Source: an uncultured Thermoprotei archaeon (GTDB lineage: Archaea > Thermoproteota > Thermoprotei > Thermofilales > B15-G2). Taken from it: a stretch of 64,000 nucleotides of DNA. The position numbers and the translations under genes are program-made. Below the pieces are notes generated by a model. It was not told where the DNA came from. It saw only the letters and a program-made list of their open reading frames with translations, and did no database searches. The stretch's first letter is position 1; each line of letters starts with the position of its first letter. The stretch covers positions 128,001 through 192,000 of the forward strand of contig CBDUKN010000001.1 in NCBI GenBank assembly GCA_965367815.1, written 5' to 3'. This document shows, in pieces, positions 1 to 64,000 of the stretch.

Positions 1-95
1 GCCTCTCCTCTTCGGTAGTTCAAAATACGTGCTTTTTCATCGAGTAAAACTGCCTCTGTCTTAGTTCCTCCTCCATCAATGCCTAAAATAAGCAC
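1..95 (-). CDS. BadF/BadG/BcrA/BcrD-family (ASKHA) sugar kinase, GlcNAc-kinase-like; 5' end only, runs off the window
   Basis: Manual translation from GTG at 95: MLILGIDGGGTKTEAVLLDEKARILNYRRGE; GIDGGGTKT is the ASKHA phosphate-1 motif. Confidence 0.8.
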   Translation of the reverse strand, partial: MLILGIDGGGTKTEAVLLDEKARILNYRRGE

Positions 96-147
96 AAGAT
101 ATCCACGTAGCTAAGATATTTATTTCCTAAGCCAGTATAATACAGCT

Positions 148-1263
148 ATGAGATATAGAGTTCTAGGAAGAACTGGGCTAAAAGTTTCGGTAATAGGTTT
201 TGGTGGAATAAAGCTCCCCGAGATTTCGCAGAAAGAAGCCGACGAAATATTAAACAGAGCACTCGACCTGGGTATAAACTTCATAGATACTGCTAGAGCA
301 TACAAAGACAGTGAAACTAAGATAGGCAAGGCAATAAGCAAGCGGAGAGACGAGTTCATTTTATCGTCTAGAAGTCTTTCAAGAGACCGCGACGGCATAC
401 TCAAAGACCTTGAAACAAGTATGCGCGAACTACAGACAGACTACATTGACATTTACGAACTTCATGCAGTAAATGATATGGAGACCTTGGAGAAAGTACT
501 GGCACCAGGTGGCGCACTCGAAGGACTTAAAATAGCTAAGCAAAAAGGACTGATAGGCCACATAGGTATAACAATGCACTTTGACCTAAACGCTATGAAG
601 AAAGCCATTGATTCAAACGAATTTGAGGTAATAATGCTAGCGTACAGTCCTCTTGACCACGAAGGAGTCAATAGAGAGGGAATACTTGAGCTCGCGAAAA
701 AGCATGGAATGGGCATAATTATTATGAAGGCGTTGCTAGGAGGACAGCTGGTTCTACCTGAAACAGCTGCAGGACTAAGAAAAGAAGATCCTTTAGTCAG
801 ACTAAGCCTGAAGTATGTCATCTCGAACCCTAATGTAGATACAGTAATTCCCGGCATGAAGAAACTTCACGAAATTGAGGAAAATGCTAGAGTAGGCGAC
901 GAGCCCTTGCCAATAACAGAAGAGGAGAAAAAGCAGCTATATGAGCTTATATCAAAAGTAGCTAGGCCTGCTGAGCGCGGCTGGCTCGCTCAAGCATGCC
1001 TCCAGTGCGGCTACTGCAGGCGAGTATGTCCTCAGAACATACCTATACCAGAAGTGTTCAAAGCATACCGTATTTACATGAATTATCCGCAGAACTTAAA
1101 GCACTTAGGCCTCGAAATCTACAAGAGTCTTGAAGTAAAACCCGACGCCTGCATTGAGTGCAAGAGCTGTGTACAAGTCTGTCCTATAAAAATAGATATA
1201 CCAGCCAAGCTCAAAGAGGCTCAGAAAGTACTCGAAGAAGCTATCACTTCTAGGAAACAGTGA
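148..1263 (+). CDS. Aldo/keto reductase with C-terminal 4Fe-4S dicluster domain
   Basis: LGRTGLKVSVIGFG, FIDTARAY, DYIDIYELH AKR motifs; C-terminal CLQCGYCRRVCP and CIECKSCVQVCP. Confidence 0.9.
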   Translation: MRYRVLGRTGLKVSVIGFGGIKLPEISQKEADEILNRALDLGINFIDTARAYKDSETKIGKAISKRRDEFILSSRSLSRDRDGILKDLETSMRELQTDYIDIYELHAVNDMETLEKVLAPGGALEGLKIAKQKGLIGHIGITMHFDLNAMKKAIDSNEFEVIMLAYSPLDHEGVNREGILELAKKHGMGIIIMKALLGGQLVLPETAAGLRKEDPLVRLSLKYVISNPNVDTVIPGMKKLHEIEENARVGDEPLPITEEEKKQLYELISKVARPAERGWLAQACLQCGYCRRVCPQNIPIPEVFKAYRIYMNYPQNLKHLGLEIYKSLEVKPDACIECKSCVQVCPIKIDIPAKLKEAQKVLEEAITSRKQ

Positions 1264-1299
1264 ACTCATTTATTTCAGGGGGCGAGACTTGGAGCATGA

Positions 1300-2389
1300 A
1301 TGAGTAAGATTCGTGTAGGCGTCATTGGTGTCGGCGGAGTAGCTTGGATAGGTCACTTACCATGGTATAAAGAAAATCCTGACGTAGAGCTGGTAGCCGT
1401 AGCCGATATTGATGAACATAAAGCCCGGAAGGCAGCAGAGTACTTTCACATACCCTATTTCTACACAGATTACGAGAAGCTTATTTCTCGCAAAGACATA
1501 GATGCCGTAAGCATATGTATTCTTGTTCACTTACACGCAGAGCAGACAGTAAGAGCAGCTGAAGAAGGAAAGCACGTGCTAGTAGAGAAACCTATGGCTA
1601 GAGACATCTACGAGTGCGACAAATGATAAGAGTCTGTGAAAAAGCAGGAGTAGTGCTGATGGTAGGCTTCATGAAAAGATTCAATCCAGGTTTTCAGAAA
1701 ATAAAGAAGCTGCTAGATGAAGGGACTCTAGGAAAACCCCCTTTATGGAAGTACACTGGTCGCTCTTCGGTATAAAGGGTACAGAAGCATTTAGATATAA
1801 AGCATATACAGGAGAAGGCATTTTCCAGGACCACGGTAGCCACTACATAGATTTATTCAGGTGGTGGACAGGAGATGAAGTTTCAGAAGTTACAGCAGAA
1901 TGCAATCTAATAGTACCTGGCAGACAAATAGAAGACCATGTCGTAGTCCTGCTACGCTTTAAAAGAAGCTCAGTAGCTGTAATAGAGACGAGCAGAGTAG
2001 GTCCTTCTCACGAACAATACGGCTTATGGGAGCGCGGACAAATATACTGCACTAAAGGAGCAATACTATTCGATGTGCCTGACTGGACATCATATGAGTT
2101 ACCACTAATAAAAGTCTTCAAAAGAGGTACGTGGGAAACACTGACTATGTACAAAGAAGGAAGGTATCCTCCAAAGCACTATATGTTTAAGAGAGAAATA
2201 AACCACTTCATAGAGTGCATTAAATGCGGCAAAAAGCCTTTAGTAGTAGGATATGACGGTAGAGCTGCAATAGAAGTAATTAACGCCGCCTATTTATCTC
2301 AGATTGAGGGCAGAAAAAACAAACTGCCTTTAAAAGGATTCAAAATAAGAGAAGATATTTTCAAGCATTTTCCAGTTTTCAGAGACTAG
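1300..2389 (+). pseudogene. Gfo/Idh/MocA-family oxidoreductase interrupted by two frameshifts
   Basis: GVIGVGG and HVLVEKP in 1300-1626; middle segment MIRVCEKAGVVLMVGFMKRFNPGFQK in a second frame from 1623; C-terminal GIFQDHGSHYID in a third frame from 1745. Confidence 0.8.
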
Positions 2390-2835
2390 TATACTGCAGT
2401 ATCTTCTTCTCCCATAACTTCAGTTTCACTACCACGGTATTTTGATCGTAGACGATAAAGTATTTCATCTATTTCTCTTATAGCGTTTTCAACTTGTCTC
2501 TTAGCCTCCATTATTTTAAAGTGTCTGAGTAGGTCTGCGAAAAGAGAGTCAAAAGCTACGTCAGTTATAAACCATAAATTAGAGTCATCGAGCTCAGGTA
2601 TAATCGAACTATACTTTTCTGCTTGCTTTAAATAATATTTAGCGTAATCTATTTCTCTTAAAGCTTTCTTGTAATCATCATACTCCATAATATCTATTAT
2701 AGCGCTAAAGAGTCCTCCGAGAAACATATCTACTAAAGACTTTGTTTCAGCCTGACCTAAGTAGTATAAGGCTCTCTCAAAGTGTCTTCTAGCAGAAATA
2801 AGTAGTCTTTCTACTTCTAAAGCCTCTCTAGCCAT
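2386..2835 (-). CDS. Conserved hypothetical helical protein
   Basis: 149-aa ORF, coding-like composition, TATA-like element upstream. Confidence 0.7.
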   Translation of the reverse strand: MAREALEVERLLISARRHFERALYYLGQAETKSLVDMFLGGLFSAIIDIMEYDDYKKALREIDYAKYYLKQAEKYSSIIPELDDSNLWFITDVAFDSLFADLLRHFKIMEAKRQVENAIREIDEILYRLRSKYRGSETEVMGEEDTAVY

Positions 2836-2899
2836 TTCCGAGGTAAAAGTAGAGGGCTAGTAAATAAGCTTATTTAGCTCCACGAGATAATGTTCATAG

Positions 2900-2948
2900 G
2901 TGATGAAGCCCCTCGCTTTGGATAGATGACGTCTACGCGGAGTTGGAC
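2900..2948 (+). ncRNA. Candidate box C/D guide sRNA (degenerate boxes)
   Basis: GTGATGA (C) - AGCCCCTCGCTT - TGGA (D'?) - TAGATGA (C'?) - CGTCTACGCGGAGT - TGGA (D?), intergenic; no canonical CTGA. Confidence 0.35.
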
Positions 2949-2981
2949 TGGCCTTAAACATATATTTCTTAACGCCTCCTT

Positions 2982-3770
2982 ATGTGCGTGAACCTAGTAG
3001 ACTACTTCTGGATAATCATTACTATGTTAGGCGACGAAAAATTCTACGTTGCCTTAATACCTTTCATATACCTAGCTATCTCGATGGATTTAGGAATAGA
3101 GCTAGCCTTAGTCTTCTTAGCAGGCATGTGGCTCAACGGCTTCCTCAAATACTCTCTTAAGCTTCCTCGACCTCCCAAAGAATACTGGAAAATATCTGCT
3201 AAAGGATACGGTTTCCCCAGCGGACATGTGCAGGCGACAACAATTTTCTGGGGCTTCTTTACACTTAAAAAGAAAAGACTTGGACTAGCCTTATTCTCGA
3301 CAATACTCATTACTCTAGTAGGTTACTCTAGAGTATACTTAGGCGTACACTACTTACACGACGTGCTCGGCGGAGCATTTTTCGGCTTACTCACCCTACT
3401 TTCCTACATGTTCCTTAAACAGAGAATAAGATTATCATGGAATCAAAAAATCTACACAGGAATACTTGCGTCGTCAGCTATGTATACTCTGTCTTTCCTC
3501 ACAGAAAATATCTACGATCCAACACCTCCTACTCTACTCGGAATGAGCATAGGATACTTGCTGACCACTAGAGAAGCTATTAAACTACCCGGCAAAACTA
3601 CTAAAAGAATTCTATGGGGTCTATGCGGAATTCTAGTATCTTTCGGAATTTATCTACTGTCGCACTGGGTACCCGACGTTATTTCATTCATATTATGCTA
3701 CGTTCTGCTAGGCCTCGCAATATCTTATATAATTCCTAAAATACTATCAAAAATAAGTAAAGTTACTTAA
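2982..3770 (+). CDS. PAP2-family membrane phosphatase
   Basis: KYSLKLPRP, FPSGH and SRVYLGVHYLHDV motifs; multiple TM segments. Confidence 0.9.
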   Translation: MCVNLVDYFWIIITMLGDEKFYVALIPFIYLAISMDLGIELALVFLAGMWLNGFLKYSLKLPRPPKEYWKISAKGYGFPSGHVQATTIFWGFFTLKKKRLGLALFSTILITLVGYSRVYLGVHYLHDVLGGAFFGLLTLLSYMFLKQRIRLSWNQKIYTGILASSAMYTLSFLTENIYDPTPPTLLGMSIGYLLTTREAIKLPGKTTKRILWGLCGILVSFGIYLLSHWVPDVISFILCYVLLGLAISYIIPKILSKISKVT

Positions 3771-4221
3771 GCTTCTCTATTAAATTCTTTAAAAATAATT
3801 TAAATTTCTTAGATTCATGTAAAATAGCTTCGGCATTCTTTTTTGTGTGGTCATCGAAAGAATTTATTGTATTTTGAAGATGATTAACCAAAGCTTCTAG
3901 GTGATTATCTGCTATTAATGAGACAAAATTTTTGAATAGGTCTGTTAACGAAGAGGATGCAGCATAAAACTTCTTTTTCCCCACTCTCTTAACTATCTTA
4001 ACTAAGCCAAGAGACTCTAGTCTAGAGAGATTCATGCTAACAATACCTAAACTGTAGTTTGTTAACTTAGATATCTCTTTTTGCGATAAACTTCCTCCAG
4101 TAAGTAAGAGAACTCCCCATATTCTTCCTGCTGCTTCATTTAAGCCTAGAAGAGAGGCTAACCTAGTTAACCTGTTTAAAAGTTCTTTTTCGACTTCAGT
4201 GAGCACTGCTTTCATTTTCAT
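3763..4221 (-). CDS. GbsR/MarR-family winged-helix transcriptional regulator
   Basis: LGLNEAAGRIWGVLLL...LSQKEISKLTNYSLGIVSMNLSRLESLGLV...KKFY. Confidence 0.85.
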   Translation of the reverse strand: MKMKAVLTEVEKELLNRLTRLASLLGLNEAAGRIWGVLLLTGGSLSQKEISKLTNYSLGIVSMNLSRLESLGLVKIVKRVGKKKFYAASSSLTDLFKNFVSLIADNHLEALVNHLQNTINSFDDHTKKNAEAILHESKKFKLFLKNLIEKLK

Positions 4222-4258
4222 AAAAACACCTTTCTTACAATATAAAAATCTCGCGGCA

Positions 4259-4963
4259 CTATCTCTCGAAGAGTGGATGTACTTTTACTTTGAGTTCTCT
4301 AGGTACTCCTTCAGGTACATAGATTATCCAGAAGTAGTTTATTCCAGTAAAAGGCAGAGCTACGTTAGGATGATATCCCTTTTCTATTACAACTGCGTCG
4401 TAGTCCTCGACTTTAAATGCTTTAAAAACGCCGTTTTCTTCAATAAACTGTACTCCATAGTACTTGCCTATGCCGTAGTACACGTAGACTTCAGGCTTTT
4501 CGTCGTGTTTATGTGGAGGAAAGCTAGTCCAGTTACCTGGATATCCTTCAGTAAATCCTGCTAGAAAGTGGTCTGAAGGGTCTTCAGGACTCACTGCAGT
4601 ATAAACGTATCTTAAGTAGCCCTTTTCTCCTACAAGTTTTCTCTCCATGGAGCTTATGTGCTTAAAGTAAAACCTGTGCTTGTTTACTGCTTTAGCTTCG
4701 GCTACAACTACTACAGCTTTTTCTGCAGAAACTTCGGCTTCAGTGTTTACAGGTACATAGGCTAGACTTCTATCAGTTAAAACATACTTTGAGTTCTCTA
4801 CTTTAAGCTCGATTTCTCCGTCGAGTACAGCTACAGCTTTCTCGAAACTATTGTTGGCTAATTTAAGAACACCATTCGATAGCAGTACTTCCCATACTTT
4901 AAATTTCCCTATATCGTATATTGTTTGAGAAACATTAGGCTTTCTTTCAAATTTAACTAACAT
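4259..4963 (-). CDS. iolB: 5-deoxy-glucuronate isomerase-like (IolB/KduI cupin)
   Basis: GNWTSFPPHKHDE...EVYVY and KGYHPNVA motifs. Confidence 0.8.
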   Translation of the reverse strand: MLVKFERKPNVSQTIYDIGKFKVWEVLLSNGVLKLANNSFEKAVAVLDGEIELKVENSKYVLTDRSLAYVPVNTEAEVSAEKAVVVVAEAKAVNKHRFYFKHISSMERKLVGEKGYLRYVYTAVSPEDPSDHFLAGFTEGYPGNWTSFPPHKHDEKPEVYVYYGIGKYYGVQFIEENGVFKAFKVEDYDAVVIEKGYHPNVALPFTGINYFWIIYVPEGVPRELKVKVHPLFER

Positions 4964-5048
4964 ATTTTCTCACAATATTTTCTTCTTATCAAACTCTATT
5001 AAACTATCTCTCGGAAGTAATATATTTGTGAAATAAAGACTAATAATT

Positions 5049-5963
5049 GTGCTTGTAGCCTTGGCTAAGATAAAAGGAATAGAAGTAATAGCGAAGTTTC
5101 CCTGGAAAATAGGTGTAGTTTCATTTATGCTTTACCCAGAGCTCATAAAGAAAAGTGAAGGTATAGCAGAAACAATTATTAAAATAGCTCAAGACCCCTA
5201 CATGGACTTAATTGAAGTATCTAAGATATCTGACAAAGATTGGGCTTTGATTAAAGAGAAGGTTACTGAAGTAGAGTTTGCTAGAGGACTACAGCTAATG
5301 ATTCTAGGAGGCCTTGACATAAGTTCTCTAGATGAGGAAACGAGGCGAAAAGCCGTAGATTCTTTGAAAAAGGAAATTGAACATGACGTAAAATACGGCA
5401 TAAAAGCCTTCGGTATATGTACTGGAAAAGATCCCGGCGAAGCTAAAAGAAAGGAAGCAATCGAGAAGCTAGTAGACAGCTTAATAGAGCTTACTTCAAC
5501 AGCCAAAAACTATGGAGCAGTAATTTTGCTAGAGACTTTTGACAGAAAATGGGATAAAAAACTGCTATTGGGTCCCATTGGCGAAGCAGCACAAGTAGTA
5601 GAGAGAGTAAGAGAAGTAAATAGCAACATAGCGCTTCTCTGGGATCTGAGCCATGCACCAATGCTCGAAGAAAAACCAGAAGACCTTAAGCCCTATGCCG
5701 ATTTACTAGGACACATCCATATAGGATGCACTAAAAAGGTAGAAGACAGGCTATACGACTGGCATCCTGTCTTCTATAGGCCAGGAGCACTCAACACAGT
5801 AGACGACGTAGCAGAGCTCCTTGAAGTACTTCTTGACATCAAGTATAGAGGAGCAGTAAGCTTCGAAGTAAAACCTGAAGAAAACCAGCTACCAGAAGAA
5901 GTATTTTACACAGCAAAACAAGTACTCACTGAAGCATTTATAAGAACTTTAGAAAGAATATAA
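5049..5963 (+). CDS. Sugar phosphate isomerase/epimerase (AP endonuclease 2 TIM barrel)
   Basis: ILLETFD, LWDLSH, HIHIG, VSFEVKP metal-binding motifs. Confidence 0.8.
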   Translation: MLVALAKIKGIEVIAKFPWKIGVVSFMLYPELIKKSEGIAETIIKIAQDPYMDLIEVSKISDKDWALIKEKVTEVEFARGLQLMILGGLDISSLDEETRRKAVDSLKKEIEHDVKYGIKAFGICTGKDPGEAKRKEAIEKLVDSLIELTSTAKNYGAVILLETFDRKWDKKLLLGPIGEAAQVVERVREVNSNIALLWDLSHAPMLEEKPEDLKPYADLLGHIHIGCTKKVEDRLYDWHPVFYRPGALNTVDDVAELLEVLLDIKYRGAVSFEVKPEENQLPEEVFYTAKQVLTEAFIRTLERI

Positions 5964-6112
5964 AAAATATAGTACCTTGAATATATCTAATATAATATTT
6001 TTGTCCAAAATAAGTAAAAATATTGTATTTTGTAGGCATTAATTAAATAGCTCCATGATACTTAATCGCACTAGCTAACGCTTTACAGCCAGAAATTTCT
6101 CAATATCCTTAT

Positions 6113-6175
6113 TTAACCAATGGCCTTATCAACTCTTTCTCGCAGACGGCTTCTACTATAATCCTAGTCGTTAAC
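6113..6175 (-). pseudogene. Possible remnant of an AF2212/DUF104-like antitoxin gene
   Basis: Minus-strand fragment TTRIIVEAVCEKELIRPLVK* resembles the IEAVYENGVLKPL signature; short match only. Confidence 0.3.
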
Positions 6176-6248
6176 TAACTTAACTTTATATCAGAGTCTA
6201 TTCTAGCTGTATAATAAGCTTTAAGTTAGTAGCATTAAATAAACTAAC

Positions 6249-6611
6249 ATGATAGAAGGAACAGGTTTCGGCTATATAATTGTAAATGGTGTAAGGTATG
6301 ATCACGATATAGTGGTACACGTTGACGGATCAGTAACTAAACGGAAAAAAGAGTTAAGTAAACCCTACAAAAAAGGAGTCCATACACCGCTAGCTCCACC
6401 CGAAATAGAAGAAATTTTAGACGAAAACCCTGAGATAGCAATAATTGGCAGCGGGCAATATGGAGCTCTTCCTATTCTTGACGAAACAATTAAGTTACTT
6501 GAAGAAAAGAATGTAAAGTATATTATTGAAAAGACGCCGAAAGCAATAGAAGAATACAATAAGTTGAGTAAAGAGAAGAGAGTTGCTGGCATTTTCCATG
6601 TCACATGTTAG
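6249..6611 (+). CDS. Mth938/DUF498-like protein
   Basis: FGYIIVNGVRYDHDI, IIGSGQYG, terminal FHVTC. Confidence 0.85.
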   Translation: MIEGTGFGYIIVNGVRYDHDIVVHVDGSVTKRKKELSKPYKKGVHTPLAPPEIEEILDENPEIAIIGSGQYGALPILDETIKLLEEKNVKYIIEKTPKAIEEYNKLSKEKRVAGIFHVTC

Positions 6612-6652
6612 CGGTCCCGAGAACTTAATTAACCTCTTGTAGTATACCAGCA

Positions 6653-7018
6653 GTGTTCTTTAGGAAAAAACAGGAACTACCCTATCCTAAAGTAGTATAT
6701 GCTGATCGAGAGTACTATGAGGTACCTTTAACGGCCATAAAGAAACTTGAAAAAGTTCGTGTTAAAGTATCAGGAAAAATTACGTCGAAACCAGAAGTAA
6801 AATATTATTCAGCGGGCTTTCCATGGAGTCTTGAAGCAAAAATAGAGGAAGACCACGGACATGAAACAGTTTTCATGGTTTCTGAAGTAACTGTTGTCTT
6901 CAAGGGAGTGGCGTTTCTCAAGAAAGGAGAAGAGGTTACTGTCTACGGTGAAGCAAGAAACGGTGTAGTGTACGCAGAGGTAATAGAGACTAATGATGTA
7001 GTCTACGTAAGAGAGTAA
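6653..7018 (+). CDS. Hypothetical protein, possible OB fold
   Basis: Beta-rich KVRVKVSGKI...KKGEEVTVYGE...YAEVI pattern. Confidence 0.6.
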   Translation: MFFRKKQELPYPKVVYADREYYEVPLTAIKKLEKVRVKVSGKITSKPEVKYYSAGFPWSLEAKIEEDHGHETVFMVSEVTVVFKGVAFLKKGEEVTVYGEARNGVVYAEVIETNDVVYVRE

Positions 7019-7036
7019 TTAAGGAGCATCGGAAAC

Positions 7037-7747
7037 TTAGTGTTGGTTAAGGCTGTAGGCTAGTATTCCTTCTTTTTCAGCTTTTTCGAGAATATCTAGT
7101 ACTTCGTTTTCGCTTAAGTCATACCATGTTTCATAGGCGTCTGCGACTGCGTAGAAGAGGCCTCCTCTCGGGTTGAGGCATACTATTTGGTCTACTTCGC
7201 TTAATAGAAGTTGAAGAGATTTTGTGTGAGCTGTAGGTACTGCTACTACTATTTTACTTGGCTTTAGTTTCTTGAGGAAAGAGAGTGCTGCCCGCATAGT
7301 GTAGCCAGTAGCTATACCGTCGTCGACTACTACGACTTTCTTGCCTACTAGAGGCTTGTAGGGCTTATTTGCTCTAAATAACGCTAGCCTTCTTTTAATT
7401 TCGTCTAACTGTTCTCTTAAAGCAGCCTCTATTTCTCTATCAGATAAGCCTAGGTACTCAGCGAAGGCTTCGTCTATAAAGTAGGTTCCATCCGGCGCTA
7501 CTGCTCCAAAGCCTGCCTCTCTATTCCACGGAATTAATATTTTTCTGCAAATAAGTACATCTAGTTTAGCTCTAACTATCTTAGCTACGGAGTAGCCGAC
7601 AGGAACACCGCCCGAGGGAATAGCATACACTATATCGGCGTCTATTTTATTTTCTCTTAGTTTCTCTCCAAGTTTATGTCCAGCATCCCATCTATCTTTA
7701 AAAACATAGACTTTGTTTACTAGAGATTCTTCCATTACTAATTTCAC
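7037..7747 (-). CDS. Type I phosphoribosyltransferase
   Basis: FKDRWDAG, AIPSGGVPV, PRPP motif VVVVDDGIATGYT. Confidence 0.9.
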   Translation of the reverse strand: MKLVMEESLVNKVYVFKDRWDAGHKLGEKLRENKIDADIVYAIPSGGVPVGYSVAKIVRAKLDVLICRKILIPWNREAGFGAVAPDGTYFIDEAFAEYLGLSDREIEAALREQLDEIKRRLALFRANKPYKPLVGKKVVVVDDGIATGYTMRAALSFLKKLKPSKIVVAVPTAHTKSLQLLLSEVDQIVCLNPRGGLFYAVADAYETWYDLSENEVLDILEKAEKEGILAYSLNQH

Positions 7748-7787
7748 GTAAAATAGTGTTTTATTGAATTTAATATTTCTTATCTTA

Positions 7788-8168
7788 CTAAAATATTCTA
7801 GTAATATTTTCTAGGTCATCGAAGTCTCTGTCGTTTGAAATTATTACATGAACATTATGCTTAAGCATTGTTGCTAAGTGAATTCTGTCCTCAAAGTCTC
7901 GTGGCTTCTTTAAGTTCCTAGCAGCGCTTATAATATTTGCCGTTAAGGGAAGTAGTTCTATTTCAAGTTCCGAGAGAATCTGGTCAATATTTTCGAGTCC
8001 TGTCAGTACGTAGAGTAGCCATACTGTTAAAACTGAAGTAGACAGCATGCCTGAGTACTTACTTAAAAGAGACTTAGCTTTTTCTCCGAAAAGAGGATGC
8101 GCTGTCAGATAATAGTACAGTACATTAACGTCAACATATATCTTTTCTAAGTATTTTTTCTGCCTCAT
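7788..8168 (-). CDS. vapC: VapC PIN-domain toxin
   Basis: YVDVNVL...DFEDRIHLA...ISNDRDFD; overlaps upstream antitoxin. Confidence 0.88.
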   Translation of the reverse strand: MRQKKYLEKIYVDVNVLYYYLTAHPLFGEKAKSLLSKYSGMLSTSVLTVWLLYVLTGLENIDQILSELEIELLPLTANIISAARNLKKPRDFEDRIHLATMLKHNVHVIISNDRDFDDLENITRIF

Positions 8169-8376
8169 TTTTTATAGCCTCGTCTATTTCTTCAGGTGAA
8201 GTATACTTCGGTTTCCCTGCAATACCGTAGTACTTTTCAATAGCAGGTTTAATTGGTTCAAGAATTAAAGTTTCTCCATCAGTAATTACTCGGTACTTCC
8301 TATACTTCAGTCTTCGTCTTATACTTGCGGGAATATAAATGCGTCCGTGTGCGTCTAATTCAACTATAGCAGACAC
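8131..8376 (-). CDS. vapB: AbrB/MazE-type VapB antitoxin
   Basis: LDAHGRIYIPASIRRRL swapped-hairpin signature. Confidence 0.85.
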   Translation of the reverse strand: MSAIVELDAHGRIYIPASIRRRLKYRKYRVITDGETLILEPIKPAIEKYYGIAGKPKYTSPEEIDEAIKNEAEKILRKDIC

Positions 8377-8390
8377 ATTACAATATATTT

Positions 8391-8414
8391 TACCAAAATA
8401 TATGTATTTTGGTA
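8391..8414. promoter_or_regulatory. Inverted repeat, probable autoregulatory operator of vapBC
   Basis: TACCAAAATA-tatg-TATTTTGGTA, perfect 10-bp arms, 15-38 nt upstream of the antitoxin start. Confidence 0.7.
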
Positions 8415-8637
8415 TTTTTCTTTATTCATTATCCCCACTATGTAGGCTTGGAATAGACTTATTTTGGCTATTGCAGACCATCGGACCTTATGCTATGTAA
8501 AGTCTTTAAATAAAGAAGGCTTAATCTTTTTATAACTAATTTAATGTTGTTTCATTAATATATAATATTTTGTTAATCAATAATATATAATTTTCTAAAA
8601 TAATTTTCATTTTTTTCCCAAATCAATTGTCTTTCTA

Positions 8638-8990
8638 TAATGTTCCTATAGACTTTGCTTTTCTTTAAAAGGTTCTTCATGAGTTCCTATATCTGCTATT
8701 AGTTCTTTTGCGTCAGCTAATTTTAGTACTTCACGTACCTCTTCATCTTTTGCACTACATCCAAAGAGAATATTATCTTTAAGACTCATTGCTAGTAGAG
8801 GAGGTCTGTGAGACATAAGCTATTTTTCTCTTAGACTTTAAAAATCATACATACCCATATTAACTTCATTTATAAACACTTCATCATCATCAGGTTTAAG
8901 TAAGCCTACTAATATTAAGACCAATGTGCTTTTTCTTACACTACTGGCGCCTACAATAGCTAATGAACATCTTTTAATACTAGCAGTACT
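8638..8990 (-). pseudogene. Remnant of an ABC exporter (ABCB/MsbA-type) ATPase domain
   Basis: LAIVGASSVRKSTLVLILVGLLKPDDDEVFIN (broken Walker A), in-frame stops, MSLKDNILFG, then C-terminal IADIGTHEE. Confidence 0.7.
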
Positions 8991-9046
8991 AAAATTATAG
9001 TTTTATTGAGCAGTTTATAGTAGATCTGTGGAAATACTAGCAGTAT

Positions 9047-11413
9047 TCACATTATATATTTTCCGTTGTAGAGATTTAGTATAGGCTTGTTTTCATTATT
9101 ACAGGCTACTGGAATCCATACTATGCATAGTTTTTCTACAATAATTTCTTTTTTCTTGGGCTTAATTCTATACTCTTTGATTTGAGATAGCTTTAGTTCA
9201 TATTCTTTTTTAAGTTTCTTTATTCTGGTTTCTAGTTCAGAGTCAAGTATTCTGCGCTCTGTTTCAAGTTTGCTTAATTTTGCTTTAGATAGTGCTATTT
9301 TTCTTTCTAGCTGCTGTATAGTTTTCTTAAAATCTCGTTTACTGGACTTCTTTCTTTTCTTTCCTGCTAAAAAGTAGACTGTAGAGATAAAGGTGTCTAC
9401 TGCTTTTTCTCGCTTAACTGCGCTGAGTTCTTTTTCTAAACGCTTTAGTACTTCTTGCTCATAAACTATTTTACTTTCAATGCTTCTTAACTGCTTTAAA
9501 TATTTTTCTTTAATATCAGCTATTTTTAATTCTATTTCTTTCCACAAAATACTCTCTATTCTTTTTCTGAACGACTTTAAGTCTTCATTGACTTCGGATA
9601 CATATTTTCCTCCTAGAGCTGTGTGAACTACGAGGGTGTTATTTTCAACTATATGGTTTTTTACTAATTGTTGTAGAGACTTTATGAATGTTTTCTTAAA
9701 GAATTTAGGCGGAAGGTTTGCAAAAGAGAATTGAAGGTCTTTACTTGTTTTTAAGTCTTCTTTCTTTAATTCACTTAAAGTGAGTCCATAGGCTTCTCCT
9801 CTTTCCAGTACTGGGTTTTCATTTGCTTCGCAGAGATATCTTATTGTTTTAGAGTAGTCTAATGGAGGTCTCTTTCTAACTACTTCTATTTTAGCCTCAA
9901 TGTAGAGAGCAGGATAGTATACTGGCTTAAAGTCTCCGGCCGGAAATTTGGGTGGTAGATAGTAGACTTCAAGGTCTTCAGGAAAAGTATGTACGAGAGT
10001 CGTTTTAATGGGCTTCAGGGAAAGTTTTCTTGTTTCGAGTACGGGTTTCGATTTCAGCTTAGATATTTCGTTAAGTGTCAGCGGGCCTCTTAAGTACGAT
10101 ATAGCCTGCCTCGTCTTAAATAAGATACTTCTGTTCTTCCTGGCGTCGTAAAGGAGAAAAATGCGTCTACCGAGCAGTGATATTATTTTCGAGAGTTCTT
10201 TTTCATTGAAGCCTCCGCTGGAAGCTAGTCTGAGTCCTTCTAGTACTCTTCTTTTATCGTTTTCTGTTTGAAGCTTACCAATAATCCATAGACCTGCGTT
10301 AGTTAAAGCCTTATAGTCTAAGTCTACGGGATTCTGCGTGGCAAGAATTATGCCTAGACCGAATGCTCTAGCCTGCTTAAGTAGCATTAGGAGCGGGGTT
10401 TTAGAAGGAGGATTACGGGGGTACGGCGGCAGATATCCGTAGACTTCATCGAAGTAAAGAAGATATTTTAGCTTAGAGGAGCCTGGCCGCGTAAACATCC
10501 AAGAATATAAGGCTTCAAGAATCAGTGTCACGGCAAACATTCTTTCAGAGAGCCCGAGGTGCGCTAAATAGAAGACGACTGCTCTTGGTTTTCCTTCGGG
10601 ACTCCAGAATAGTTTATTGAAGTCTAGAGGAATTCCAGTAAACCATGTTCTGAAGCCGGGTGAAGCTATGACTCTGTTTAAGTCTCTTGCAAGCTTTTTG
10701 CGCTCATTTCTAGACATGAAAGCGTCTACTTCGAGGGCACCAATTCTGTCTAGAGGAGGGTCTATAATGTACGAAAGAAGCTTTGAGTAATTGAGTGGCT
10801 CATTCTTTCTCCAGCAGTGTTCAATAATGCTAGATATCAATACATGTTCATAGCTCTTAAGAGGATCGCTAGGGCGTCCAGCTAGTTCGAGGAGAGCTGA
10901 AACAGTTACCTTAATTTTATTCAAAAGTACTTCCTCGTGTTCGCTCCAACTCAAGTTTTCGGGTGGTGTTAGCTCAGATAAAAGTGATAAAGGAATACCC
11001 GCGGTGCTGCCGGGAGTTACTACTATTACTTCGCTTTCTTCGAAAAGCTTCTTTCTCCTGTCAGTTAAACCATATTTTCTTAAAGACTTGCTGTATTCTT
11101 CGAAGACTTTACAGGCATATTCTTCGGGAGACATCCCTAAGCGAGCGGCTTCTTCTACTTCAATCCACTTCAAGAAGTCCTCTGGGCTATTGAGCCTTAG
11201 GGCAATATTGACTGCGTCTCCTTTTGAGTCAATTACTGCTACTGGTATTCCTTGAATTAAAGCTTCTTCGAGAAGAATAGTAGCTAAGCCTGTTTTACCT
11301 GAGCCAGTCATGCCTACAATAATACAGTGTGTTGTCAACGTATCAGGGTCTAAGCTAAATTTTTCTTCAGTCTCTCTGAAGCTAGGGTATTCTACGGCGT
11401 GGCCTAAGTACAT
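9047..11413 (-). CDS. HerA/FtsK/VirB4-superfamily ATPase (DUF87/DUF853-like) with C-terminal coiled coil
   Basis: Walker A GMTGSGKT, Walker B LLYFDEVY, ARAFGLG, ATQNP; K/E-rich coiled coil in the last ~170 aa. Confidence 0.85.
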   Translation of the reverse strand: MYLGHAVEYPSFRETEEKFSLDPDTLTTHCIIVGMTGSGKTGLATILLEEALIQGIPVAVIDSKGDAVNIALRLNSPEDFLKWIEVEEAARLGMSPEEYACKVFEEYSKSLRKYGLTDRRKKLFEESEVIVVTPGSTAGIPLSLLSELTPPENLSWSEHEEVLLNKIKVTVSALLELAGRPSDPLKSYEHVLISSIIEHCWRKNEPLNYSKLLSYIIDPPLDRIGALEVDAFMSRNERKKLARDLNRVIASPGFRTWFTGIPLDFNKLFWSPEGKPRAVVFYLAHLGLSERMFAVTLILEALYSWMFTRPGSSKLKYLLYFDEVYGYLPPYPRNPPSKTPLLMLLKQARAFGLGIILATQNPVDLDYKALTNAGLWIIGKLQTENDKRRVLEGLRLASSGGFNEKELSKIISLLGRRIFLLYDARKNRSILFKTRQAISYLRGPLTLNEISKLKSKPVLETRKLSLKPIKTTLVHTFPEDLEVYYLPPKFPAGDFKPVYYPALYIEAKIEVVRKRPPLDYSKTIRYLCEANENPVLERGEAYGLTLSELKKEDLKTSKDLQFSFANLPPKFFKKTFIKSLQQLVKNHIVENNTLVVHTALGGKYVSEVNEDLKSFRKRIESILWKEIELKIADIKEKYLKQLRSIESKIVYEQEVLKRLEKELSAVKREKAVDTFISTVYFLAGKKRKKSSKRDFKKTIQQLERKIALSKAKLSKLETERRILDSELETRIKKLKKEYELKLSQIKEYRIKPKKKEIIVEKLCIVWIPVACNNENKPILNLYNGKYIM

Positions 11414-11474
11414 TTAGTTAAATACCCACTGAACGTTATTTAAATTGAACTAAATTTCTTTCTTCTTATAGCAG

Positions 11475-12112
11475 TTAGAGTCTTGGTCCAAGTTTTATTC
11501 GCTTGAATAGAGCGCGGGTAAAGAGAACGTAGCCTAACGGAGCTAGTAATATTGCTTGAATACTCAGTATACATAAATCAGCTAAAAGAGCACTCGTAGG
11601 AGTGTTTAATAAGAGAGCTTCTCGAACTACTTTAAGAGTATAAGTATGCGGAAGCAGAAGCGAGGCATACTGAAGTGTTTTAGGAAGAACGTCTACCGGA
11701 AAATAAAGCCCTGAAGCTATTTTTGATAAAAGTTTCATAGTCTATTGAATAGGCTCTGTTCCTCTGTGTACACTAGTATAAAGATATATGCTAGCCGATA
11801 TAAGGCCAGGTTCGGCTGTCGCGATAATGCCTAAAGCAAAAGCTAGCAGAGCATAAGCAAAATTATCTAATGTTAAGTAATATAATTTTGCCAGATCCAT
11901 TTGGATCTAGCACTAACACACGGTCATCTTTATCTACAATAAAATTAATGTCGCTTAAGGCTGCAATGTATTTCTTGCTTTTTTCTCAAAGAAGTATTTT
12001 ACTATAGCTGAGGGTAGTTGATATGATACAGGAAGCTTAGAAGCAATAGGATACTCATAGAATTTATACAAGTTAATTACTTCAATAGATTTCTCAGAAA
12101 CATTCATTATGT
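11475..12112 (-). pseudogene. Collapsed ABC-2 exporter operon remnant (ATPase N-terminus joined to permease C-terminus)
   Basis: SIEVINLYKFY...(frameshift)...ALSDINFIVDKDDRVLVLDPNGSGK abuts DNFAYALLAFALG...PIQ*TMKLLSKIASGLYFPVDVLP...LPHTY. Confidence 0.7.
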
Positions 12113-12343
12113 CATTACATAGAAGGATAAGAATTTGTTATTTACTCTCAGCTATCTTAGTATCGAGTAAAAAGTGATTATTCTACGAAAAATCTTCGTG
12201 TTAAATTGTTTTGACAGTTAGCTAAAGCAAGCTCCTTGATAACATGAAATAGAGTAAATAAAGTATAAGTAAATAGTATTGGGAATATAATATGGAGGTT
12301 ATATAGACTAATACTTTTAATCAAGAGCTAAATTTTTATTAGA

Positions 12344-13804
12344 GTGAATAAAGTTTTAGGCGTGGCCTCTACTTTTGTAGGTGAATTAAAGCCTTGTTCC
12401 CAGCACATAGTGTTGATTTGGCTTGATGCTTTGGCCGGAGATCTTTTCGTAGAAATGTATCTGAAGGGAGAGCTCAAGAATTTAGAGGAATTTTTTAGTG
12501 AGGGAGTCTTAGTAAAAAATGCTATAGCGTGTTTTCCGACAGTATCAGAGTCTGCTGAGGGAGGAGTTATTTCAGGATTTTATGCTGGAGAAACAAACAT
12601 GCTTGGTGAGCGGTATTTTTCGAGAGAACAGCAAATAATGATGCATTACAAGTTTAATGCTAAACCTGAAGCTGACTTCGCTAGAGAGCTCAAAGACTGT
12701 ACTATTGATGCTTTAAGTAAAAAAAGCATAGGTATGGGCAGACTTATTCGTATGGCTTCAGAGGAAATAGTAGACATTAAGGCAATGCACTATGAGCGGA
12801 CAGGAGACTTGAGAATAGTTGACAGACGTATAGAAGTAGCGATAAATGTAATTAAGGTAAAGAAACCGCGATTTTTCTTTTTCACTATCTCAGCCGACTA
12901 TATTTCACATGTAGACGGGCGAAAAGGTTCCTCTGTATATAGCTTTGTGAAGCGATTTGACGAGAAGTTTCCTAGCTTAATTCAAGTTCTAGATGAAGTG
13001 TATGGGAGAAATAGCTATACTGTAGTAGTTTTTTCTGATCATGGCACGGCGAGTGTTTCTAACCACTTGGATTTACCTAGGTTTCTTGAAGAGCAGGGAT
13101 TTTCTCCGGCGCCAACAGACCTTATTTGGAGAAAAAACTCTAATTGTGCAGCATTATCTAATGGAAGGAGATCGGCTTTAGTTTATTTTGCCCATCCCAA
13201 TGAGGGATGGAGAAAAAGACCTGGATGTAAGAACTTAAGGAGGTATCCTCATAGAGGCAGAGAAGTAGACTTACTCAAACTTTTTGCAGAAGAAAGAGGT
13301 GTTGCGCAGGTTTTTGCTAAGCGAGACGAATACTCGGTTATTGTTGTGTCAAGTGAAGGTGAGGCTGTAATAGAGTATAATCGCGCGGAAAACAAGTACA
13401 GATATCGTGTTATTAAAGGAGAAGACCCCCTGGAGTATAATATTGAGTCTAAGTGGATGACTGAAGAAGAGTGGCTTAAAATGACTTACAGCAAGAAGTA
13501 TCCTGACGCAGTAGTGCAGCTTTACTGGATTTTCAAGTCCCCTAACTGCGGAGACATCGTGCTTAATGCCTCAGATAAATGGGACTTCTGGGAGCCATGG
13601 GACATATGGTATCCGAGACTAGTGGCGGCTCATGGAGGATTATCGCGGGATGAAATGTCAGTATTTATTTTAGCGAAAGGACCCCACATAAAGGCTGGAG
13701 TACTTCCTTATGCACGTGTACTAGACATTTACGCTACTTTAGCTAAATGTTTTTCAGGACAGATAGCGAAATCACATGCTGTAGAGAGAATGCTAGCTAT
13801 CTAA
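12344..13804 (+). CDS. Alkaline phosphatase superfamily (nucleotide pyrophosphatase/phosphodiesterase) protein
   Basis: LIWLDAL, FPTVS nucleophile motif, DYISH, FSDHG, AHGG. Confidence 0.85.
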   Translation: MNKVLGVASTFVGELKPCSQHIVLIWLDALAGDLFVEMYLKGELKNLEEFFSEGVLVKNAIACFPTVSESAEGGVISGFYAGETNMLGERYFSREQQIMMHYKFNAKPEADFARELKDCTIDALSKKSIGMGRLIRMASEEIVDIKAMHYERTGDLRIVDRRIEVAINVIKVKKPRFFFFTISADYISHVDGRKGSSVYSFVKRFDEKFPSLIQVLDEVYGRNSYTVVVFSDHGTASVSNHLDLPRFLEEQGFSPAPTDLIWRKNSNCAALSNGRRSALVYFAHPNEGWRKRPGCKNLRRYPHRGREVDLLKLFAEERGVAQVFAKRDEYSVIVVSSEGEAVIEYNRAENKYRYRVIKGEDPLEYNIESKWMTEEEWLKMTYSKKYPDAVVQLYWIFKSPNCGDIVLNASDKWDFWEPWDIWYPRLVAAHGGLSRDEMSVFILAKGPHIKAGVLPYARVLDIYATLAKCFSGQIAKSHAVERMLAI

Positions 13805-14761
13805 TGAAAGAGGGCAAAGTACATCTGGCACATCTTCTTTTCTAAGTAAGTATCTTCGGGCAAAACACCCTCCTTTACAGATATAATTTACTTGACACGT
13901 TTTACACTTACTTGGTACTGATGCTAAGCTCTTGTCTACGTACTCTAAGTACCTTTCTTTAAGCTCCTCGAAGTCTTCTTCAAGGAAGTTTCCGACGACA
14001 ATGTCTAGCGTATCACATAGCAGTAGCTGCCCACCAGGGCTGATATCTATCATAGTGAGAGTCGGGCATGTTCCTACATACACGTATCCCTTTAAGTAGA
14101 GTCTAGCGAAAGGAGCACACCACACTGAAGCTTCTACGCCTAATTCACGAGCCTTGTTCTCGAAGGAAATAAGTGCTTCTTTCACTTGGGAGCAGTTTGG
14201 CATAGCTTCTCTAGCTCTCTTAGTCGACGGGATTACTGGTATACATGAAATATAGTCTACATTGAGGTTAACTGCTAGCTCTACGTAGCCTGCTATATCA
14301 AAGTAGTTGTACTTAGTTATAGTAAATGAAGTATGTACACTTATGTCTCTCTTCTTCAGCAACTTTATTCCCTTAACAGTTTTTCTCCAAGTTCCTTCTC
14401 CTCTAATATAATCGTGTACTTCAGGTCTAGATCCATCCAAGCTAGTCAATACGTATATATTTCTTCTCTCTAGTTCTCTCGCTATTCTATCGTTTAGTAA
14501 AAGTAGGTTAGAGAAAATAGATACTGAAATACCATTGTCTAAAGCATAGTCGATTATGTCGAATATATCTTTTCGTAGTAAAGGTTCGCCTCCCGTCAAG
14601 TTTAATGCTGCTACGCCTAGGTCAGCTAGCTTAGAAATAAGCCTTAGTGCTTCTTCAGTAGATAGCTCGTTTTTCCAGGGTCTCTCTCGGACATAGCAGT
14701 GTCTACAATTTAAGTTACAATTTGGTGTAATCAACCATACTATGTACTTAGGCTTATTCAT
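13793..14761 (-). CDS. Radical SAM protein with SPASM domain
   Basis: CNLNCRHC, TGGEPLLR, SLDG; C-terminal CKTC-x5-CKGGC...CP. Confidence 0.9.
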   Translation of the reverse strand: MNKPKYIVWLITPNCNLNCRHCYVRERPWKNELSTEEALRLISKLADLGVAALNLTGGEPLLRKDIFDIIDYALDNGISVSIFSNLLLLNDRIARELERRNIYVLTSLDGSRPEVHDYIRGEGTWRKTVKGIKLLKKRDISVHTSFTITKYNYFDIAGYVELAVNLNVDYISCIPVIPSTKRAREAMPNCSQVKEALISFENKARELGVEASVWCAPFARLYLKGYVYVGTCPTLTMIDISPGGQLLLCDTLDIVVGNFLEEDFEELKERYLEYVDKSLASVPSKCKTCQVNYICKGGCFARRYLLRKEDVPDVLCPLSLDS

Positions 14762-14858
14762 ATTATTCAGGCCCGCATACCAGTAGAATGGCTAGTTTAT
14801 TTAAGTGCAGCGTCTTGATATAGCTTCCGGTCATGAAGAAATAGAATAAATTTTATAT

Positions 14859-16103
14859 ATGAATCTAAGATACTCCCTACAGGTAGTTATGGTGAACTCA
14901 GCTGATTCTTCTGAAAGCTCTATATCGAGTAGAACGGCATACAAGGTCGTCTTCTTTCTTGGATTAGTAAGTCTTTTCGGCGACATAGTGTATGAAGGAG
15001 CTAGAGGACTTATACCGAGTTTCTTTCTCTACTTGGGGGCGTCAGCGACAATAGTAGGGATCGTAACGGGCTTAGGCGAACTAGTAGGCTATACAGGGAG
15101 ACTTGCTGGAGGTTTTCTTGCTGACTTGAGTAAAAGATACTGGCTTTTCATTTTTATAGGCTACGGACTAATAGCTGCTTTACCTTCTATGCCTTTAAGC
15201 TTAATTGCAGGAGGCTGGCTTCTAGCAGCTATTCTAATAATTGCTGAAAGATTCGGTAAAGGCTTTAGAGCGCCTGCTAGAGACGCTATAATAGCTTCAG
15301 TAAGCTCAAAAATAGGTAGAGGAAAGGCTTTTGGTATACACGAGTTTTTTGACCAGTTGGGAGCTGTTACAGGGCCTCTCTTAGTAGCTGGAATAATGGC
15401 TTATACTCAAGAAAACTATGCTGTGTCTTTCGGAGTTCTCTTCATACCATATTTGATTCTAATGTGTGTGCTCACTTTAACGTACTTCAGTATTAGGGAT
15501 ATTGAGGCGAAATCTTCTAAAAAGTACACTATCAAGGGCCCTATGACAAGGCCTTTAGCAATGTATATTACGGGAGTATTTTTGAATAGTTTAGGTCTTA
15601 TTCCGGCGTCACTTATACTCTACAAGGCGGGATTAATTGCTAAGGGGTATGAGTGGCTTGTTCCAGCAGTGTATGCGCTAATACAGCTTATTGATGCTCC
15701 TTCAGCTCTAGCTGCCGGCTTTGTCTACGACAAGATAGGACTATCTGTGCTCTTCGTTCCGTTTTTCTTAACAATACTGATATCACCGGTCCTATTTTCA
15801 GAAAATACTTTAGCTATAGTCTTTGCCGCATCTATACTCTATGGAATAGTGCTGGGTATGATAGAGTCAACTTATAGGGCAGCTATAGCTGACTTAGCGC
15901 CTCCGAAGTACCGTGGAACAGCATACGGAGTCTTCTACACGGCTCTCGGACTAGGTTCTCTTCTAAGCGGAGCTATCTACGGGCTAATGATGGACTTAAA
16001 GTTCGGTGTTGGGCAGGTGCTAGTTTACGTAGTGATAATAGAGGCTCTAGCCTTAGCTCTACTAGCTTCAGCTATAAAGAATCTAAAAGAGTCCTCTAAG
16101 TAA
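14859..16103 (+). CDS. MFS transporter
   Basis: About 12 TM helices, GFLADLSKR and ERFGKGFRAPARDA motifs. Confidence 0.9.
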   Translation: MNLRYSLQVVMVNSADSSESSISSRTAYKVVFFLGLVSLFGDIVYEGARGLIPSFFLYLGASATIVGIVTGLGELVGYTGRLAGGFLADLSKRYWLFIFIGYGLIAALPSMPLSLIAGGWLLAAILIIAERFGKGFRAPARDAIIASVSSKIGRGKAFGIHEFFDQLGAVTGPLLVAGIMAYTQENYAVSFGVLFIPYLILMCVLTLTYFSIRDIEAKSSKKYTIKGPMTRPLAMYITGVFLNSLGLIPASLILYKAGLIAKGYEWLVPAVYALIQLIDAPSALAAGFVYDKIGLSVLFVPFFLTILISPVLFSENTLAIVFAASILYGIVLGMIESTYRAAIADLAPPKYRGTAYGVFYTALGLGSLLSGAIYGLMMDLKFGVGQVLVYVVIIEALALALLASAIKNLKESSK

Positions 16104-16170
16104 TATTCGGGTATAGTTAATTGAAGTAGGCGTCCAATATATATTATTGTTTTCTTGAGTAAAATAATAG

Positions 16171-17754
16171 ATGCTTTTTAGAGACTTAGTAGAGCTATGT
16201 CTTAAGCTTGAAAAAACAACTAGCAGGACCGAAAAAGTACTCTATATAGCTGAGTTTCTCAAAAAACTTGATTTAATTGAGGTGAAGCCAGCAGTATGGT
16301 TTCTTACAGGAAGAATTTTTCCAGACTATGAGGATAGAAAACTTGATGTAGGCTGGGCTACTGTAAGCAGAGTTCTCAGAAACCTCAAATCTACAGGCAG
16401 ACTTGTAGCCAGGCCTATTACTATACTTGAGCTCCATAGAGCACTGCTTAAGATCTCGTCGATTGAAGGCGAGGGGTCCCGCAGAAGAAAAGAGAGGCTT
16501 CTTTTCAGTATTTTATCAAGCATGACTCCCACTGAAATAGAGTATTTTCTACGAATACTTTTCGGCGAAGTAAGAGTAGGGGCAGCAGATGGCCTAGTTC
16601 TAGACGCTATAGGGAAGGTAGCTGGAGTAGACGAAGATACTGTTAGAAGAGCCTACATGTTTATCGCCGATATAGGCGAGCTAGCTGAAACGGCTTTAAC
16701 TAAAGGAGCTGAAGGACTGCGAAGCGCTACACTTCAGCTATTTAGACCCGTTAGACCGATGCTGGCTGAAATGGCTTACGATATTAGAAGTACTATAAGA
16801 GAGCTAGGTGGAATAGCTGCTTTTGAATACAAATACGACGGCATAAGGTTGCAAATACATCGCAAAGGAAATAAGATAAGAATATACACTAGGCGCCTTA
16901 CGGATGTTACTGAAAGCCTACCTGATGTAGTTAAAATAGCTAAGGAAATAAAAGCCGACGAATATGTAGTTGACTGCGAGGCGCTTAGCTTTAAGGACGG
17001 AAAACCCGTTAGATTTCAGGATTTAGTGAAGAGGATTAGGAGAAAATATGATGTTCGTAGAATGATGAAAGAAATACCTCTTGAAATAAGAGCTTTTGAT
17101 CTATTATATCTTAATGGGAAAGTTCTCGTAGATATTCCTTATAAAGAGAGATGGAGTCTTTTAGAGGAAATAATTGATGAAAAGTACTTAGCGAAAAGAA
17201 TAGTTACAGGGGATCCTAATGAAGCTAAAAAGTTTCTCGAAGAATCAGAGAAAGAGGGTCATGAAGGACTTATGGCAAAGAAATTGGACAGCCCGTATAC
17301 GCCAGGAATACGTGGAAAATACTGGTTTAAAATAAAGCCTGCTCAGACAATAGACTGCGTTATTATAGCGGCTGAGTGGGGGCATGGCAGGAGAAGGGGC
17401 TGGCTAAGCGACTATCACTTGGCAGTGCTGGACGAGAAAACAGAAGAGTTTGTTATGGTTGGTAAAACATTCAAGGGGCTCACAGATGACGAGTTTGAGG
17501 AAATGACTAAGAGGTTGCTGGAACTCAAAGTAGGTGAGAAGGGTCATATAGTTTACGTTAAGCCTCAAATAGTAGTCGAGATAGCGTTCAATGAGATACA
17601 GAAAAGTCCTAAGTATAAGTCAGGGTTAGCTTTACGTTTTGCTAGAATAACTAGAATAAGATACGATAAGTCTCCTTACGATATAACTACGTTAAGTGAG
17701 CTGAAAAAACTCTATGAACAGCAATTTGAGAAAAAGTCTAGAATAGAGGAGTAG
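16171..17754 (+). CDS. lig: ATP-dependent DNA ligase
   Basis: EYKYDGIR (motif I), EGLMAK, WFKIKP, LRFARITRIRYDK. Confidence 0.95.
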   Translation: MLFRDLVELCLKLEKTTSRTEKVLYIAEFLKKLDLIEVKPAVWFLTGRIFPDYEDRKLDVGWATVSRVLRNLKSTGRLVARPITILELHRALLKISSIEGEGSRRRKERLLFSILSSMTPTEIEYFLRILFGEVRVGAADGLVLDAIGKVAGVDEDTVRRAYMFIADIGELAETALTKGAEGLRSATLQLFRPVRPMLAEMAYDIRSTIRELGGIAAFEYKYDGIRLQIHRKGNKIRIYTRRLTDVTESLPDVVKIAKEIKADEYVVDCEALSFKDGKPVRFQDLVKRIRRKYDVRRMMKEIPLEIRAFDLLYLNGKVLVDIPYKERWSLLEEIIDEKYLAKRIVTGDPNEAKKFLEESEKEGHEGLMAKKLDSPYTPGIRGKYWFKIKPAQTIDCVIIAAEWGHGRRRGWLSDYHLAVLDEKTEEFVMVGKTFKGLTDDEFEEMTKRLLELKVGEKGHIVYVKPQIVVEIAFNEIQKSPKYKSGLALRFARITRIRYDKSPYDITTLSELKKLYEQQFEKKSRIEE

Positions 17755-17792
17755 CATTTAAGCTATTTATTTGTCAGCGAAGCTTATTTTCT

Positions 17793-18191
17793 GTGAATAG
17801 TGATAAATTCCTAAAAGAGTTTTATAGCGAGTTTATGGAGCTCAACACGCAATATAATAATGCGGTCACTAAGGGAAGGTTCGATGAAGCCATTGATATC
17901 GGGTTAAAAACCATGGATCTCTTGCTTGATGTTGCGAAGAAAAGAGTTCTTGAAGCATTATCGAGTAGAACAGCTATTGAAATAGTTTCAGATATAATTA
18001 ATTACTATGAGAAAGACTTAGCCTATGTGAAAGGTCTTAAAGAAGCAAGTAGGAAGATACCTGTCCTTTATGCATATAATGCCAAAGAGAAAGCTCTCGA
18101 AACTCTTGCGAGAGATATAAGGGAACTATTTAGCTTCGTTTTAGGTGCGTTAGTTGTATTAACTGAAATTGCGGGCCTTATCAACAAATAA
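17793..18191 (+). CDS. Hypothetical helical protein
   Basis: 132-aa ORF directly downstream of lig. Confidence 0.65.
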   Translation: MNSDKFLKEFYSEFMELNTQYNNAVTKGRFDEAIDIGLKTMDLLLDVAKKRVLEALSSRTAIEIVSDIINYYEKDLAYVKGLKEASRKIPVLYAYNAKEKALETLARDIRELFSFVLGALVVLTEIAGLINK

Positions 18192-18193
18192 GT

Positions 18194-19354
18194 TTACTCT
18201 CTTAAACTAGCGTAATCGAACTCCCAGTTCCACATTCTTGAAGCTAGCTTTCCGTCGTAAAGGAATTTATCTTTTATCTTCTCAGCTTCCTTTACTTTCT
18301 GCTGGTGTTTCTTGAGGAACTCTTTAATTCTTTCAGCTAACTCTTTCTTGCACTCACCGCAAAGCAGTTCGCCGTTTATGCACTTTTCGTATCTTTCGAG
18401 GAGGGCTTTGTCTGAAGGCTCGAAAAGTATTCTGAACCATTGATAAACGCAGCAAATATTCGGATTCCCGCCTTTTTCTCTTTGTTCTTTAATTGTGGGC
18501 TGTCCTCCGGTAAATGCGTTCATTATTTTCTTAGCGGCTACTTCAGGAGGATCCTTAAGAAATATAGCGGTCTCAGGCTTTGATGCAGACATTTTAGATT
18601 TAATACCTTCTAAACCAGGGATAAGTATTGACATAAGACTGGCGGTCTTGCAGTAACCTAGCTTGGGAGCAATGTCTCTCTGTATTCTGAAGTAAGGATC
18701 CTGATCTATACCATAGGGTATAAGACATCTCTTTTTCTCGAAGAGTGTGGGCACTATTTGTAGTGCTGGATAGAAAATAAGTCCAATAGAGGTTTCGCCG
18801 TGGAACCCGAAGACAGCTTTAGCTAGAGAGAAGTTTATTCTTCTAGCGACTACTACTGCAGCTGTATAGAGGTGCTTTATGTACTCTCTATCTCTAAAAA
18901 TGAATGTTCTGTCGGGATCGAAGCCTAGAGCAATAATATCGAGTATTGTCTGTTCTACAAGCGAGTCTACTTTAGCTAAGCTGGAAGCCTTTTTAGCTAA
19001 ATATTTTTCTTCGTCAGGTATCATTATGTAAGTATTTACTTTGAATTTTTCTTGAAGCCACTGAGTCATAACGAAAGGCACTATATGCGCTAAATGCATT
19101 GTACTCCTACTAGGAGCTATCCCTGTGTAAAGAAAGAATCCTTTCCCCTCAGCATAGTCCTTAAGAACTAAATCTAAGTCTCTGTGAGCATAGAATACTT
19201 TCCTCGATAAAAGTATGTGAAGCTCTCCTGTATGTTTCTTAAGTTCCGTTAAAAGCTCGTCTGTCACTCTGTATGCACCAAATTCTTTAAGCAGTTTCTC
19301 GTAGTCTACAACGCCTTCAACTTCCCACGGCGTAAAGACAGTTTTCTCAGTCAT
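18194..19354 (-). CDS. trpS: Tryptophan--tRNA ligase (archaeal type)
   Basis: FTPWEVEG, HLAH (HIGH), GIDQDPYFR, KMSAS, AFTGGQ. Confidence 0.95.
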   Translation of the reverse strand: MTEKTVFTPWEVEGVVDYEKLLKEFGAYRVTDELLTELKKHTGELHILLSRKVFYAHRDLDLVLKDYAEGKGFFLYTGIAPSRSTMHLAHIVPFVMTQWLQEKFKVNTYIMIPDEEKYLAKKASSLAKVDSLVEQTILDIIALGFDPDRTFIFRDREYIKHLYTAAVVVARRINFSLAKAVFGFHGETSIGLIFYPALQIVPTLFEKKRCLIPYGIDQDPYFRIQRDIAPKLGYCKTASLMSILIPGLEGIKSKMSASKPETAIFLKDPPEVAAKKIMNAFTGGQPTIKEQREKGGNPNICCVYQWFRILFEPSDKALLERYEKCINGELLCGECKKELAERIKEFLKKHQQKVKEAEKIKDKFLYDGKLASRMWNWEFDYASLRE

Positions 19355-19524
19355 TGTCCCGAGGCACTAAATAAGCGGAAGTAATAAAAACTTTAGCTCT
19401 ACACAGGTTCTAAACTAAATAATAGCCTACAAGCAAGTGTTGACGGCATGTCTGCCGAGCAAATTAAGGTTTAGATCATATTGAAAATACTTAATAGCCT
19501 AAATTACATAATTGTTGTGAAAAT

Positions 19525-19815
19525 ATGGCTCTAAAACAAGTCGCTGAAGAACTAGGATTTGATGAAAAAGAGCTTGAGAAAAAAGCCTTAAGAGCATTTA
19601 TTATAAGTGAGTTACGTAGAATTAAAGCTGAAAAAGCTTGTATTCTGTTAAGATATAAAAAATATGGTGTAAAGAGTGTAAATGATCTTTTTAAATTGAT
19701 TGAAAAAGACATTGTAAGTGATATTGACGTTCATGATGATTTAATAAAATTAGATTACCTTGAACATATAGAAAAAAAGCTGATAAGTCTACTGAAAAAC
19801 CTAAAAATAGAATAA
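19525..19815 (+). CDS. Putative antitoxin partner of the DUF6516 protein
   Basis: Small K/E-rich ORF whose stop overlaps the next start (TAATG). Confidence 0.65.
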   Translation: MALKQVAEELGFDEKELEKKALRAFIISELRRIKAEKACILLRYKKYGVKSVNDLFKLIEKDIVSDIDVHDDLIKLDYLEHIEKKLISLLKNLKIE

Positions 19816-20168
19816 TGAGAAAATTATATAAAAAGCTCGGAAGAATAACATTGAAAGAGTTTTCCGATATAGTAGTTGACGTAGAGTATCGTGAGGATAG
19901 GTTGCGAGTACATATAGTCGATGGAAGCTTTCTTGATGTGTGGTTTTCGTTATTCATAGAAGGTAAATACGCCTACCATTGGGAGAGAAGATTTATCGAC
20001 GGGACTGTGTATCGGTGGGATAATGCTAGACATGAAAAGTGGAGAAATATAGAAACTTATCCACACCATTTTCATGAAGGGAGTCAAGATAATGTAAAGC
20101 CGTTTCATGTAGCAGTTTCTCCTGAAAATAATTTAGGAAAGTATTGGAATATATTAGAAACTATTTGA
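19815..20168 (+). CDS. DUF6516/TumE-like putative toxin (possible C-terminal frameshift)
   Basis: YAYHWER...YRWDNARH...TYPHHFHEG signature; alternative frame after ~20132 gives RKVLEYIRNYLSSQK*. Confidence 0.75.
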   Translation: MRKLYKKLGRITLKEFSDIVVDVEYREDRLRVHIVDGSFLDVWFSLFIEGKYAYHWERRFIDGTVYRWDNARHEKWRNIETYPHHFHEGSQDNVKPFHVAVSPENNLGKYWNILETI

Positions 20169-20190
20169 GTAGCCAGAAATAGCTTAAATT

Positions 20191-21081
20191 TTATGAGAGA
20201 TATCCTGTTTCGCTTAGTTTAATGACGTAGTCGCCTATGTTTACTCCTAGCTCTTTAGCTATGTTTCTGCACTTTGCTTTAAGCATGTATACTACTGGCT
20301 TCGAGGGAATATTGGCTTCTGATAGATACTCGAAGTTAGCCATACCTTTCGATATCACTAAATCCGAGTTCATGTACTCTTCTTTAAGTTCACTACTCAC
20401 TTCGTTCCAGAAAATACTTGAGCCGTCTGTACCCGAGCCTATTACTTTACAGTATTTGCTGAGCTCTATTTCTTCAGCTTCTTTTAATGTTATGTCGTTT
20501 TGAAATGAACCTGACTTAACTACAGCAACTACTTCATGACCCATAGCTGTCAACTGCTTTATGAGAAGTATATCTAAAACAGCTTCACCGCAGTTATCCA
20601 TTAAGTACAGTATCTTCATTTTTCTCGACGAAATTTCTTCAAATACTTTCTTAGAATCATCGACTGCCAGCTTTATTTGCTCGACTTCCTTTGAGAAATC
20701 TTCTATTCTAGCAGAGTATCCGGCTACACCGAAGTCTATGGCGTTTCCAGCTAATGCTGCTAAACAAGCTTCTCTAAAAGCGCTATAGCCCTGTAAACTT
20801 GATATTTTTCTTTTTACTTCATTTAGTATCCTTAAAGCGACTTTATTTGAGTAAACTTTCACTTCCCGGTAGGGATCATTGTTTCCGCTAAGCTTTTTAA
20901 CTAGGCGGAAAGCGTTAGTTGCGTAGACAGTAACATATTCATCGTAATCGAGGTTCTCTGCCATAAAAGAGAGAAGTTCTTTAACTGCTTGCTTGAGTTT
21001 TTCTTCATCAGTAATAAGTCTCATGAGCTCGTTTACTCTAACTGTAAGTATACAGGGTATACACTCCGGTCTTATTTTCAC
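20191..21081 (-). CDS. ARMT1/DUF89 damage-control phosphatase
   Basis: ECIPC, NDPY, AGNAIDFG, DNCGE, SKGMANFE. Confidence 0.9.
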   Translation of the reverse strand: MKIRPECIPCILTVRVNELMRLITDEEKLKQAVKELLSFMAENLDYDEYVTVYATNAFRLVKKLSGNNDPYREVKVYSNKVALRILNEVKRKISSLQGYSAFREACLAALAGNAIDFGVAGYSARIEDFSKEVEQIKLAVDDSKKVFEEISSRKMKILYLMDNCGEAVLDILLIKQLTAMGHEVVAVVKSGSFQNDITLKEAEEIELSKYCKVIGSGTDGSSIFWNEVSSELKEEYMNSDLVISKGMANFEYLSEANIPSKPVVYMLKAKCRNIAKELGVNIGDYVIKLSETGYLS

Positions 21082-21117
21082 GGGAATTCTTCCAGCAAAA
21101 CTAGTTAATAAAGAAAC

Positions 21118-21738
21118 CTACTCTACTTCGGGTACAGTACCTGTTCTTATTGCTTCTGCTTCGTAGTCCTCTATGTCTTCTTTAAGGAATTTAACTAGCT
21201 CGCTGCTTATGAATGGCTGTCCGTCAACAAGAGGATATGCGTAAGGTAGATTTATTGTAAGGTATTCGTTTACCTTAATGTCTAAGCCTATTTGGACAGG
21301 TATTTCCTCTATTCTTCTGCCGCGGTATACTTGTAGAGCCATGTAAACTGCGCCATCGATAGCGAACTGGTAGTCGCCTAAAGTCCTCGCTTTAGCTCCT
21401 GTAAGCCGGCTAGTTAAGTACAGCCATGTCCTTCCGCGCGGAGGATGGTCTCCCATAATTCCTCCTACGACAATATACTCTGCGTCACTGAAGTCTTCCG
21501 GCTTCAGTTTTTCTGATGCTTTCTGGTCTAAAACTATAAGCTTTGTTCTATCAATGTCCAGTTCACATACACTTTTTTCTTCAACAGCACCCAGTTCGGA
21601 TAACTTTAATCTATGTTTTTCTTTCTTAACGTTTGTAAAGATTAAGTTACTTTTTTCAACTAGCTCTGATACGTGCTTATATTCTATCCAGAGCCATATG
21701 CTTAAAATAGGTTCTAGGTGCTCTATAATGACTTTCAT
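21118..21738 (-). CDS. SPOUT methyltransferase (DUF431/Sfm1-like)
   Basis: IIEHLE, VGGIMGDHPPRGRT, QFAIDGA. Confidence 0.85.
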   Translation of the reverse strand: MKVIIEHLEPILSIWLWIEYKHVSELVEKSNLIFTNVKKEKHRLKLSELGAVEEKSVCELDIDRTKLIVLDQKASEKLKPEDFSDAEYIVVGGIMGDHPPRGRTWLYLTSRLTGAKARTLGDYQFAIDGAVYMALQVYRGRRIEEIPVQIGLDIKVNEYLTINLPYAYPLVDGQPFISSELVKFLKEDIEDYEAEAIRTGTVPEVE

Positions 21739-22751
21739 TTTACTTGTACTTTCGTTTTCTTTTTAATAGATTCTATAATACTGCAAAGTATTTTAGTGTT
21801 AGCTAAAGCGTCTTCAGGCGTTATTATAGGCTCTTTGCCTTCAATAAGGCAGTCTACAGCATGGTGTATTGCTTCTCTAGTAAAGCCCACGTATTTTTCG
21901 TTGATTACATATCCTCCGGCATAGCGAGGGTATTCGTAGGTCTTTGAAGCTACTTCTATTCCTTGACATAAGTCGTCTATGAAAATAGAGCCTTCTTCAC
22001 AGAGTATTTCTGCCCTAAAGTCTACTATAGACGGCAAGCTCTCGGGCAGAATCCACGCTGATTCTAAGAGAGCTCGACCACCGTTTCTGAACTCTAGTAT
22101 TGCTACTACGTAGTCGTATGTATCGACTCCACGGGACTTCAAGTATTTGCGTGATGCTACTGCGTAAACGTACTCTACTTCGTCTTCAAATATCCATCTA
22201 GCGAGATCTGCTGTGTGGCTCATGAGAAAGAATACTACGCTTGTTTTAGCGGCCCAGGAAAGCATTTTGAATGGAACATACTTAGTGTCGCTTAATCTGA
22301 AGTAAGCGTAGAGAGGTTTTCCTAGCTCACCGCTACTTACTTTTTCTTTAGCTACAGCAAACGGAGGATTCCACCTATTAGCGAAGTCTACGAAAAGCAT
22401 AAGCTTTTTGGATTTAGCTAAGTTCACCATTTTTTCTGCTTCTTCAACATTCATTGCTAAGGGTTTTTCTACAATGACGTTGACTCCGTGATTCAGCGCA
22501 AAAGTAACGGGCTCGAAGTGGAGAAAATCGGGAGTTACTATTGAAACTAAATCTAAGTCTTCTTTTTCTATCATTTCGCGGTAATCAGTATATTTATGTT
22601 CAATACCGTATTTATCAGATACTTCTTTCAGTCTTTTCTCGTTAATGTCAGCTATAGCTTTAAGTTCAACTAGAGGATGAGCTTTGTACGCCTTAACATG
22701 TTGTTCTCCTTGAATACCTACGCCTACAACACCTACTTTGATTTCTCTCAC
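21735..22751 (-). CDS. Gfo/Idh/MocA-family oxidoreductase
   Basis: GVVGVGIQG, VTPDFLH, VEKPLA. Confidence 0.9.
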   Translation of the reverse strand: MREIKVGVVGVGIQGEQHVKAYKAHPLVELKAIADINEKRLKEVSDKYGIEHKYTDYREMIEKEDLDLVSIVTPDFLHFEPVTFALNHGVNVIVEKPLAMNVEEAEKMVNLAKSKKLMLFVDFANRWNPPFAVAKEKVSSGELGKPLYAYFRLSDTKYVPFKMLSWAAKTSVVFFLMSHTADLARWIFEDEVEYVYAVASRKYLKSRGVDTYDYVVAILEFRNGGRALLESAWILPESLPSIVDFRAEILCEEGSIFIDDLCQGIEVASKTYEYPRYAGGYVINEKYVGFTREAIHHAVDCLIEGKEPIITPEDALANTKILCSIIESIKKKTKVQVK

Positions 22752-22804
22752 AGAAAATTACAGCGCTTTAAGCTAATAACTTCTTCTTCTTAAGCTCTAT
22801 TGAA

Positions 22805-22849
22805 GCGATGAGCAGGTAGAAGTCTGTTGATCAAAGCAAGTGCCTCTGA
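22805..22849 (+). ncRNA. Candidate box C/D guide sRNA
   Basis: GCGATGA (C) - 12 nt - CTGT (D') - TGATCA (C') - 12 nt - CTGA (D) with canonical spacing, intergenic. Confidence 0.45.
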
Positions 22850-22916
22850 GAGTAAAGGCGCTAGGAGCTTCTTAAGCGCATTTATTTTTATATATTAAGC
22901 TCAGTAATTTTATCAT

Positions 22917-23891
22917 GTGAAAACCGAAAAGCTTGTACTAGCGTTTTACTATGCGTGGTACGGCACTCCTGAAGGACCTCACGGAAAGTGGGTTCACTGG
23001 AATCACCCAATACTAGCTCGCGGAGGAGTCTTAGGATACCATAATCCTGATAGAGTCATAGACGGCAGAAGAGACATAGCTGCAGCAGAGTACCCTCTAC
23101 TAGGACCCTATGACTCACTAGACCCAGAGGTAATAGAAACTCACCTTAAGTGGGCTCAAGACTACGGCGTAGACTGTTTTATTGTAAGCTGGTGGGGCAG
23201 AGAAAAAGACGAAGATAAAGTTCTCGAGAAAATGATGAATATTATTGAAGAAAAAGGATACTCTGTCAAAGTAAGCGCTTACTACGAAACAGTCGGCTTA
23301 AAAAGAGATGTAAATGAAATGACAGATGACTTCAAGTATATTCTCGAAAAACATGCCTATAGAGAATCTTTCCTAAAAATAGGTAAAAGACCAGTTATCT
23401 TTGTGTACTCTGCCGAAGTACTTGAAAAAAGCTTCTGGAAAATAATTCTAAGTTATCTAAGGTCCAGCGAAATAGAGCCTTTCATTATAGGAGACACTCG
23501 CGACCCTGCTTACGCCGAAATATTTGACGGAATACACGTATACATACCGCTCAAGGAAGCAAAAGATTCCTCAGGAACAGCCTTGCGAAGACTCTACAGT
23601 AGACTCAAAAACATAAGTAGAACTAAGGGGAAACTTTTCGCGGCAACAGTTCTTCCGGGATACGATGATAGAGTAATACGAATACCTGGAAACTACTTAC
23701 CTAGAAAAAGAGGACAAGTATATGAACTGTGCTGGAAAATAGCGCTCGAACATAGCCCTGAGTGGATTATTATCACCAGCTGGAATGAGTGGCATGAAGG
23801 CACCGAAATAGAGCCGAGTAAAGAATACGGTTTTATGTACTTAGAGTTCACTAAGAAGTTTTCCGAGGAATTTAAGAAGAGCGGCTTGTAG
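22917..23891 (+). CDS. GH99-like glycoside hydrolase
   Basis: AFYYAWYG, GPYDS, VSWWG, ITSWNEWHEGTEIEP catalytic motif. Confidence 0.85.
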   Translation: MKTEKLVLAFYYAWYGTPEGPHGKWVHWNHPILARGGVLGYHNPDRVIDGRRDIAAAEYPLLGPYDSLDPEVIETHLKWAQDYGVDCFIVSWWGREKDEDKVLEKMMNIIEEKGYSVKVSAYYETVGLKRDVNEMTDDFKYILEKHAYRESFLKIGKRPVIFVYSAEVLEKSFWKIILSYLRSSEIEPFIIGDTRDPAYAEIFDGIHVYIPLKEAKDSSGTALRRLYSRLKNISRTKGKLFAATVLPGYDDRVIRIPGNYLPRKRGQVYELCWKIALEHSPEWIIITSWNEWHEGTEIEPSKEYGFMYLEFTKKFSEEFKKSGL

Positions 23892-23978
23892 GCTTCCCAT
23901 ATTTTACTGATATATAGGATAATATTATCCTATATTTTAAACTGATAGAAATCTATTATTATAAAGCGCGTTATTACC

Positions 23979-24158
23979 GTGAAGCCGGTTATTGAAGTAA
24001 TTAAAGAAGCTCAGATAGCTCCTACACCTGCTGCACTAGTTCTAGCAGAAATTATTGCAGATAAGCTAGAGAAAGTAAAGTACTCTAACCCCGAGAAATA
24101 CTGGGAACTCAGGAGAACCTACATAAATGTCATGAGAGAGTCCCTGAGAGCAAAGTAA
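23979..24158 (+). CDS. Small hypothetical protein (59 aa, below ORF-track cutoff)
   Basis: GTG...TAA: MKPVIEVIKEAQIAPTPAALVLAEIIADKLEKVKYSNPEKYWELRRTYINVMRESLRAK; host-like codons, AT-rich TATA-like element upstream. Confidence 0.65.
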   Translation: MKPVIEVIKEAQIAPTPAALVLAEIIADKLEKVKYSNPEKYWELRRTYINVMRESLRAK

Positions 24159-24229
24159 TTTTAGAAAACCCGGGTTAGGGCACTTAAATATTTTTAAGAC
24201 TTATATTTATTCAAGCTAATTTATACTAC

Positions 24230-25459
24230 GTGTACGATGTAGCAGTAGTAGGAGCAGGACCTGCAGGATCCACTGTCTCCTACTGCCTAGCTAAAGAGAA
24301 AATTAAGGTAATTCTTTTCGAAAGACATAGATTTCCTCGACGAAAAGCATGTGCAGCAGGACTTTCTCTCTACTCAATTGAACTACTTAAAGAACTAGGA
24401 CTTTTCTCAGAAGAATACATAGTAAATGAAACACATAAATGTAAAATAGACTTTGTTATTGCGAAAGAAGTCTTTGAAGCAGATGCGCATATTTGCTTAA
24501 CAACGAGAGAGCAATTTGATGAATATTTAGCTCGAAGAGCTCAAGAAGCTGGAGCAGAGCTTCACGAGGGAGAAGGCGTAAAAAGTATTTCAATTAAAGA
24601 CGATTTTGTTGAAATACGCACATCTAAAGCCGTGTATCGTAGCAAAGTAGTAGTACTAGCTTGTGGTCAGCCTAATGTTCTCGGCAAGTCGATAGGACTC
24701 TATCCTAACTACGGAAAAGCAATAGCATTTGAATTCAATGCTCCTTTGCCCACCGAGTATAACCTGGACTACTGCGAGTTCTACTTTTCGCTAGACAAAG
24801 ATTTTGCAGGATACTTTTGGATCTTCCCGAAGAAGGGTTTCGCAAACTATGGCGTAGGCACGTGGCTACACACTGTAACAGTCATGAAAAAGAAGTACGG
24901 GTCTGTTGTCGAGTGGACTAAATCAATTTTAAAGGATCTAGGATATTGGAATAAAATAAAAGACATTAAAAAGCATTTAACTAAGATTAAAGGAGCTATA
25001 GTACCTGTGTATACTAATGCTAAAGCAGAAGACATGGTTATGGATAGAGCGATAGCTATAGGTGATGCGGCAGGGCTTGTAAGATACTCCGGCGAAGGCA
25101 TATGTTATGCACTTAAATCAGGTCAATTAGCTGCAAAAGCCTTGATGAAGTGCATCGAGGAAAATAAATTTGATAAACAGACACTAGTAAAATACTATAC
25201 AGAGCCTCTTGATAAAGAAGTTTTAAGAGAATTAAAGTATACTTCTAAAATAGAGAAAATAATGACTTACGCTACTGACGCCGTTATAGATCTTCTCAAA
25301 AAAGAGCCCGAAGTACTTAATCTGCTAGGGAAAATGCTTGAACACAGTATAAGTGATGAAAAGTATTTTAATGAAAGCAGTAAGTATGCTAGAAAACATA
25401 TATCTATTGCTGCTAGAATGATGGCAGCTTTGCTCCGAGGTACTCTAAAAGGAACTTAG
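24230..25459 (+). CDS. Geranylgeranyl reductase-family FAD oxidoreductase
   Basis: VVGAGPAG, REQFDEYL, GYFWIFPK, IGDAAG...GEGI. Confidence 0.88.
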   Translation: MYDVAVVGAGPAGSTVSYCLAKEKIKVILFERHRFPRRKACAAGLSLYSIELLKELGLFSEEYIVNETHKCKIDFVIAKEVFEADAHICLTTREQFDEYLARRAQEAGAELHEGEGVKSISIKDDFVEIRTSKAVYRSKVVVLACGQPNVLGKSIGLYPNYGKAIAFEFNAPLPTEYNLDYCEFYFSLDKDFAGYFWIFPKKGFANYGVGTWLHTVTVMKKKYGSVVEWTKSILKDLGYWNKIKDIKKHLTKIKGAIVPVYTNAKAEDMVMDRAIAIGDAAGLVRYSGEGICYALKSGQLAAKALMKCIEENKFDKQTLVKYYTEPLDKEVLRELKYTSKIEKIMTYATDAVIDLLKKEPEVLNLLGKMLEHSISDEKYFNESSKYARKHISIAARMMAALLRGTLKGT

Positions 25460-26105
25460 CGCTGTCTTTAAGTGATACATCTTTAAAGAATCCCGGCTTT
25501 TCTTTCTCTATTACTTCAACCACTTTTTCTACTGGAATAGTTCTCTGAATATAGAAGCCTATTATGCCACTTTTGTCTATAGGTCTCCATACGCTCCACC
25601 AGATATTCTCTACTCGAAGTATTTTGAAGGCTATTGCTGTAGCTGCTTCAAAGCCTCCCGACGCCATATAATAGGGATTGACTCCGCTGATAGTCTCTAT
25701 TTTATCAGCGAAAGTCTCCTTACTCTCTACTGACTTAACTATGCCTTCGATAATGTATCCGTTTTCTTCTTTAATTATTTTGGACGAGAAATAAGGTGAG
25801 TGTCCGCTGAACCAGTTCCAAGCTAGAATAGAGTATACTTCCATGAAGTCGGCTACGCCTTCAGGATTGTGGTCTGAGGGATATGTTTTTCTTAAGTCTT
25901 CTGGCTTAGATAGTTCTACGAGGCATCTGCTTCCTCCCCATATTCCTAATCTGTGCAGTTCTCGATTGATATCTGCTGGATTAGTGAACTCTGCCTCTAG
26001 TTTCGCTATAAGAAACATTAAGAGCATTCTAGGAACAAGGACATGTACTGTAGGCTGAAAGTGTTTACTTAGTCTCCCGATGAGTTTAGCTAGTTCTCTT
26101 TTCAC
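25413..26105 (-). CDS. Hypothetical protein with TRAPP/Bet3 (V4R-fold)-like N-terminal domain
   Basis: LIAKLEAEFTNPADINRELHRLGIWGGSRCL and AWNWFSGHSP resemble Bet3 segments (by-eye comparison). Confidence 0.6.
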   Translation of the reverse strand: MKRELAKLIGRLSKHFQPTVHVLVPRMLLMFLIAKLEAEFTNPADINRELHRLGIWGGSRCLVELSKPEDLRKTYPSDHNPEGVADFMEVYSILAWNWFSGHSPYFSSKIIKEENGYIIEGIVKSVESKETFADKIETISGVNPYYMASGGFEAATAIAFKILRVENIWWSVWRPIDKSGIIGFYIQRTIPVEKVVEVIEKEKPGFFKDVSLKDSAKFLLEYLGAKLPSF

Positions 26106-26587
26106 TTTGCTACCACCTCTTTTAGTTCTTTGAGATATCCTGCACCGTATAGTGACTCGACTATTGCTTTGACTAAACCATAGGGCATAGAGAGTGCTTC
26201 AGCTATTTCGCTTAAAGTAGTCTGTCCGTCACACCAAGTGAGCACTGCTAGCTCCTCGTTAGACAGCTTGTTCAGAGAAGGCATTTTTTCTTTAGGTTTA
26301 GGTACAGGAATTATGTCAAATTTAAGGAAAACAGGTTTTTCTACTTTTACTAAAGGAGCTGTTTCAACTCCTCTTATACCTCCTTTCTCGTCAATGTATA
26401 TCAGAACGACATGATCTTTGTGCTGAAAAGCAAGAGAGAATAGTCCCATCTTCTTAGCCCTCTCAACGGCTTTAGCTAAAGTATCTCCTGAAATAACTAT
26501 TTTTTCATTACATTGAGGACACTTAACTTTCTTGGTGAGAGACAGCATACAATAATATTTTCCAAAAAATATATTAAACATTTTCAT
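26102..26587 (-). CDS. Zn-finger (CxxC...HxxH) plus winged-helix protein
   Basis: KCPQC...QHKDHVVLIYID; C-terminal VLTWCDGQTTLSEIAEAL...LYGAGYL; real start probably the internal ATG (MLSLTKK). Confidence 0.7.
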   Translation of the reverse strand: MKMFNIFFGKYYCMLSLTKKVKCPQCNEKIVISGDTLAKAVERAKKMGLFSLAFQHKDHVVLIYIDEKGGIRGVETAPLVKVEKPVFLKFDIIPVPKPKEKMPSLNKLSNEELAVLTWCDGQTTLSEIAEALSMPYGLVKAIVESLYGAGYLKELKEVVAK

Positions 26588-26621
26588 TGGCTCGGCTAGT
26601 TTTGAACTATGCTAGTAGTAC

Positions 26622-27512
26622 TTAAAAATACTTGTATAGAGGGTGGTCTCGAGACTTCACTCTTATACCGTAGAACCTGTTAGCATAAGAAATAATCGAA
26701 GACAACATTGCACAGAGAGGAAAAACTTCAGGTGCTTTTCTTATTGACCCGTAGATAATGAAGTCTGCTCCATAAGCTATACTGAGTCCTATGATGCCTC
26801 CGACACAGATTTTCTTAGCTTCTTGTCCAAGTTCTTTTACTCTTTTCCAGTAACCGACAACGCCGCAAGGAGCGATGCCGCAGGGGTATCCTAGTTTCTC
26901 TTTAAGGTATTTAAGTGTCTTAAGAGATAGGCCTACACTGGCTAAGTCTAGTACTGTAGGTAGAAGCAGTATATTTTCTACAGAAGAGCATTTAGCTAAA
27001 AGACCGTTTTCGCCTGAGAGCAGCTGTAGTGCTCCTTCAGGTCTAATATTCTTTGGATTAAATGTTTGCATAATAAGGTTTTTTACTTTAAGTTCTTTTA
27101 ATGCTCTAAATTCTTCATCGGGAGAAACGTAGTTAATAGAAGTATATACAACTCTATCATTTAATCCGACTTCATTAACATATTTCATAGCTTCTACTCT
27201 AATTCTCCAAGTAGCTCCGTTTAAGAGAATAGGCTTATCAGTAACAGATGATACGAAGTCGATATATTTCGCGAGAGCCTGGCTTGTTTCTCCAGCCACG
27301 TCAACCATACACGGGACTCCTGTTTTATCGCTCCACTCGTCTTGAATTACAATAAGTTCTTCAGCTTTCTTTCGATCAAACTCTCCTCTAACATGGTCTT
27401 TAACTATTTTGTGCTTATGGTAGAACATGCAGCCTATTAAAACAATAGGGTTTTCTCCTTCTTTTCCACCCAAGTAGATCTCTCCTATCTTCACAGTTTT
27501 TGTAGCACTCAT
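26622..27512 (-). CDS. mtrH: MtrH-family (methyl-pterin:corrinoid) methyltransferase
   Basis: LGGKEGENPIVLIGCMFYHKHKIVKDHVRGEFDRKKAEELI...SDKTGVP; GADFIIYG. Confidence 0.85.
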   Translation of the reverse strand: MSATKTVKIGEIYLGGKEGENPIVLIGCMFYHKHKIVKDHVRGEFDRKKAEELIVIQDEWSDKTGVPCMVDVAGETSQALAKYIDFVSSVTDKPILLNGATWRIRVEAMKYVNEVGLNDRVVYTSINYVSPDEEFRALKELKVKNLIMQTFNPKNIRPEGALQLLSGENGLLAKCSSVENILLLPTVLDLASVGLSLKTLKYLKEKLGYPCGIAPCGVVGYWKRVKELGQEAKKICVGGIIGLSIAYGADFIIYGSIRKAPEVFPLCAMLSSIISYANRFYGIRVKSRDHPLYKYF

Positions 27513-27526
27513 TTGCCTCTACTAAT

Positions 27527-28228
27527 TCATTCGGCGAGCTGTTTAAAGAACTTTAGGAGTCTTACAACTCTATGTATATTTCTTTCATCAAGATATTTTT
27601 CTCTAGATAAAATATACTCATATACTTTACGTGGACGCAGTATAGGAACGCCTTCCCATGTTTGTTCCCGAATTTTAATATCTCCTGCAATGACTACAAT
27701 AGGCTCTACGGGTACACCCAGTAAGCTGTAAAGTTTGTCTGCATAGCTTTTCACTTGAATAACAGGCGACTTAATAAGTCTTGAGTTGTGTCTAGAGAAG
27801 ACTCTTTTCCACGAGCCGCCTTTACGTGGAATAAGGCGTCCCCCCTTCCAGTGCTTTACTTCAATAGCAAAAACACCTGTAGGTCCTACTACAACGAAGT
27901 CTACGTCGCCTCTAATTAAATCGACGCCAGGAAATACATGATAGCTTCTTGGAAGTGATCTTAGTCTCTTAAATACTTCCATTTCTCCCTTAACGCCTTT
28001 CCTGTAACCTACAGCTCTTTTTACACAAAAACCTGCTAGAAAAGCTAATGCTACGGAAAGAGCTGTTAGAGAAAGCCTTACTGTAAGCTCCTCTAGCGGA
28101 AGATTCCAGACAACAAGAGGTAGAAGAAACGAGAGAGCAATTAGTATAATAGCTGAGGCGGTGTAAAGCCGCGTGAGCTTAGATAGCCTTGTGGCGACTC
28201 TGCCATGTATTCTAGCCACTACTTTCAC
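27527..28228 (-). CDS. NERD-domain nuclease-related protein with two N-terminal TM helices
   Basis: KGVKGE, DVDFVVVGPTGVFAIEVKHW, SPVIQ. Confidence 0.85.
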   Translation of the reverse strand: MKVVARIHGRVATRLSKLTRLYTASAIILIALSFLLPLVVWNLPLEELTVRLSLTALSVALAFLAGFCVKRAVGYRKGVKGEMEVFKRLRSLPRSYHVFPGVDLIRGDVDFVVVGPTGVFAIEVKHWKGGRLIPRKGGSWKRVFSRHNSRLIKSPVIQVKSYADKLYSLLGVPVEPIVVIAGDIKIREQTWEGVPILRPRKVYEYILSREKYLDERNIHRVVRLLKFFKQLAE

Positions 28229-28270
28229 TACCCTATTGAATAAAATAAAGATTTTAGTTCCTTAAGTTAC

Positions 28271-29557
28271 TTAACTTAAAATAGCTTCATGTACTTTTTC
28301 TAAAGGTACTGTTACTTGCTTTTTCTCCTTTAAATCTTTTATTGATATTTCTCTAGAGGATACTTCTTTTTCTCCTATTATGGCTAAGTAGCGGTATCCT
28401 GTTTTAACTGCGTACTTAATAGCGTCTCTTATACTCCTGCTAGTGTAGTCTAGTGAAGCCGAGAGACCTTTTTCCCTTAAAATGTATGCTGCTTTAACTG
28501 CTTCCTTGAAGTACTTGCCGAAGAAGAACACTAGAACTTTATTTTCTTCTTGAATCCATGGAGTTTTACCGTATTCTTTAAGTAAGAGAGCTATTCTATC
28601 GACTCCTAATGCAAATCCTGTTGCAGGAAGCCCTGGCTCTCTATACAATCCTATTAGTTCATCATAGCGTCCTCCTCCACCTATTGACAACCTGTTCCAT
28701 TTTTCTCCTTTCCCACCATAGGTCTCGAAAACTAAGCCTGTATAGTATTCTAGTCCCCTGACTATCGAGCAGTCTAGTTTAAACAAATCTAGTACTCCAT
28801 AGCTGTCCAGGAGCTCTACTAGTTTTTTGAAAAATTCACTTAACTCTGAATCTACATCCTTTACGAAGTCAATCGAATCTCTTAGAGGAATTAGAGTTGA
28901 GGAAAAGTCGGCTATTTTTATGCAAGTATCTTTCGGCAGGCCTAGTCTACTCAAACCGCTTAAAAATTCTTCTTCACTTATCTTCTTCCTCTTATCGATT
29001 AATCTGCAGACTTCTCCAAAAATAGTTTTGGGAACACCCATCTTACCTAAAGCTTTTTCGACAAGTCTCCTGTCGCAGATAAGTATCCTGAGGTCAGGTA
29101 CATCTACTTTCTTCAAGCACTCTGCCGCTAGCGCCAGTACTTCTACGTCAGCCTCTACATTCTTTAACCCCACTAGCTCTACGCCGAATTGCCAGAATTC
29201 TCTCCAGCGCCCAGCTTGAGGCTCGTCGTATCTCCAAGCACGGCCAAAATAACACCACTTAATTGGCTTAGGTAGCTCAGGGCGAGCTGCAATAGCTCGG
29301 GCTAGAGGAACAGTGTAGTCGAAGCGTATGCCCAGCTCGCGTCCCGCTTTATCTTTAAACCAGTAAATTTCATCTACTACGCTGGGCCCGGCTTTCTTTT
29401 TAAGTATCTCTAAGTGCTCTAATATAGGTGCTTCTACAGGAGAATATCCCCAGAGAACAGCTATTTCAGTAAATTTTTCTCCAAGCCACTTTAGTGCTTT
29501 CCACTCTTCTGGCAAGTAGTCTCTAAATCCGCGAGGAGGCTGTAGCAGAGTGAATAT
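28271..29557 (-). CDS. hisS: Histidine--tRNA ligase (start extended upstream of the ORF-track TTG)
   Basis: LQPPRGFRDYLP N-terminal motif upstream of 29515; RFDYT, RYDEPQAGRWREFWQ, RGLEYYTG, GGGRYD. Confidence 0.95.
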   Translation of the reverse strand: MFTLLQPPRGFRDYLPEEWKALKWLGEKFTEIAVLWGYSPVEAPILEHLEILKKKAGPSVVDEIYWFKDKAGRELGIRFDYTVPLARAIAARPELPKPIKWCYFGRAWRYDEPQAGRWREFWQFGVELVGLKNVEADVEVLALAAECLKKVDVPDLRILICDRRLVEKALGKMGVPKTIFGEVCRLIDKRKKISEEEFLSGLSRLGLPKDTCIKIADFSSTLIPLRDSIDFVKDVDSELSEFFKKLVELLDSYGVLDLFKLDCSIVRGLEYYTGLVFETYGGKGEKWNRLSIGGGGRYDELIGLYREPGLPATGFALGVDRIALLLKEYGKTPWIQEENKVLVFFFGKYFKEAVKAAYILREKGLSASLDYTSRSIRDAIKYAVKTGYRYLAIIGEKEVSSREISIKDLKEKKQVTVPLEKVHEAILS

Positions 29558-29645
29558 GGATCACCTCCATTTAAAATACTGTGCGGTATATAAGCTTGTA
29601 TCTTGTTTCGGCAAGTTCTATATACTAGGTTTTAAGGAAATACTC

Positions 29646-30581
29646 GTGGAGCCGCGGGAACGCTTCATTAGGGCTCTTTTGCTCGAAGAACCTGATAAAG
29701 TGCCGATGTTCGAGTTAGAGGTACAGATAGCGGAGAAAGTTGTCGGCCGGAAACTGATTGTAGGTGAAGATTATAAGAAAATGGTGAATGAAGGCAAGGC
29801 AGACAAGGTCTTAAAACATAATGTCGAGGTGCAAGTAGAGGTTTCGAGAAAACTGGGCTATGATGCGGTCAGGCTATACGCTGTACCTGACTTAGTTGAA
29901 GCAATTCGGCTTGCTAAAAAACTAGCTCCTGAGCTAGCAGTAATCGGGTCTGCTGACGGCACTATGAGTGTTCCCGGAAGTTACGCTGATTTCGCTAAGC
30001 TCATCCGGAGAATGAGGAAAGAGAGAGCTCAGCTCAAGAAAGAGCTCGAAGACTCTACTAGAAAAAACATCGAGTCCGCTAAAGCACAGATAGACGCGGG
30101 AGCAGACGCAATAGTAGGCTGCAGCGACTACTGTACTAACTCAGGGCCGTTTCTTAATCCAAAAGACTTTGAGGAGCTTATTGCATACTACTTAAAACAG
30201 CTTGTAGACGCGATTCACAGAAAAGGAGGACTATATATTAAGCATACAGACGGCAACTTGTGGCCAGTAATAGATATTCTTGTCTCAACGGGTATCGATG
30301 CACTCCACTCAATAGACCCTACGGCCGGCATGGACTTAGGTGAAGTTAAAGAGAAGTACGGTGACAGGCTCTGCTTATGCGGCAACATAGATATAGGCTT
30401 AATGCATAGGGGAACACCACAAGAAGTGTATAGAGCGTCAGTTGAGTGTATAAGAAAGGCGGCTTACGGAGGAGGATATATTCTCTGCACAAGCAATGTT
30501 GTTGAAATAAATCATCCGCTAGAGAATGTCCTAGCGATGTTTAAAGCGAGAGACAAATATGGAAGATATCCTCTAGTCTAA
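29646..30581 (+). CDS. Uroporphyrinogen decarboxylase / MtaA-CmuA superfamily protein
   Basis: MEPRERFIRAL start (GTG 29646), KHTDGN, LCGNID, GGYILCTSN. Confidence 0.8.
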   Translation: MEPRERFIRALLLEEPDKVPMFELEVQIAEKVVGRKLIVGEDYKKMVNEGKADKVLKHNVEVQVEVSRKLGYDAVRLYAVPDLVEAIRLAKKLAPELAVIGSADGTMSVPGSYADFAKLIRRMRKERAQLKKELEDSTRKNIESAKAQIDAGADAIVGCSDYCTNSGPFLNPKDFEELIAYYLKQLVDAIHRKGGLYIKHTDGNLWPVIDILVSTGIDALHSIDPTAGMDLGEVKEKYGDRLCLCGNIDIGLMHRGTPQEVYRASVECIRKAAYGGGYILCTSNVVEINHPLENVLAMFKARDKYGRYPLV

Positions 30582-31678
30582 AACCTCTTCAAGCCTACAA
30601 TTAAGTTGTGTAGTTTGGGTCTAAAGCGCACTATTTTCTTATTCTCTCTCGAGGGATGAACTCTGTTCGTAAGAAACACTACGAAGAGATCTAGCTCGGG
30701 GTCTATCCACAGGGATGTTCCAGTAAAACCAGTGTGACCATAAGCGAGGTCCGAAAATAGGTCTCCACAAGAAGCACCTTTATCTTTCAGCTGCCAGCCA
30801 AGACCTCTTCTAGCACTAAGTCCCTCTGTGTGACATTTAGTCATTTCTTCTACACTTCTCTTAGATAATACTCTCACTTCATTAAGTGTACCTTTATTCA
30901 ACATCATTTGGGCGAAAATAGATAAGTCGAGCGCCGTCGAGAAAAGCCCGGCGTGCCCTGCTACACCGCCCATAGCGTAAGAGTTTTCATCGTGTACTTC
31001 GCCCCAAATAAGCTTTTTCCTCCACTTACATATCTCAGTAGCCGCTACTCTGTCTCTAAGTTCTCTAGGAGGATTAAACATAGTGTCTTTCATACCCAAA
31101 GGAGCGAATATATTGGCTTCTGTAAACTCTGAAAGCCTTTGTCCAGCGAGCTCTTCAACAATGTATCCTAGTAAAATAAAGCCTATATCGCTGTAAACAA
31201 CGCGAGTTCCCGGCTCGTAGGTTAGGAAAACGCCTGTACATATTTCATCAATTATTTCTTCCACTGAGCTACACCTGTAGTAGAATGGTTCATGCGGAGG
31301 AAAGCCTGCTGTATGAGTTAATAAGTGTCTTATAGTTACTTTATCTTTGAAGGGACCTTTAAACGAAGGTAAGTAATCCTGAACTTTATCGTCTAAAGCT
31401 AAGAGACCTCTCTCGATCAGAATCATAATGCTAGTGGCTGTAGCTATAGGCTTAGTTAAACTCGCTAAATCAAAAATAGTGTTTTCTTTCATTGGTTTCT
31501 TTTCTTCAACTATAACAGAGTAGCCGTAAGCCTTAATGTAGCCTACTCCTTTACTGCATCCAAGAGCAATAACAGCGCCTGGATAAACATCTCCTACACC
31601 CTTTTTAATGAATTCGTCGAGTTCACTTAGCCTGTTTAGATAATATCCCATTTCAGCTAAAATTTCCTTATTAATCAT
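30578..31678 (-). CDS. Serine hydrolase, beta-lactamase class C-like family
   Basis: FDLASLTK (SxxK), LLTHTAG, YSD, GHAGLFS, GHTGFTG. Confidence 0.9.
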   Translation of the reverse strand: MINKEILAEMGYYLNRLSELDEFIKKGVGDVYPGAVIALGCSKGVGYIKAYGYSVIVEEKKPMKENTIFDLASLTKPIATATSIMILIERGLLALDDKVQDYLPSFKGPFKDKVTIRHLLTHTAGFPPHEPFYYRCSSVEEIIDEICTGVFLTYEPGTRVVYSDIGFILLGYIVEELAGQRLSEFTEANIFAPLGMKDTMFNPPRELRDRVAATEICKWRKKLIWGEVHDENSYAMGGVAGHAGLFSTALDLSIFAQMMLNKGTLNEVRVLSKRSVEEMTKCHTEGLSARRGLGWQLKDKGASCGDLFSDLAYGHTGFTGTSLWIDPELDLFVVFLTNRVHPSRENKKIVRFRPKLHNLIVGLKRF

Positions 31679-31735
31679 GTTTTACTGAAGTAAGTGACTG
31701 CCTAAAGTATTAAAAGCTTTTATCAAAGGAAAACT

Positions 31736-32404
31736 GTGCTAGGAACCTTACTGAATGCAGCTGGAGTAGCATTAGGAGCATCTATAGGGCTTCTTCTACG
31801 TAGAGGTATTCCCAAGGAGCTCGAAGAGAAGATATTCGATGCAGTAGGCCTCTTTACAGTAGCCTTAGGCATAGTAATGTCATGTTCTATTGAAAGACCT
31901 GTAGCAACAGTCTTGGGACTACTAGCTGGAAGTATTTTGGGAAGCTTTCTCAAAATAGAAGAAAACTTAAGCAAAATCGGAAGCATTATAAAGAAAGAAG
32001 ATACAGGAGCATTTACTCAAGGACTACTTACAGCATTCATGACATACTGCGTAGGCCCTATGACTATAATAGGGTCTATTGAAGACGGTTTAGGGGACCC
32101 TTCGATAATATTAGCTAAAGCAGTAATGGATACTACAGTCTCGATAGCATATGCTGCAGCTATGGGCTATGGAGTACTCTTCAGCTCTATACTACTACTG
32201 GCTTTCCAAGGATCACTAGCTTTAGCGGCATCATTCTTAAAACCATATTTAAGTACAGCTACGCTACACGATATAACAGGAGTAGGCGGAATTCTGCTAA
32301 TAGGGCTTGCACTTAATTTACTTAAAGTAAGGAAAATAAAAGTGGGAGACATGCTCCCATCCCTAATTACTGTACCGCTTTTATCAGCTATCATAAAAAC
32401 GTAG
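31736..32404 (+). CDS. DUF554-family membrane protein
   Basis: MLGTLLN...CVGPMTIIGSIEDG...KAVMD. Confidence 0.88.
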   Translation: MLGTLLNAAGVALGASIGLLLRRGIPKELEEKIFDAVGLFTVALGIVMSCSIERPVATVLGLLAGSILGSFLKIEENLSKIGSIIKKEDTGAFTQGLLTAFMTYCVGPMTIIGSIEDGLGDPSIILAKAVMDTTVSIAYAAAMGYGVLFSSILLLAFQGSLALAASFLKPYLSTATLHDITGVGGILLIGLALNLLKVRKIKVGDMLPSLITVPLLSAIIKT

Positions 32405-32435
32405 ACCTTATATCGAGCTCAAAGCCAAACTACAT

Positions 32436-32951
32436 GTGATCATAGAGTTCGATGGAAAGAGACCTAGAATAGGAAGAGAGTGCTTCATAGCAGAGTCAGC
32501 TCAAATAATAGGAGATGTAGTAGTAGGAGACAAAACTATTGTACTATTTAATGCAGTTATAAGAGGAGATCTAAATAAAATAATTATAGGAGAAAAGTGT
32601 TCAATTCAAGATAATGTAGTAATTCACGCGACACTTGAGCATGAAACAGCAATAGGAAATGAGGTTGCAATAACTCATGGATGTGTTCTCGAGGGATGCG
32701 AAATAGGCGATAGAACTTTACTCGGCATGGGTGCTGTAATATTAGATGGAGCAAAAATAGGTAAAAACTGTATAATTGGAGCTGGTGCAGTAGTACTCAA
32801 TAACACTGTAATACCCGACAATAGCATTGCTGTGGGAGTACCAGCTAAAGTAGTGAAAAAAGTCTCTGAAGAACACTTAAATTACATTGAGCGAGTTATA
32901 AGCGAGTACCAGAAGCTGAGAGAAAAATATCTAAAAATTCTATCAAAATAA
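32436..32951 (+). CDS. Gamma-carbonic anhydrase-family hexapeptide-repeat protein
   Basis: IIGDV, VIRGD, IQDNVVIH, GVPAKVV. Confidence 0.9.
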   Translation: MIIEFDGKRPRIGRECFIAESAQIIGDVVVGDKTIVLFNAVIRGDLNKIIIGEKCSIQDNVVIHATLEHETAIGNEVAITHGCVLEGCEIGDRTLLGMGAVILDGAKIGKNCIIGAGAVVLNNTVIPDNSIAVGVPAKVVKKVSEEHLNYIERVISEYQKLREKYLKILSK

Positions 32952-33116
32952 TATTGCGAAAATATTTCTCTCTAGATTTAGTTATTTTAAATAAATGTCA
33001 AAGAAATCTAAAAATAAGGGAAAATACGTTAAATTAGCTAGAAAAAATTACTCGTGCAAGGACAGGTGACCTACACTATATTAGAAAGGAATAAATTTTC
33101 TGGAAAATATCTTACT

Positions 33117-33168
33117 TGATGATGAGAAACCCTCGGCAGATTAATGATGAGGGTCTGGAGCTCTGAGA
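33117..33168 (+). ncRNA. Box C/D methylation-guide sRNA
   Basis: ATGATGA (C, 33119-25) - GAAACCCTCGG - CAGA (D') - ATGATGA (C', 33144-50) - GGGTCTGGAGCT - CTGA (D, 33163-66), in AT-rich intergenic DNA. Confidence 0.88.
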
Positions 33169-33368
33169 TGTGTTATGTTCATTAATATAGTATTTTTATG
33201 AGCGGGGGTCAACTCTGTGCACATGGCGATGTTTGTATTTATAATATGTTACTACAATGCCTATGTCTGGCTAAAAACTATATTATATTTATGTTTTTAT
33301 ACAGATAGCTCATACATTATTGCTGAAAAGGTTTTAAATGTAGGGAGTATAATTTAGCGGAAGCTCAT

Positions 33369-34019
33369 ATGGTTAGCCACTATGAGCTGAAGCAGAAGTT
33401 CCTCAATCACCCTTACATACGAAGGCTATACGAAGAAGTGTACAATAAGTATTTAAAAAATGCTTCTGATTTAAATAAGCTGGAAGAAATTGCTGAAAAA
33501 TTTTATAACAAGGAAGGGGAGCTTCTACATAAGATCAAAGTAGAATTACAGAACGGAGTAGGATTAAAGAAATACATCGACTTACTGAGAGACTTTGCTT
33601 TAGCACTAGTGTTAAGAGATTACCTGGGGTGCTTTAAGGAAGTACATGAAGGAAAAAGCGGTATACTCTACTTAGCTGAGAAGCAGTTTGTGGCTAAAAT
33701 GAGGGAACTTAGGTTAGATTATGATGAGATTTTCGATATAATCAAGTACGCTATGCACCCATGTTTACCTTATGAAATGGGTATTGAGAAAAATTGTCAC
33801 TTGGAGAAAATGCTAGAGCTCTTCGATGAAAAGAGAAAAAAGGCCATAGAGAACTGTGTTAAATGTTTGCAGAAAATAGCTGTGTTGAATAGTATGGATG
33901 AAACTAGGGAAAAAGAAATAAGAGAAATAATTAGTATAGTTTTGCGCAAAAAACTCTACTTGCTTACAGCTTATCTTCTTCTCTATATAACTAGACCTAA
34001 AGTAGATCACGTCATATAG
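33369..34019 (+). CDS. Hypothetical protein
   Basis: 216-aa helical ORF, TATA-like TTTTAAA upstream. Confidence 0.65.
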   Translation: MVSHYELKQKFLNHPYIRRLYEEVYNKYLKNASDLNKLEEIAEKFYNKEGELLHKIKVELQNGVGLKKYIDLLRDFALALVLRDYLGCFKEVHEGKSGILYLAEKQFVAKMRELRLDYDEIFDIIKYAMHPCLPYEMGIEKNCHLEKMLELFDEKRKKAIENCVKCLQKIAVLNSMDETREKEIREIISIVLRKKLYLLTAYLLLYITRPKVDHVI

Positions 34020-35359
34020 TGCTTTTGAGCTCTAGCCACTAAGCTTTTAGCGTAGTTAAGTAGCTCCTGTAAATTCTTCTCATTCTTAGCCTCGACTGTT
34101 ATTCTGATTAAAGGCTGAGTATTTGAGGCTCTTATTAGGAACCAGCCTTTGTCTGTGTAAACTTTGACGCCGTCTATAGTGTCTACTTTCTTGAATTTGG
34201 CTTTAAGTTCGCTAGAAATTGCCTCAACGACCTTAAATTTAATGGAGTCTGGGCACTCTAAAGAAACTTCAGTAGAAAGGTAGGTGGGTAGTTTATCAAA
34301 GAACTTTGAAATAGGTTCTTCTAGCTTGCTGCATATTTCGAGAAGTTTTGCTGCAACTAAAATAGCGTCATCAAATAGTCTCAAACTAGGTATAGTCATA
34401 TGTCCGCTGCGCTCAAAGCCTAGTACTGCTTTGTGCTTTTTAACGGCTTCAATTATGTAGAAGTGGCCCACGGGAGTTCTGATAACTTTAAGTCCTTTTT
34501 CCGAAGCAACGTCGTCTATAATACTTGAAGTATTAACGCTGGCTACAATAGTGTCGCCAGGCTTGGTATCTAGAAAGCTTACAATGAGAGAAGCTGTCTT
34601 TTCGGGTTCAGTGTAGCGCCCTTTATCATCAATCACTACTACTCTGTCGCAGTCTCCGTCAAAAGCTAATCCCAAGTCAAAGTTACCTTTAGATACAAGC
34701 GCCATTAGTTCTTTGAGCTTACTAGGCTTAGGCTCAGGTTCTCCTAGAGGAAAAAGCCCGCTAGGCTCTCCATGTATTATTTTGTACTCGCAGCCAAGTT
34801 TTTCAAGCAGAGACTTGATGATTGTTCCCGCGGCACCATTCATGCAGTCTACTGCTACTCTTATTTTCTTTTTAACATCTACTTTAGATAAAACGAAGCT
34901 TAAGTAGTCGTTTTTTATGTCCAATATCTCATATGACCCTATTTTTCTCCAGTCGAATTTCTTGAATTTTCTTTCAATAAAGATTCTCCTTATCTTGTTA
35001 TCTAATTCTTTCGAGTACTCTCCTCCTTCTTTAAAGAACTTTAGTCCATTATACTCTGGAGGATTATGCGATGCTCCAACCATAACGCCTATTTTTGCTT
35101 TAAGTTTCTCTACTGCATAGCTTAGAACACCTATAGGAACTACACCAGTAGCCCTGACATCTACTCCGCGGGAAAGTACTCCGCTCACAAAAGCTTTTTC
35201 ACATATCTCTCCGTGAACTCTAGCGTCTCTACCTACTACTACAAAGTCTTCTGCCACTGTGCCTACAGCTTTACCGAAACTAAGGTAATCTTCTAGCGTC
35301 AATTCGTATTCTACAACTCCTCTAATATCGTAGGCTCTGAAAAATGAAGGAATCTCCAT
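34007..35359 (-). CDS. Phosphomannomutase/phosphoglucomutase
   Basis: FRAYDIRG, ASHNPPEYNG, FDGDCDR, FERSGH, IRASNTQP. Confidence 0.93.
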   Translation of the reverse strand: MEIPSFFRAYDIRGVVEYELTLEDYLSFGKAVGTVAEDFVVVGRDARVHGEICEKAFVSGVLSRGVDVRATGVVPIGVLSYAVEKLKAKIGVMVGASHNPPEYNGLKFFKEGGEYSKELDNKIRRIFIERKFKKFDWRKIGSYEILDIKNDYLSFVLSKVDVKKKIRVAVDCMNGAAGTIIKSLLEKLGCEYKIIHGEPSGLFPLGEPEPKPSKLKELMALVSKGNFDLGLAFDGDCDRVVVIDDKGRYTEPEKTASLIVSFLDTKPGDTIVASVNTSSIIDDVASEKGLKVIRTPVGHFYIIEAVKKHKAVLGFERSGHMTIPSLRLFDDAILVAAKLLEICSKLEEPISKFFDKLPTYLSTEVSLECPDSIKFKVVEAISSELKAKFKKVDTIDGVKVYTDKGWFLIRASNTQPLIRITVEAKNEKNLQELLNYAKSLVARAQKHYMT

Positions 35360-35454
35360 ATAGTAGTTACTAGCGGCAAATGTATTAACATTACTGTAGC
35401 CAGCGTCATCATTTAAACAGATAGGTTTATTTAAATTTCTATGAGTTTTACTCT

Positions 35455-37308
35455 GTGCCGAAAACTCTTTCAGAAAACTGTAGCGTGAAAGTAGAAAATA
35501 GGAAAGTTTTCTTACTAGGAGCTAACTACTGGAATAGAAAACACGATATTTTGATGTGGAGAAAATGGGACAGGGAAACAGTTAAAGATGATTTGAAGAA
35601 AGCTCGAGAAATAGGGCTTAAGGTACTAAGGGCATTTATTCTAGCTGAAGATTTTGCAGAAACAGATGGCTCACTTAAAGAGGATTCTGCAAGAAAGCTC
35701 GAAGAATTCTTGAATATTGCGCAAGAAAATGGGCTAATAATTTTCTTGACGCTTTTAGTAGGCCACATGTCTGGAAAGAACTGGGGCTTTCCATGGGACT
35801 CAGAAAACAAAGTATACGAAGTAGATGTACTAGAAAAAACAAGAAAGTTCGTAAGAGAAGTAGTAAGGCGTTTTAAGAATCATCCTGCTCTCGGCGGCTG
35901 GATTATTTCAAATGAGATAACGTTAGTAGCTAAACCTGAGAAGCCTGAACAGTTCTATAACTGGCTTAGAACACTCTACAGAGACATTAAAGAAGAGGAT
36001 TCTCACCACATTGTTTCGTTAGGAGACTCCACTACACCATTTTCTACACTGCTCACGCCGGAGAAAGTAGAGCCTTACGTAGACTATTTTTCGCCACACC
36101 TATATCTGTACGACGATAATCCTATCAGACACACGATGACTTATCTCGCCGTACTCGAGTACTGTAGAAGTCTTAAAAAGAAGCCAGTAATCTTGGAAGA
36201 GTACGGTTTTCCAACAAATCTTTATACAGAAGAGAGCCACGCTAGATTCATTGAAATAGTTCTCGTAGGAGCACTAGCCGTAGGAGCTTCAGGAGCTTTC
36301 ATATGGTGTTTCTCCGATTTTCCTGGAGAAGAAGACGAGCCTTATCTCTGGGAGCCTCATGAGCTAGCCTTTGGCTTAATTAAAGCTAATGGAGAAAACA
36401 AGAAGGCAGCTGAATCAGTTAAAAGAGTAAGTGAGCTCCTTGAAATACTCGACTTAAATCAGTACACGCTGCCTCAAAGAGATATAGAAATAGTAGTTCC
36501 TGCCGTACTCTATAGAGATTATCCTTTCGTATTTGAGAATAACTACGAGGTATTTAAGGCTCTTTCGCAGGCATATGTTTTGGCAGAACAAGCTTCTCTT
36601 CAAGCAACATTTATTAGAGAAGACGATATCGAGAGTAGCGAGAGTAAAGTAATAACCGTGCCAAGTTTACCTCGATTATTGACGAGAACCTGGAGAAAGC
36701 TACTTAAACTAGCTGAAAAGGGACGGCTAGTCTACTACTCTCATTTGAGGTATACTAATCATCCGCATGTATCTTCATGTCACATATGGGAAGAACTCTT
36801 CGGCGTACAGCCTTCACTTAAAGCAGGTATGAGGGCAGAAACTCTAGACTACTTGTACATAAGGTTCGACGACTGGGTGCTAAGAATACCTGAAGTAAAA
36901 AGAGACCTCGGTAGCACAGGTTTCGTGCCTGTAGACGCTAAGCCGATTGGATTCGCATACAGGAAGCCAGTATTCTTCGAGGCCTCGAGAGGCTCAGGAT
37001 ATACAATGCTATCGGCGCATCCAATAGAGCTTCACTTAGCTTATACGAGTATACACAATAACGCCTATAAGCTCTACGAAAAGCTAGCTTCCAAGGTAGG
37101 AGTAAAGCCATTTTACAAAGCAGACAACCCTGCAATACAGGTAAAGTACTGGCTCAAAAAAGGCGAGCCTAAAATACTATTTCTACTAAACCACTCTTAT
37201 ACACCATTGAAAACAAGGCTGACAGGCAAAATTATATGGGGGAGAGGCGAAAAAGAAGACAACTTAATAAAAATTGAGCCTAAGAGCGCTGTAGTACTAG
37301 AGCTTTAG
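35455..37308 (+). CDS. GH5-family glycoside hydrolase (beta-mannosidase/mannanase-like)
   Basis: LGANYW, GHMSGKNW, ISNEI (acid/base), LEEYG (nucleophile), IWCFSDF. Confidence 0.85.
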   Translation: MPKTLSENCSVKVENRKVFLLGANYWNRKHDILMWRKWDRETVKDDLKKAREIGLKVLRAFILAEDFAETDGSLKEDSARKLEEFLNIAQENGLIIFLTLLVGHMSGKNWGFPWDSENKVYEVDVLEKTRKFVREVVRRFKNHPALGGWIISNEITLVAKPEKPEQFYNWLRTLYRDIKEEDSHHIVSLGDSTTPFSTLLTPEKVEPYVDYFSPHLYLYDDNPIRHTMTYLAVLEYCRSLKKKPVILEEYGFPTNLYTEESHARFIEIVLVGALAVGASGAFIWCFSDFPGEEDEPYLWEPHELAFGLIKANGENKKAAESVKRVSELLEILDLNQYTLPQRDIEIVVPAVLYRDYPFVFENNYEVFKALSQAYVLAEQASLQATFIREDDIESSESKVITVPSLPRLLTRTWRKLLKLAEKGRLVYYSHLRYTNHPHVSSCHIWEELFGVQPSLKAGMRAETLDYLYIRFDDWVLRIPEVKRDLGSTGFVPVDAKPIGFAYRKPVFFEASRGSGYTMLSAHPIELHLAYTSIHNNAYKLYEKLASKVGVKPFYKADNPAIQVKYWLKKGEPKILFLLNHSYTPLKTRLTGKIIWGRGEKEDNLIKIEPKSAVVLEL

Positions 37309-37914
37309 AACACTTAGTATTTCTTTCTCAATTTTCCCCATATTTTCTTTAAGTTTTCCTTCAGCTAAATACGCTGTAAACATTTCAAATAACTTCTTGT
37401 AATCGTTCACCGTGAAGTTTGTTTTTCTAAAAACCGAATAGCCTTGAAGTTCCTCAAACTGTTTTTCAAGAGACTCAACTGTGATTAATCTACTCGGCTT
37501 CTCTTTCATTAACTCACTTGAAACTACTCTTTCAAGAAATCTCGCTAATATTTCACTTAAGGCAAGTCTTTTTTCAGGATCCTTTTCTCCGAGTATCTCG
37601 TTTAAAACCGAATGAGCTATCTCATGTATGATGACGTGAATAGAGCTATCAAAGTACTCTTTAATTATCATAAATGCTTTCTCGTCATTTACTTTAACTC
37701 CGCTTATTTTCTCTATTTTTTCACAAATGATTGGAGCGTATTTTTTGATTTCAGAAAATAGCTCGGAGAAATATTTCTCTAACTCTTTCTCTAATTTTCT
37801 CTGCACATAGAAATGGTGCTTTTCTCTGGTTTCCAGTCTGCTTTTCATTTTCTTGATTTCTTCAGCTAGTTCTTCAACTTTTTTGAGTTCTTTTTCTTCT
37901 TCTTCTAGGCTCAT
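37297..37914 (-). CDS. Hypothetical protein with HExxH zincin-like motif
   Basis: VIIHEIAHS...LSEILA; N-terminal coiled coil. Confidence 0.65.
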   Translation of the reverse strand: MSLEEEEKELKKVEELAEEIKKMKSRLETREKHHFYVQRKLEKELEKYFSELFSEIKKYAPIICEKIEKISGVKVNDEKAFMIIKEYFDSSIHVIIHEIAHSVLNEILGEKDPEKRLALSEILARFLERVVSSELMKEKPSRLITVESLEKQFEELQGYSVFRKTNFTVNDYKKLFEMFTAYLAEGKLKENMGKIEKEILSVLKL

Positions 37915-37959
37915 AGTATCAAAGTATATAGTTTTATAGAAATATATAAGTTTTTCTAT

Positions 37960-38183
37960 TTCTATAGAATTATGTAGTAAGATAGTTTTAGCTGCTGTAG
38001 AAAGAGGCCTAAGCAGGCTAAGTGCCCGTAAGATAAATGAGGAACATTTATGTCTGGAAGCCTTATGTCTTTCCCAAAGATTTCCACCGGCTTTCCTTTA
38101 TCGTCTCTAAACACTTTAGCACAGGCTTTAAGACTGAAGCAAAGGGTTTGTGGCCCCTAATTCTATAGAATTATGTAGTAAGA
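37960..38183. repeat. 23-bp perfect direct repeat pair flanking 178 bp
   Basis: TTCTATAGAATTATGTAGTAAGA at 37960-37982 and 38161-38183. Confidence 0.85.
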
Positions 38184-38243
38184 CTGAAGTAAAAAGTAAA
38201 AATCTTTCAGACATAAATGTTCCATTTAAATATGACTAGTAAT

Positions 38244-40088
38244 TTAGGCCACAAAACCTGCGCCTTCTATAGGAACGCATATTAAGACTCCTGTCCTAGG
38301 TTTGCCGTACTTATCGTAGTACTCTCTATAAAGTATGTCAACTACTTCTTTGATGTACTTTTCGTCAACTAATGCTATTACACATCCTCCTAAACCTGCT
38401 CCAGCTAACTGCGCACCTATAACTCCCTTTTGACGCAAAAGAAGGTCTACAAGATAGTCTGTTTCCTTTATACTACATCGATAGGCTCCGGGCTGCATAA
38501 AGAGCTGTTTTTCCGGATTATCACCAGGTAGCTTGATTAAATAATCTAAGTAGTCGTCGGTAGCACTCCACTTCCACTCTTTTTCAACGCTATCACTGTA
38601 CTTTACTACTCTATCTCCATCGTGTGAGATCTTCATAAGCTCACCGAATTTTTCCACATCACCTTTAGACAATATGTCGTAAACTATTCGGCTTCGCTCA
38701 CATTCAGCTATGCCGAAGAAACAAACATCTCTTATAGCATAGCCTTCAGCAGGCTCTTTATGTTCTCTAAAAATCTGTTTAAGCCGCTCTTTTTCTTCAG
38801 GAAGTATTTCAAGTATTTCTTTTCTACTAGCTCTTAAGGGCAGAGATTTCAGCATAGAGTATATTGTATTTAAGTCAAAGTTCAGTGTATTTATATCCCT
38901 CAGATACTTGACTTCAGAAAGTAGCTTTGGATATCTTTTCTTAAGAATCATGAACCCTATTTCATAGCACGCTACTCTCTGATTAAAAATATCTTTAGCT
39001 CCAGTCATCTTTTTTGCTTCAACAAAAGAATTGCAGACAAGTACTCTATAGCCTGAAGGAAACTTTGCGTAACTTATTCTCAGAGGGAAGAAGCCTATGT
39101 GTGAAACATAGCCAGCTCTACCCCATATCATTGCTGCGTGGTCGCCGCAGCCACCACGGGTTCCCACATACCACTCACTGTAGCCGCAGAGCTCTATAAG
39201 CCGTTTCTTAGATATCTTTAGGTTATTTGCGGCGATAGTAGCAAGATAAGTTGCCACAACAAGTGCTGATGAAGACGAGAGACCAGCAGACATAGGTATA
39301 TCTCCGTAGAAAAGCATGTCGAGTCCTCTGAGTTTCCTCAAGTACCATTCATCGTCAATACGGTAGTATTCCTGCAAATAGACTATAGATTTAATGTAAT
39401 TAATCCAAGACTTTTCTTCGCCCCTACAAGCTCTTTCCTCGTACTTTACTTGAGTCCACTTTCTCCACTCATCAATACTCTTAATCTTCTTCTCGGGGAG
39501 CTCTTCACTGAGCTTAAATTCTCCTCCTGGAAACTTTTCTTCATAGTAGTTTTCTACTTTAAATAGATCGTCTTCACGTGAAGAAGCTACAAGCACGACT
39601 TCTCTGTTAAAAGTAATAGGATTAACATATCCTCCTCGGTGGTCGACGTGCCGGCCCATTAAATTCACTCGTCCAGGTACTCTTACTAAAAACACTTTTC
39701 TCGAGCCATATTTATCTTTAAATCTATTTAAAACATCAAGGTATATTTTCTTACGTTCTTCAATTATATCAGGATAGTCTCCGAAAATTTTGCTGAAGTC
39801 TATTTGATTTTCTTTAATGCGCTCTAGGAGCTTCTCTATTTCCTGCGGCTTAGGGTAAGTCACTAGCTCTAAGTTGGGGTATCCGGACTCAATAACTTGT
39901 CCGTATAGTTTCTCGCCTACTACTTTCGAATTAGATTCTATTAAACAGCACGAAATCTCGCTATTCTTTATATATACGTTTTCGGAAATAATGCTGTCTT
40001 CGATAACAGAAAATTCAACAGTAGTATTATTCTCTAAAACAGTCTTTTCCTCGAATCTCTGTTTTCCTTTAACTACTATCTGTTTCAC
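38244..40088 (-). CDS. Galactokinase-like GHMP sugar kinase with short N-terminal beta-helix-like extension
   Basis: PGRVNLMGRHVDH, PMSAGLSSSSA, GAQLAGAGLGG. Confidence 0.85.
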   Translation of the reverse strand: MKQIVVKGKQRFEEKTVLENNTTVEFSVIEDSIISENVYIKNSEISCCLIESNSKVVGEKLYGQVIESGYPNLELVTYPKPQEIEKLLERIKENQIDFSKIFGDYPDIIEERKKIYLDVLNRFKDKYGSRKVFLVRVPGRVNLMGRHVDHRGGYVNPITFNREVVLVASSREDDLFKVENYYEEKFPGGEFKLSEELPEKKIKSIDEWRKWTQVKYEERACRGEEKSWINYIKSIVYLQEYYRIDDEWYLRKLRGLDMLFYGDIPMSAGLSSSSALVVATYLATIAANNLKISKKRLIELCGYSEWYVGTRGGCGDHAAMIWGRAGYVSHIGFFPLRISYAKFPSGYRVLVCNSFVEAKKMTGAKDIFNQRVACYEIGFMILKKRYPKLLSEVKYLRDINTLNFDLNTIYSMLKSLPLRASRKEILEILPEEKERLKQIFREHKEPAEGYAIRDVCFFGIAECERSRIVYDILSKGDVEKFGELMKISHDGDRVVKYSDSVEKEWKWSATDDYLDYLIKLPGDNPEKQLFMQPGAYRCSIKETDYLVDLLLRQKGVIGAQLAGAGLGGCVIALVDEKYIKEVVDILYREYYDKYGKPRTGVLICVPIEGAGFVA

Positions 40089-40119
40089 GTTATAGGCTTA
40101 GTATTTAGCACTTAAATTA

Positions 40120-42570
40120 TTAGCCGGGAATTATAATATAGTCTACTCGCAAGTCTATTTTGCGGTAGCCTGTAATATCTGTTAAAAGTGTTTTAAATTC
40201 ATTTAACTCTGATACATTCAAAAGCTGTTTAGAAAGCTCGCTCTGTTTTAAAAGGAAGTGAATCACTATATCAACTTGTTTACCTTTAAATGAAACTGAA
40301 ACAAGAATTCTGCTTTCTGAAACATTGAAGTATGTTGCAGCAGCTGTTCTCACTATGTGCGATACTTCACTCAAGTTTCTTGTGTAAAATACTGTTTCAT
40401 ATACTGATAGACTCTGTAGAGTAATGTATGCTAGCATAAATATTACGAAGGAGTAGAGAATTACGTGTGATTTATATTTTCTGAGTTTCTTCCACAGAAC
40501 AGCTCCGGCGAAGAATATTGTATTGAGTAAAAGACCCAGCAAAGCTACTCTAGAGAAATAGTATATTTTAAGCAAAATTGCTAATGATCCCCATAGAGCT
40601 ATATTAACTAGAAGAGCGGAGGCTGCAGCTTTTCTCTGCTTCTTGCCGCTAGCTATTTTTACTAACAGTATTGCTAACCCAAGAACTAGTAAAGCTGAAA
40701 CGGCTATCGAAAGAGTCGGCGAATACATAGCTATAGCGTATGTACTGACACCTATTTTTTCCATAAGTTGTGAAACAAGTTGATCGATTATCGAAAGCAT
40801 ATATGATACTGCAAAAGAAATTTCAGCTAAAGATAAGGTAAGGCAGATTGACGCAGAGATTGTTACCGGCAAAACGATATACTTGAGGAATATTGAAGTA
40901 ATGTTCTTAATATATGGAGTAATAGTTCTAACAAGTTCTTTAAAACTTCCTATCTGTGTATCAATAGGAGTTTCAATATTTAAGCTGACGTTGACCCAGT
41001 ATTTTACTAAAGTCAAAATTTTAGTAAAAAGAACCTTAAGATAATCTGCCTCATTTATATCAAAAAGTCCTCTTATGTATTGCGATATTATCTTGATTAC
41101 CGGTAGCAGGACATAGATTCTCGCCGCTAAGTATGCTGAAAGCTTTATTGCAAGCAAGTTAGCTATAAGTAGCGAGAGAGCGCCTAAAGCTATATCAGCT
41201 CTCTTCAATGCAAGACCTATACCTATAGTAGAGGCTGGAGGTACAAGAGCTATAGCTATAGCTGCGCCAACTAAAATAGCATAGTTTTCTTTGCCACCTA
41301 TAAGCGATACTACTGCAGCCAAACCCGAGCCTACGGCAATAACTAGGTCTGCAAAATTAGGTCTAGCTCTCTCCATAATTAAAGGAGTTTCAGAGAGCGG
41401 AATAACCATAGAAGATATTTTAGCTATCAAAAGAGATTCTATAACAACTAATGCTACTAAAATAAACTCGTTTTTAAGGCTTTTTAAGTACTTTGCTCCT
41501 TCCTTCTTTTCTTCTGCTAGCAGTAGCCAGTCAAATGTGCTATAAACAGAGACAGAAAGTAGAGGAGCTATGATCATAGCTCCAATTACTGTCACGGTAT
41601 TATTCATTAGAAGTCCTACTGTTGCCATAAGAGCCGAAAGACTAGCTAAAATAAGTGTGCGTATATCTAGCGAAGCTTGTTCTTTAGCTTTTTCTAAGAG
41701 AGTTTTTTTGGCTGCTTCAACACTCTCCTTAAGATTCTCAACAATATTTCTTTTAGTCAAAAGAACTATGTTGTTTGTCCAAGAATCAGTACTCGAGACA
41801 TAAAGTGGAAAAACTATAAAGAAGATAAGCATGAAAATAAAAGTTCCCAATGAAGCTATACTTAGCCAAAAACTGTAAACCAAGTATGGATCATAGGATA
41901 AGCTTTTATCAATTGCTGAAAATAATTTGTGTAGTAGAATATAGTCTTGAGAAATAGTTATTTTTCTTTCTAAATCATTAAGCAAATTTTCTGCTTCTTG
42001 ATAAAAAATAGCACTTTTACTTATATTATTTTCTTTATATGCTCTAAAAGCAGAACTTAGTTTTTCGCTCAATTTCCTAAAGGAACTCTTTAGACTTAAG
42101 GCAAGCGGTGTTTCCTCTTCAAGAATATCTTCCACTTCAGCTTTCAAAGTAACATATTTTGAGAGAAGTAAATATAGATCTGTCTGCGTTGGAGCAATAA
42201 GTATTTCCTTAAATGAAGAACCTAGTACTCGTCCGCCAGAAAGTACTTCTACTTTAAGACGATATTCTCCAGGAGGATCTCTTTCAGAAATATAAAGTGT
42301 TTCAGAAATAGATTCAGTGCTATTATTTAAATAAACTTGTTTTACTACTGACCAGTAAATATGATCATTTTTTTGTAAAGAAATTTTTACATAAACTCTC
42401 CCTAAGTTAACTTTAGTGGAAAGGTCTATTTTACAGAATATTTCCGATGGCTTCAAATATGTTTTCTGAGGAATAAAAATAGATACAGAGACAAGTGAAG
42501 GATAAGTAAATGTGAGCAACAGTAGATAGAAAACTATCAGCAATGTACACGTTGTAGTTGCTTTACGCAC
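40120..42570 (-). CDS. DUF389 (TIGR00341-like) membrane protein with large N-terminal extracellular region
   Basis: ATVGLLMNNTVTVIGAMIIAPL, GAAIAIALVPPASTIGIG; N-terminal signal-like segment and DPPGEYRLKVEV Ig-like strand. Confidence 0.8.
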   Translation of the reverse strand: MRKATTTCTLLIVFYLLLLTFTYPSLVSVSIFIPQKTYLKPSEIFCKIDLSTKVNLGRVYVKISLQKNDHIYWSVVKQVYLNNSTESISETLYISERDPPGEYRLKVEVLSGGRVLGSSFKEILIAPTQTDLYLLLSKYVTLKAEVEDILEEETPLALSLKSSFRKLSEKLSSAFRAYKENNISKSAIFYQEAENLLNDLERKITISQDYILLHKLFSAIDKSLSYDPYLVYSFWLSIASLGTFIFMLIFFIVFPLYVSSTDSWTNNIVLLTKRNIVENLKESVEAAKKTLLEKAKEQASLDIRTLILASLSALMATVGLLMNNTVTVIGAMIIAPLLSVSVYSTFDWLLLAEEKKEGAKYLKSLKNEFILVALVVIESLLIAKISSMVIPLSETPLIMERARPNFADLVIAVGSGLAAVVSLIGGKENYAILVGAAIAIALVPPASTIGIGLALKRADIALGALSLLIANLLAIKLSAYLAARIYVLLPVIKIISQYIRGLFDINEADYLKVLFTKILTLVKYWVNVSLNIETPIDTQIGSFKELVRTITPYIKNITSIFLKYIVLPVTISASICLTLSLAEISFAVSYMLSIIDQLVSQLMEKIGVSTYAIAMYSPTLSIAVSALLVLGLAILLVKIASGKKQRKAAASALLVNIALWGSLAILLKIYYFSRVALLGLLLNTIFFAGAVLWKKLRKYKSHVILYSFVIFMLAYITLQSLSVYETVFYTRNLSEVSHIVRTAAATYFNVSESRILVSVSFKGKQVDIVIHFLLKQSELSKQLLNVSELNEFKTLLTDITGYRKIDLRVDYIIIPG

Positions 42571-42690
42571 AGTGCTTAAGACGAGTAGAGCTATAAGATT
42601 CTTTCTCTCGAGAGCTTTGACTATGTAAGCGCATAGGTTTATCTTGATGCTAATAATTCAAGCAGATAATTGAACTAACATCAGTAATGC

Positions 42691-43461
42691 ATGGTTTACT
42701 TAATAGAAATACTTATCTACTTCGCTTCGGTATATCTGATACTGGTGCAAAGTTTGAGAGAAAAGGTCCTTAAGATAATTAAGAGAGCTTACTCTGAAGG
42801 AAGAAAAATTCTTCTCCCTCATGAGGCTGAGGAAATCTGCAAATGCTACGGGATTCCTGTACCAAAATCCGGTTTTGCTAAAACCGCAGAAGAAGCTGTT
42901 AAAATAGCTAGTGAAATAGGATACCCTGTTGTACTTAAAATAATTTCACCGGAAATAGTTCATAAAAGCGATGTTGGAGGAGTCGCTTTAAACTTATCTT
43001 CTCCGGAAGAAGTTAAGAAAGCTTTCGAAGAAATGCTGGAAAAAGTAAGTAAAGTTAATCCCAAGGCAAATATTCTAGGAGTCTATGTTCAAAAAATGCT
43101 ACCCAAAGGCAGTATCGAAGTAATCGTCGGAGGACTCAAAGACCAGACATTTGGTCCAGTAGTTATGTTCGGGCTAGGCGGGGTTTTCGTCGAAGTACTA
43201 GAAGACGTTACTTTTAGAGTAGCACCTCTTTCCAAGAGAGAAGCACTTGAAATGATCAAAGACATCAAAGGCTATAAAATTTTAAAAGGATTTAGAAACT
43301 TTCCTCCAAGAGATCTTGAGGCAGTAGCCGACATTATAGTGAAGGCATCGCATATAATTTACAATAACCAAGAAATAAAAGAAATGGATCTTAACCCAGT
43401 AATGGTCTACGAGAAAGGCAAAGGCGCATATGTTGTAGACGCCAGAATAATACTAGAATAA
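42691..43461 (+). CDS. acdB: Acetate--CoA ligase (ADP-forming) beta subunit, ATP-grasp
   Basis: YPVVLKIISPEIVHKSDVGGV, FGPVVMFGLGGVFVE, EMDLNP, VVDARI; probable start GTG 42745. Confidence 0.9.
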   Translation: MVYLIEILIYFASVYLILVQSLREKVLKIIKRAYSEGRKILLPHEAEEICKCYGIPVPKSGFAKTAEEAVKIASEIGYPVVLKIISPEIVHKSDVGGVALNLSSPEEVKKAFEEMLEKVSKVNPKANILGVYVQKMLPKGSIEVIVGGLKDQTFGPVVMFGLGGVFVEVLEDVTFRVAPLSKREALEMIKDIKGYKILKGFRNFPPRDLEAVADIIVKASHIIYNNQEIKEMDLNPVMVYEKGKGAYVVDARIILE

Positions 43462-43465
43462 ATAC

Positions 43466-44098
43466 ATGAAATTAGACGCGTCTGTAGGGTTTTTACTGGC
43501 CTTTTCACTAAACCTAGTTTTCACATTAATGAAGAATTATGTTGCAGCCCGCATAACCTCGTATTTTATTCTCGCAACAACTATTGTCATATTTAAAGCA
43601 CGTAGCTTCAAACTAGGCTTAAATGCAGAGTCTATAGTAGCAGGACTTTTCTACTCGATTCTTCCTCACTATTTCAACCTAATGATTTTAGGTCTGGCTA
43701 ATGAAGTGTCCTTTATTGCATTAAACTCAATGCTCATTATACCAAATTTATTTACTTCTATTATAGAGGAACTCTACTTTAGAGTACTCCTTTACGATAC
43801 ACTAAAGAAAAGTTATTTTAAAACATCATTGATGTTTTCTCTATTTCATTTATCTCTTTATACTTTCAATGAAGCTATTCTTTCACTAATTTTAGTAGCA
43901 TTTTATTTTTCTCTTGGAATAATTTTTCAAGTACTGTATGAAAAGCATGGTTTTGCTGCATGTTCTACTTCTCACATAGCATTCAATATAGTTGCTTCAA
44001 TGTATTTAGTTAATTTAAAATATTTATGTTTAGCTGTAATAATATTTACAACTATGGCTACGGCTTTAATAATTAAAGAAATTATTTATAGATATTAA
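43466..44098 (+). CDS. CPBP/Abi (CAAX type II) intramembrane glutamic protease
   Basis: EELYFR, FSLFH, SHIAFN motifs; hydrophobic. Confidence 0.8.
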   Translation: MKLDASVGFLLAFSLNLVFTLMKNYVAARITSYFILATTIVIFKARSFKLGLNAESIVAGLFYSILPHYFNLMILGLANEVSFIALNSMLIIPNLFTSIIEELYFRVLLYDTLKKSYFKTSLMFSLFHLSLYTFNEAILSLILVAFYFSLGIIFQVLYEKHGFAACSTSHIAFNIVASMYLVNLKYLCLAVIIFTTMATALIIKEIIYRY

Positions 44099-44143
44099 AT
44101 AAAACTTAAGTAAAAAGTAAATTTATAAAAATGAACTTATTTT

Positions 44144-45115
44144 TTAGTAAGTCTTTCCTGTGAGAGAAGCTATTGTCGGCGAGTTTACTCCAGTTGCTAT
44201 AAACATTATCTTTGGGTACTGTAACCCTTTCTCTAGTCTTAGGCCCCAGAATGTTCTCTCAATCTTATACTTACTTGTTATTATTTGGTTGGCGGCAGAT
44301 GCCTCTTCTAGAGTAGTTTTCTCAGGAGCTACTACATATATTAGAGCTGACTCAGCGTCACTGAGGTCTGCGTCAAGTAGCTTGTTTTTTATGGCATTGT
44401 TTGCCGCTTCAGATACTTTGAGTCCTACACCGTGTCCCACCATTCCTAGTCCAGAGTCTCTGCATGCCGAAATAATGTCTGCGTAGCTGATGCTAATTAA
44501 GCTTGGTTTTGTAACTAAGTCAATAATGGACTTAAGAGTACTTACAAGTATTGAGTCCATAAACTTGAAAGCGAAGTTTACTGGAATTCCTCCTATCTTA
44601 TTTAGTAGTATATCGTTTAAGTTTGTTATTGTTAAGTCTGCTACGTCAAGTATTTTAGTTAACCCGTATCTAGCGTTGTCGAGACGATTCACTCCTTCGA
44701 ATGTGAAGGGTAGTGTTACTAGTGCTATTCTTAGTGCGTCTGGGAATCTGTTTCTTAGTTCTTCTAGTAGTACTGGTATTCCTCCGCTTGCTGTACCACC
44801 ACCAAGACCACCAGTAACAATGACTACATTAGGAACTCCGATTGAGTTAATTATGCGGCTTACATCGTCTCTCATTGCTGCTTCTCCTAGACTTGGGTTT
44901 CCTCCTGTTCCATGTCCTCTTGTTATTGTTTGCCCAATTAATATTTTATTGGGTACTTTAACTGACTGTAAGTGAACAGCCTCAGTATGAACAGCAACAG
45001 CTAAAACATCTTCAGTAGCACCAACCTCATACAACCTATTCAAAGTATTACAACCACAACCACCAACACCGACAACAACTATGTTTATTCTCTCCCCCAT
45101 TGTTTCACCCCTCAA
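44144..45115 (-). CDS. ftsZ: Divergent FtsZ/tubulin-family GTPase, paralog 3
   Basis: GVGGCGCN, GHGTGGNP, GGLGGGTASGG, PFTFEG; T7 loop SLISISYAD. Confidence 0.88.
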   Translation of the reverse strand: MRGETMGERINIVVVGVGGCGCNTLNRLYEVGATEDVLAVAVHTEAVHLQSVKVPNKILIGQTITRGHGTGGNPSLGEAAMRDDVSRIINSIGVPNVVIVTGGLGGGTASGGIPVLLEELRNRFPDALRIALVTLPFTFEGVNRLDNARYGLTKILDVADLTITNLNDILLNKIGGIPVNFAFKFMDSILVSTLKSIIDLVTKPSLISISYADIISACRDSGLGMVGHGVGLKVSEAANNAIKNKLLDADLSDAESALIYVVAPEKTTLEEASAANQIITSKYKIERTFWGLRLEKGLQYPKIMFIATGVNSPTIASLTGKTY

Positions 45116-46034
45116 TGAATTTTGTTACCATATCAGATTTAACATTTGTTGCTATAAACCCTACTTTCGGAGACTGTACTGCCCAAGTTGGCTTGAATCC
45201 GAAATACGCGTTTACCACATTGTATTTGCTTGTTATTGTTCCTTGGATATCGAAGATATCTGATGTGCTTAAAGCAGTCTCAGTGCTTTCTACAACTACT
45301 ATTGCTCCTCTTGCATCTTTAAAGTTTAGTTCACAGTAAGGGCTCTCACAGGCCTTGATAAAGGCTTCTCTTACATTAAGTCCTTCGCCTAGCCCTATAA
45401 AGCCTAGACCTGACTTAACTGCTATTGACTTGAATACATTGAAGTCTACGTTCATTAGTCCAGGTATAGGTGTAATTTGATCCAGTGCTTTCAGTACGTA
45501 GATAGCATTTGCTATCAGTTTGTCTAAAGTACGGTATGCTCTAGGTAGAGCCATAGTTGGGTGCTTTTCTTTGAGTTTATCGTTAAAGTGTACTATAGTC
45601 ATATCCGATGATTCTATTATTTGAGGTAGAGCAGTTTTAGCATTGTTTATTCTTGGAAGAGCTTCTGTTCTGAAAGGTATAGTTACAAAAGATACTACTA
45701 GCGTATCTAACTGACTCTTAATGTTTTCTACTAGAACAGAGTGTCCTCCGCTACCTGTTCCTCCACCTAAGCCAGAGATTACAACTACTAGCTCAGAGCC
45801 TTCAATTCTCTCAACAATTTTTGGAACTAAGTTTTCGACAGCTTTTCTGCCAAGCTCCATTGAGCCCGCAGTAGATCTTCCTTCACCTACCTGCAGGACA
45901 TACTTAGCTTTAGCCGTTTTAAGAGCTAGGGAATCGGTATCTACAGCTATTGTTGTCAGGTCTTTTATATCTAGTGCAATATTGTTAAGGGCGTTTAGTC
46001 CTCTACCGCCTATACCTATTACTGATATCTTCAT
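45105..46034 (-). CDS. ftsZ: Divergent FtsZ/tubulin-family GTPase, paralog 2
   Basis: GIGGRGLN, SGLGGGTGSGG, PFRTEA; T7 loop GLMNVDFNV. Confidence 0.88.
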   Translation of the reverse strand: MKISVIGIGGRGLNALNNIALDIKDLTTIAVDTDSLALKTAKAKYVLQVGEGRSTAGSMELGRKAVENLVPKIVERIEGSELVVVISGLGGGTGSGGHSVLVENIKSQLDTLVVSFVTIPFRTEALPRINNAKTALPQIIESSDMTIVHFNDKLKEKHPTMALPRAYRTLDKLIANAIYVLKALDQITPIPGLMNVDFNVFKSIAVKSGLGFIGLGEGLNVREAFIKACESPYCELNFKDARGAIVVVESTETALSTSDIFDIQGTITSKYNVVNAYFGFKPTWAVQSPKVGFIATNVKSDMVTKFIEG

Positions 46035-46035
46035 A

Positions 46036-47043
46036 CTATCTCGCCTCCAGGAATTGTTCTACTAAGGGGGATTTAACACTTGCCACTAATAACATTACTT
46101 GCGGATTGTGCACCCTCCAATTATACCTGACGCCCCAATACACAGTGCCTATACCGTATTTTTCACTGAGTATTCTTGGGACTTCCTCAATTTCTCTAAG
46201 GGAAAGCATGCTTCTAGTGCCTTCAGCGTAAACTACAGCTCCCCTAGCACCACTTAAGTCTGCTTCACAGTAGTTTTTAGCTAGAGCTTCTTCAAATGCG
46301 TCAATAAAGCGCAGGCCAGAGCCTATGCCAACAAAGCCGAGTCCACTTTCTCTCGTTAATCTCTCGATGTTAGAGAAGTCTATATTAACTAAACCTGGCT
46401 CAGGTTTGAGTCCCTGCAGCTTAGTTAATCCATTAATTAAATCTACTAGGTGTTTATCCATTTCTCTAAATGCCTGTTGAATGCTATATGCGCCTACTTT
46501 TTCCTTAAGAATATCATTAAAGTTAACTAAAGTCATATCAGCTAAATCGAGTAACTCAGATAGAGCCATTTGAGCATTCTGGATACGTTCAATACCTTCT
46601 GAGGAGAAGGGTATTGTTACTACTGCCCAGACAAGTCTATTCTTCATGTTTTCTTTTATGTATTCTGCTAGTGCTAGTATTCCTCCTGTTCCTGTACCGC
46701 CGCCGAGACCAGCAGTAAGAATATACAGCTCAGCATCCTTGACTGGGGCAAGGACTTTGTCTACTTCGCGGCTCATTATCTCTCTACCAAGAGCAGGACT
46801 ACCAGCACTACCACGACCACGAGTAACAGTCTCACCAATCAATACACGGTACTTAGCTCTAGTCACACTTAAGGCTGCTGCGTCAGTATTTACAGCAACT
46901 GTAGGTACTTGTATTCCAGCATTAGTTAAGTTAGTTATGGTGTTACATCCACATCCTCCTATACCGATTATGGCCATTTTTAAAATCGCTCTCCTTGCTA
47001 ATGTTTCGGCAAGTGTTCTGTCTTCAATAAATCTCCTCGACAC
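46036..47043 (-). CDS. ftsZ: Divergent FtsZ/tubulin-family GTPase, paralog 1
   Basis: GIGGCGCN, VNTD, AGLGGGTGTGG, PFSSEG; T7 loop GLVNIDFSN. Confidence 0.9.
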   Translation of the reverse strand: MSRRFIEDRTLAETLARRAILKMAIIGIGGCGCNTITNLTNAGIQVPTVAVNTDAAALSVTRAKYRVLIGETVTRGRGSAGSPALGREIMSREVDKVLAPVKDAELYILTAGLGGGTGTGGILALAEYIKENMKNRLVWAVVTIPFSSEGIERIQNAQMALSELLDLADMTLVNFNDILKEKVGAYSIQQAFREMDKHLVDLINGLTKLQGLKPEPGLVNIDFSNIERLTRESGLGFVGIGSGLRFIDAFEEALAKNYCEADLSGARGAVVYAEGTRSMLSLREIEEVPRILSEKYGIGTVYWGVRYNWRVHNPQVMLLVASVKSPLVEQFLEAR

Positions 47044-47127
47044 GTATATTACCTTGAAATAACTTTAAAAACTTTGCCGTTAATCTTATGTGCACTTGGA
47101 ATCTCTTAAAAATAGCCGAAGTATGTT

Positions 47128-48375
47128 TTATAGTCTTGAAATAACTTCGAAATTTTCTTCGGGAGTATTACTGAATGAAAAGAAATATAGTCCCTTGGGA
47201 TTGATCTTGAGAGCTTCTTTAATCGCGTCGAGTAGTCTCCTCGGAGGATTATACACTATGCTTGGATCATATCCTGAGTAAAGACCTACATATATTCTGG
47301 AGGGGTCGATGTATTCTGCCACCTTTAGAGCTTCTCTTGAAGCTATTTCAGGTGGAAGACCATAGTACTCGAAGTCTTTAACGCTACTAGGCTTATTTAC
47401 TCCAAGCAAATGCGATATTGTCTCAAGTAGTAGATCTTCGTACTCCCATCCTACTCGGTCTAGTATTGACTTAATGTACTTTGTCTCCCAGGCACCCATT
47501 CTAGCAGTATATATCATAGGCTTAACTGTATCCAAGACTTCTCTGAGGAGAGAGTAGTCTTGTCCCACCTGCCAGGAGAGAGTAGGATAGAAGAGGTCTG
47601 CACTCAAAGCGACGCCGCTTTTTTCGACACTTTCCTTAATGAAAGCTATGAGTTCTTTTACGCTTTCTGCTCTGAAGCGAAGCCAGTCTGCTACTTCAGG
47701 ATGCTCTAAGTAAAATCTGTTTAAGTCTCCAGTGCTGCCGAGGAACATTTTTAGATACTTTAAGTTTTCGTGGCTAGTTTCAGATATTGTTTTAAACATT
47801 TCGATAATTTTTTCGAAAGATTTCCAATCTAATCCTTTTTCTACTGCTTTTTCTCTGCAGAAACTACAGTAGCAGTGACGCCCTATTAGCAGGTGTGTTG
47901 GCAGAAGAAATCCTTCGCGGCTACGCTTAAACCTAATGTAGTCTAACTCAACTTCATCTACCTCATATTCGTAGGCAATATTTTCGGCTAGTCCTCTGAG
48001 GTACTTTTGGACATCAGGATTGTTTGGGCACAAGGCTCTGGGGTGCGGGCTTCCTCTAAAGTCTATTAATCTGCATTCAGGGTTCTTTTCTGCATGAAGA
48101 GGGTCTACTACACAGACCACAGTGGCAGTAAGCTTTAATCCATATTCTCTTGAAGCCTCGACACACTCCGCTAAAAGATCTCTTTTACAGCCTTTTACGG
48201 GCTTAAGTTTAGTTTCGGTAAAATATTTGTCTTTAGGCTTGAAAAACACTTTACCTTCAGCTACTACGAATATAGATGCTCTCGAAACATTGTATTTAGC
48301 TAGTTTCTCGAAGACCTTATCGGCGGTTTTCTCGTAAATATCTCTCCAGCTTACCCAGAACCCTACTTCAACCAC
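47128..48375 (-). CDS. Putative glycoside hydrolase, GHL10/DUF187-like TIM barrel
   Basis: LCPNNPDVQKY, YEVDEVELDYIRF, CYCSFC, PMIY. Confidence 0.7.
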   Translation of the reverse strand: MVEVGFWVSWRDIYEKTADKVFEKLAKYNVSRASIFVVAEGKVFFKPKDKYFTETKLKPVKGCKRDLLAECVEASREYGLKLTATVVCVVDPLHAEKNPECRLIDFRGSPHPRALCPNNPDVQKYLRGLAENIAYEYEVDEVELDYIRFKRSREGFLLPTHLLIGRHCYCSFCREKAVEKGLDWKSFEKIIEMFKTISETSHENLKYLKMFLGSTGDLNRFYLEHPEVADWLRFRAESVKELIAFIKESVEKSGVALSADLFYPTLSWQVGQDYSLLREVLDTVKPMIYTARMGAWETKYIKSILDRVGWEYEDLLLETISHLLGVNKPSSVKDFEYYGLPPEIASREALKVAEYIDPSRIYVGLYSGYDPSIVYNPPRRLLDAIKEALKINPKGLYFFSFSNTPEENFEVISRL

Positions 48376-48404
48376 ATTTTAAATTTGCTGTCACAGAAAT
48401 AAAC

Positions 48405-49073
48405 TTAAGTCTTTTTACAGTAGGCACAAATATCTTTTAATGGACATTCGCTGCACTTAGGTTTTCTTGGCTTGCAGTATTTTCTTCCGACTAAAATTAG
48501 CCTTACGTGGGCTTCCTTGTAGTCTTTGGGGTCGAAGACTTCTAGCAAGGCTTGTCTAACCGGCTCGTAGCCCTGTTTACTGCTTAAACCTAAGCGTACT
48601 GCGACTCTCATAGCGTGGGTGTCGACAGCTATAGTTGGCTTACCCATTAGCTGCAGGAGAAGATCTGCGGTCTTGAGTCCGACTCCTTTAAAGCTAGTTA
48701 GATACCGTCTAGCTTCTTCTAGGCTCATTTCTTTCAGTTTTTTGAAATCGAGTCTATTTTCTAAGACAGCTTCAGCAAGCTGCTTTATTACATATGCTTT
48801 CTGACGATAAAGCCCCGCAGGCTTAATTGCTTCCTCGATGTCTTCTAGCTTAGTAGACGCTATTTTCTCTGGTGTAACGCCTATTTTCTTCTCGAGATTA
48901 TCGTATGCTTTTATAGAATTTTTATCACTTGTATTCTGTGAAAGAACTATTGAAACTAGGAGCTTAAAGAGGTCTCGGCCGTAATTTTCTTCAACCCAGA
49001 AAACAATAAAATCTCTGCTAGTATACTTCAGGTACTTTGTTTTCTCGAGAATAAGGCTTCCTAGCTTACTCAC
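48405..49073 (-). CDS. nth: Endonuclease III (HhH-GPD glycosylase, 4Fe-4S)
   Basis: LSQNTSD, GVGLKTA, VDTH, CKPRKPKCSECPLKDIC. Confidence 0.93.
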   Translation of the reverse strand: MSKLGSLILEKTKYLKYTSRDFIVFWVEENYGRDLFKLLVSIVLSQNTSDKNSIKAYDNLEKKIGVTPEKIASTKLEDIEEAIKPAGLYRQKAYVIKQLAEAVLENRLDFKKLKEMSLEEARRYLTSFKGVGLKTADLLLQLMGKPTIAVDTHAMRVAVRLGLSSKQGYEPVRQALLEVFDPKDYKEAHVRLILVGRKYCKPRKPKCSECPLKDICAYCKKT

Positions 49074-49120
49074 ATAGAGTCTAAAAAAAGATAGCTTAAC
49101 TACTTAACGTTAAACAAGCT

Positions 49121-49684
49121 TTACTCGAGAGGTCTTTTAATCACGAATGGTTTCCATCCAAGTTTTTCTCTAAACCTATTTATAGCCTCGATAGCTTTCA
49201 ATTTGCTTTCCTTGTCCATTTTTCTTGTTCTCAGTACTGCTAGAAACAGTATGTATGTACGCCTGTGAATAGTGCCTCGTGAAATACCGTGCTGCAGATC
49301 TTCTTCAAGTTGCTTAAGTATATCCTCTACTTCTTTTAAATCGCTTAGTCCCTTTTTCCCTATATCAGCTACCTGTGTACCTAAATATAATGGGTGGCCT
49401 TTAGGAACTACCATGTATTTTCCTTTTTCATAAGTGACTCTGCCTTTGACCAGGATGTCGTATAGCTCGAAGTTTCCTCTCCATTCAGGATTTCTTTTCT
49501 CGAGTTCTCTAAGCACGAGTTCTCTTATCTCATCTGTAGTCATTCCATCGCGAACCTTTTTCTCTATTTCTCCTGCGATTTCTCTGGCTACTTCTAATGG
49601 TGCTCCAGCTTTATAGCAACTCACAACGATTTTCTCTTTAAGAAAATCTTCTTCGAGACCATTTCTTTTAACTATTTTAACCAT
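49121..49684 (-). CDS. ATP-cone domain protein with uncharacterised C-terminal domain
   Basis: IVKRNGLEEDFLKEKI...TTDEIRELV. Confidence 0.8.
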   Translation of the reverse strand: MVKIVKRNGLEEDFLKEKIVVSCYKAGAPLEVAREIAGEIEKKVRDGMTTDEIRELVLRELEKRNPEWRGNFELYDILVKGRVTYEKGKYMVVPKGHPLYLGTQVADIGKKGLSDLKEVEDILKQLEEDLQHGISRGTIHRRTYILFLAVLRTRKMDKESKLKAIEAINRFREKLGWKPFVIKRPLE

Positions 49685-49756
49685 AGTTTAGTATGTAATA
49701 TGTATTAATTATTTTTAACGTTCACTGTTTTTTCGAGTTGACAAAAATATTTTTCT

Positions 49757-50779
49757 TTATGCTAAAGAAAATGCTAACTGCTTTTTAGCCATCGAGACTT
49801 TAAAGAGGGCTAAGCCTATGTGCTCAATGAAAAGAGAGTCTCTGTATACGTCTGCTTTACTCAGAACTTCACATGCTTCTTGTAGAAGCTTATTAACATG
49901 AAATATTATTGAGCGGCTTCCGCCTATTCTTTCCACTAAGTCTGCAAGAGTTTTTGTTTCTTCAATCTTATCCCATGCACGAGAGTACAGTAATAAGTAG
50001 TGATTGCTCCCAGCGTACTTTGGGACTTCCATAATAACTTTAATTGAAGGGGGTACTTTGAAGAAGTAGTCTTTGAAAATAGTAAATCTTCCCGCTTCTC
50101 TTAGTGTTCTCAGTAGTTCTGGAATTTTCTTAAAGTGATTCCATTTAGATTCCTCGATAACGGTAATTAAAATAGAGTTTTCATCTACAGTTCGCGCCTT
50201 CTCTTTATATTTCTTTAAAAGCTCTTCTTTACTAATATTTTGTTTTAGATACATTAGTAAATAGTAGCATAAGCCAGTATTTAAGTTGACTGCTGGAAGA
50301 CTGTCTCCGAGAACGTTTTCTACTTCAAAAACTTTCGTCGTAATTTCATGGTCTCTCCAGAGAACTAGGTACGTGTAGTCTTTTTCTCTTAAAGCAGAGA
50401 GTATCAGAGGGTTCCACGAATTATTTGGAAGATAAAAACCTTGAGGATGGACATTAAATGCCTTTACTACTGTATCTCGATTGACTGCTAAGAGAGATTC
50501 TAGAGCGTAGGGTGATAAAGCCTCTATATTTAGAGGAGAGGAAAAGGTAGTAACTATTTCGATAAAACTTGAAGCAGCCAAGTCTTCTAGTAGGTCTACA
50601 AGTCTACTTCTCTCTTTCATTAGGAAGTCAATAGTGTACTTAGTTACAGCAACGTTTACAGGTATTTCAAGAGAATAAAGCTCTTCGAGAGCATCTTCAA
50701 GAGCTCTTGCAGCATAATAGCGCGCAGGTTCAGGAAGGCTTAGTAGATCAAAATATAGTATTTGAGCTAAATATATCAC
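49757..50779 (-). CDS. GH57 N-terminal-like protein, probably catalytically inactive
   Basis: IEIVTTFSSPL and GFYLPNNSW align with GH57 E-x-x-x-x-x-x-HP and GFWLPE motifs but lack the His and the nucleophile Glu. Confidence 0.6.
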   Translation of the reverse strand: MIYLAQILYFDLLSLPEPARYYAARALEDALEELYSLEIPVNVAVTKYTIDFLMKERSRLVDLLEDLAASSFIEIVTTFSSPLNIEALSPYALESLLAVNRDTVVKAFNVHPQGFYLPNNSWNPLILSALREKDYTYLVLWRDHEITTKVFEVENVLGDSLPAVNLNTGLCYYLLMYLKQNISKEELLKKYKEKARTVDENSILITVIEESKWNHFKKIPELLRTLREAGRFTIFKDYFFKVPPSIKVIMEVPKYAGSNHYLLLYSRAWDKIEETKTLADLVERIGGSRSIIFHVNKLLQEACEVLSKADVYRDSLFIEHIGLALFKVSMAKKQLAFSLA

Positions 50780-50828
50780 AAGTACTTTTACTCAAGCAGT
50801 GATATATAATCTTCTTTACTTGGCTTCA

Positions 50829-51836
50829 CTAATATATTTCCTTAATATCTACAGGTCTCTGTTCTTTACTCGACTTGTAGGCAGCTTCAGTAAGCGCTAT
50901 TACTTGAAGAAAATCTTCTGCAGGCGATTTATTTTCCTCTAAGCCCAAGACACAATTAACGAAATTGTCATCAGGTGAACTGCCTTCAATAAGCCAGCTT
51001 CGAGTGTTAAACACTATTCTGTTGCCGTTTTCGTCAATAAACATCGTTTTGCCGTTTTCTATCCTCACAGCCGATCCTGTCTCCCCATAAAAGGTTTCGA
51101 TTTCGTACATGCCGGGAGGGCTATTTCCACAAATATTTAAGCTAGCTAAAACTCCGTCCTCGAGCTCTACAGTTACCAAGGCATATAAATCGACTTCAAA
51201 GTCTCCGCAGTCTACTTGCGCGTAGACTTTCTCAGGCTTTTTACCGGTAATCCAGAGAAGTATGTCTACTACATGGCTTCCTGAATCAAAGAACATACCT
51301 CCGTAGCCAAGTTTCTTCGATGCTCTCCAAGTACCTTTAGCTATGCTCTTCCAATTCTGGTCAAGGCATATTGTGACGAACTTAAGTCTACCTAGTTTTT
51401 CTCGAACAAGGTCTCTTGCTTTAATAAAGTTCTCAATAAATCTCCTCTGATAAGACACCAATACAACTAAATCTTTTCTCTTAGATACCTCTACGATGTC
51501 TTTTGCCTCTTTTACAGTACAGCATAAAGGCTTCTCTGACAGTACATGAAGTCCTCTCTTTAGTGCATACATTATCTGAGGATAGTGTAAGGTGTGAGGA
51601 GTGAAAATACAGACAGCGTCTAATCCTGCTTCATCGATCATTTGCTTATAGTCGCTATACAGCATATTCTTTGAGCGAGATGTATAGCCGTAGATTTCAC
51701 TGTAAAGTGCTTTAGCTTTATCTAAAACTACGTCGCAGAAACCGGCGATCTCTACATGAGGGTTTCTTCGGAGTCTTAAAGCATGGCCCCAGCTTATGCC
51801 GCCGCACCCTATTATTCCTATTTTTATTTTCCTCAT
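50829..51836 (-). CDS. Gfo/Idh/MocA-family oxidoreductase
   Basis: GIIGCGG, TPHTLH, SEKPL, GGMFFDSGSH. Confidence 0.9.
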   Translation of the reverse strand: MRKIKIGIIGCGGISWGHALRLRRNPHVEIAGFCDVVLDKAKALYSEIYGYTSRSKNMLYSDYKQMIDEAGLDAVCIFTPHTLHYPQIMYALKRGLHVLSEKPLCCTVKEAKDIVEVSKRKDLVVLVSYQRRFIENFIKARDLVREKLGRLKFVTICLDQNWKSIAKGTWRASKKLGYGGMFFDSGSHVVDILLWITGKKPEKVYAQVDCGDFEVDLYALVTVELEDGVLASLNICGNSPPGMYEIETFYGETGSAVRIENGKTMFIDENGNRIVFNTRSWLIEGSSPDDNFVNCVLGLEENKSPAEDFLQVIALTEAAYKSSKEQRPVDIKEIY

Positions 51837-51922
51837 TCTACCATTAATGCACTTCTGTTTCCGAGAATAAATAACTACCAGCTATAGCTAAACTCTATTA
51901 ATATTTTTCGCGAACAATTTAT

Positions 51923-53005
51923 GTGAAGCCTGTCGAGTTAGCCGTAATAGTTGCAATAATACTTGCTCTACTCTTTATTATAGCGATTCTCGCTTTAATT
52001 ATTTTAGAGAAAGAAAAGAAAAGAGAAAAGGCAGATTTCACAGAAATCATCAAGGCTAACAGCAGACTTGAGAAGCTTAAAGTATATTTCATGGGATGGG
52101 TCGTTGAATACGATTCTAAAAGCAAGGATAATTTTTACCGTTATCACGATAAGTTTACATGGGTTTCGCCAACGTGGTATGTTTTTGGCGAGAACTTAAA
52201 GCTAATAGAGAAAGTCTACGATGAAGAGTTTGTGTCGAATTGTAGGAAATGGAGTGTTAAAATACTGCCTTTAATAGCGAATAAAGATTTTAGTCGAGGA
52301 ATAGTCCATAAAATTCTCTCTGATCCTGAGGTTCGGGAAAAAGCAGTAAATCAGATAGTTGAGATGGTGTTGAGTAGGGGATATGACGGTGTCAACATAG
52401 ATTTTGAAAACATACCTCCCGAAGACAGAGAAAATCTTACACTTTTCATGAAGCTTCTCCACGAGAAACTACATCCGCTAGGAAAGCTTGTCACAATAGA
52501 TGTACCGGCTAAAACTCAGCCCACGTATTCTGGCTGGAGCGGAGCATATGACTACAAAGCGCTAGCAAACTACAGCGACTTAGTAATTATTATGATATAT
52601 GATTATCATTGGGCGGGCGGAAGTCCGGGCCCTATTTCGCCGCTAGATTGGTTCAATGATGTACTTGATTATGCTCTTCAGACTATTCCTCGCGAAAAAA
52701 TAGTGGCAGGTATACCCTTCTATGGATATGACTGGCCTGAAGGAGGTAGGGGAAGAGGAGTAACTTATGCTATGGCTATTCGAATAGCTAATGAGAGCAA
52801 GGCATATGTGCACTTTGATTCAGAGAAAGGAGAAGCCTATTTCACTTACTATAAAGACAACATAAAGCACTATGTGTGGTTCCAGATCGCTAAAAGCACT
52901 GAGCTTAGAGTTAAAGCGGCTTTAAGTAAGGGTATAGATAAAGTAGCTGCGTGGAGAATAGGTCAAGAAGACCCGCTTACTTGGAACGTCATAGATAAGC
53001 CCTAA
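51923..53005 (+). CDS. Membrane-anchored GH18 glycoside hydrolase
   Basis: N-terminal TM helix; YDGVNIDFE, MIYDYH, GIPFYGYDW, AWRIGQED. Confidence 0.9.
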   Translation: MKPVELAVIVAIILALLFIIAILALIILEKEKKREKADFTEIIKANSRLEKLKVYFMGWVVEYDSKSKDNFYRYHDKFTWVSPTWYVFGENLKLIEKVYDEEFVSNCRKWSVKILPLIANKDFSRGIVHKILSDPEVREKAVNQIVEMVLSRGYDGVNIDFENIPPEDRENLTLFMKLLHEKLHPLGKLVTIDVPAKTQPTYSGWSGAYDYKALANYSDLVIIMIYDYHWAGGSPGPISPLDWFNDVLDYALQTIPREKIVAGIPFYGYDWPEGGRGRGVTYAMAIRIANESKAYVHFDSEKGEAYFTYYKDNIKHYVWFQIAKSTELRVKAALSKGIDKVAAWRIGQEDPLTWNVIDKP

Positions 53006-53044
53006 AGTCTTAGACTATATATAGTTTAAGAGAGCGTTTTCTTT

Positions 53045-54154
53045 ATGAGCACAGTTTACCTGTTAAGCTACATTATTAAGGAATTTAAAGCTGAGTACAG
53101 TCCTGTAGCAAGGCTTAGAGAATTAATGTATAGAGCCGGTATAAGAGATGTTATCAGCGAAGGAGATACTGTAGCTATAAAAACCCACTTTGGCTCGCCC
53201 GGCGGATTTCGTATAGTTAGACCAATTTTCTTGAAGAAAATAGTCGAGGTAGTTAAAGAACTAGGCGGTAAGCCTTTTGTAACTGATACATGTAGGCCTC
53301 CTGCACTAGACTACTTGGAGATAGCCAACGCTGAGGGAATAAATCACTTGTCTGTAGGAGCTCCTGTCATTATAGCTGATGGACTCAAAGGAAACGACTA
53401 CAGGTTAATGAAAATCAACGGTGAAGTACTGAAGGAAGTAGAAGTAGCTTCAGCTATCTATGAGGCTGATGCAATGATCGTAGTTTCGCACGTTAAGGGC
53501 CACCGTATGGCGGGCTTTGGTGGCGCACTTAAGAACTTAGCTATGGGATGTACTGCCAAGCCCGGGAAGAGGAGAATACACGATGTTCTGGGAGGAGAGC
53601 CGCCAGTCTGGCGCGAAGAGAAGTGCACTAGGTGTGGCGCATGTGTTTCAGCATGTGACCACAAGGCTATAGCGCTTGTAGACGGAAAAATAGTCATTGA
53701 CGAAGAGAAGTGTGTCAGGTGCTACAGATGTGTATGGGTTTGTCCGAACAGAGCTCTAGTATGGGATAGGAGAGGAGTAGAGAGATTTCTTAAAGCTATA
53801 GCTGAAGCGGCAGCGGCTGTAGTAAATACATTTAAGGAGGGGAAGATACTTTACTTGAATTTTGTCTGCGATGTAACAGTAGCCTGTGACTGTACGCCTT
53901 GGTCTACAAACCCTCTAGTACCAGACATAGGTATACTCTCGTCGAAAGATGCAGTAGCCATAGACACTGCTTCACTAGACTTAATCAATAAGGCTGAAGG
54001 TATTCCAGGGCAAACGCTGCCAGGGAAAGTAGAAGTACTGCCAGCTAATGTCAATAAGTTTCTCGAAGTCCACGGCATAGACCCATATATACAAGTGTGT
54101 CACGGAGAAAAAATAGGACTAGGGTCAACTAAGTACAAAATAGTAGAAATCTAA
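53045..54154 (+). CDS. DUF362-domain protein with 4Fe-4S ferredoxin insert
   Basis: AIKTHFG, SHVKGH, GGALKNLAMGC, two CxxCxxCxxxC motifs, CDC. Confidence 0.88.
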   Translation: MSTVYLLSYIIKEFKAEYSPVARLRELMYRAGIRDVISEGDTVAIKTHFGSPGGFRIVRPIFLKKIVEVVKELGGKPFVTDTCRPPALDYLEIANAEGINHLSVGAPVIIADGLKGNDYRLMKINGEVLKEVEVASAIYEADAMIVVSHVKGHRMAGFGGALKNLAMGCTAKPGKRRIHDVLGGEPPVWREEKCTRCGACVSACDHKAIALVDGKIVIDEEKCVRCYRCVWVCPNRALVWDRRGVERFLKAIAEAAAAVVNTFKEGKILYLNFVCDVTVACDCTPWSTNPLVPDIGILSSKDAVAIDTASLDLINKAEGIPGQTLPGKVEVLPANVNKFLEVHGIDPYIQVCHGEKIGLGSTKYKIVEI

Positions 54155-55002
54155 AGTTTTAAGAGAAGTCGAGAGAGTTCTTCGAGAGCTTTAGCTGAAG
54201 GCGAGTCAGGATAGGCTTCTACTACGGTTTTTCCCTGAATATACGCTTTAACTAACTTATCATCGTAAGGAATCTTATAGCTTTCAGGGGCTATTTCTTC
54301 GAGCTCTTTGTAAGTTCCTCCAGGCAGACCGTACTTATTCACTACAACAATAAGCTTTTTCCCGTAGAGGTTCACTAGTTTCTTAAACTTTGCTAAGTCG
54401 TGGACTCCTAGTCTACTGGGCTCGGTTACTGCTATAACTAAGTCTGCGTGCTTAATAGCCTCGGCTACCGAAAAGCCTGTTCCTGGAGGACAGTCTATTA
54501 GCGTAATACCGTAGTGGCTAGATTTTGCAAGAATTTCTCGCATAGCTTCTTCAGCTACTTCATGGTATTTGCGGCTACCGGGCTTCAGCTCCCCTATAAT
54601 TAAGTCTAAGTTTTCTCTACTGCCTGTCTTTAAGTAGCCTATAACAGTTCTTCCTTCACGTATAGCCTGATTAGGGCATACAGCTTCACATAGACCACAG
54701 CCTTCGCACAGTGTTTCAACGAAAATAATCTTTTTCCCTGGAATAACTACAAGTGCGTGTACAGGACAGTAGCTTGCACATAAACCGCATAACTTGCACG
54801 TAGATTCATCTATGATTGGTCTGTATGCGTACACTTCTCTAAGTAGTTTGGGCTCTATACCTAGCAAAGTGTATGAACATGGATTATCTACATCGATGTC
54901 TCCCAATAGAACTTTAGTCTGCTTAGATAGTAGAAAAGCTAGAGAAGCTGTTACAGTAGTTTTTCCTGTTCCTCCTTTACCACCAGCTATAGCTACTATC
55001 AC
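54151..55002 (-). CDS. MinD/ParA-superfamily P-loop ATPase with inserted 4Fe-4S ferredoxin
   Basis: GGKGGTGKT, DIDVD, two ferredoxin motifs, DCPPGT. Confidence 0.9.
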   Translation of the reverse strand: MIVAIAGGKGGTGKTTVTASLAFLLSKQTKVLLGDIDVDNPCSYTLLGIEPKLLREVYAYRPIIDESTCKLCGLCASYCPVHALVVIPGKKIIFVETLCEGCGLCEAVCPNQAIREGRTVIGYLKTGSRENLDLIIGELKPGSRKYHEVAEEAMREILAKSSHYGITLIDCPPGTGFSVAEAIKHADLVIAVTEPSRLGVHDLAKFKKLVNLYGKKLIVVVNKYGLPGGTYKELEEIAPESYKIPYDDKLVKAYIQGKTVVEAYPDSPSAKALEELSRLLLKL

Positions 55003-55099
55003 TTTCTCACCTGCTTTCTCTAAGCTTTCTTAGTAGCTGAACTGACTTAAATAGCATATGCACAGAATTAAGAAACTAGTGTACTATACTAAGTTAAGG

Positions 55100-55975
55100 C
55101 TACTTGCTTACAATATCTAATATCTTCTCAAAAGCGTTTTCTAGAAGTGGCTTTAGAGAGCTCTTTGTAGCCAAGAGTGGCGTCATCATAGAATATGACT
55201 CGACAATGTCTCTGCTATAAGGCACTTTCCCGACAACTTCTATTCCCAAGAGATCGCCTATTTTTGCTGAAAAATCGGGGTTTATGTCGTATTTATTTAC
55301 TATACAGACAGACTTTACTCCAAGTGTTTCAGCTACTTTGAGTAGTCTTTGGGAGCCTTTAACGCTCTGAGGTGTTGGTTCGACAACAATAACAAGGAGA
55401 TCTGCTCCGCTAATACTTGATACTACTGGACACCCTATTCCAGGCGCTGAGTCGACAATAACGTATCCTGAGTTAAGAAAGCTTCGTGCAAGTTTTTTAA
55501 GCTCGTATACTAGTCTGCCGCTAGTCCCTCCACCTAACTCTAAGTCGCCGGTAACAACTTTTATTCCGAAGGCAGATTCAGCTACGTAAATTACTCCCGT
55601 TTTAGCTTCTTTCAGCGAGATTGCTTGAGCAGGACATATTACGGCACACGCACCTAGACCTTCGCACTTACTGTAGTCTACTACAGGGCCTTTTTCTCCT
55701 ATAGTGATGGCGCCGAATTTACAGAAATTGACGCATTTCCAGCACTTAGTGCATTTAGTGTAATCTATTACGGGCCTATATGAGCCATAGTATTCTTCGG
55801 CAGATATTCGGCTTTTTTCTCCACCTAAAGCCAGAATCAAGTCTGGGGCTTCTACATCAGCGTCTACTGCAATTACTTCTCCTAGCTTTTTGCGGATAAA
55901 GTAAGCTAAGTTAGAGGAGATAAATGTTTTTCCTGTGCCTCCTTTACCGCTGGCAACTGCTATTTCTTTAATCAA
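55100..55975 (-). CDS. MinD/ParA-superfamily P-loop ATPase with inserted 4Fe-4S ferredoxin
   Basis: SGKGGTGKT, DADVEAP, CTKCWKC, DSAPGIGCPV. Confidence 0.9.
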   Translation of the reverse strand: MIKEIAVASGKGGTGKTFISSNLAYFIRKKLGEVIAVDADVEAPDLILALGGEKSRISAEEYYGSYRPVIDYTKCTKCWKCVNFCKFGAITIGEKGPVVDYSKCEGLGACAVICPAQAISLKEAKTGVIYVAESAFGIKVVTGDLELGGGTSGRLVYELKKLARSFLNSGYVIVDSAPGIGCPVVSSISGADLLVIVVEPTPQSVKGSQRLLKVAETLGVKSVCIVNKYDINPDFSAKIGDLLGIEVVGKVPYSRDIVESYSMMTPLLATKSSLKPLLENAFEKILDIVSK

Positions 55976-56274
55976 CGTGTCTCACCGAGTACTTTATCTA
56001 TAGCTTCCTTTACTTTAGCAGGATCTGCTTCTCTCAGAAAAAGTATTTTCTCTCTGCTTCTCATACCTTTAATAATAGCTATTTGACTTACATTTAATGC
56101 TTTCCTGAGAAATCGAAGTAACTCCATGTTTGCTTTTCCTCCAGTAGGAGACGCTTTAACTTCTATTACAAGGTAATCTCCTTCAACGCCGACTATTCTA
56201 TTTTCTTTAGCGCGAGGCTTAACTAGTACCCTCAAGAAAACACCGTCTCTATCTTCTATAAGATAATTTGCCAT
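55972..56274 (-). CDS. DUF167/UPF0235 (YggU-like) protein
   Basis: VKPRAK, PTGGKAN, GMRSREK. Confidence 0.88.
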   Translation of the reverse strand: MANYLIEDRDGVFLRVLVKPRAKENRIVGVEGDYLVIEVKASPTGGKANMELLRFLRKALNVSQIAIIKGMRSREKILFLREADPAKVKEAIDKVLGETR

Positions 56275-56314
56275 ACATATTAGTTAGGAACTAAAGGTAT
56301 AAGAAGCTTATAGT

Positions 56315-56992
56315 TTAAAGAAAATGACCTAAGAAAACTCCTATAAGCGATACAAGTAGCCCTGAAATTAGCATACATAGTCCGTACTTCAGTACATTTT
56401 CGTCGGAGACTCGCGCTAAGAAAGCTCCAAGCGAGAACAGCAAGATGCTTGTTAAAGTAACTGAGCCTATTAAAGCGTAATCTATTGGTACAATAGAGTA
56501 TATTGCTAGAATAAAGGGAGCTACCGATATTACTGAGAAAAGCATTGGGGCAAAAGCGTCTATTAGTGCGGCTAGAATAGTCACTACGTCTACTGCCTGC
56601 TTAAGCACGCTGTCTTCTAGGCTTGTAAAAAGACTTCTCTCTAAATCTTTTATTTCTCTGATCCTTTCGGCTCTCTCGGTAATAAATGCTCCTACGAAAC
56701 CTGAAATACTCATAGCTATGCTCGCGCCTATACTAGCTCCTACAATGAACTTAGGGTCCAGCGAGTGCGTCATATAGGAGCCCATAATGATGCCCATTAC
56801 TGTCATTATGCCGTCAAAGCCGTTCATAATGAAGTATCTTCTCAGTATTCCTCCAGCGTTAAGTAGGTTTACGTAGAGTTTAAGGTTTTTCAGCAGTGAG
56901 TTATTTAAGGCTAAGCCGTTTCCCTTATTTCTTCTTCTCCTATTAATAGAATCTGTGTCTTTAGACATAAACCTGAGTCCTCTGCGCGTCAA
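56315..56992 (-). CDS. VIT1/CCC1-family membrane transporter
   Basis: RRYFIMNGFDG, SGFVGAFITERAER; start probably downstream of the ORF-track start. Confidence 0.85.
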   Translation of the reverse strand: MTRRGLRFMSKDTDSINRRRRNKGNGLALNNSLLKNLKLYVNLLNAGGILRRYFIMNGFDGIMTVMGIIMGSYMTHSLDPKFIVGASIGASIAMSISGFVGAFITERAERIREIKDLERSLFTSLEDSVLKQAVDVVTILAALIDAFAPMLFSVISVAPFILAIYSIVPIDYALIGSVTLTSILLFSLGAFLARVSDENVLKYGLCMLISGLLVSLIGVFLGHFL

Positions 56993-57056
56993 GCAAATAT
57001 ATAATAGGTTTAAAAGATTTAAGTTTTATTGCTTCAATCTCTCATAAAAACTATGT

Positions 57057-57500
57057 CTACGTTGTTATTCCTAACCGTCTTAGAGCCTCTGAGAGCGGTA
57101 TACCCGGCGGAACAATCTCTACTCTCACTCCTGCTTGCTGCAAAACAAAGCTTATATTTGGGCCTAAACGGGGAGCTATTACTAGCTTAACTCCGCTTGC
57201 CACAATCCATTGTCCTAACCCCATTCCTGCTCCATGAGGAGCAGTAGCGTAGGGGTTTTCTAGAATTTTAAGGTTTACTACTTTGCCTCCAACTGTGTCT
57301 ACTACAGCTATTAACGGTGCTCTAGCGAACCTGAAAGATATGGGTGAGTTTAAGCCTACATTGGAGTCTACTGTAGCCACGATTCTTAGTCCATTAGGAG
57401 GCGGGGGAGGAAGAGGCGGTAAAGTGGGCAGAGGTCCCCATCCTCTTCCTCTACTCCATCCTCTTCCAAAACCTCTTCCGTAGGGAGGAGGGTATGTCAC
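57057..57500 (-). CDS. NifB/NifX-family metal-cofactor-binding protein with GRG/Pro-rich N-terminus
   Basis: FRFARAP, ENPY...GAG, LGPN, AGV motifs. Confidence 0.85.
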   Translation of the reverse strand: MTYPPPYGRGFGRGWSRGRGWGPLPTLPPLPPPPPNGLRIVATVDSNVGLNSPISFRFARAPLIAVVDTVGGKVVNLKILENPYATAPHGAGMGLGQWIVASGVKLVIAPRLGPNISFVLQQAGVRVEIVPPGIPLSEALRRLGITT

Positions 57501-57530
57501 AGAAAAATATGCATTTGCACATTATTAAAA

Positions 57531-59408
57531 TTAGCGTACTTTACTCAAGAGTTTTTCTCCTATTTCTTTTAAGCCGAGGTCTTCTAAAAGCTCTTTAGTG
57601 GGAACGCCGTTTTCGTCCCATTTGCGGTACTCGTAGTACTCTTTAAGCATAGGCTCTAGCTCGACAACTTGACCAGCAGCTCCTCCTTCTTTAAGAGGCT
57701 CTTTGAGAAGACGTTCTGGCAGAGTGTCGTCTTTAGACGTGTAGCCGCAGGCTATATTGAATAGTCTCTTTAGGTTAAACGACCTAGCGCCTGCCTTGAG
57801 TAGTTCTGGTAGGAGTGTTTTTCTGCCAGTAACCATGCTGTACATGGCTGCTACGTGCGCTGGAGGTATGGCCAGGAACTTGCATATTATCATAGACTCT
57901 AGTACTTCGTGCCAGTCCTGCATAATAGCGACTATTCTGCCTTTACCTTCTACAGCGAAGCGGTCTACTCTCTCGTATATTTTTAAGTCGTGCATACGTT
58001 CTCCCTGCTCTATTCTTAGGACGAATCCCTGGAGGTGGCAGGCACCTCTATTTGATGTAGCGTACTGGAGCCCCATACCTTTAAAGGCGCGTGGATCATG
58101 CATAGGTACTTCAAGTCCCTTTACGTGCATAGCGTATTTCTCAGAGCCTCTGCCTATTGTCTTAGAGGCTAGCCTACTTCCCTCGCCTAAAAGCTTACCG
58201 AATCCTTCACGTTCACTGATCATTTTAATTAACTTAAGTAGTAGTTCTCCGTCGCCCCACTTCAGCTCTAAGCCTCCAGTATCCTCTTTAGTTATGATTC
58301 CTTTCTCGTAGCACTCAATAGCCCAGGCTATAGTTACGCCGGTTGAGATAACGTCTATTCCGTATCTATTGCAGAGCTCGTTTGCCTTAGCTATTACATG
58401 CGGATCATCTATTAAGAGAGTAGAGCCTAGCGAAGCGACAGCTTCGTACTCGGGGCCTCTGACTTTAAGTCCGTCTACTTCAACTACTCTCCAGCAACCA
58501 ATAGGGCAGTTATAGCATGCTCTATGCTTAACGACAATTGTTTTAGCGAGGCTTTCGCCCTTAAGCTTCTCTATTCCTTCCCACGCTCCTAGGCTAAAGT
58601 TCTTTATAGGCATGTCGCCATACTCGTAGAAAACCTCTACTTCGCCCGCAGTACCGTAGGCAGCCTGTATTTGTGTTGAAGGGAAAGACATTATGAGCGG
58701 AAGCAGTCTCCTAATAAGGTGTCTTAAGCGGTTCGGGTCGGCCATAGAGATAGAGCCGGAGCCTTTGACAGCTATCGCTTTGAGTTTCTTAGAACCCATT
58801 ACGGCGCCCATACCTGTTCTGCCGGCTACTCGAGGGCCTTCAGGCTCAGGCTCAACTGTAATGCAGGCGTAGCGCACCAGTTTTTCTCCAGCAGGTCCTA
58901 TACACGCTACTTTGACTTTATCGTCGCCAGTATCCTGTTTTACAAGTCCATCTGTTTCACGGGTATCTTTACCCCATATTTTAGAAGCGTCTCTTATCTC
59001 GACTTCAGAGTCCTTAATGTATATGTAGACAGGGTCCTTTGAAGACCCTTTAACGACTACTCCGTCAAAACCAGCCTTTTTAAGCTCTATTCCCCAGAAA
59101 CCGCTTGAGTGCGCTTCACCCCAACCTAGTGTTAAAGGAGATTTAGCAGCAACCGCGAATCTACCAGTACACGGAACATATGTCCCTGTGAGAGGGCCTG
59201 TCATGAAAACAAGAGTATTCTCGGGACTAAAGGGATCTATTGAAGGATCTACTTCCTCACAGACTATTTTCGCCGCTAAGCCCGTGCCTCCTATAAACAT
59301 TAATTCTTCTTCTTCAGAAAGTTCTCTAACCCAAGTTTTCTCCTTAGATAAATCAATATAAAGTAATTTACCACAATACCCCAAAAGCTTCCCGCCCATG
59401 TAGCTCAC
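57531..59408 (-). CDS. aor: Tungsten aldehyde:ferredoxin oxidoreductase family
   Basis: AKSPLT, AGRTGMGAVMGSKKLKA, CYNCPIGC, GPEYE, DVISTG, RGACH, DDTLPER. Confidence 0.93.
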   Translation of the reverse strand: MSYMGGKLLGYCGKLLYIDLSKEKTWVRELSEEEELMFIGGTGLAAKIVCEEVDPSIDPFSPENTLVFMTGPLTGTYVPCTGRFAVAAKSPLTLGWGEAHSSGFWGIELKKAGFDGVVVKGSSKDPVYIYIKDSEVEIRDASKIWGKDTRETDGLVKQDTGDDKVKVACIGPAGEKLVRYACITVEPEPEGPRVAGRTGMGAVMGSKKLKAIAVKGSGSISMADPNRLRHLIRRLLPLIMSFPSTQIQAAYGTAGEVEVFYEYGDMPIKNFSLGAWEGIEKLKGESLAKTIVVKHRACYNCPIGCWRVVEVDGLKVRGPEYEAVASLGSTLLIDDPHVIAKANELCNRYGIDVISTGVTIAWAIECYEKGIITKEDTGGLELKWGDGELLLKLIKMISEREGFGKLLGEGSRLASKTIGRGSEKYAMHVKGLEVPMHDPRAFKGMGLQYATSNRGACHLQGFVLRIEQGERMHDLKIYERVDRFAVEGKGRIVAIMQDWHEVLESMIICKFLAIPPAHVAAMYSMVTGRKTLLPELLKAGARSFNLKRLFNIACGYTSKDDTLPERLLKEPLKEGGAAGQVVELEPMLKEYYEYRKWDENGVPTKELLEDLGLKEIGEKLLSKVR

Positions 59409-59409
59409 C

Positions 59410-60057
59410 TTAGAACCTGTAGAGCTTACGGTAAAGCTCTACTTCGCGCTCAGGTATAAGCGGAGGCTTCTTGCCTAAAGCATAGCAGACGAACTGAGCG
59501 ATAGCTACTTCCTCCATTGTTTCTGCTACAGCTTCAGCTTCAACCAGATTAGAGCCCATGGCTATAATACCGTGGTTCTGAAGAATAATAGCCCTACATC
59601 CCTTAGCAGCAGTCTCAGCCACTAGCTTAGCGAGCTTATCGGTTCCAGGAAAAGCAAAAGGCACTATTTCTACTTTCCTTAAAACCATTACTTCCTCTAC
59701 AGTAATAGGCTCAATAGACAGCCCCGCTAAAGCCAGACCCAAGGTAAACGGATTATGTGCGTGAACAATAGCATTTACATCAGGTCTAGCCTTATAAATA
59801 GCCGCATGCACCGGAGCCTCTATTGAAGGCCTCAGCAGGCCGTCAACAACATTACAGTCTAAATCTAGTTTAACTAAGTCATCTGGATTCAACTCACCCT
59901 TGAAGACGCCACTAGGAGTAATCCAAAACTCCTCAGAATTAGGTATACGTGCACTAACATTACCGCCTAAAGCAGAAACAAGCCCTCTCCTATACAGAGC
60001 ACTCATAACTCTGCATATCTCTTGCTTCAATTCTTCCTCACTAAACAGACTCTCCAT
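59410..60057 (-). CDS. Class II aldolase/adducin-family protein
   Basis: GGNVS, ITPSG, PSIE...H, VHAH, NHG. Confidence 0.9.
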   Translation of the reverse strand: MESLFSEEELKQEICRVMSALYRRGLVSALGGNVSARIPNSEEFWITPSGVFKGELNPDDLVKLDLDCNVVDGLLRPSIEAPVHAAIYKARPDVNAIVHAHNPFTLGLALAGLSIEPITVEEVMVLRKVEIVPFAFPGTDKLAKLVAETAAKGCRAIILQNHGIIAMGSNLVEAEAVAETMEEVAIAQFVCYALGKKPPLIPEREVELYRKLYRF

Positions 60058-60490
60058 ACGCTAATACCACAAACTACACCAGTTTAAAACTTTTCACAAA
60101 TAGATAACCTAGAATTGAAGTAGTCGCCGAAAACAAGATACTTTACTACAAACAGTAAACAATCTATAACATTTTATCATAAAGACTCTACATAAATTTA
60201 ATTTAGAAAGTAAGTGCCGAAAGCCATGCGCTGTGCATACCTGCAAAACCGAAATACTACTAGAGGCTTATTAATCATAGTTAATAAGTATTATGTGAAA
60301 CTGTCAACCACAATTAACATCATAATTAGTTAAGTAGCCGTACAAAAATCAAAGCTCTTCATTCTCAAAACTACACTAAACCATTTTACGAGAAATAAAC
60401 TAAGCACACTGCTTCTAAAATAGCAGTCAATAATACTAATCTATAGGAAAATACAATAATTGCTAGACGGACGCAATTAATTTACCATCC

Positions 60491-60519
60491 GTATACAATA
60501 TTCTTATATTGCTGTATAC
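60491..60519. promoter_or_regulatory. Paired GTATAC palindromes over the vapBC promoter, probable antitoxin operator
   Basis: GTATAC at 60491-96 and 60514-19 flanking TTATAT, just upstream of ATG 60535. Confidence 0.55.
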
Positions 60520-60534
60520 AAAGCTATATCGTAT

Positions 60535-60761
60535 ATGTCAACGGAAGTCTTCAGTATCAGAATAAGAAAAGATTTAAAAGAAATAGTTAAAAATACAGAG
60601 AAGTCAATTGGAGAAAACTTATCGAAGAACTTATAGAAGAAGTAGCAGCACGTAAAGAAATTGAAGAATCTTTCAAAGAACTGGATCAATTATTCAAAAA
60701 TATAACTCCTTCACCCGAACCAGGATGGGTTACGGTTAGAGAAGCTAGAGAAACAGAGTGA
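60535..60761 (+). pseudogene. vapB: RHH/CopG-type VapB antitoxin with a frameshift
   Basis: MSTEVFSIRIRKDLKEIVK, shift in the A-run at ~60590, then YREVNWRKLIEELIEE...VREARETE*; stop overlaps vapC start. Confidence 0.75.
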
Positions 60762-61195
60762 TAAGTATGTACATTATAGATGCATCAATATACGCTAGTG
60801 TAGCTGTTAAAGACGAATTCTATGAAAAAAGCCGCAGCTTCCTCACTCAAAGCAGAAGCTTTAGATGTATAACTCTAGACATAGCTCTCATTGAAGCATA
60901 CAATGCTCTATGGAAACACGTCTATTTACTAAAAAGAATTCCTATAAAAAACTATAGAAATATAGCCGTAAATCTAAGAAAAATATTCGAAAAAAGCGTA
61001 AGAAAAATATTTAATGCAATCGATATAGCTGACGACGCTCTTAATATAGCTATTAACTATGGAATAACAGTCTACGACTCAGCTCACTTAGCTCTCGCCG
61101 AAAAAACAGGATATAAACTAATAACTTACGATAAAGAACTAAAAAGAAGACTTGAAAAAACAAATTTAGAGAAAAACATATATGTCTTTTATTAA
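60758..61195 (+). CDS. vapC: VapC PIN-domain toxin
   Basis: IIDAS, IEAYNALWK, TVYDSAHLALA, LITYD. Confidence 0.9.
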   Translation: MISMYIIDASIYASVAVKDEFYEKSRSFLTQSRSFRCITLDIALIEAYNALWKHVYLLKRIPIKNYRNIAVNLRKIFEKSVRKIFNAIDIADDALNIAINYGITVYDSAHLALAEKTGYKLITYDKELKRRLEKTNLEKNIYVFY

Positions 61196-61399
61196 AGTAA
61201 AATAACTAGCAAACAATTTTCCTCTACCAATTACGACATTATAGCTAATGTCTCAAACGAACCCAAATAATAAAATAAAGTCCTATGGACTCCCAAACAT
61301 ATATTCCTGCTAAATGTAAACAAAGCTCCCAAACATCAATATAGCATAATTCAATTTCCCGCAGAAAAGCTAAAATATTTACATAATTTAACAAACTCA

Positions 61400-62456
61400 A
61401 TGGATAAATACAGAATAGTTAAAATAACTACCTCAGCCATCTCACTAATTCTAATAATATACCTACTATCAGCAGGAATATCCGCAGCACTGATCGAAAT
61501 AGACTACAACAATATAGAAACACGCATCGAAAACACGTACATTGTAGCAGAAGTACCACTACACAACAAAGGATTCTACCCTATCAAAAACATGAAAATA
61601 TCATACCAAATACTAACACCCGAAAACGAACTAATATACAGCGGAGAAACAGTTATCAAGAAAATAAAGCCAAAAGAATACAAGAAAATAAAAATAGCAA
61701 TACCAATAGCCGAGCTCTTATCAGGAAAACTAATTAAAGAAATATTAAAAGAAACATATTTAAAAATACCAGTCAAAATAACACTAATTTACGCTTAGTT
61801 AATAAAAACACAAGTACAGCTGACAATAAAAGTACCTATCAAAAAAGCAATCACCATACATGAATTAGAAATAAAGAACATAGAAGTTTCAGAAAAAGGA
61901 GTAATCATAACATACGTATGTACACTGACTAGCTCATTTACACTAAAAGATGTAACTCTTCTCATCGTAGCTAACGGAGCTCAATTGAGTGCAGATAAAA
62001 TAGACATATATATAGGAACAACAACAATAGAAAAACAAGTAACAATACCGCCAAACATAATAAAGCAGGCGTTATATAATTCAATACTTCTAGAAATATA
62101 CTTATCAAAGAATAATATAAAAGTACCTCTCAAAAAAAATAACAATAGGACCAATACTAGTGAATAAAATAAAAGTAATTAAAGTAAATGTAGACATATT
62201 TCAAATGAAAGTATATGCTGAAATACTAGTTCCACTAAACAAAACAATAGTACCGGAAAACATAATTCTGCCTTTGATAATAGTTCAGCGCAATGCTCAG
62301 GGGGCAGTAGTCTCGAAAACAAGTCTTCAAATAAAGCCTGTAAACAATGTAATTAAGCTTGAATTTAAGGTAGCATTACAAACAAGAGCTATTGAAATAA
62401 TCTTAGAAAACCCCTTCAACATAACTCTAGTAAAATATGGTATAGGAGGCGAATAA
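61400..62456 (+). pseudogene. Membrane-anchored beta-rich (LEA/Ig-like) protein broken by an in-frame TAG and a homopolymer frameshift
   Basis: ORFs 61400-61798 and 61985-62167 share a frame separated only by TAG 61796-98; the A8 run at ~62132 shifts into ORF 62160-62456. Confidence 0.65.
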
Positions 62457-62458
62457 CT

Positions 62459-62959
62459 ATGAAAAAACTAAAACTTTTACTATCTACAGTATCAGCAATA
62501 ATATTTTTCATTGTAGCCGCTTATCTACCATACGTACTGTTTACTAAAAACCTTAAAGAAATAGCTACGTTACTGCAACCACTACTTAACATAAATACTG
62601 AAGAAATACCGCCTATAACAATATCGGTAGACAGAGATCTCAATTTAATACTAGCTGTGGGAATAATATACACCATAGTAGCACTAACGGCAAGCATAGT
62701 GTGCTACTTTAAAGAAGCCCGCGAGAGTATATTAGAGGTAGCTAAAGCGACTTTAATGACGTTGTTTAAAGCTGTATGGCTAATTGGATCAAGTGGAGTA
62801 GGAGTATACGTAATTAAAATACCTCCTACAGAAATATTTGAATCGGAAATACAGCTAACATTAGACATGTCAATAATAGCTATAGTACTACTGCTTTTGT
62901 CACTGCTAGAAGTTGCTTTTTCAGTACTGCAAATCAAGAAAAACAATAAAACATATTAA
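62459..62959 (+). CDS. Hypothetical membrane protein (~4 TM)
   Basis: SD-like GGAGG upstream, hydrophobic segments. Confidence 0.7.
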   Translation: MKKLKLLLSTVSAIIFFIVAAYLPYVLFTKNLKEIATLLQPLLNINTEEIPPITISVDRDLNLILAVGIIYTIVALTASIVCYFKEARESILEVAKATLMTLFKAVWLIGSSGVGVYVIKIPPTEIFESEIQLTLDMSIIAIVLLLLSLLEVAFSVLQIKKNNKTY

Positions 62960-63178
62960 TTTACATTGATTGTCATCTAAAGAAATATGTTTAGGACAAA
63001 GTAATTTAAGAGATTACTAGTATTAAATACTTAAGGAAATGATTTATTTCTAAGTTCAAGTAACTTAATTTATCTTCATATGTAGATACTTAAGCCACTT
63101 AAAGGATACTATTTAAGAATGCTAAATTTACTATGAAGTATACTTCAACTAAGCATGTACTTTACTGAACGTGAGTAG

Positions 63179-64000
63179 CTAGAAGAGAATTCTTGCTGTT
63201 ATTTCGAGTAAAGGCTTTACCTTATTCAATATAAGTGACGGAGTTAACGCGTAGACTATTAACTTTACTTCATTTTTTGATATTAAGTTAAGTTTAATGT
63301 ACATTATATACGATAGTATTATAATTAATGGTACGCCTATAATCCATTCTTGTCTAAGTATAGTCCAGGCGACGCTTGATAACGCTAGTGGGACTGCTGC
63401 TAAGCAGGCTATTGTCTTGTATGAGGGAGTGAAGCCTATGTTTTTCGCTATAATTACTGATGCGAGAAAACCTGTTATACTTCCTGCCAAAAAGGATAGT
63501 GCTGCGCCGTATCCTCCATAAGGTGGAACTAGTATGAAGTAGAGCACTATTCTCGGAATATTCAGTGCAGCGCCTAAGGCAAGTATTTTCATGTACCCAT
63601 TATAAGCATAGAGGAGGTTTGTGACAGCGCCTACAAAGATTATGAATGCTGATGAAGCTAGCAGTACGAAAAGCGAGCTACTTGCTGAAACATATTCTCT
63701 TCTAAGCAGTTTTAAAGGAGCCCAGGGATACGTCATTAAAGCGAAAGCTAAAGGCAGTATTAGTGCATAGCATACTTTAAGAGTGCTCCAGCAGACTCTT
63801 TTTCTTCCATCGGTAAGGCTGCTCAAAACTGGGAGAAGAAGCATAGTTATGTTTAGCCCTAGTCCTACGACGACAGAGCTTATTGTAAATGCTATGTAGT
63901 AAGCACCTGTTTCTACAGCTCCTGTGCTTCCAAAGACTACGAGGACTCCAAGCCACTGACCTAAAAGAGTCACTACATTTGGTAGCCATGAAACGGAGCC
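63179..64000 (-). CDS. Oligosaccharide flippase / polysaccharide biosynthesis (MOP superfamily) protein; 5' part outside the window
   Basis: GAYYIAFTI, LLLPVLS, LVPPYGGYGAALS; multi-TM. Confidence 0.8.
   Translation of the reverse strand, partial: GSVSWLPNVVTLLGQWLGVLVVFGSTGAVETGAYYIAFTISSVVVGLGLNITMLLLPVLSSLTDGRKRVCWSTLKVCYALILPLAFALMTYPWAPLKLLRREYVSASSSLFVLLASSAFIIFVGAVTNLLYAYNGYMKILALGAALNIPRIVLYFILVPPYGGYGAALSFLAGSITGFLASVIIAKNIGFTPSYKTIACLAAVPLALSSVAWTILRQEWIIGVPLIIILSYIMYIKLNLISKNEVKLIVYALTPSLILNKVKPLLEITARILF

What the first reader, a model, noticed from the sequence alone, without database searches (positions are those of the whole stretch)
44144..47043. Operon of three divergent FtsZ/tubulin-family GTPases: candidate heteropolymeric cytoskeleton
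Seen: three co-oriented genes (335, 309, 323 aa), separated by 1 nt and overlapping by 11 nt, each with the T1 (GxGGxGxN), T4 (GGGTG/AxG) and PFxxE motifs. They share private features (SGLGF/MxGxG, I-x-x-KY-x-I/V, terminal V-x-S motif), which points to local duplication followed by strong divergence. No sepF or ribosomal/secE context is nearby. Known: canonical FtsZ is a homopolymer, and cultured Thermoprotei generally lack it; heteropolymers are a tubulin/BtubAB trait. Inference: tight coupling suggests stoichiometric co-assembly into a shape or division filament. As recalled, an ftsZ paralog cluster was reported in Korarchaeum, so novelty needs checking.
Basis: partly seen in the sequence, partly recalled or inferred. 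Interest (0 to 1): 0.88.

Follow-up and report, generated by a model that had tools for sequence, protein, structure and literature searches.

The report
Duplicated part of a multi-FtsZ operon
Three intact, tail-less FtsZ-like genes are a genus-level copy of the last three FtsZ genes of a larger conserved multi-FtsZ operon in an archaeon that lacks ordinary FtsZ and SepF, and the pattern of lost catalytic residues suggests that the paralogues must assemble together.

Summary
In detail: three co-oriented minus-strand genes (W1 46036-47043, W2 45105-46034, W3 44144-45100/45115) all encode FtsZ-fold proteins.

They did not arise by local triplication. The genome has eight FtsZ-family genes. The other five sit in one operon on contig C25, in the order Q1-Q2-s97-Q3-PRC barrel-Q4-Q5-s95. 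W1, W2 and W3 are copies of Q3, Q4 and Q5 (74, 58 and 81% aa). They carry 214-nt and 362-nt tracts identical to the originals, and a congener shows the same pattern with its own tract sequence, which points to concerted evolution.

A four- or five-FtsZ operon with the same gene order and the small s97 gene occurs in 7 genomes of 5 families and 3 classes. All these proteins form one clade (100/100) outside the canonical FtsZ groups. They have no C-terminal tail. Only the Q1 type keeps both T7 aspartates, and none of the window's three does. No SepF, MIT domain or CdvA was found.

Best reading: interdependent subunits of a heteromeric division filament, with the triplet acting as isoforms. This is unproven. 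A five-ftsZ plus PRC-barrel cluster in Korarchaeum is already in print.

The parts
46036..47043 (-). W1, 335 aa. FtsZ-like, B type (Q3 orthogroup). T7 loop NIDFSN: the second Asp is replaced by Asn. No C-terminal tail.
   Evidence: ORF. PF00091 112.5 bits. 172 bits to M. jannaschii FtsZ. 74% aa identity to Q3 on C25. Sister to the G001 orthologue at 99/99, then to the Q3 pair at 97/96. T7 loop and tail.
45105..46034 (-). W2, 309 aa. FtsZ-like, B type (Q4 orthogroup), the most divergent of the three. T7 loop NVDFNV: the second Asp is replaced by Val. Short deletion in the T2/T3 region. No tail.
   Evidence: 94 bits; 117 bits. AlphaFold2 model and Foldseek. 58% identity to Q4. Orthogroup supported 99/99. 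Motifs.
44144..45100 (-). W3, 318 aa from the ATG at 45100 (323 aa if the TTG at 45115 is used). FtsZ-like, A type (Q5 orthogroup). T7 loop SISYAD: the Asn and the first Asp are lost, the last Asp is kept. One residue follows the aligned globular end.
   Evidence: 120.9 bits; FtsZ_C 39.9 bits; 194 bits. Start codon. 81% identity to Q5. Tree. Motifs.
47064..47071 (-). TATA-like TTTTTAAA, 28 to 21 nt upstream of the W1 GTG. Putative promoter of a leaderless or short-leader transcript (inferred).
   Evidence: Read directly from the sequence. No transcript data are available.
46044..46048 (-). GGAGG inside the 3' end of W1, 9 nt before the W2 ATG. Shine-Dalgarno-like, suggesting translational coupling.
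   Evidence: Sequence.
45108..45113 (-). GAGGGG at the end of W2, 7 nt before the W3 ATG at 45100. Shine-Dalgarno-like.
   Evidence: Sequence.
44718..45079 (.). 362-nt tract identical to C25 14586-14947 (W3 versus Q5; gene nt 37-398, from the T1 to the T4 region). Gene-conversion tract.
   Evidence: In four public runs the contigs break at its borders, depth rises within it, and loose ends carry the Q5 flanks. The congener has its own shared tract at the same place.
46645..46858 (.). 214-nt tract identical to C25 16799-17012 (W1 versus Q3). Gene-conversion tract.
   Evidence: Flanking gene sequence is about 55-75% nt identical. In the congener the W1 and Q3 copies share exact runs of 34, 88 and 39 nt in the same region.
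44112..44131 (-). Two T5 runs within 35 nt after the W3 stop codon. Terminator-like (inferred).
   Evidence: Sequence.

Best explanation
The window holds an intact three-gene transcription unit (W1-W2-W3) for tail-less FtsZ-fold GTP-binding proteins. It is a copy of the Q3, Q4 and Q5 genes of a larger operon on contig C25 of the same genome, whose order is Q1-Q2-s97-Q3-PRC barrel-Q4-Q5-s95. The copy was made in the common ancestor of this genus.

That operon type, with at least four FtsZ paralogues in fixed order plus the small s97 gene, is old. It is scattered over at least three classes of Thermoproteota, and its proteins form their own clade within the FtsZ family.

Each orthogroup keeps a complete GTP-binding face but has a characteristic, conserved defect in the T7 'synergy' loop. 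This loop normally reaches into the next subunit's nucleotide pocket.
- Q1 type: keeps both Asp.
- Q5/W3 type: keeps only the last Asp.
- Q2, Q3/W1 and Q4/W2 types: keep Asn and the first Asp but have lost the last one. As I recall it, beta-tubulin does the same relative to alpha-tubulin.

I therefore read the paralogues as interdependent subunits of one heteromeric FtsZ-type filament. Some longitudinal interfaces would be hydrolysis-competent and others not. The filament would be built without the usual C-terminal-tail/SepF anchor, and would serve cell division in an organism that has no canonical FtsZ, no SepF and no recognisable CdvA or Vps4.

The window's triplet would supply alternative isoforms of three of the subunits. 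Recurrent gene conversion keeps their nucleotide-binding halves identical to the originals.

Shown here: the genes, the fold, the duplication history, the conversion tracts, purifying selection, operon conservation and the motif pattern. Inferred: co-assembly, the consequence for GTPase activity, the division role and the isoform role.
For: Family and fold.

Eight paralogues in two clusters.

The triplet is a copy of Q3-Q5. Identities are 74, 58 and 81%, against 29-42% for all other pairs. In the careful tree, W1 with its G001 orthologue is sister to the Q3 pair (97/96), and W2 with its G001 orthologue is sister to the Q4 pair (100/99). G003, from another family of the same order, has one quintet and no triplet.

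Gene conversion. There are exact tracts of 362 and 214 nt in genes that are otherwise about 55-75% nt identical. The tract occurs in both contexts in contigs of 4 public runs from 4 studies. G001 has its own shared tracts, which are only 78-91% identical to those of G000.

Selection. dN/dS between G000 and G001 is 0.019 for W1 and 0.036 for W2, against 0.019-0.048 for Q1-Q4. dS is saturated, so the ratios are rough.

Operon conservation. The order Q1-Q2-s97-third FtsZ-Q5 is found in G057, G287, G465 and G495, and in the five-FtsZ form in G000, G001 and G003. That is 7 genomes, 5 family codes and 3 classes.

Separate clade. The split has 100/100 support and a stem of 0.83. The A type is supported 98/96 and the B type 100/99.

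T7 pattern.
- Canonical rows: 10 of 10 have D-x-x-D.
- Q1: 7 of 7 rows plus 2 of 2 keep both Asp. Two of the seven rows are the same G003 protein.
- Q5/W3: 10 of 10 plus 2 of 2 keep only the last Asp.
- Q3/W1: 5 of 5 plus 2 of 2 lack the last Asp.
- Q4/W2: 6 of 6 lack the last Asp.
- Q2: 5 of 6 plus 2 of 2 lack the last Asp.

Role of the two Asp. Mutation of D209 or D212 of E. coli FtsZ severely impairs GTPase, and the T7 loop activates the neighbouring subunit (passage of bioRxiv 10.1101/677963).

Tails. 0-6 residues follow the globular domain in the clade, against 10-53 in the 10 canonical rows.

Link to division. A PRC-barrel gene (PF05239, 37.2 bits, cut-off 21.2) lies inside the C25 operon. 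PRC-barrel proteins act in FtsZ-based archaeal division (passages).

No other known division machinery was found. No SepF, no MIT domain, CdvA at most 15.4 bits and Snf7 15.8 bits, both below their cut-offs, in a 99.4%-complete genome. The same searches rang in control genomes.
Against: There is no direct evidence of binding, polymerisation, GTPase activity, expression or localisation.

The Q2 orthologue of G287 keeps the last Asp (SIDFSD), so the A/B rule has one exception in 8 Q2 rows.

FtsZ1 and FtsZ2 of Haloferax are co-required paralogues, but this does not show that they co-polymerise. Paralogy in an operon therefore does not by itself imply a mixed filament.

The triplet lacks copies of s97, the PRC-barrel gene and s95, all of which are single-copy. 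It also appears to have its own promoter-like element. It could therefore act separately from the main operon.

Negative Pfam searches cannot exclude highly diverged ESCRT-III or CdvA. Passages of PMC11188069 say that diverged Cdv components were later recognised in Thermoproteales. The genome also holds an actin-family gene.

Which flank is linked to which across the identical tracts rests on the assembly. Public contigs do not bridge the tracts. One short public contig encodes a chimera of the W3 N-terminus and the Q5 C-terminus (P0006).
Confidence: 0.5

Rival explanations
1. Separate homopolymers. Each paralogue forms its own filament with its own job (ring assembly, constriction, cell shape), as in FtsZ1/FtsZ2/CetZ of haloarchaea. 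The operon only co-regulates them.
For: Multiple FtsZ-family paralogues with distinct roles are known in archaea (passages of PMC8178401 and PMC9723716). All eight proteins keep intact T1 and T4 GTP-binding motifs, apart from T1 GDCG in Q1 of this genus.
Against: In a homopolymer every interface would use that protein's own defective T7 loop. Seven of the eight proteins lack one of the two Asp whose mutation cripples the GTPase of E. coli FtsZ. The fixed gene order, with overlapping or nearly abutting pairs Q1-Q2 and third FtsZ-Q5, is kept across three classes. That fits stoichiometric partners better than independent filaments.
Confidence: 0.22
2. Autonomous triplet. W1, W2 and W3 alone form a stoichiometric heteropolymer that is a second, independent cytoskeletal system, for example for shape.
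For: The unit is tightly packed: a 1-nt gap and a 4-nt gap, with internal Shine-Dalgarno-like motifs. It has its own TATA-like element and T-runs. It lies on a different contig from the main operon. It is conserved in the congener and under purifying selection.
Against: None of the three proteins has a complete T7 loop, and no Q1-type gene (both Asp) is in the unit. The recurrent gene conversion keeps the nucleotide-binding halves of W1 and W3 identical to Q3 and Q5. That is what is expected if they must fit the same partners. The triplet exists only in one genus, whereas the full operon is widespread.
Confidence: 0.15
3. Artefact or decay. The triplet is a mis-assembly of strain variants of the C25 operon, or a duplicate on its way to loss.
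For: The genome is a 37-contig assembly. The identical tracts are not bridged by public contigs. A chimeric short contig exists (P0006).
Against: The W and Q copies differ by 19-42% at the protein level outside the tracts, far beyond strain variation. The triplet sits in a 242-kb contig with its own flanking genes, which are syntenic in G001. Both copies are present in four independent runs. All ORFs are intact, with dN/dS of 0.02-0.04.
Confidence: 0.03

Closest known systems
Seven-gene cluster of Candidatus Korarchaeum cryptofilum with five ftsZ paralogues and a PRC-barrel gene. Source: Elkins et al. 2008, known to me only through a Discussion passage of bioRxiv 10.1101/2023.03.28.534543. The original paper is not held.
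   Same: The C25 operon of this genome has the same make-up: five ftsZ paralogues, a PRC-barrel gene and one further small gene (s97) between Q1 and Q5, which makes seven genes. Neither cluster has a known function.
   Different: Two classes scanned held no five-gene cluster. The window's own feature is a three-gene partial copy without the PRC-barrel gene. I found nothing in print on the T7 asymmetry, s97, the duplication or the gene conversion.
Canonical archaeal FtsZ1 and FtsZ2 with SepF
   Same: Same two-domain fold and the same GTP-binding motifs. M. jannaschii FtsZ1 is the best PDB match for all three proteins.
   Different: Scores are 117-194 bits to M. jannaschii FtsZ1, against 410 and 330 bits for the two canonical copies of one euryarchaeon. 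All three are below the TIGR00065 cut-off. They form a separate clade. They have no C-terminal linker or tail, the T7 loop is incomplete, and there is no SepF in the genome.
Alpha/beta-tubulin and bacterial BtubA/B heterodimers
   Same: The logic only. Paralogous subunits are encoded side by side, and one class has lost the acidic T7/H8 residue that activates hydrolysis in the neighbour. That beta-tubulin has Lys where alpha-tubulin has the catalytic Glu is recalled, not tested here.
   Different: Sequence similarity is marginal, 22-31 bits to tubulins and BtubB. There are four to five paralogue types rather than two. Heterodimer formation is not shown.
'Divergent FtsZs' of Crenarchaeota (Santana-Molina et al. 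2023, PMC9871819) and the 'new deeply branching FtsZ-like clade' of Culexarchaeia and unclassified Thermoproteia (Kohtz et al. 2022, PMC9723716). I saw passages only.
   Same: Both papers report TACK FtsZ-like sequences that branch outside FtsZ1, FtsZ2 and CetZ and have no known role.
   Different: The passages mention single homologues on trees and no operon. Whether those sequences belong to this clade is shown only in supplementary figures, which I could not open.
CetZ (haloarchaeal cell-shape tubulin-like proteins)
   Same: An extra FtsZ-family paralogue in archaea, not always used for division.
   Different: The solved CetZ chains 4B46, 4B45 and 3ZID score only 26-59 bits, against 117-194 bits for FtsZ.

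Membership tests
FtsZ/tubulin superfamily (Pfam PF00091) | GTPase domain with T1 GGxGxN and T4 GGGTGxG motifs, scoring above the Pfam cut-off | tested here: met
   112.5, 94.0 and 120.9 bits against a cut-off of 33. Motifs listed.
FtsZ proper (two-domain FtsZ fold) | FtsZ-type C-terminal domain following helix H7 | tested here: met
   W3: FtsZ_C 39.9 bits (cut-off 27). W1: 22.9 bits, below the cut-off. W2: no Pfam hit, but its AlphaFold2 model aligns over 302-321 columns to FtsZ structures with TM 0.81-0.86.
Canonical cell-division FtsZ (NCBIfam TIGR00065 equivalog) | Score at or above the curated cut-off of 295.2 bits | tested here: not met
   188.6, 148.1 and 227.4 bits.
Canonical cell-division FtsZ | Complete T7 loop N-x-D-x-x-D | tested here: not met
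   W1 NIDFSN, W2 NVDFNV, W3 SISYAD. All 10 canonical rows have D-F-A-D. Alignments to M. jannaschii FtsZ.
Canonical cell-division FtsZ | Flexible C-terminal linker plus conserved tail that binds the membrane anchor (SepF or FtsA) | tested here: not met
   0-1 residues after the globular end in W1-W3 and 0-6 in the whole clade, against 10-53 in the 10 canonical rows. No SepF in the genome.
Archaeal FtsZ1 or FtsZ2 clade | Nested within one of the two canonical archaeal clades | tested here: not met
   The clade of 36 rows is split off at 100/100 with a stem of 0.83. Its position among the archaeal groups is unresolved, at 53-65% support. The FtsZ1/FtsZ2 labels were assigned only tentatively, from scores to M. 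jannaschii FtsZ1.
CetZ | Closer to CetZ than to FtsZ | tested here: not met
   26-59 bits to 4B46, 4B45 and 3ZID, against 117-194 bits to FtsZ.
Tubulin / BtubAB / Asgard tubulins | Tubulin-type sequence | tested here: not met
   At most 31 bits to tubulins, BtubB or AtubA/B.
TubZ/RepX plasmid-partition GTPases | TubZ-like sequence together with a TubR/centromere partner | tested here: not met
   Only W1 hits RepX 4EI7, at 33 bits. Tubulin_2 scores 17.6 bits, below its cut-off. The neighbours are chromosomal housekeeping genes. TubR itself was not searched for.
Korarchaeum-type multi-ftsZ cluster | Five ftsZ paralogues and a PRC-barrel gene in one cluster of seven genes | tested here: inconclusive
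   The parent operon on C25 has this make-up. The window's triplet has only three ftsZ genes and no PRC-barrel gene. Sequence orthology to the Korarchaeum genes could not be tested.
Multi-FtsZ operon clade defined here (Q1-Q2-s97-Q3-Q5) | Membership of the Q3, Q4 and Q5 orthogroups by phylogeny | tested here: met
   In the careful tree, W1 lies in a 4-row set with the Q3 genes (97/96), W2 in the 6-row Q4 group (99/99), and W3 with Q5 (100/99).

The most novel reading that the evidence does not exclude
These operons encode an archaeal FtsZ-derived counterpart of the alpha/beta-tubulin principle. The filament would be an obligate heteromer in which one paralogue class (Q1, and partly Q5/W3) supplies catalytic T7 residues. 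The other class (Q2, Q3/W1, Q4/W2) would form hydrolysis-dead, structural interfaces. The filament would be anchored by a new small protein (s97) and a PRC-barrel protein instead of SepF. This machine would divide members of Thermoproteota lineages thought to be FtsZ-free. The window's triplet would be a set of 'isotypes' kept compatible by ongoing gene conversion.
Probability: 0.3. Interest if true: 0.85.

Novelty: new variant of a known kind. Interest (0 to 1): 0.62.

Why it matters
Division in Thermoprotei relatives that lack both FtsZ and clear Cdv proteins is an old open question. Here a member of such a class carries eight FtsZ-fold genes and none of the usual partners.

The conserved, complementary loss of T7 residues between paralogue classes is a sequence-level prediction of obligate hetero-assembly. 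It can be tested with a few recombinant proteins. If it holds, it would be a second, independent origin of the catalytic/non-catalytic subunit logic of tubulin, this time within FtsZ itself.

The triplet adds a clean natural example of concerted evolution, by gene conversion restricted to the nucleotide-binding half, between cytoskeletal isoforms.

If the proteins instead act alone, the finding reduces to one more case of archaeal FtsZ paralogy of the kind already noted for Korarchaeum.

Tried and rejected
Complex prediction. W2 and W3 were sent as alignments A2 and A3. The verdict was 'no answer', with scores of 0.00 and 0.00. This is not evidence either way.

Expression. No RNA holder was listed among the 23 runs returned, so nothing can be said about transcription.

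s97. There was no Pfam family, no usable Atlas hit and no Foldseek PDB match at E <= 0.001. The AlphaFold2 model shows a disordered basic N-terminus and a four-helix domain at pLDDT 83.6. A role as anchor or adaptor is a guess.

Close relatives through genome contigs. I used them as outgroups only.

- The phylum sample (401 genomes) and three further class scans gave new four-FtsZ operons in G465 and G495.
- No five-gene cluster outside this order was found.
- Three genomes of genus g49 have only 1-3 hits.
- The last homologue search, with P0131, gave no informative names.

Tandem-fused proteins P0126-P0128 (744-840 aa) at first looked like covalent fusions of clade members. Their sequences are canonical FtsZ repeats with linkers, so I dropped them as evidence.

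Origin of the clade. The quick 115-row tree put it beside a presumed FtsZ2 group (SH-aLRT 88). The careful 83-row tree did not reproduce this (53-65%), so the origin stays open. For the careful tree I removed 32 of the 115 rows: long branches, partial genes and near-duplicates.

Rejected readings. CetZ, tubulin, TubZ, a mobile-element origin, and contamination. On contamination, the GC content of the region, 0.38-0.41, is like the rest of the window.

Papers not held: Liao et al. 2021 and Elkins et al. 2008.

Supplements are closed. Supplementary Fig. 4 of PMC9871819, Supplementary Fig. 3 of PMC9723716 and Supplementary Data 1 of PMC8178401 may already show sequences of this clade.

Full report
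**1. Observation**

One search lists three minus-strand ORFs at the stated coordinates:
- W1, 46036-47043, 335 aa, GTG start.
- W2, 45105-46034, 309 aa.
- W3, 44144-45115, 323 aa, TTG start.

The 1-nt gap between W1 and W2 is real. The 11-nt overlap between W2 and W3 depends on the TTG start. An ATG at 45100 is preceded by GAGGGG. It aligns with the start of the paralogue Q5 and gives the 318 aa of the nearest public homologues. A 4-nt spacer is therefore more likely than an overlap.

All three proteins pass Pfam PF00091 and fall below the ftsZ equivalog cut-off: 188.6, 148.1 and 227.4 bits against 295.2. Their best solved relatives are M. jannaschii FtsZ, at 172, 117 and 194 bits. CetZ chains score 26-59 bits and tubulins at most 31.

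An AlphaFold2 model of W2, the weakest of the three, has pLDDT 86.2. It superposes on FtsZ structures over its full length, and all 50 listed Foldseek hits are FtsZ, with TM 0.81-0.86. The feature is real and is not a chance match.

**2.

The assembly is 2.45 Mb in 37 contigs and 99.4% complete. It holds eight PF00091 genes: the three in the window, and five in a row on contig C25. I call these five Q1 to Q5.

Pairwise identities single out three pairs: W1-Q3 at 74%, W2-Q4 at 58% and W3-Q5 at 81%. Every other pair is 29-42% identical.

The apparent intergenic gaps of the C25 cluster hold small conserved genes:
- s97, 97 aa, between Q2 and Q3. It matches no family.
- A 79-aa PRC-barrel protein between Q3 and Q4 (PF05239, E 3e-9, 37.2 bits against a cut-off of 21.2).
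- s95, after Q5.

None of the three has a second copy in the genome (tblastn). The window's triplet is thus a partial copy of a larger unit.

**3. History**

G001, the only other genome of the genus, has both clusters, with orthologues at 84-94% aa identity. G003, from another family of the order, has one quintet split over two contigs and no triplet.

G057 is in the same class but another family. G287 is in another class. G465 and G495 are in a third class. Each has a four-FtsZ operon in the order Q1-Q2-s97-third FtsZ-Q5. In G465 and G495 the third gene is clearly of Q3 type, at 57-58% identity to Q3 and W1.

The operon is rare:
- 4 of 120 species genomes of the window's class have any FtsZ-family gene at E <= 1e-10.
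- In a sample of 401 genomes of the phylum, 158 have the family, but only G000 (8 matches), G287 (5) and G057 (4) have more than three.
- In the class of G287, 3 of 26 genomes have the family.
- In the class of G138, 90 of 151 sampled genomes have it, and two of these carry the operon.
- In a further class, 71 of 76 genomes have a single ordinary FtsZ.

A profile search of 1.84 billion representatives found about a dozen 50%-identity clusters of this kind, ahead of a continuum of ordinary FtsZ.

**4. Phylogeny**

The careful IQ-TREE analysis used 83 rows and 352 columns under LG+C20+F+G4. All 36 operon-type rows form one split with 100/100 support and a stem of 0.83. Inside it there are two halves:
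- An A type (Q1 and Q5/W3 groups), supported 98/96.
- A B type (Q2, Q3/W1 and Q4/W2 groups, plus the fast-evolving third genes of G057 and G287), supported 100/99.

W1 with its G001 orthologue is sister to the Q3 pair (97/96). W2 with its G001 orthologue is sister to the Q4 pair (100/99), with G003's Q4 outside (99/99). The block duplication therefore post-dates the split from the G003 family and pre-dates the split of the two congeners.

The attachment point of the clade among archaeal FtsZ groups is unresolved: 88 SH-aLRT next to a presumed FtsZ2 group in the quick 115-row tree, and 53-65% elsewhere in the careful tree. The FtsZ1 and FtsZ2 labels are tentative. They rest on two copies from one euryarchaeon that score 410 and 330 bits to M. 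jannaschii FtsZ1.

**5. Gene conversion**

Two tracts in the window are letter-for-letter identical to C25:
- 44718-45079 (362 nt) equals C25 14586-14947.
- 46645-46858 (214 nt) equals C25 16799-17012.

The rest of each gene pair is about 55-75% nt identical. Both tracts lie in the N-terminal, nucleotide-binding half of the protein.

I laid contigs of four public metagenome runs from four studies on the region. They break at the tract borders and show raised depth within the tracts. They also carry loose ends that equal the Q5 flanks of C25. Both contexts of the repeat therefore exist in nature.

In G001 the contigs end inside the W3/Q5 tract. Its two copies share 123 and 32 exact nt there, and 34, 88 and 39 exact nt in the W1/Q3 region. 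Yet those tracts are only 78-91% identical to the tracts of G000. Identity within each species but divergence between species is the signature of ongoing concerted evolution.

One caveat applies. No public contig bridges a tract, and one 1.2-kb public contig encodes a chimera of the W3 N-terminus and the Q5 C-terminus (P0006). The pairing of flanks therefore rests on the assembly and on synteny. The order Q4-Q5-s95 is also seen in G003.

**6. Selection and expression signals**

dN/dS between the congeners is 0.019 for W1 and 0.036 for W2, the same range as for Q1-Q4 (0.019-0.048). dS is saturated, so the ratios are rough.

Several sequence features fit one transcription unit with translational coupling, by inference only:
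- A TTTTTAAA box lies 28-21 nt before the W1 GTG.
- GGAGG lies before the W2 start and GAGGGG before the W3 start.
- Two T5 runs follow the W3 stop codon.

No RNA run was available.

**7. Features that bear on mechanism**

GTP-binding motifs T1 and T4 are intact in all three window proteins. The clade has no C-terminal linker or tail: 0-6 residues follow the globular domain, against 10-53 in the 10 canonical rows. The usual way of binding SepF or FtsA is therefore missing, and no SepF gene exists in the genome.

The T7 loop differs by orthogroup in a conserved way:

| Group | T7 motif | Rows |
|---|---|---|
| Canonical FtsZ | N-[LV]-D-F-A-D (one row V-V-D-F-A-D) | 10 of 10 have D-F-A-D |
| Q1 | [RH]-x-D-[FW]-x-D | 7 of 7 plus 2 of 2 |
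| Q5/W3 | [SG]-[IV]-[SG]-[YF]-x-D | 10 of 10 plus 2 of 2 |
| Q3/W1 | [NS]-I-D-F-S-N | 5 of 5 plus 2 of 2 |
| Q4/W2 | N-V-D-F-x-[VSM] | 6 of 6 |
| Q2 | N-V-D-F-S-N | 5 of 6 plus 2 of 2 |

The Q2 exception is G287, with S-I-D-F-S-D.

N207, D209 and D212 of E. coli FtsZ are named as highly conserved T7 residues (passage of PMC8456036). [quoted passage not shown]

Only Q1 keeps both Asp. None of the window's three proteins does. From memory, the B-type pattern (Asn and first Asp kept, last acidic residue lost) is the pattern of beta-tubulin relative to alpha-tubulin.

**8. Reading**

The most economical explanation is that the paralogues are interdependent subunits of one heteromeric FtsZ-type filament with both catalytic and non-catalytic interfaces.

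A role in cell division is suggested by three things:
- The PRC-barrel gene inside the parent operon. PRC-barrel proteins act with SepF and FtsZ in Haloferax division (passages).
- The absence of any canonical FtsZ. All eight genes belong to the clade.
- The lack of SepF, of MIT/Vps4 and of CdvA or Snf7 above cut-off.

One actin-family gene is present.

The triplet then supplies alternative Q3, Q4 and Q5 subunits whose nucleotide-binding faces are kept identical to the originals. None of this is demonstrated. The single complex-prediction job gave no verdict.

The rival readings are separate homopolymers, an autonomous triplet, and artefact or decay. They are weighed in their own sections.

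**9. Comparison with what is known**

A Discussion passage of bioRxiv 10.1101/2023.03.28.534543 cites Elkins et al. 2008. It states that Candidatus Korarchaeum has a seven-gene cluster with a PRC-barrel gene and five ftsZ paralogues. The C25 operon has the same make-up. I could not obtain the Korarchaeum sequences or the original paper, so orthology is untested.

[quoted passage not shown] PMC9723716 describes a new FtsZ-like clade that includes 'unclassified Thermoproteia'.

Full-text searches returned no paper, and the passages I read in the papers opened from their listings hold no description, of:
- the operon outside Korarchaeum;
- the s97 gene;
- the T7 asymmetry;
- a duplicated sub-operon with gene conversion.

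I therefore rate this a new variant of a known kind. The multi-ftsZ cluster as such is known. Its spread, its internal logic and the window's derived triplet are not, as far as these searches show.

**10. Limits**

Taxon statements rest on group codes and on two source labels of clade proteins: 'Thermoprotei archaeon' and 'Candidatus Bathyarchaeota archaeon'.
- Negative Pfam searches do not exclude very diverged Cdv proteins.

Noticed in passing
L009 (G000:C25:8000-26000) 9204-9497, minus strand: s97 is a small gene conserved at the same place (after the Q2-type ftsZ) in all seven operon-bearing genomes. It has a basic N-terminus (M-x-LF-x-RKK) and then a confident four-helix domain. It matches no Pfam family, PDB fold or Atlas cluster. 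It is a candidate adaptor or anchor.
   Followed up: partly
L009 7947-8186, minus strand: A 79-aa PRC-barrel protein (PF05239, 37.2 bits) lies between Q3 and Q4. It sits inside the operon only in G000 and G001. Other PRC-barrel genes lie elsewhere in G000, G001, G003 and G287, and none was found in G057.
   Followed up: partly
L009 5715-6002 and 4062-4838, minus strand: s95 is a helical 95-aa protein just after Q5, also found in G001 and G003. Further downstream lies a 258-aa coiled-coil protein with a C-terminal winged-helix-like end. It gives weak sub-threshold coiled-coil hits, including ZapB.
   Followed up: no
P0126, P0127, P0128: Public proteins of 744-840 aa consist of two complete canonical FtsZ units joined by low-complexity linkers. 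They are either natural tandem fusions or gene-calling run-throughs. They are not members of the clade.
   Followed up: no
P0006: A 318-aa public protein from a 1.2-kb contig combines the W3-type N-terminus with the Q5-type C-terminal half. It is either a natural recombinant or an assembly chimera at the identical tract.
   Followed up: no
window 46864-46930: In all four laid runs one contig joins 46864 to 46930, skipping 65 nt (table 5). The site is just upstream of the W1/Q3 identical tract. It is probably a Q3-copy contig laid in two pieces, but I did not resolve it.
   Followed up: no
window 44140: All four public runs lack one base here relative to the window, in the A-run just after the W3 stop codon (table 4).
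   Followed up: no
window 47128-48375, minus strand: A 415-aa DUF4015/glycosyl-hydrolase-like gene sits between the endonuclease III-like gene and W1. In G001 the endonuclease III-like gene directly adjoins W1, so this gene was inserted or lost near the triplet.
   Followed up: no
L027, L037, L040 (Thermoplasmata MAG loci): Two canonical ftsZ genes lie side by side in each locus and form sister groups in the tree. This is a separate case of tandem ftsZ duplication.
   Followed up: no
G171:C27:15801-16043, G171:C41:6724-6963, G129:C2:387375-387617: Weak extra Tubulin-family hits (33-40 bits, open frames of 357-373 aa) occur beside one canonical FtsZ in a genus of another class. These are possibly very divergent FtsZ-like paralogues.
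   Followed up: no

Follow-up and report, generated by a model that had tools for sequence, protein, structure and literature searches.

Can FtsZ-like proteins work together when none of them has a complete catalytic loop? This question is raised by three adjacent genes in the window (the whole 64,000-nucleotide stretch of archaeal DNA analysed here), each of which encodes an FtsZ-like protein with an altered T7 loop. According to the accessible text of 10.1101/677963, mutation of D209 or D212 severely impairs the GTPase of E. coli FtsZ. In the accessible part of 10.1101/2020.06.04.133736, either H. volcanii FtsZ, when its T7 Asp is mutated to Ala, leaves the division defects uncomplemented and inhibits division in a wild-type background. 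Our reading, which we give an even chance of being right, is that the proteins are obligate co-assembling paralogs whose filaments would combine hydrolysing and non-hydrolysing interfaces, as an FtsZ-derived analogue of alpha/beta-tubulin that probably serves cell division; co-assembly, the identity of the GTP-hydrolysing interfaces and the cellular role are what we infer.

The FtsZ-like triplet and its T7 loops

All three proteins match the Tubulin/FtsZ GTPase domain PF00091 (112.5, 94.0 and 120.9 bits for genes 1, 2 and 3; gathering cut-off 33), and all three stay below the cut-off of 295.2 bits of the FtsZ equivalog model TIGR00065 (188.5, 148.1 and 227.4 bits). With the C-terminal model PF12327 (FtsZ_C, cut-off 27), the scores are 39.9 bits for gene 3 and 22.9 bits for gene 1, with no match for gene 2. 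The best PDB match of gene 1 is M. jannaschii FtsZ (E 1.1e-49, residues 7–325). In the alignment, the family proteins (309–345 aa) stop a few residues past the globular domain, lacking the C-terminal linker and conserved peptide, and the canonical FtsZ references run further C-terminally.

Tubulin proper was rejected, as FtsZ matches with an E-value of 1.1e-49 and PDB tubulin chains with 2e-4 to 1e-3. A TubZ/RepX system for mobile-element segregation was likewise rejected, since RepX (4EI7) matches at only 3.2e-7 and housekeeping genes surround both clusters of the genome; those next to the triplet encode endonuclease III, an ATP-cone protein, glycosyl hydrolases and an ATP-grasp protein.

The gene layout (Table 1) indicates that the triplet is translationally coupled. 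The stop codon of gene 1 (TAG, 46036–46038) and the ATG of gene 2 (46032–46034) are one base apart, and 4 nt separate the gene 2 stop from the ATG of gene 3; together with the Shine-Dalgarno-like sites inside the upstream gene, this spacing argues for co-expression. The reading frame of gene 3 is open from a TTG at 45115, and the downstream ATG at 45100 is the most likely start. The TATA-like element upstream of gene 1 is a candidate archaeal promoter, which would give a near-leaderless triplet transcript. A scan for bacterial-type promoters, which is not applicable to archaea, showed no enrichment (8 found, 8.7 expected).

Table 1 Features of the triplet in window coordinates.
Feature	Position	Strand	Description
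Gene 1	46036..47043	-	335 aa, GTG start, tail-less FtsZ-like, class C
Gene 2	45105..46034	-	309 aa, tail-less FtsZ-like, class D
Gene 3	44144..45100	-	318 aa from ATG 45100, tail-less FtsZ-like, class E
Gene 1 T7 loop GLVNIDFSN	46369..46395	-	D212 equivalent is Asn; state N-D-N
Gene 2 T7 loop GLMNVDFNV	45435..45461	-	D212 equivalent is Val; state N-D-V
Gene 3 T7 loop SLISISYAD	44477..44503	-	Ser at the N207 and D209 equivalents, that of D212 retained; state S-S-D
TATA-like element TTTTTAAAG	47063..47071	-	about 20–28 nt upstream of gene 1 GTG
GGAGG, Shine-Dalgarno-like	46044..46048	-	within gene 1 end
GAGGGGTGA, Shine-Dalgarno-like	45105..45113	-	includes gene 2 stop; 4 nt before gene 3 ATG 45100
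362-nt tract	44718..45079		identical to C25 14586-14947 (class E gene); spans T1-T4 half of gene 3
214-nt tract	46645..46858		identical to C25 16799-17012 (class C gene); spans T3-T4 of gene 1

The T7 positions N207, D209 and D212 were numbered by alignment to the annotated E. coli K-12 FtsZ record. The three T7 motifs reported in the preliminary description are all present where it placed them, and its observation that no copy has an intact T7 extends to all eight FtsZ-like genes of the genome, of which it had counted three. The pocket of gene 2 is the most altered of the triplet (T1 GIGGRGLN, T3 GRSTAG), and in gene 3 T2 reads HTE in place of NTD and T4 reads GGGTASG; the T1 arginine and both gene 3 substitutions had been noted before and are confirmed by the sequence. 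The T3 loop of gene 2 had been described as about 4 aa shorter: the gap is real, but it comprises six residues and immediately precedes the T3 glycine. Only the window copy and the orthologue from the same genus have it, other class D members being of normal length. In the family alignment the G-box GGGTG(T/S)G and the T1 and T6 motifs are largely retained, and most GTP-binding motifs are kept in every class.

Eight paralogs and their class-specific T7 states

The genome (99.4% complete, 1.76% contamination) contains eight PF00091 matches, all members of this family with intact frames, and canonical or full-length FtsZ is absent. On contig C25, seven genes that overlap or lie 4–10 nt apart form an operon in the order A, B, sX, C, PRC-barrel, D, E, in which A to E are classes of the FtsZ-like family, and a pyruvate-kinase-like protein (recognised by eye from its translation) adjoins the cluster. 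The window triplet is a C-D-E module that arose by genus-level duplication of the three final FtsZ genes of this operon, with gene 1 assigned to class C from trees. G001, G003, G057 and G287 and the metagenome contigs L033, L034 and L037 share the order A-B-sX-(C)-(PRC)-(D)-E. The cluster is rare, occurring in 4 of the 120 genomes of the class.

The PRC-barrel gene between C and D on C25 encodes 79 aa (PF05239, 37.2 bits against a cut-off of 21.2, 3e-9) and has a homologue at the same position in G001; at this position L034 and L037 carry an 85-aa frame that looks PRC-barrel-like by eye. The window triplet lacks the gene. The small protein sX has no Pfam match at E≤1, and its AlphaFold model (mean pLDDT 83.7) consists of four helices over residues 25–96 and a disordered basic N-terminus. 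The model gave no Foldseek match in the PDB at E≤0.001 and no usable feature match in the ESM Atlas, where only unnamed clusters reached a TM-score of about 0.5. The best VIA-align hit among 48,161 chains, the N-terminal helical part of an archaeal MCM, has a Z of 6.3, within the range of common helical arrangements.

Two tracts of the triplet are 100% identical to C25 (Table 1); the flanks of the 362-nt tract have 57–77% identity, and we read both as gene-conversion tracts. In principle such identity could also come from a chimeric assembly and, together with the many paralogs with broken catalytic motifs and the NCBI annotation of their relatives as 'hypothetical protein', could suggest duplicates that decay as selection relaxes, or an artefact of assembly or contamination. 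We regard this as highly improbable, given the eight intact frames, the completeness and low contamination of the genome, and the recurrence of the same classes in five genomes and three further metagenome contigs. The orthologues are under strong purifying selection: for the seven pairs between this genome and G001 (84–94% protein identity) dN/dS is 0.018–0.059 at saturated synonymous sites (pS 0.57–0.74). The dN/dS check that the preliminary description had proposed thus shows no relaxed selection.

We surveyed the T7 states in five genomes, which span different families and classes, and in three independent metagenome contigs. The state is fixed per class, and the random variation among orthologues that had been named as evidence against a functional partition was not seen. 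Class A has R/H-D-D in 6/6 members, class B N-D-N in 6/7 (the exception, in G287, is S-D-D), class C N-D-N in 5/5, class D N-D-(V/S/M) in 6/6 and class E (S/G)-(S/G)-D in 8/8; with the metagenome contigs included, Ile also occurs in class D. The canonical N-D-D is present in 39 of 40 canonical FtsZ representatives of the same alignment and in none of the 34 family members. The 14 further frames on L033, L034 and L037 also lack it (0/48 for the total family) and fit the same classes, save one class C sequence with S-D-N. The loss of N-D-D is therefore not a matter of chance.

In a careful maximum-likelihood tree the family A–E is supported at 99/97, A+E at 96/93 and B+C+D+X at 100/99. D212 is kept in 14/14 members of A+E and lost in 19/20 of B/C/D/X, the loss not being universal on that side because of the S-D-D of G287; the metagenome contigs agree, with D212 present in 6/6 of A+E and missing from 8/8 on the B/C/D side. 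The deepest split of the family thus separates D212-keepers, which lack N207, from D212-losers. As the nearest outgroup, four tail-less FtsZ sequences, has N-D-D in 3/4, the T7 losses are derived. In the trees, whose sequences include no labelled CetZ, the family groups with archaeal FtsZ-like sequences. The class-specific states, the purifying selection and this split give partial support to the earlier interpretation that hydrolysing and non-hydrolysing interfaces may alternate. The 'complementary' loss that had been proposed for the triplet does not hold as residues of different subunits combining, since a single T7 loop enters each interface and every interface consequently has an incomplete loop.

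For the nucleotide pocket we considered the N-domain, in which 33 positions are conserved to 90% or more among canonical FtsZ. Class C has lost 2 of them, B 4, A and E 5 each and D 7, counts that include F99 and A117, which differ clade-wide. T2 (N43/D45) is altered in E and most A, and NTD is kept in B and C. The comparison shows a modest trend in which pocket alteration varies inversely with T7 state.

Proposed mixed filaments and alternative assemblies

In the mechanism that we propose, the four or five classes of this lineage-specific tail-less family, encoded in one operon with a PRC-barrel protein and sX, would form mixed protofilaments in which subunits follow one another head-to-tail. 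GTP would stay bound and unhydrolysed wherever B, C or D inserts its T7 loop into the neighbour's pocket, producing a stable 'N-site-like' interface, and hydrolysis would be restricted to interfaces whose T7 is of type A (R/H-D-D) or perhaps of type E (S-S-D). Class A, the sole class with both aspartates, is absent from the window. Within the triplet, gene 3 (class E) would carry the only candidate catalytic T7, and gene 1 (class C), whose pocket is the least altered, would offer the most likely hydrolysable site. Class E, without the N207 and D209 equivalents, may be inactive too, in which case the whole window triplet would be non-hydrolysing. The operon and co-expression are no proof of co-assembly, and complex prediction for genes 1, 3 and 2 (three chains, 61-row alignments) gave an ipSAE of 0.00 in two runs without controls, which speaks neither for nor against it.

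Each paralog could instead form its own homopolymer, with T7 loss leading to slow or non-hydrolysing static filaments that have separate jobs, in shape, division or positioning for instance. Most GTP-binding motifs are present in all classes, and the available part of 10.1101/2020.06.04.133736 describes hyper-stable filaments from T7 mutants of bacterial FtsZ and distinct functions for H. volcanii FtsZ1 and FtsZ2. We nevertheless find separate homopolymers unlikely: genes that are tightly coupled in translation and keep their order across distant genomes more typically encode the subunits of one complex, C, D and E were duplicated together as one module, and the D212 partition at the deepest split, with the reciprocal loss of N207, would be left without obvious reason.

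The variability of class D at position 212 (V, S, M, I) looks, from the sequences, like simple loss of constraint rather than a designed interface. It would also suit a scheme in which the dead-T7 paralogs B, C and D are regulators that, like native dominant-negative caps or stabilisers, add to the ends of filaments of A and/or E or intersperse in them, in no fixed stoichiometry, and tune their turnover, and T7 point mutants that co-assemble with wild type and change its dynamics are described in the accessible portion of 10.1101/2020.06.04.133736. Regulation of this kind is doubtful in our view, as coupling suggests near-equal synthesis, the triplet would supply two 'caps' for each E, and such a role does not need three conserved classes under strong purifying selection along their whole length.

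A further alternative is that all interfaces hydrolyse GTP, hot growth and the remaining polar residues being sufficient and the substitutions only slowing the rate. The Asn at 212 and the Ser at 207/209 are polar, the Arg/His of class A at 207 might even aid catalysis, and the MAG names of the relatives are of hydrothermal type. Against this, FtsZ of the hyperthermophile M. jannaschii, the best PDB match, retains GLINVDFAD. The Val, Ile or Met of class D at 212 cannot polarise water, and the E. coli D209 and D212 mutants, as far as the available text of 10.1101/677963 goes, are severely impaired. Hydrolysis at all interfaces is thus improbable, and mixed filaments remain the reading that we prefer.

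Division genes and related systems

The genomes of this group are reported, in the accessible parts of PMC10120694 and PMC11188069, to lack FtsZ and ESCRT, their division mechanism being unknown, and PMC10120694, in the part available, describes PRC-barrel proteins as conserved archaeal division proteins. SepF, which according to the available text of PMC8178401 co-occurs systematically with FtsZ in Archaea, had no PF04472 match at E≤0.01 in any of five genomes (G000, which carries the window, G001, G003, G057 and G005), in a search whose control was positive in 7 of 14 genomes, among them all three FtsZ-bearing archaeal controls. Snf7 (ESCRT-III) had no match in 5/5 genomes, with a weak control whose sole positive, in Sulfolobus, scored below the cut-off. 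An orthologue of crenactin does occur (PDB 4cj7, E 1.5e-117). The PRC-barrel gene, the missing matches to canonical FtsZ, SepF and ESCRT-III, and the crenactin point to a possible role in division or envelope shaping; a cluster present in only 4 of 120 genomes cannot serve as the division machinery of the class in general.

More tentatively, an alpha/beta-tubulin principle may have arisen independently from FtsZ in Thermoproteota, in an ordered heteropolymer with its own anchors and a division role. An ancestral pair, one catalytic (A/E) and one non-catalytic (B/C/D), would have grown into a set of four or five subunits, all obligate, of a polymer in which each repeat has only one or two hydrolysing interfaces and which may form a multi-stranded tubule or a ring. 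The PRC-barrel protein and sX, with its basic N-terminus, would anchor or organise this polymer instead of SepF, as the division machinery of crenactin-bearing archaea without canonical FtsZ or ESCRT-III; the Arg/His of class A at 207 may act as an arginine-finger-like T7 variant.

The closest parallel is with alpha/beta-tubulin and the Asgard (Loki/Heimdall) tubulins, where, as in A+E against B/C/D, duplication was followed by retention or loss of the catalytic T7/H8 acid. In the accessible text of PMC13371889, a catalytic Glu in one branch and a Lys in the other predict and accompany obligate heterodimers of Asgard and eukaryotic tubulins, giving a non-hydrolysing intradimer and a hydrolysing interdimer site. 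In the present family, by contrast, Asn, Ser, Val, Met or Ile, and not Lys, stands in place of the lost Asp, the keepers have also lost N207 and class E also D209, and there are up to five classes instead of two. The key step from FtsZ-like homopolymers to alpha/beta-tubulin is the division of catalysis among paralogs. If our reading is true, the step would have been taken a second time within the FtsZ family proper, here by up to five classes, showing that it is repeatable and offering a simple prokaryotic system for the evolution of subunit order and interface-specific hydrolysis.

We did not find the operon described in the accessible literature on archaeal FtsZ paralogs, T7 loops or heteropolymers, where a published supplementary tree could contain these proteins; a literature search found no paper on FtsZ in Thermofilales and nothing relevant to PDB 8QZO and 8ONW. 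The family has been missed in cell-division gene surveys because annotation pipelines label its proteins hypothetical, and the conserved FtsZ-like/PRC-barrel operon offers a concrete candidate division machinery in some members of the group.

Multiple FtsZ paralogs per genome are normal in archaea. Archaeal FtsZ (M. jannaschii FtsZ1, PDB 1FSZ/1W58; H. volcanii FtsZ1/FtsZ2) has the same fold family and provides the nearest sequence relatives, but the triplet scores below the FtsZ equivalog cut-off without the C-terminal linker and peptide, SepF is not matched, and four to five classes lie in one operon as opposed to two dispersed genes. The T7 aspartate is needed in both H. volcanii FtsZs, in the available part of 10.1101/2020.06.04.133736, whereas here N-D-D is incomplete throughout. 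The PRC-barrel gene inside the FtsZ operon (C25 and, by eye, L034 and L037) recalls Haloferax CdpB1/2, PRC-barrel proteins that work with SepF and FtsZ and act via SepF; here SepF is not matched and the triplet has no PRC-barrel gene. The truncated FtsZ proteins of Hyphomicrobiales are likewise duplicates without C-terminal parts, proposed in the accessible text of PMC13732431 to tune division; they are bacterial and have full-length FtsZ alongside, in contrast to this genome. CetZ proteins, too, are extra tail-less paralogs of the FtsZ/tubulin superfamily in multiple copies per archaeal genome. The PDB entries 4B46, 4B45 and 3ZID, which we take to be CetZ although their titles say FtsZ or tubulin/FtsZ, match at only 3e-15 to 1.7e-7.

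Class-specific T7 loops in a tail-less FtsZ subfamily

The three FtsZ-like genes of the window (genes 1, 2 and 3; classes C, D and E) belong to a separate subfamily that derives from FtsZ, has no tail and has lost catalytic residues under selection, differently in each class. The genes of this subfamily share a conserved operon with the genes of a PRC-barrel protein and of sX, a small protein that is new. All three carry the tubulin/FtsZ GTPase domain PF00091 (112.5, 94.0 and 120.9 bits; cut-off 33) and fall short of the NCBI FtsZ equivalog (188.5, 148.1 and 227.4 versus a cut-off of 295.2); NCBI names the family members 'hypothetical protein'. The closest solved structure is M. jannaschii FtsZ (1W58/1FSZ; E 1.1e-49, residues 7-325 aligned), tubulin matches being far weaker (E only 2e-4 to 1e-3). 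The alignment shows that the paralogs are without the anchor-binding C-terminal tail.

As a reference for the T7 loop we used the annotated record of E. coli K-12 FtsZ, in which residues 203-214 read PGLMNVDFADVR. The equivalents of N207, D209 and D212 are N-D-N in gene 1, N-D-V in gene 2 and S-S-D in gene 3. Every motif quoted in the preliminary description is present in the window genes, and the shortening of T3 that it reported for gene 2 exists as well, as a gap of 6 residues directly before the T3 glycine rather than of about 4. This gap occurs only in the window copy and its same-genus orthologue.

The preliminary description had asked whether each substitution is fixed per paralog; across 34 sequences the T7 states are indeed class-specific. 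N-D-D occurs in 0 of these 34 sequences, as opposed to 39 of 40 canonical FtsZ representatives and 3 of the 4 nearest tail-less outgroup proteins. The 14 ORFs of three metagenome contigs (L033, L034, L037) match the classes (A RDD; B NDN; C NDN/SDN; D NDV/NDI; E SSD), and none of them carries N-D-D. Seven orthologue pairs between the source genome and the same-genus genome G001, with 84–94% protein identity, give dN/dS of 0.018–0.059, a ratio that is only approximate since synonymous sites are saturated (pS 0.57–0.74); constraint is plainly strong all the same.

T7 states at positions 207/209/212 and conserved N-domain positions lost, by class
Class	n	T7 states	N-domain positions lost (of 33)
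A	6	RDD 3, HDD 3	5
B	7	NDN 6, SDD 1 (genome G287)	4
C	5	NDN 5	2
D	6	NDV 3, NDS 2, NDM 1	7
E	8	SSD 5, GSD 2, SGD 1	5
X (long-branch, C/D-like)	2	ADH, RDT	7

Family history, nucleotide pockets and proposed interface types

In our careful tree (LG+C20, 54 rows), whose root was placed on E. coli FtsZ together with two representatives grouping with it, support for the A-E family is 99/97; three members are long branches (G057_X, G287_X, G287_B) and the outgroup rows are mostly unlabelled database representatives. The first split separates A+E (96/93) from B+C+D+X (100/99), in agreement with a quick 75-row tree. D212 is kept in 14/14 members of A+E and lost in 19/20 of B/C/D/X, while N207 is lost in 14/14 of the former and kept in 17/20 of the latter. 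The family is most simply explained by an ancestral pair, of which one member kept the H8 Asp and the other lost it, and which was later duplicated to A/B and (C,D)/E. Genomes G057 and G287 and contig L033 each have four FtsZ-like genes, two per branch.

For the nucleotide pockets, we compared the classes at those N-domain positions, 33 in all, whose conservation among 40 canonical FtsZ proteins reaches 90% or more. Classes B and C retain NTD and a normal G-box. Class E always has HTE in place of NTD and T4 GGGTASG; most members of class A have DTD, and in some a Lys replaces the T1 Asn. Class D has a changed, GRSTAG-like T3, with an Arg in T1 in the source genus. The dead-T7 classes B and C thus have the most canonical pockets, the keepers of D212 an altered T2, and class D alterations on both faces. 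This modest trend would be consistent with B/C pockets being hydrolysable sites and A/E pockets structural ones, as in beta- versus alpha-tubulin.

The E. coli GTPase is reported to suffer severely when D209 or D212 is mutated (10.1101/677963), and T7 Asp-to-Ala versions of both H. volcanii FtsZs do not complement division defects and inhibit division in the wild type (10.1101/2020.06.04.133736). For tubulins, Glu-keeping and Lys-bearing branches are described as predicting and accompanying obligate heterodimers with one hydrolysing site (PMC13371889). By analogy, the FtsZ-like paralogs may form mixed protofilaments, in which T7 loops of classes B, C and D would make stable non-hydrolysing interfaces and those of A type, possibly of E type too, hydrolysing ones; in the window triplet, each C-D-E unit would then contain no more than one hydrolysing interface. 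Each longitudinal interface has one T7 loop, so the losses that the preliminary description called complementary cannot add up to a full loop and instead define interface types. The observation in that description is confirmed, and its proposal of alternating hydrolysing and non-hydrolysing interfaces gains comparative support but is unproven; co-assembly, subunit order and activity are inferred. In class A, position 207 is Arg or His in 6/6 members and in 3/3 on metagenome contigs, as it also is in the outgroup protein P0149. Either residue would place a positive side chain beside the neighbour's phosphates, which suggests that an arginine-finger-like variant is possible.

The window triplet and the seven-gene cluster

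PF00091 genes number eight over all 37 contigs of the source genome, which is 99.4% complete. Three lie in the window, five form a tandem array on contig C25, and none of the eight is a canonical FtsZ. The five on C25 (A to E) encode 329, 340, 338, 318 and 320 aa. Two small ORFs fill the apparent gaps between them, so that the cluster consists of seven genes with spacers of 4–10 nt or overlaps. One encodes sX (97 aa) and the other, between C and D, a 79-aa PRC-barrel protein (PF05239, 3e-9, 37.2 bits, cut-off 21.2; PDB matches to the PRC-barrel proteins 8QZO and 1PM3). The cluster lies downstream of a gene that by eye resembles pyruvate kinase.

Coordinates of the features (window positions, or contig and locus positions)
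Feature	Location	Strand	Details
Genes 1, 2, 3	window 44144-47043	minus	consecutive ORFs, 335/309/323 aa
T7 loop, gene 3	window 44477-44503	minus	start of the span 44474-46396 in the preliminary description
T7 loop, gene 1	window 46369-46395	minus	end of the same span
Identical tract, gene 3	window 44718-45079; C25 14586-14947		362 nt
Identical tract, gene 1	window 46645-46858; C25 16799-17012		214 nt
DUF4015 gene	window 47128-48375	minus	415 aa
Operon A-B-sX-C-PRC-D-E	C25 14012-19521 (loci L001, L013, L019)	minus	read from sequence
sX	C25 17203-17496 = L019:2505-2798	minus	between B and C
sX orthologues	L024:7943-8233; L022:7024-7299; L018:785-1093; L028:4416-4652; L033:3426-3689; L034:6455-6748		
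Class A genes	C25 18532-19521; L024:5921-6907; L022:8330-9343; P0100, P0112, P0162; L033:1434-2420; L034:4399-5418		
Coiled-coil-like protein	C25 12061-12837; L026:2595-3350	minus	251-258 aa
C/D-like gene of G287	L028:3625-4419		264 aa
Same gene, metagenome contig	L035:1876-2805		309 aa
Actin homologue	contig C9 14775-16031 (L110:1276-2532)	minus	418 aa; PDB 4CJ7/5LY3/4BQL, ~1e-117

Window genes 1, 2 and 3 are paralogs of C25 C, D and E; neither sX nor the PRC-barrel gene accompanies them. In the careful maximum-likelihood tree, the window and C25 copies group as sisters and the orthologues of genome G003 branch outside them; thus, the triplet arose by duplication at roughly the level of genus or family. 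Two tracts are 100% DNA-identical between the clusters, with flanks at 57–77% identity, and are read as recent gene conversion across those halves of genes 3 and 1 that bind the nucleotide. Three contigs of G001 break off within the matching class-E genes; the two whose end was read do so at one and the same residue, which would be expected had this repeat interrupted the G001 assembly.

The triplet genes are tightly spaced. The gene 1 stop (TAG 46036-46038) lies one base from the gene 2 ATG, with GGAGG ten bases upstream, and the gene 2 stop (TGA 45105-45107) falls inside a GAGGGGTGA motif, with an ATG at 45100 four bases on, which orthologue comparison suggests is the likelier start of gene 3. 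A TTTTTAAAG element is located about 20–28 nt upstream of the gene 1 GTG. The triplet is flanked by housekeeping genes with no relation to it (DUF4015 glycosyl-hydrolase-like, endonuclease III, ATP-cone, GH57, CAAX-protease-like, ATP-grasp). The DUF4015 gene, between the endonuclease III gene and gene 1, is missing from the same site in G001 (L025), which indicates an insertion or deletion adjoining the cluster.

About 1.2 kb downstream of class E, both the source genome and G001 encode a protein in which inspection by eye suggests a coiled coil and, C-terminal to this, a winged-helix-like domain; it does not adjoin the clusters of G003, G057 and G287.

Cellular context and distribution

The sX proteins (78–102 aa) are always encoded between classes B and C. 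At the N-terminus they have a conserved basic stretch (M-x-LF-x-RKKK), which a Pro-rich linker joins to a confidently predicted four-helix domain. No Pfam family matched sX and structure searches returned no informative match; sX is a candidate adaptor or membrane tether. The source genome's actin homologue matches PDB 4CJ7/5LY3 with a best E of 1.5e-117. These entries are titled 'actin family protein', and we take them, with 4BQL, to be crenactin. On this identification, a crenactin cytoskeleton and eight FtsZ-like genes occur together in the genome. An actin-family gene is present in 5/5 genomes tested, and in the same five neither SepF nor Snf7 gave a match, the Snf7 control being weak. The same set of genes has been reported for Thermoproteales, which are described as having neither FtsZ nor ESCRT and as dividing by an unknown mechanism (PMC10120694, PMC11188069, PMC8178401). 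Through its PRC-barrel gene, the operon is connected with archaeal division (PMC10120694).

Our search of the literature on FtsZ, archaea and paralogs returned no description of the operon or of the catalytic partition. One phylogenomic study mentions divergent crenarchaeal FtsZs outside the canonical groups, and its supplements may include the family (PMC9871819).

Of 120 genomes from the taxonomic class of the source genome, 4 have multi-copy FtsZ-like clusters (the source genome, G001, G003 and G057), and 2 more have only weak matches inside long ORFs. In a phylum sample of 401 genomes, 90 have an FtsZ-like match at E<=1e-30, and at least four tandem genes are found only in the source genome, G057 and G287, the last of which has an additional, separate 386-aa FtsZ. 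A class-E profile scan of JGI metagenomes gave 80 loci, 8 with family genes and 72 with an ordinary single FtsZ; the 8 include three independent clusters, which read A-B-sX-C-E (L033) and A-B-sX-C-PRC-D-E (L034 and L037). Within the reach of a word index, a class-D query of a 5.8-billion-protein collection found only four relatives at 56% identity or more (the window protein itself, its C25 paralog and two G001 orthologues), then one class-B protein at 33% and ordinary FtsZ at up to 36%; sX, searched within the same bounds, formed six clusters.

The C/D-like gene of G287 has a longer counterpart on a metagenome contig that is 99–100% identical, the difference in length probably reflecting a frameshift or assembly error in one of them. 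Three database proteins, P0098 (826 aa), P0099 (840 aa) and P0101 (744 aa), are natural tandem-FtsZ fusions: each has two complete FtsZ domains per chain, joined by long low-complexity linkers, with the canonical N-D-D T7 in both.
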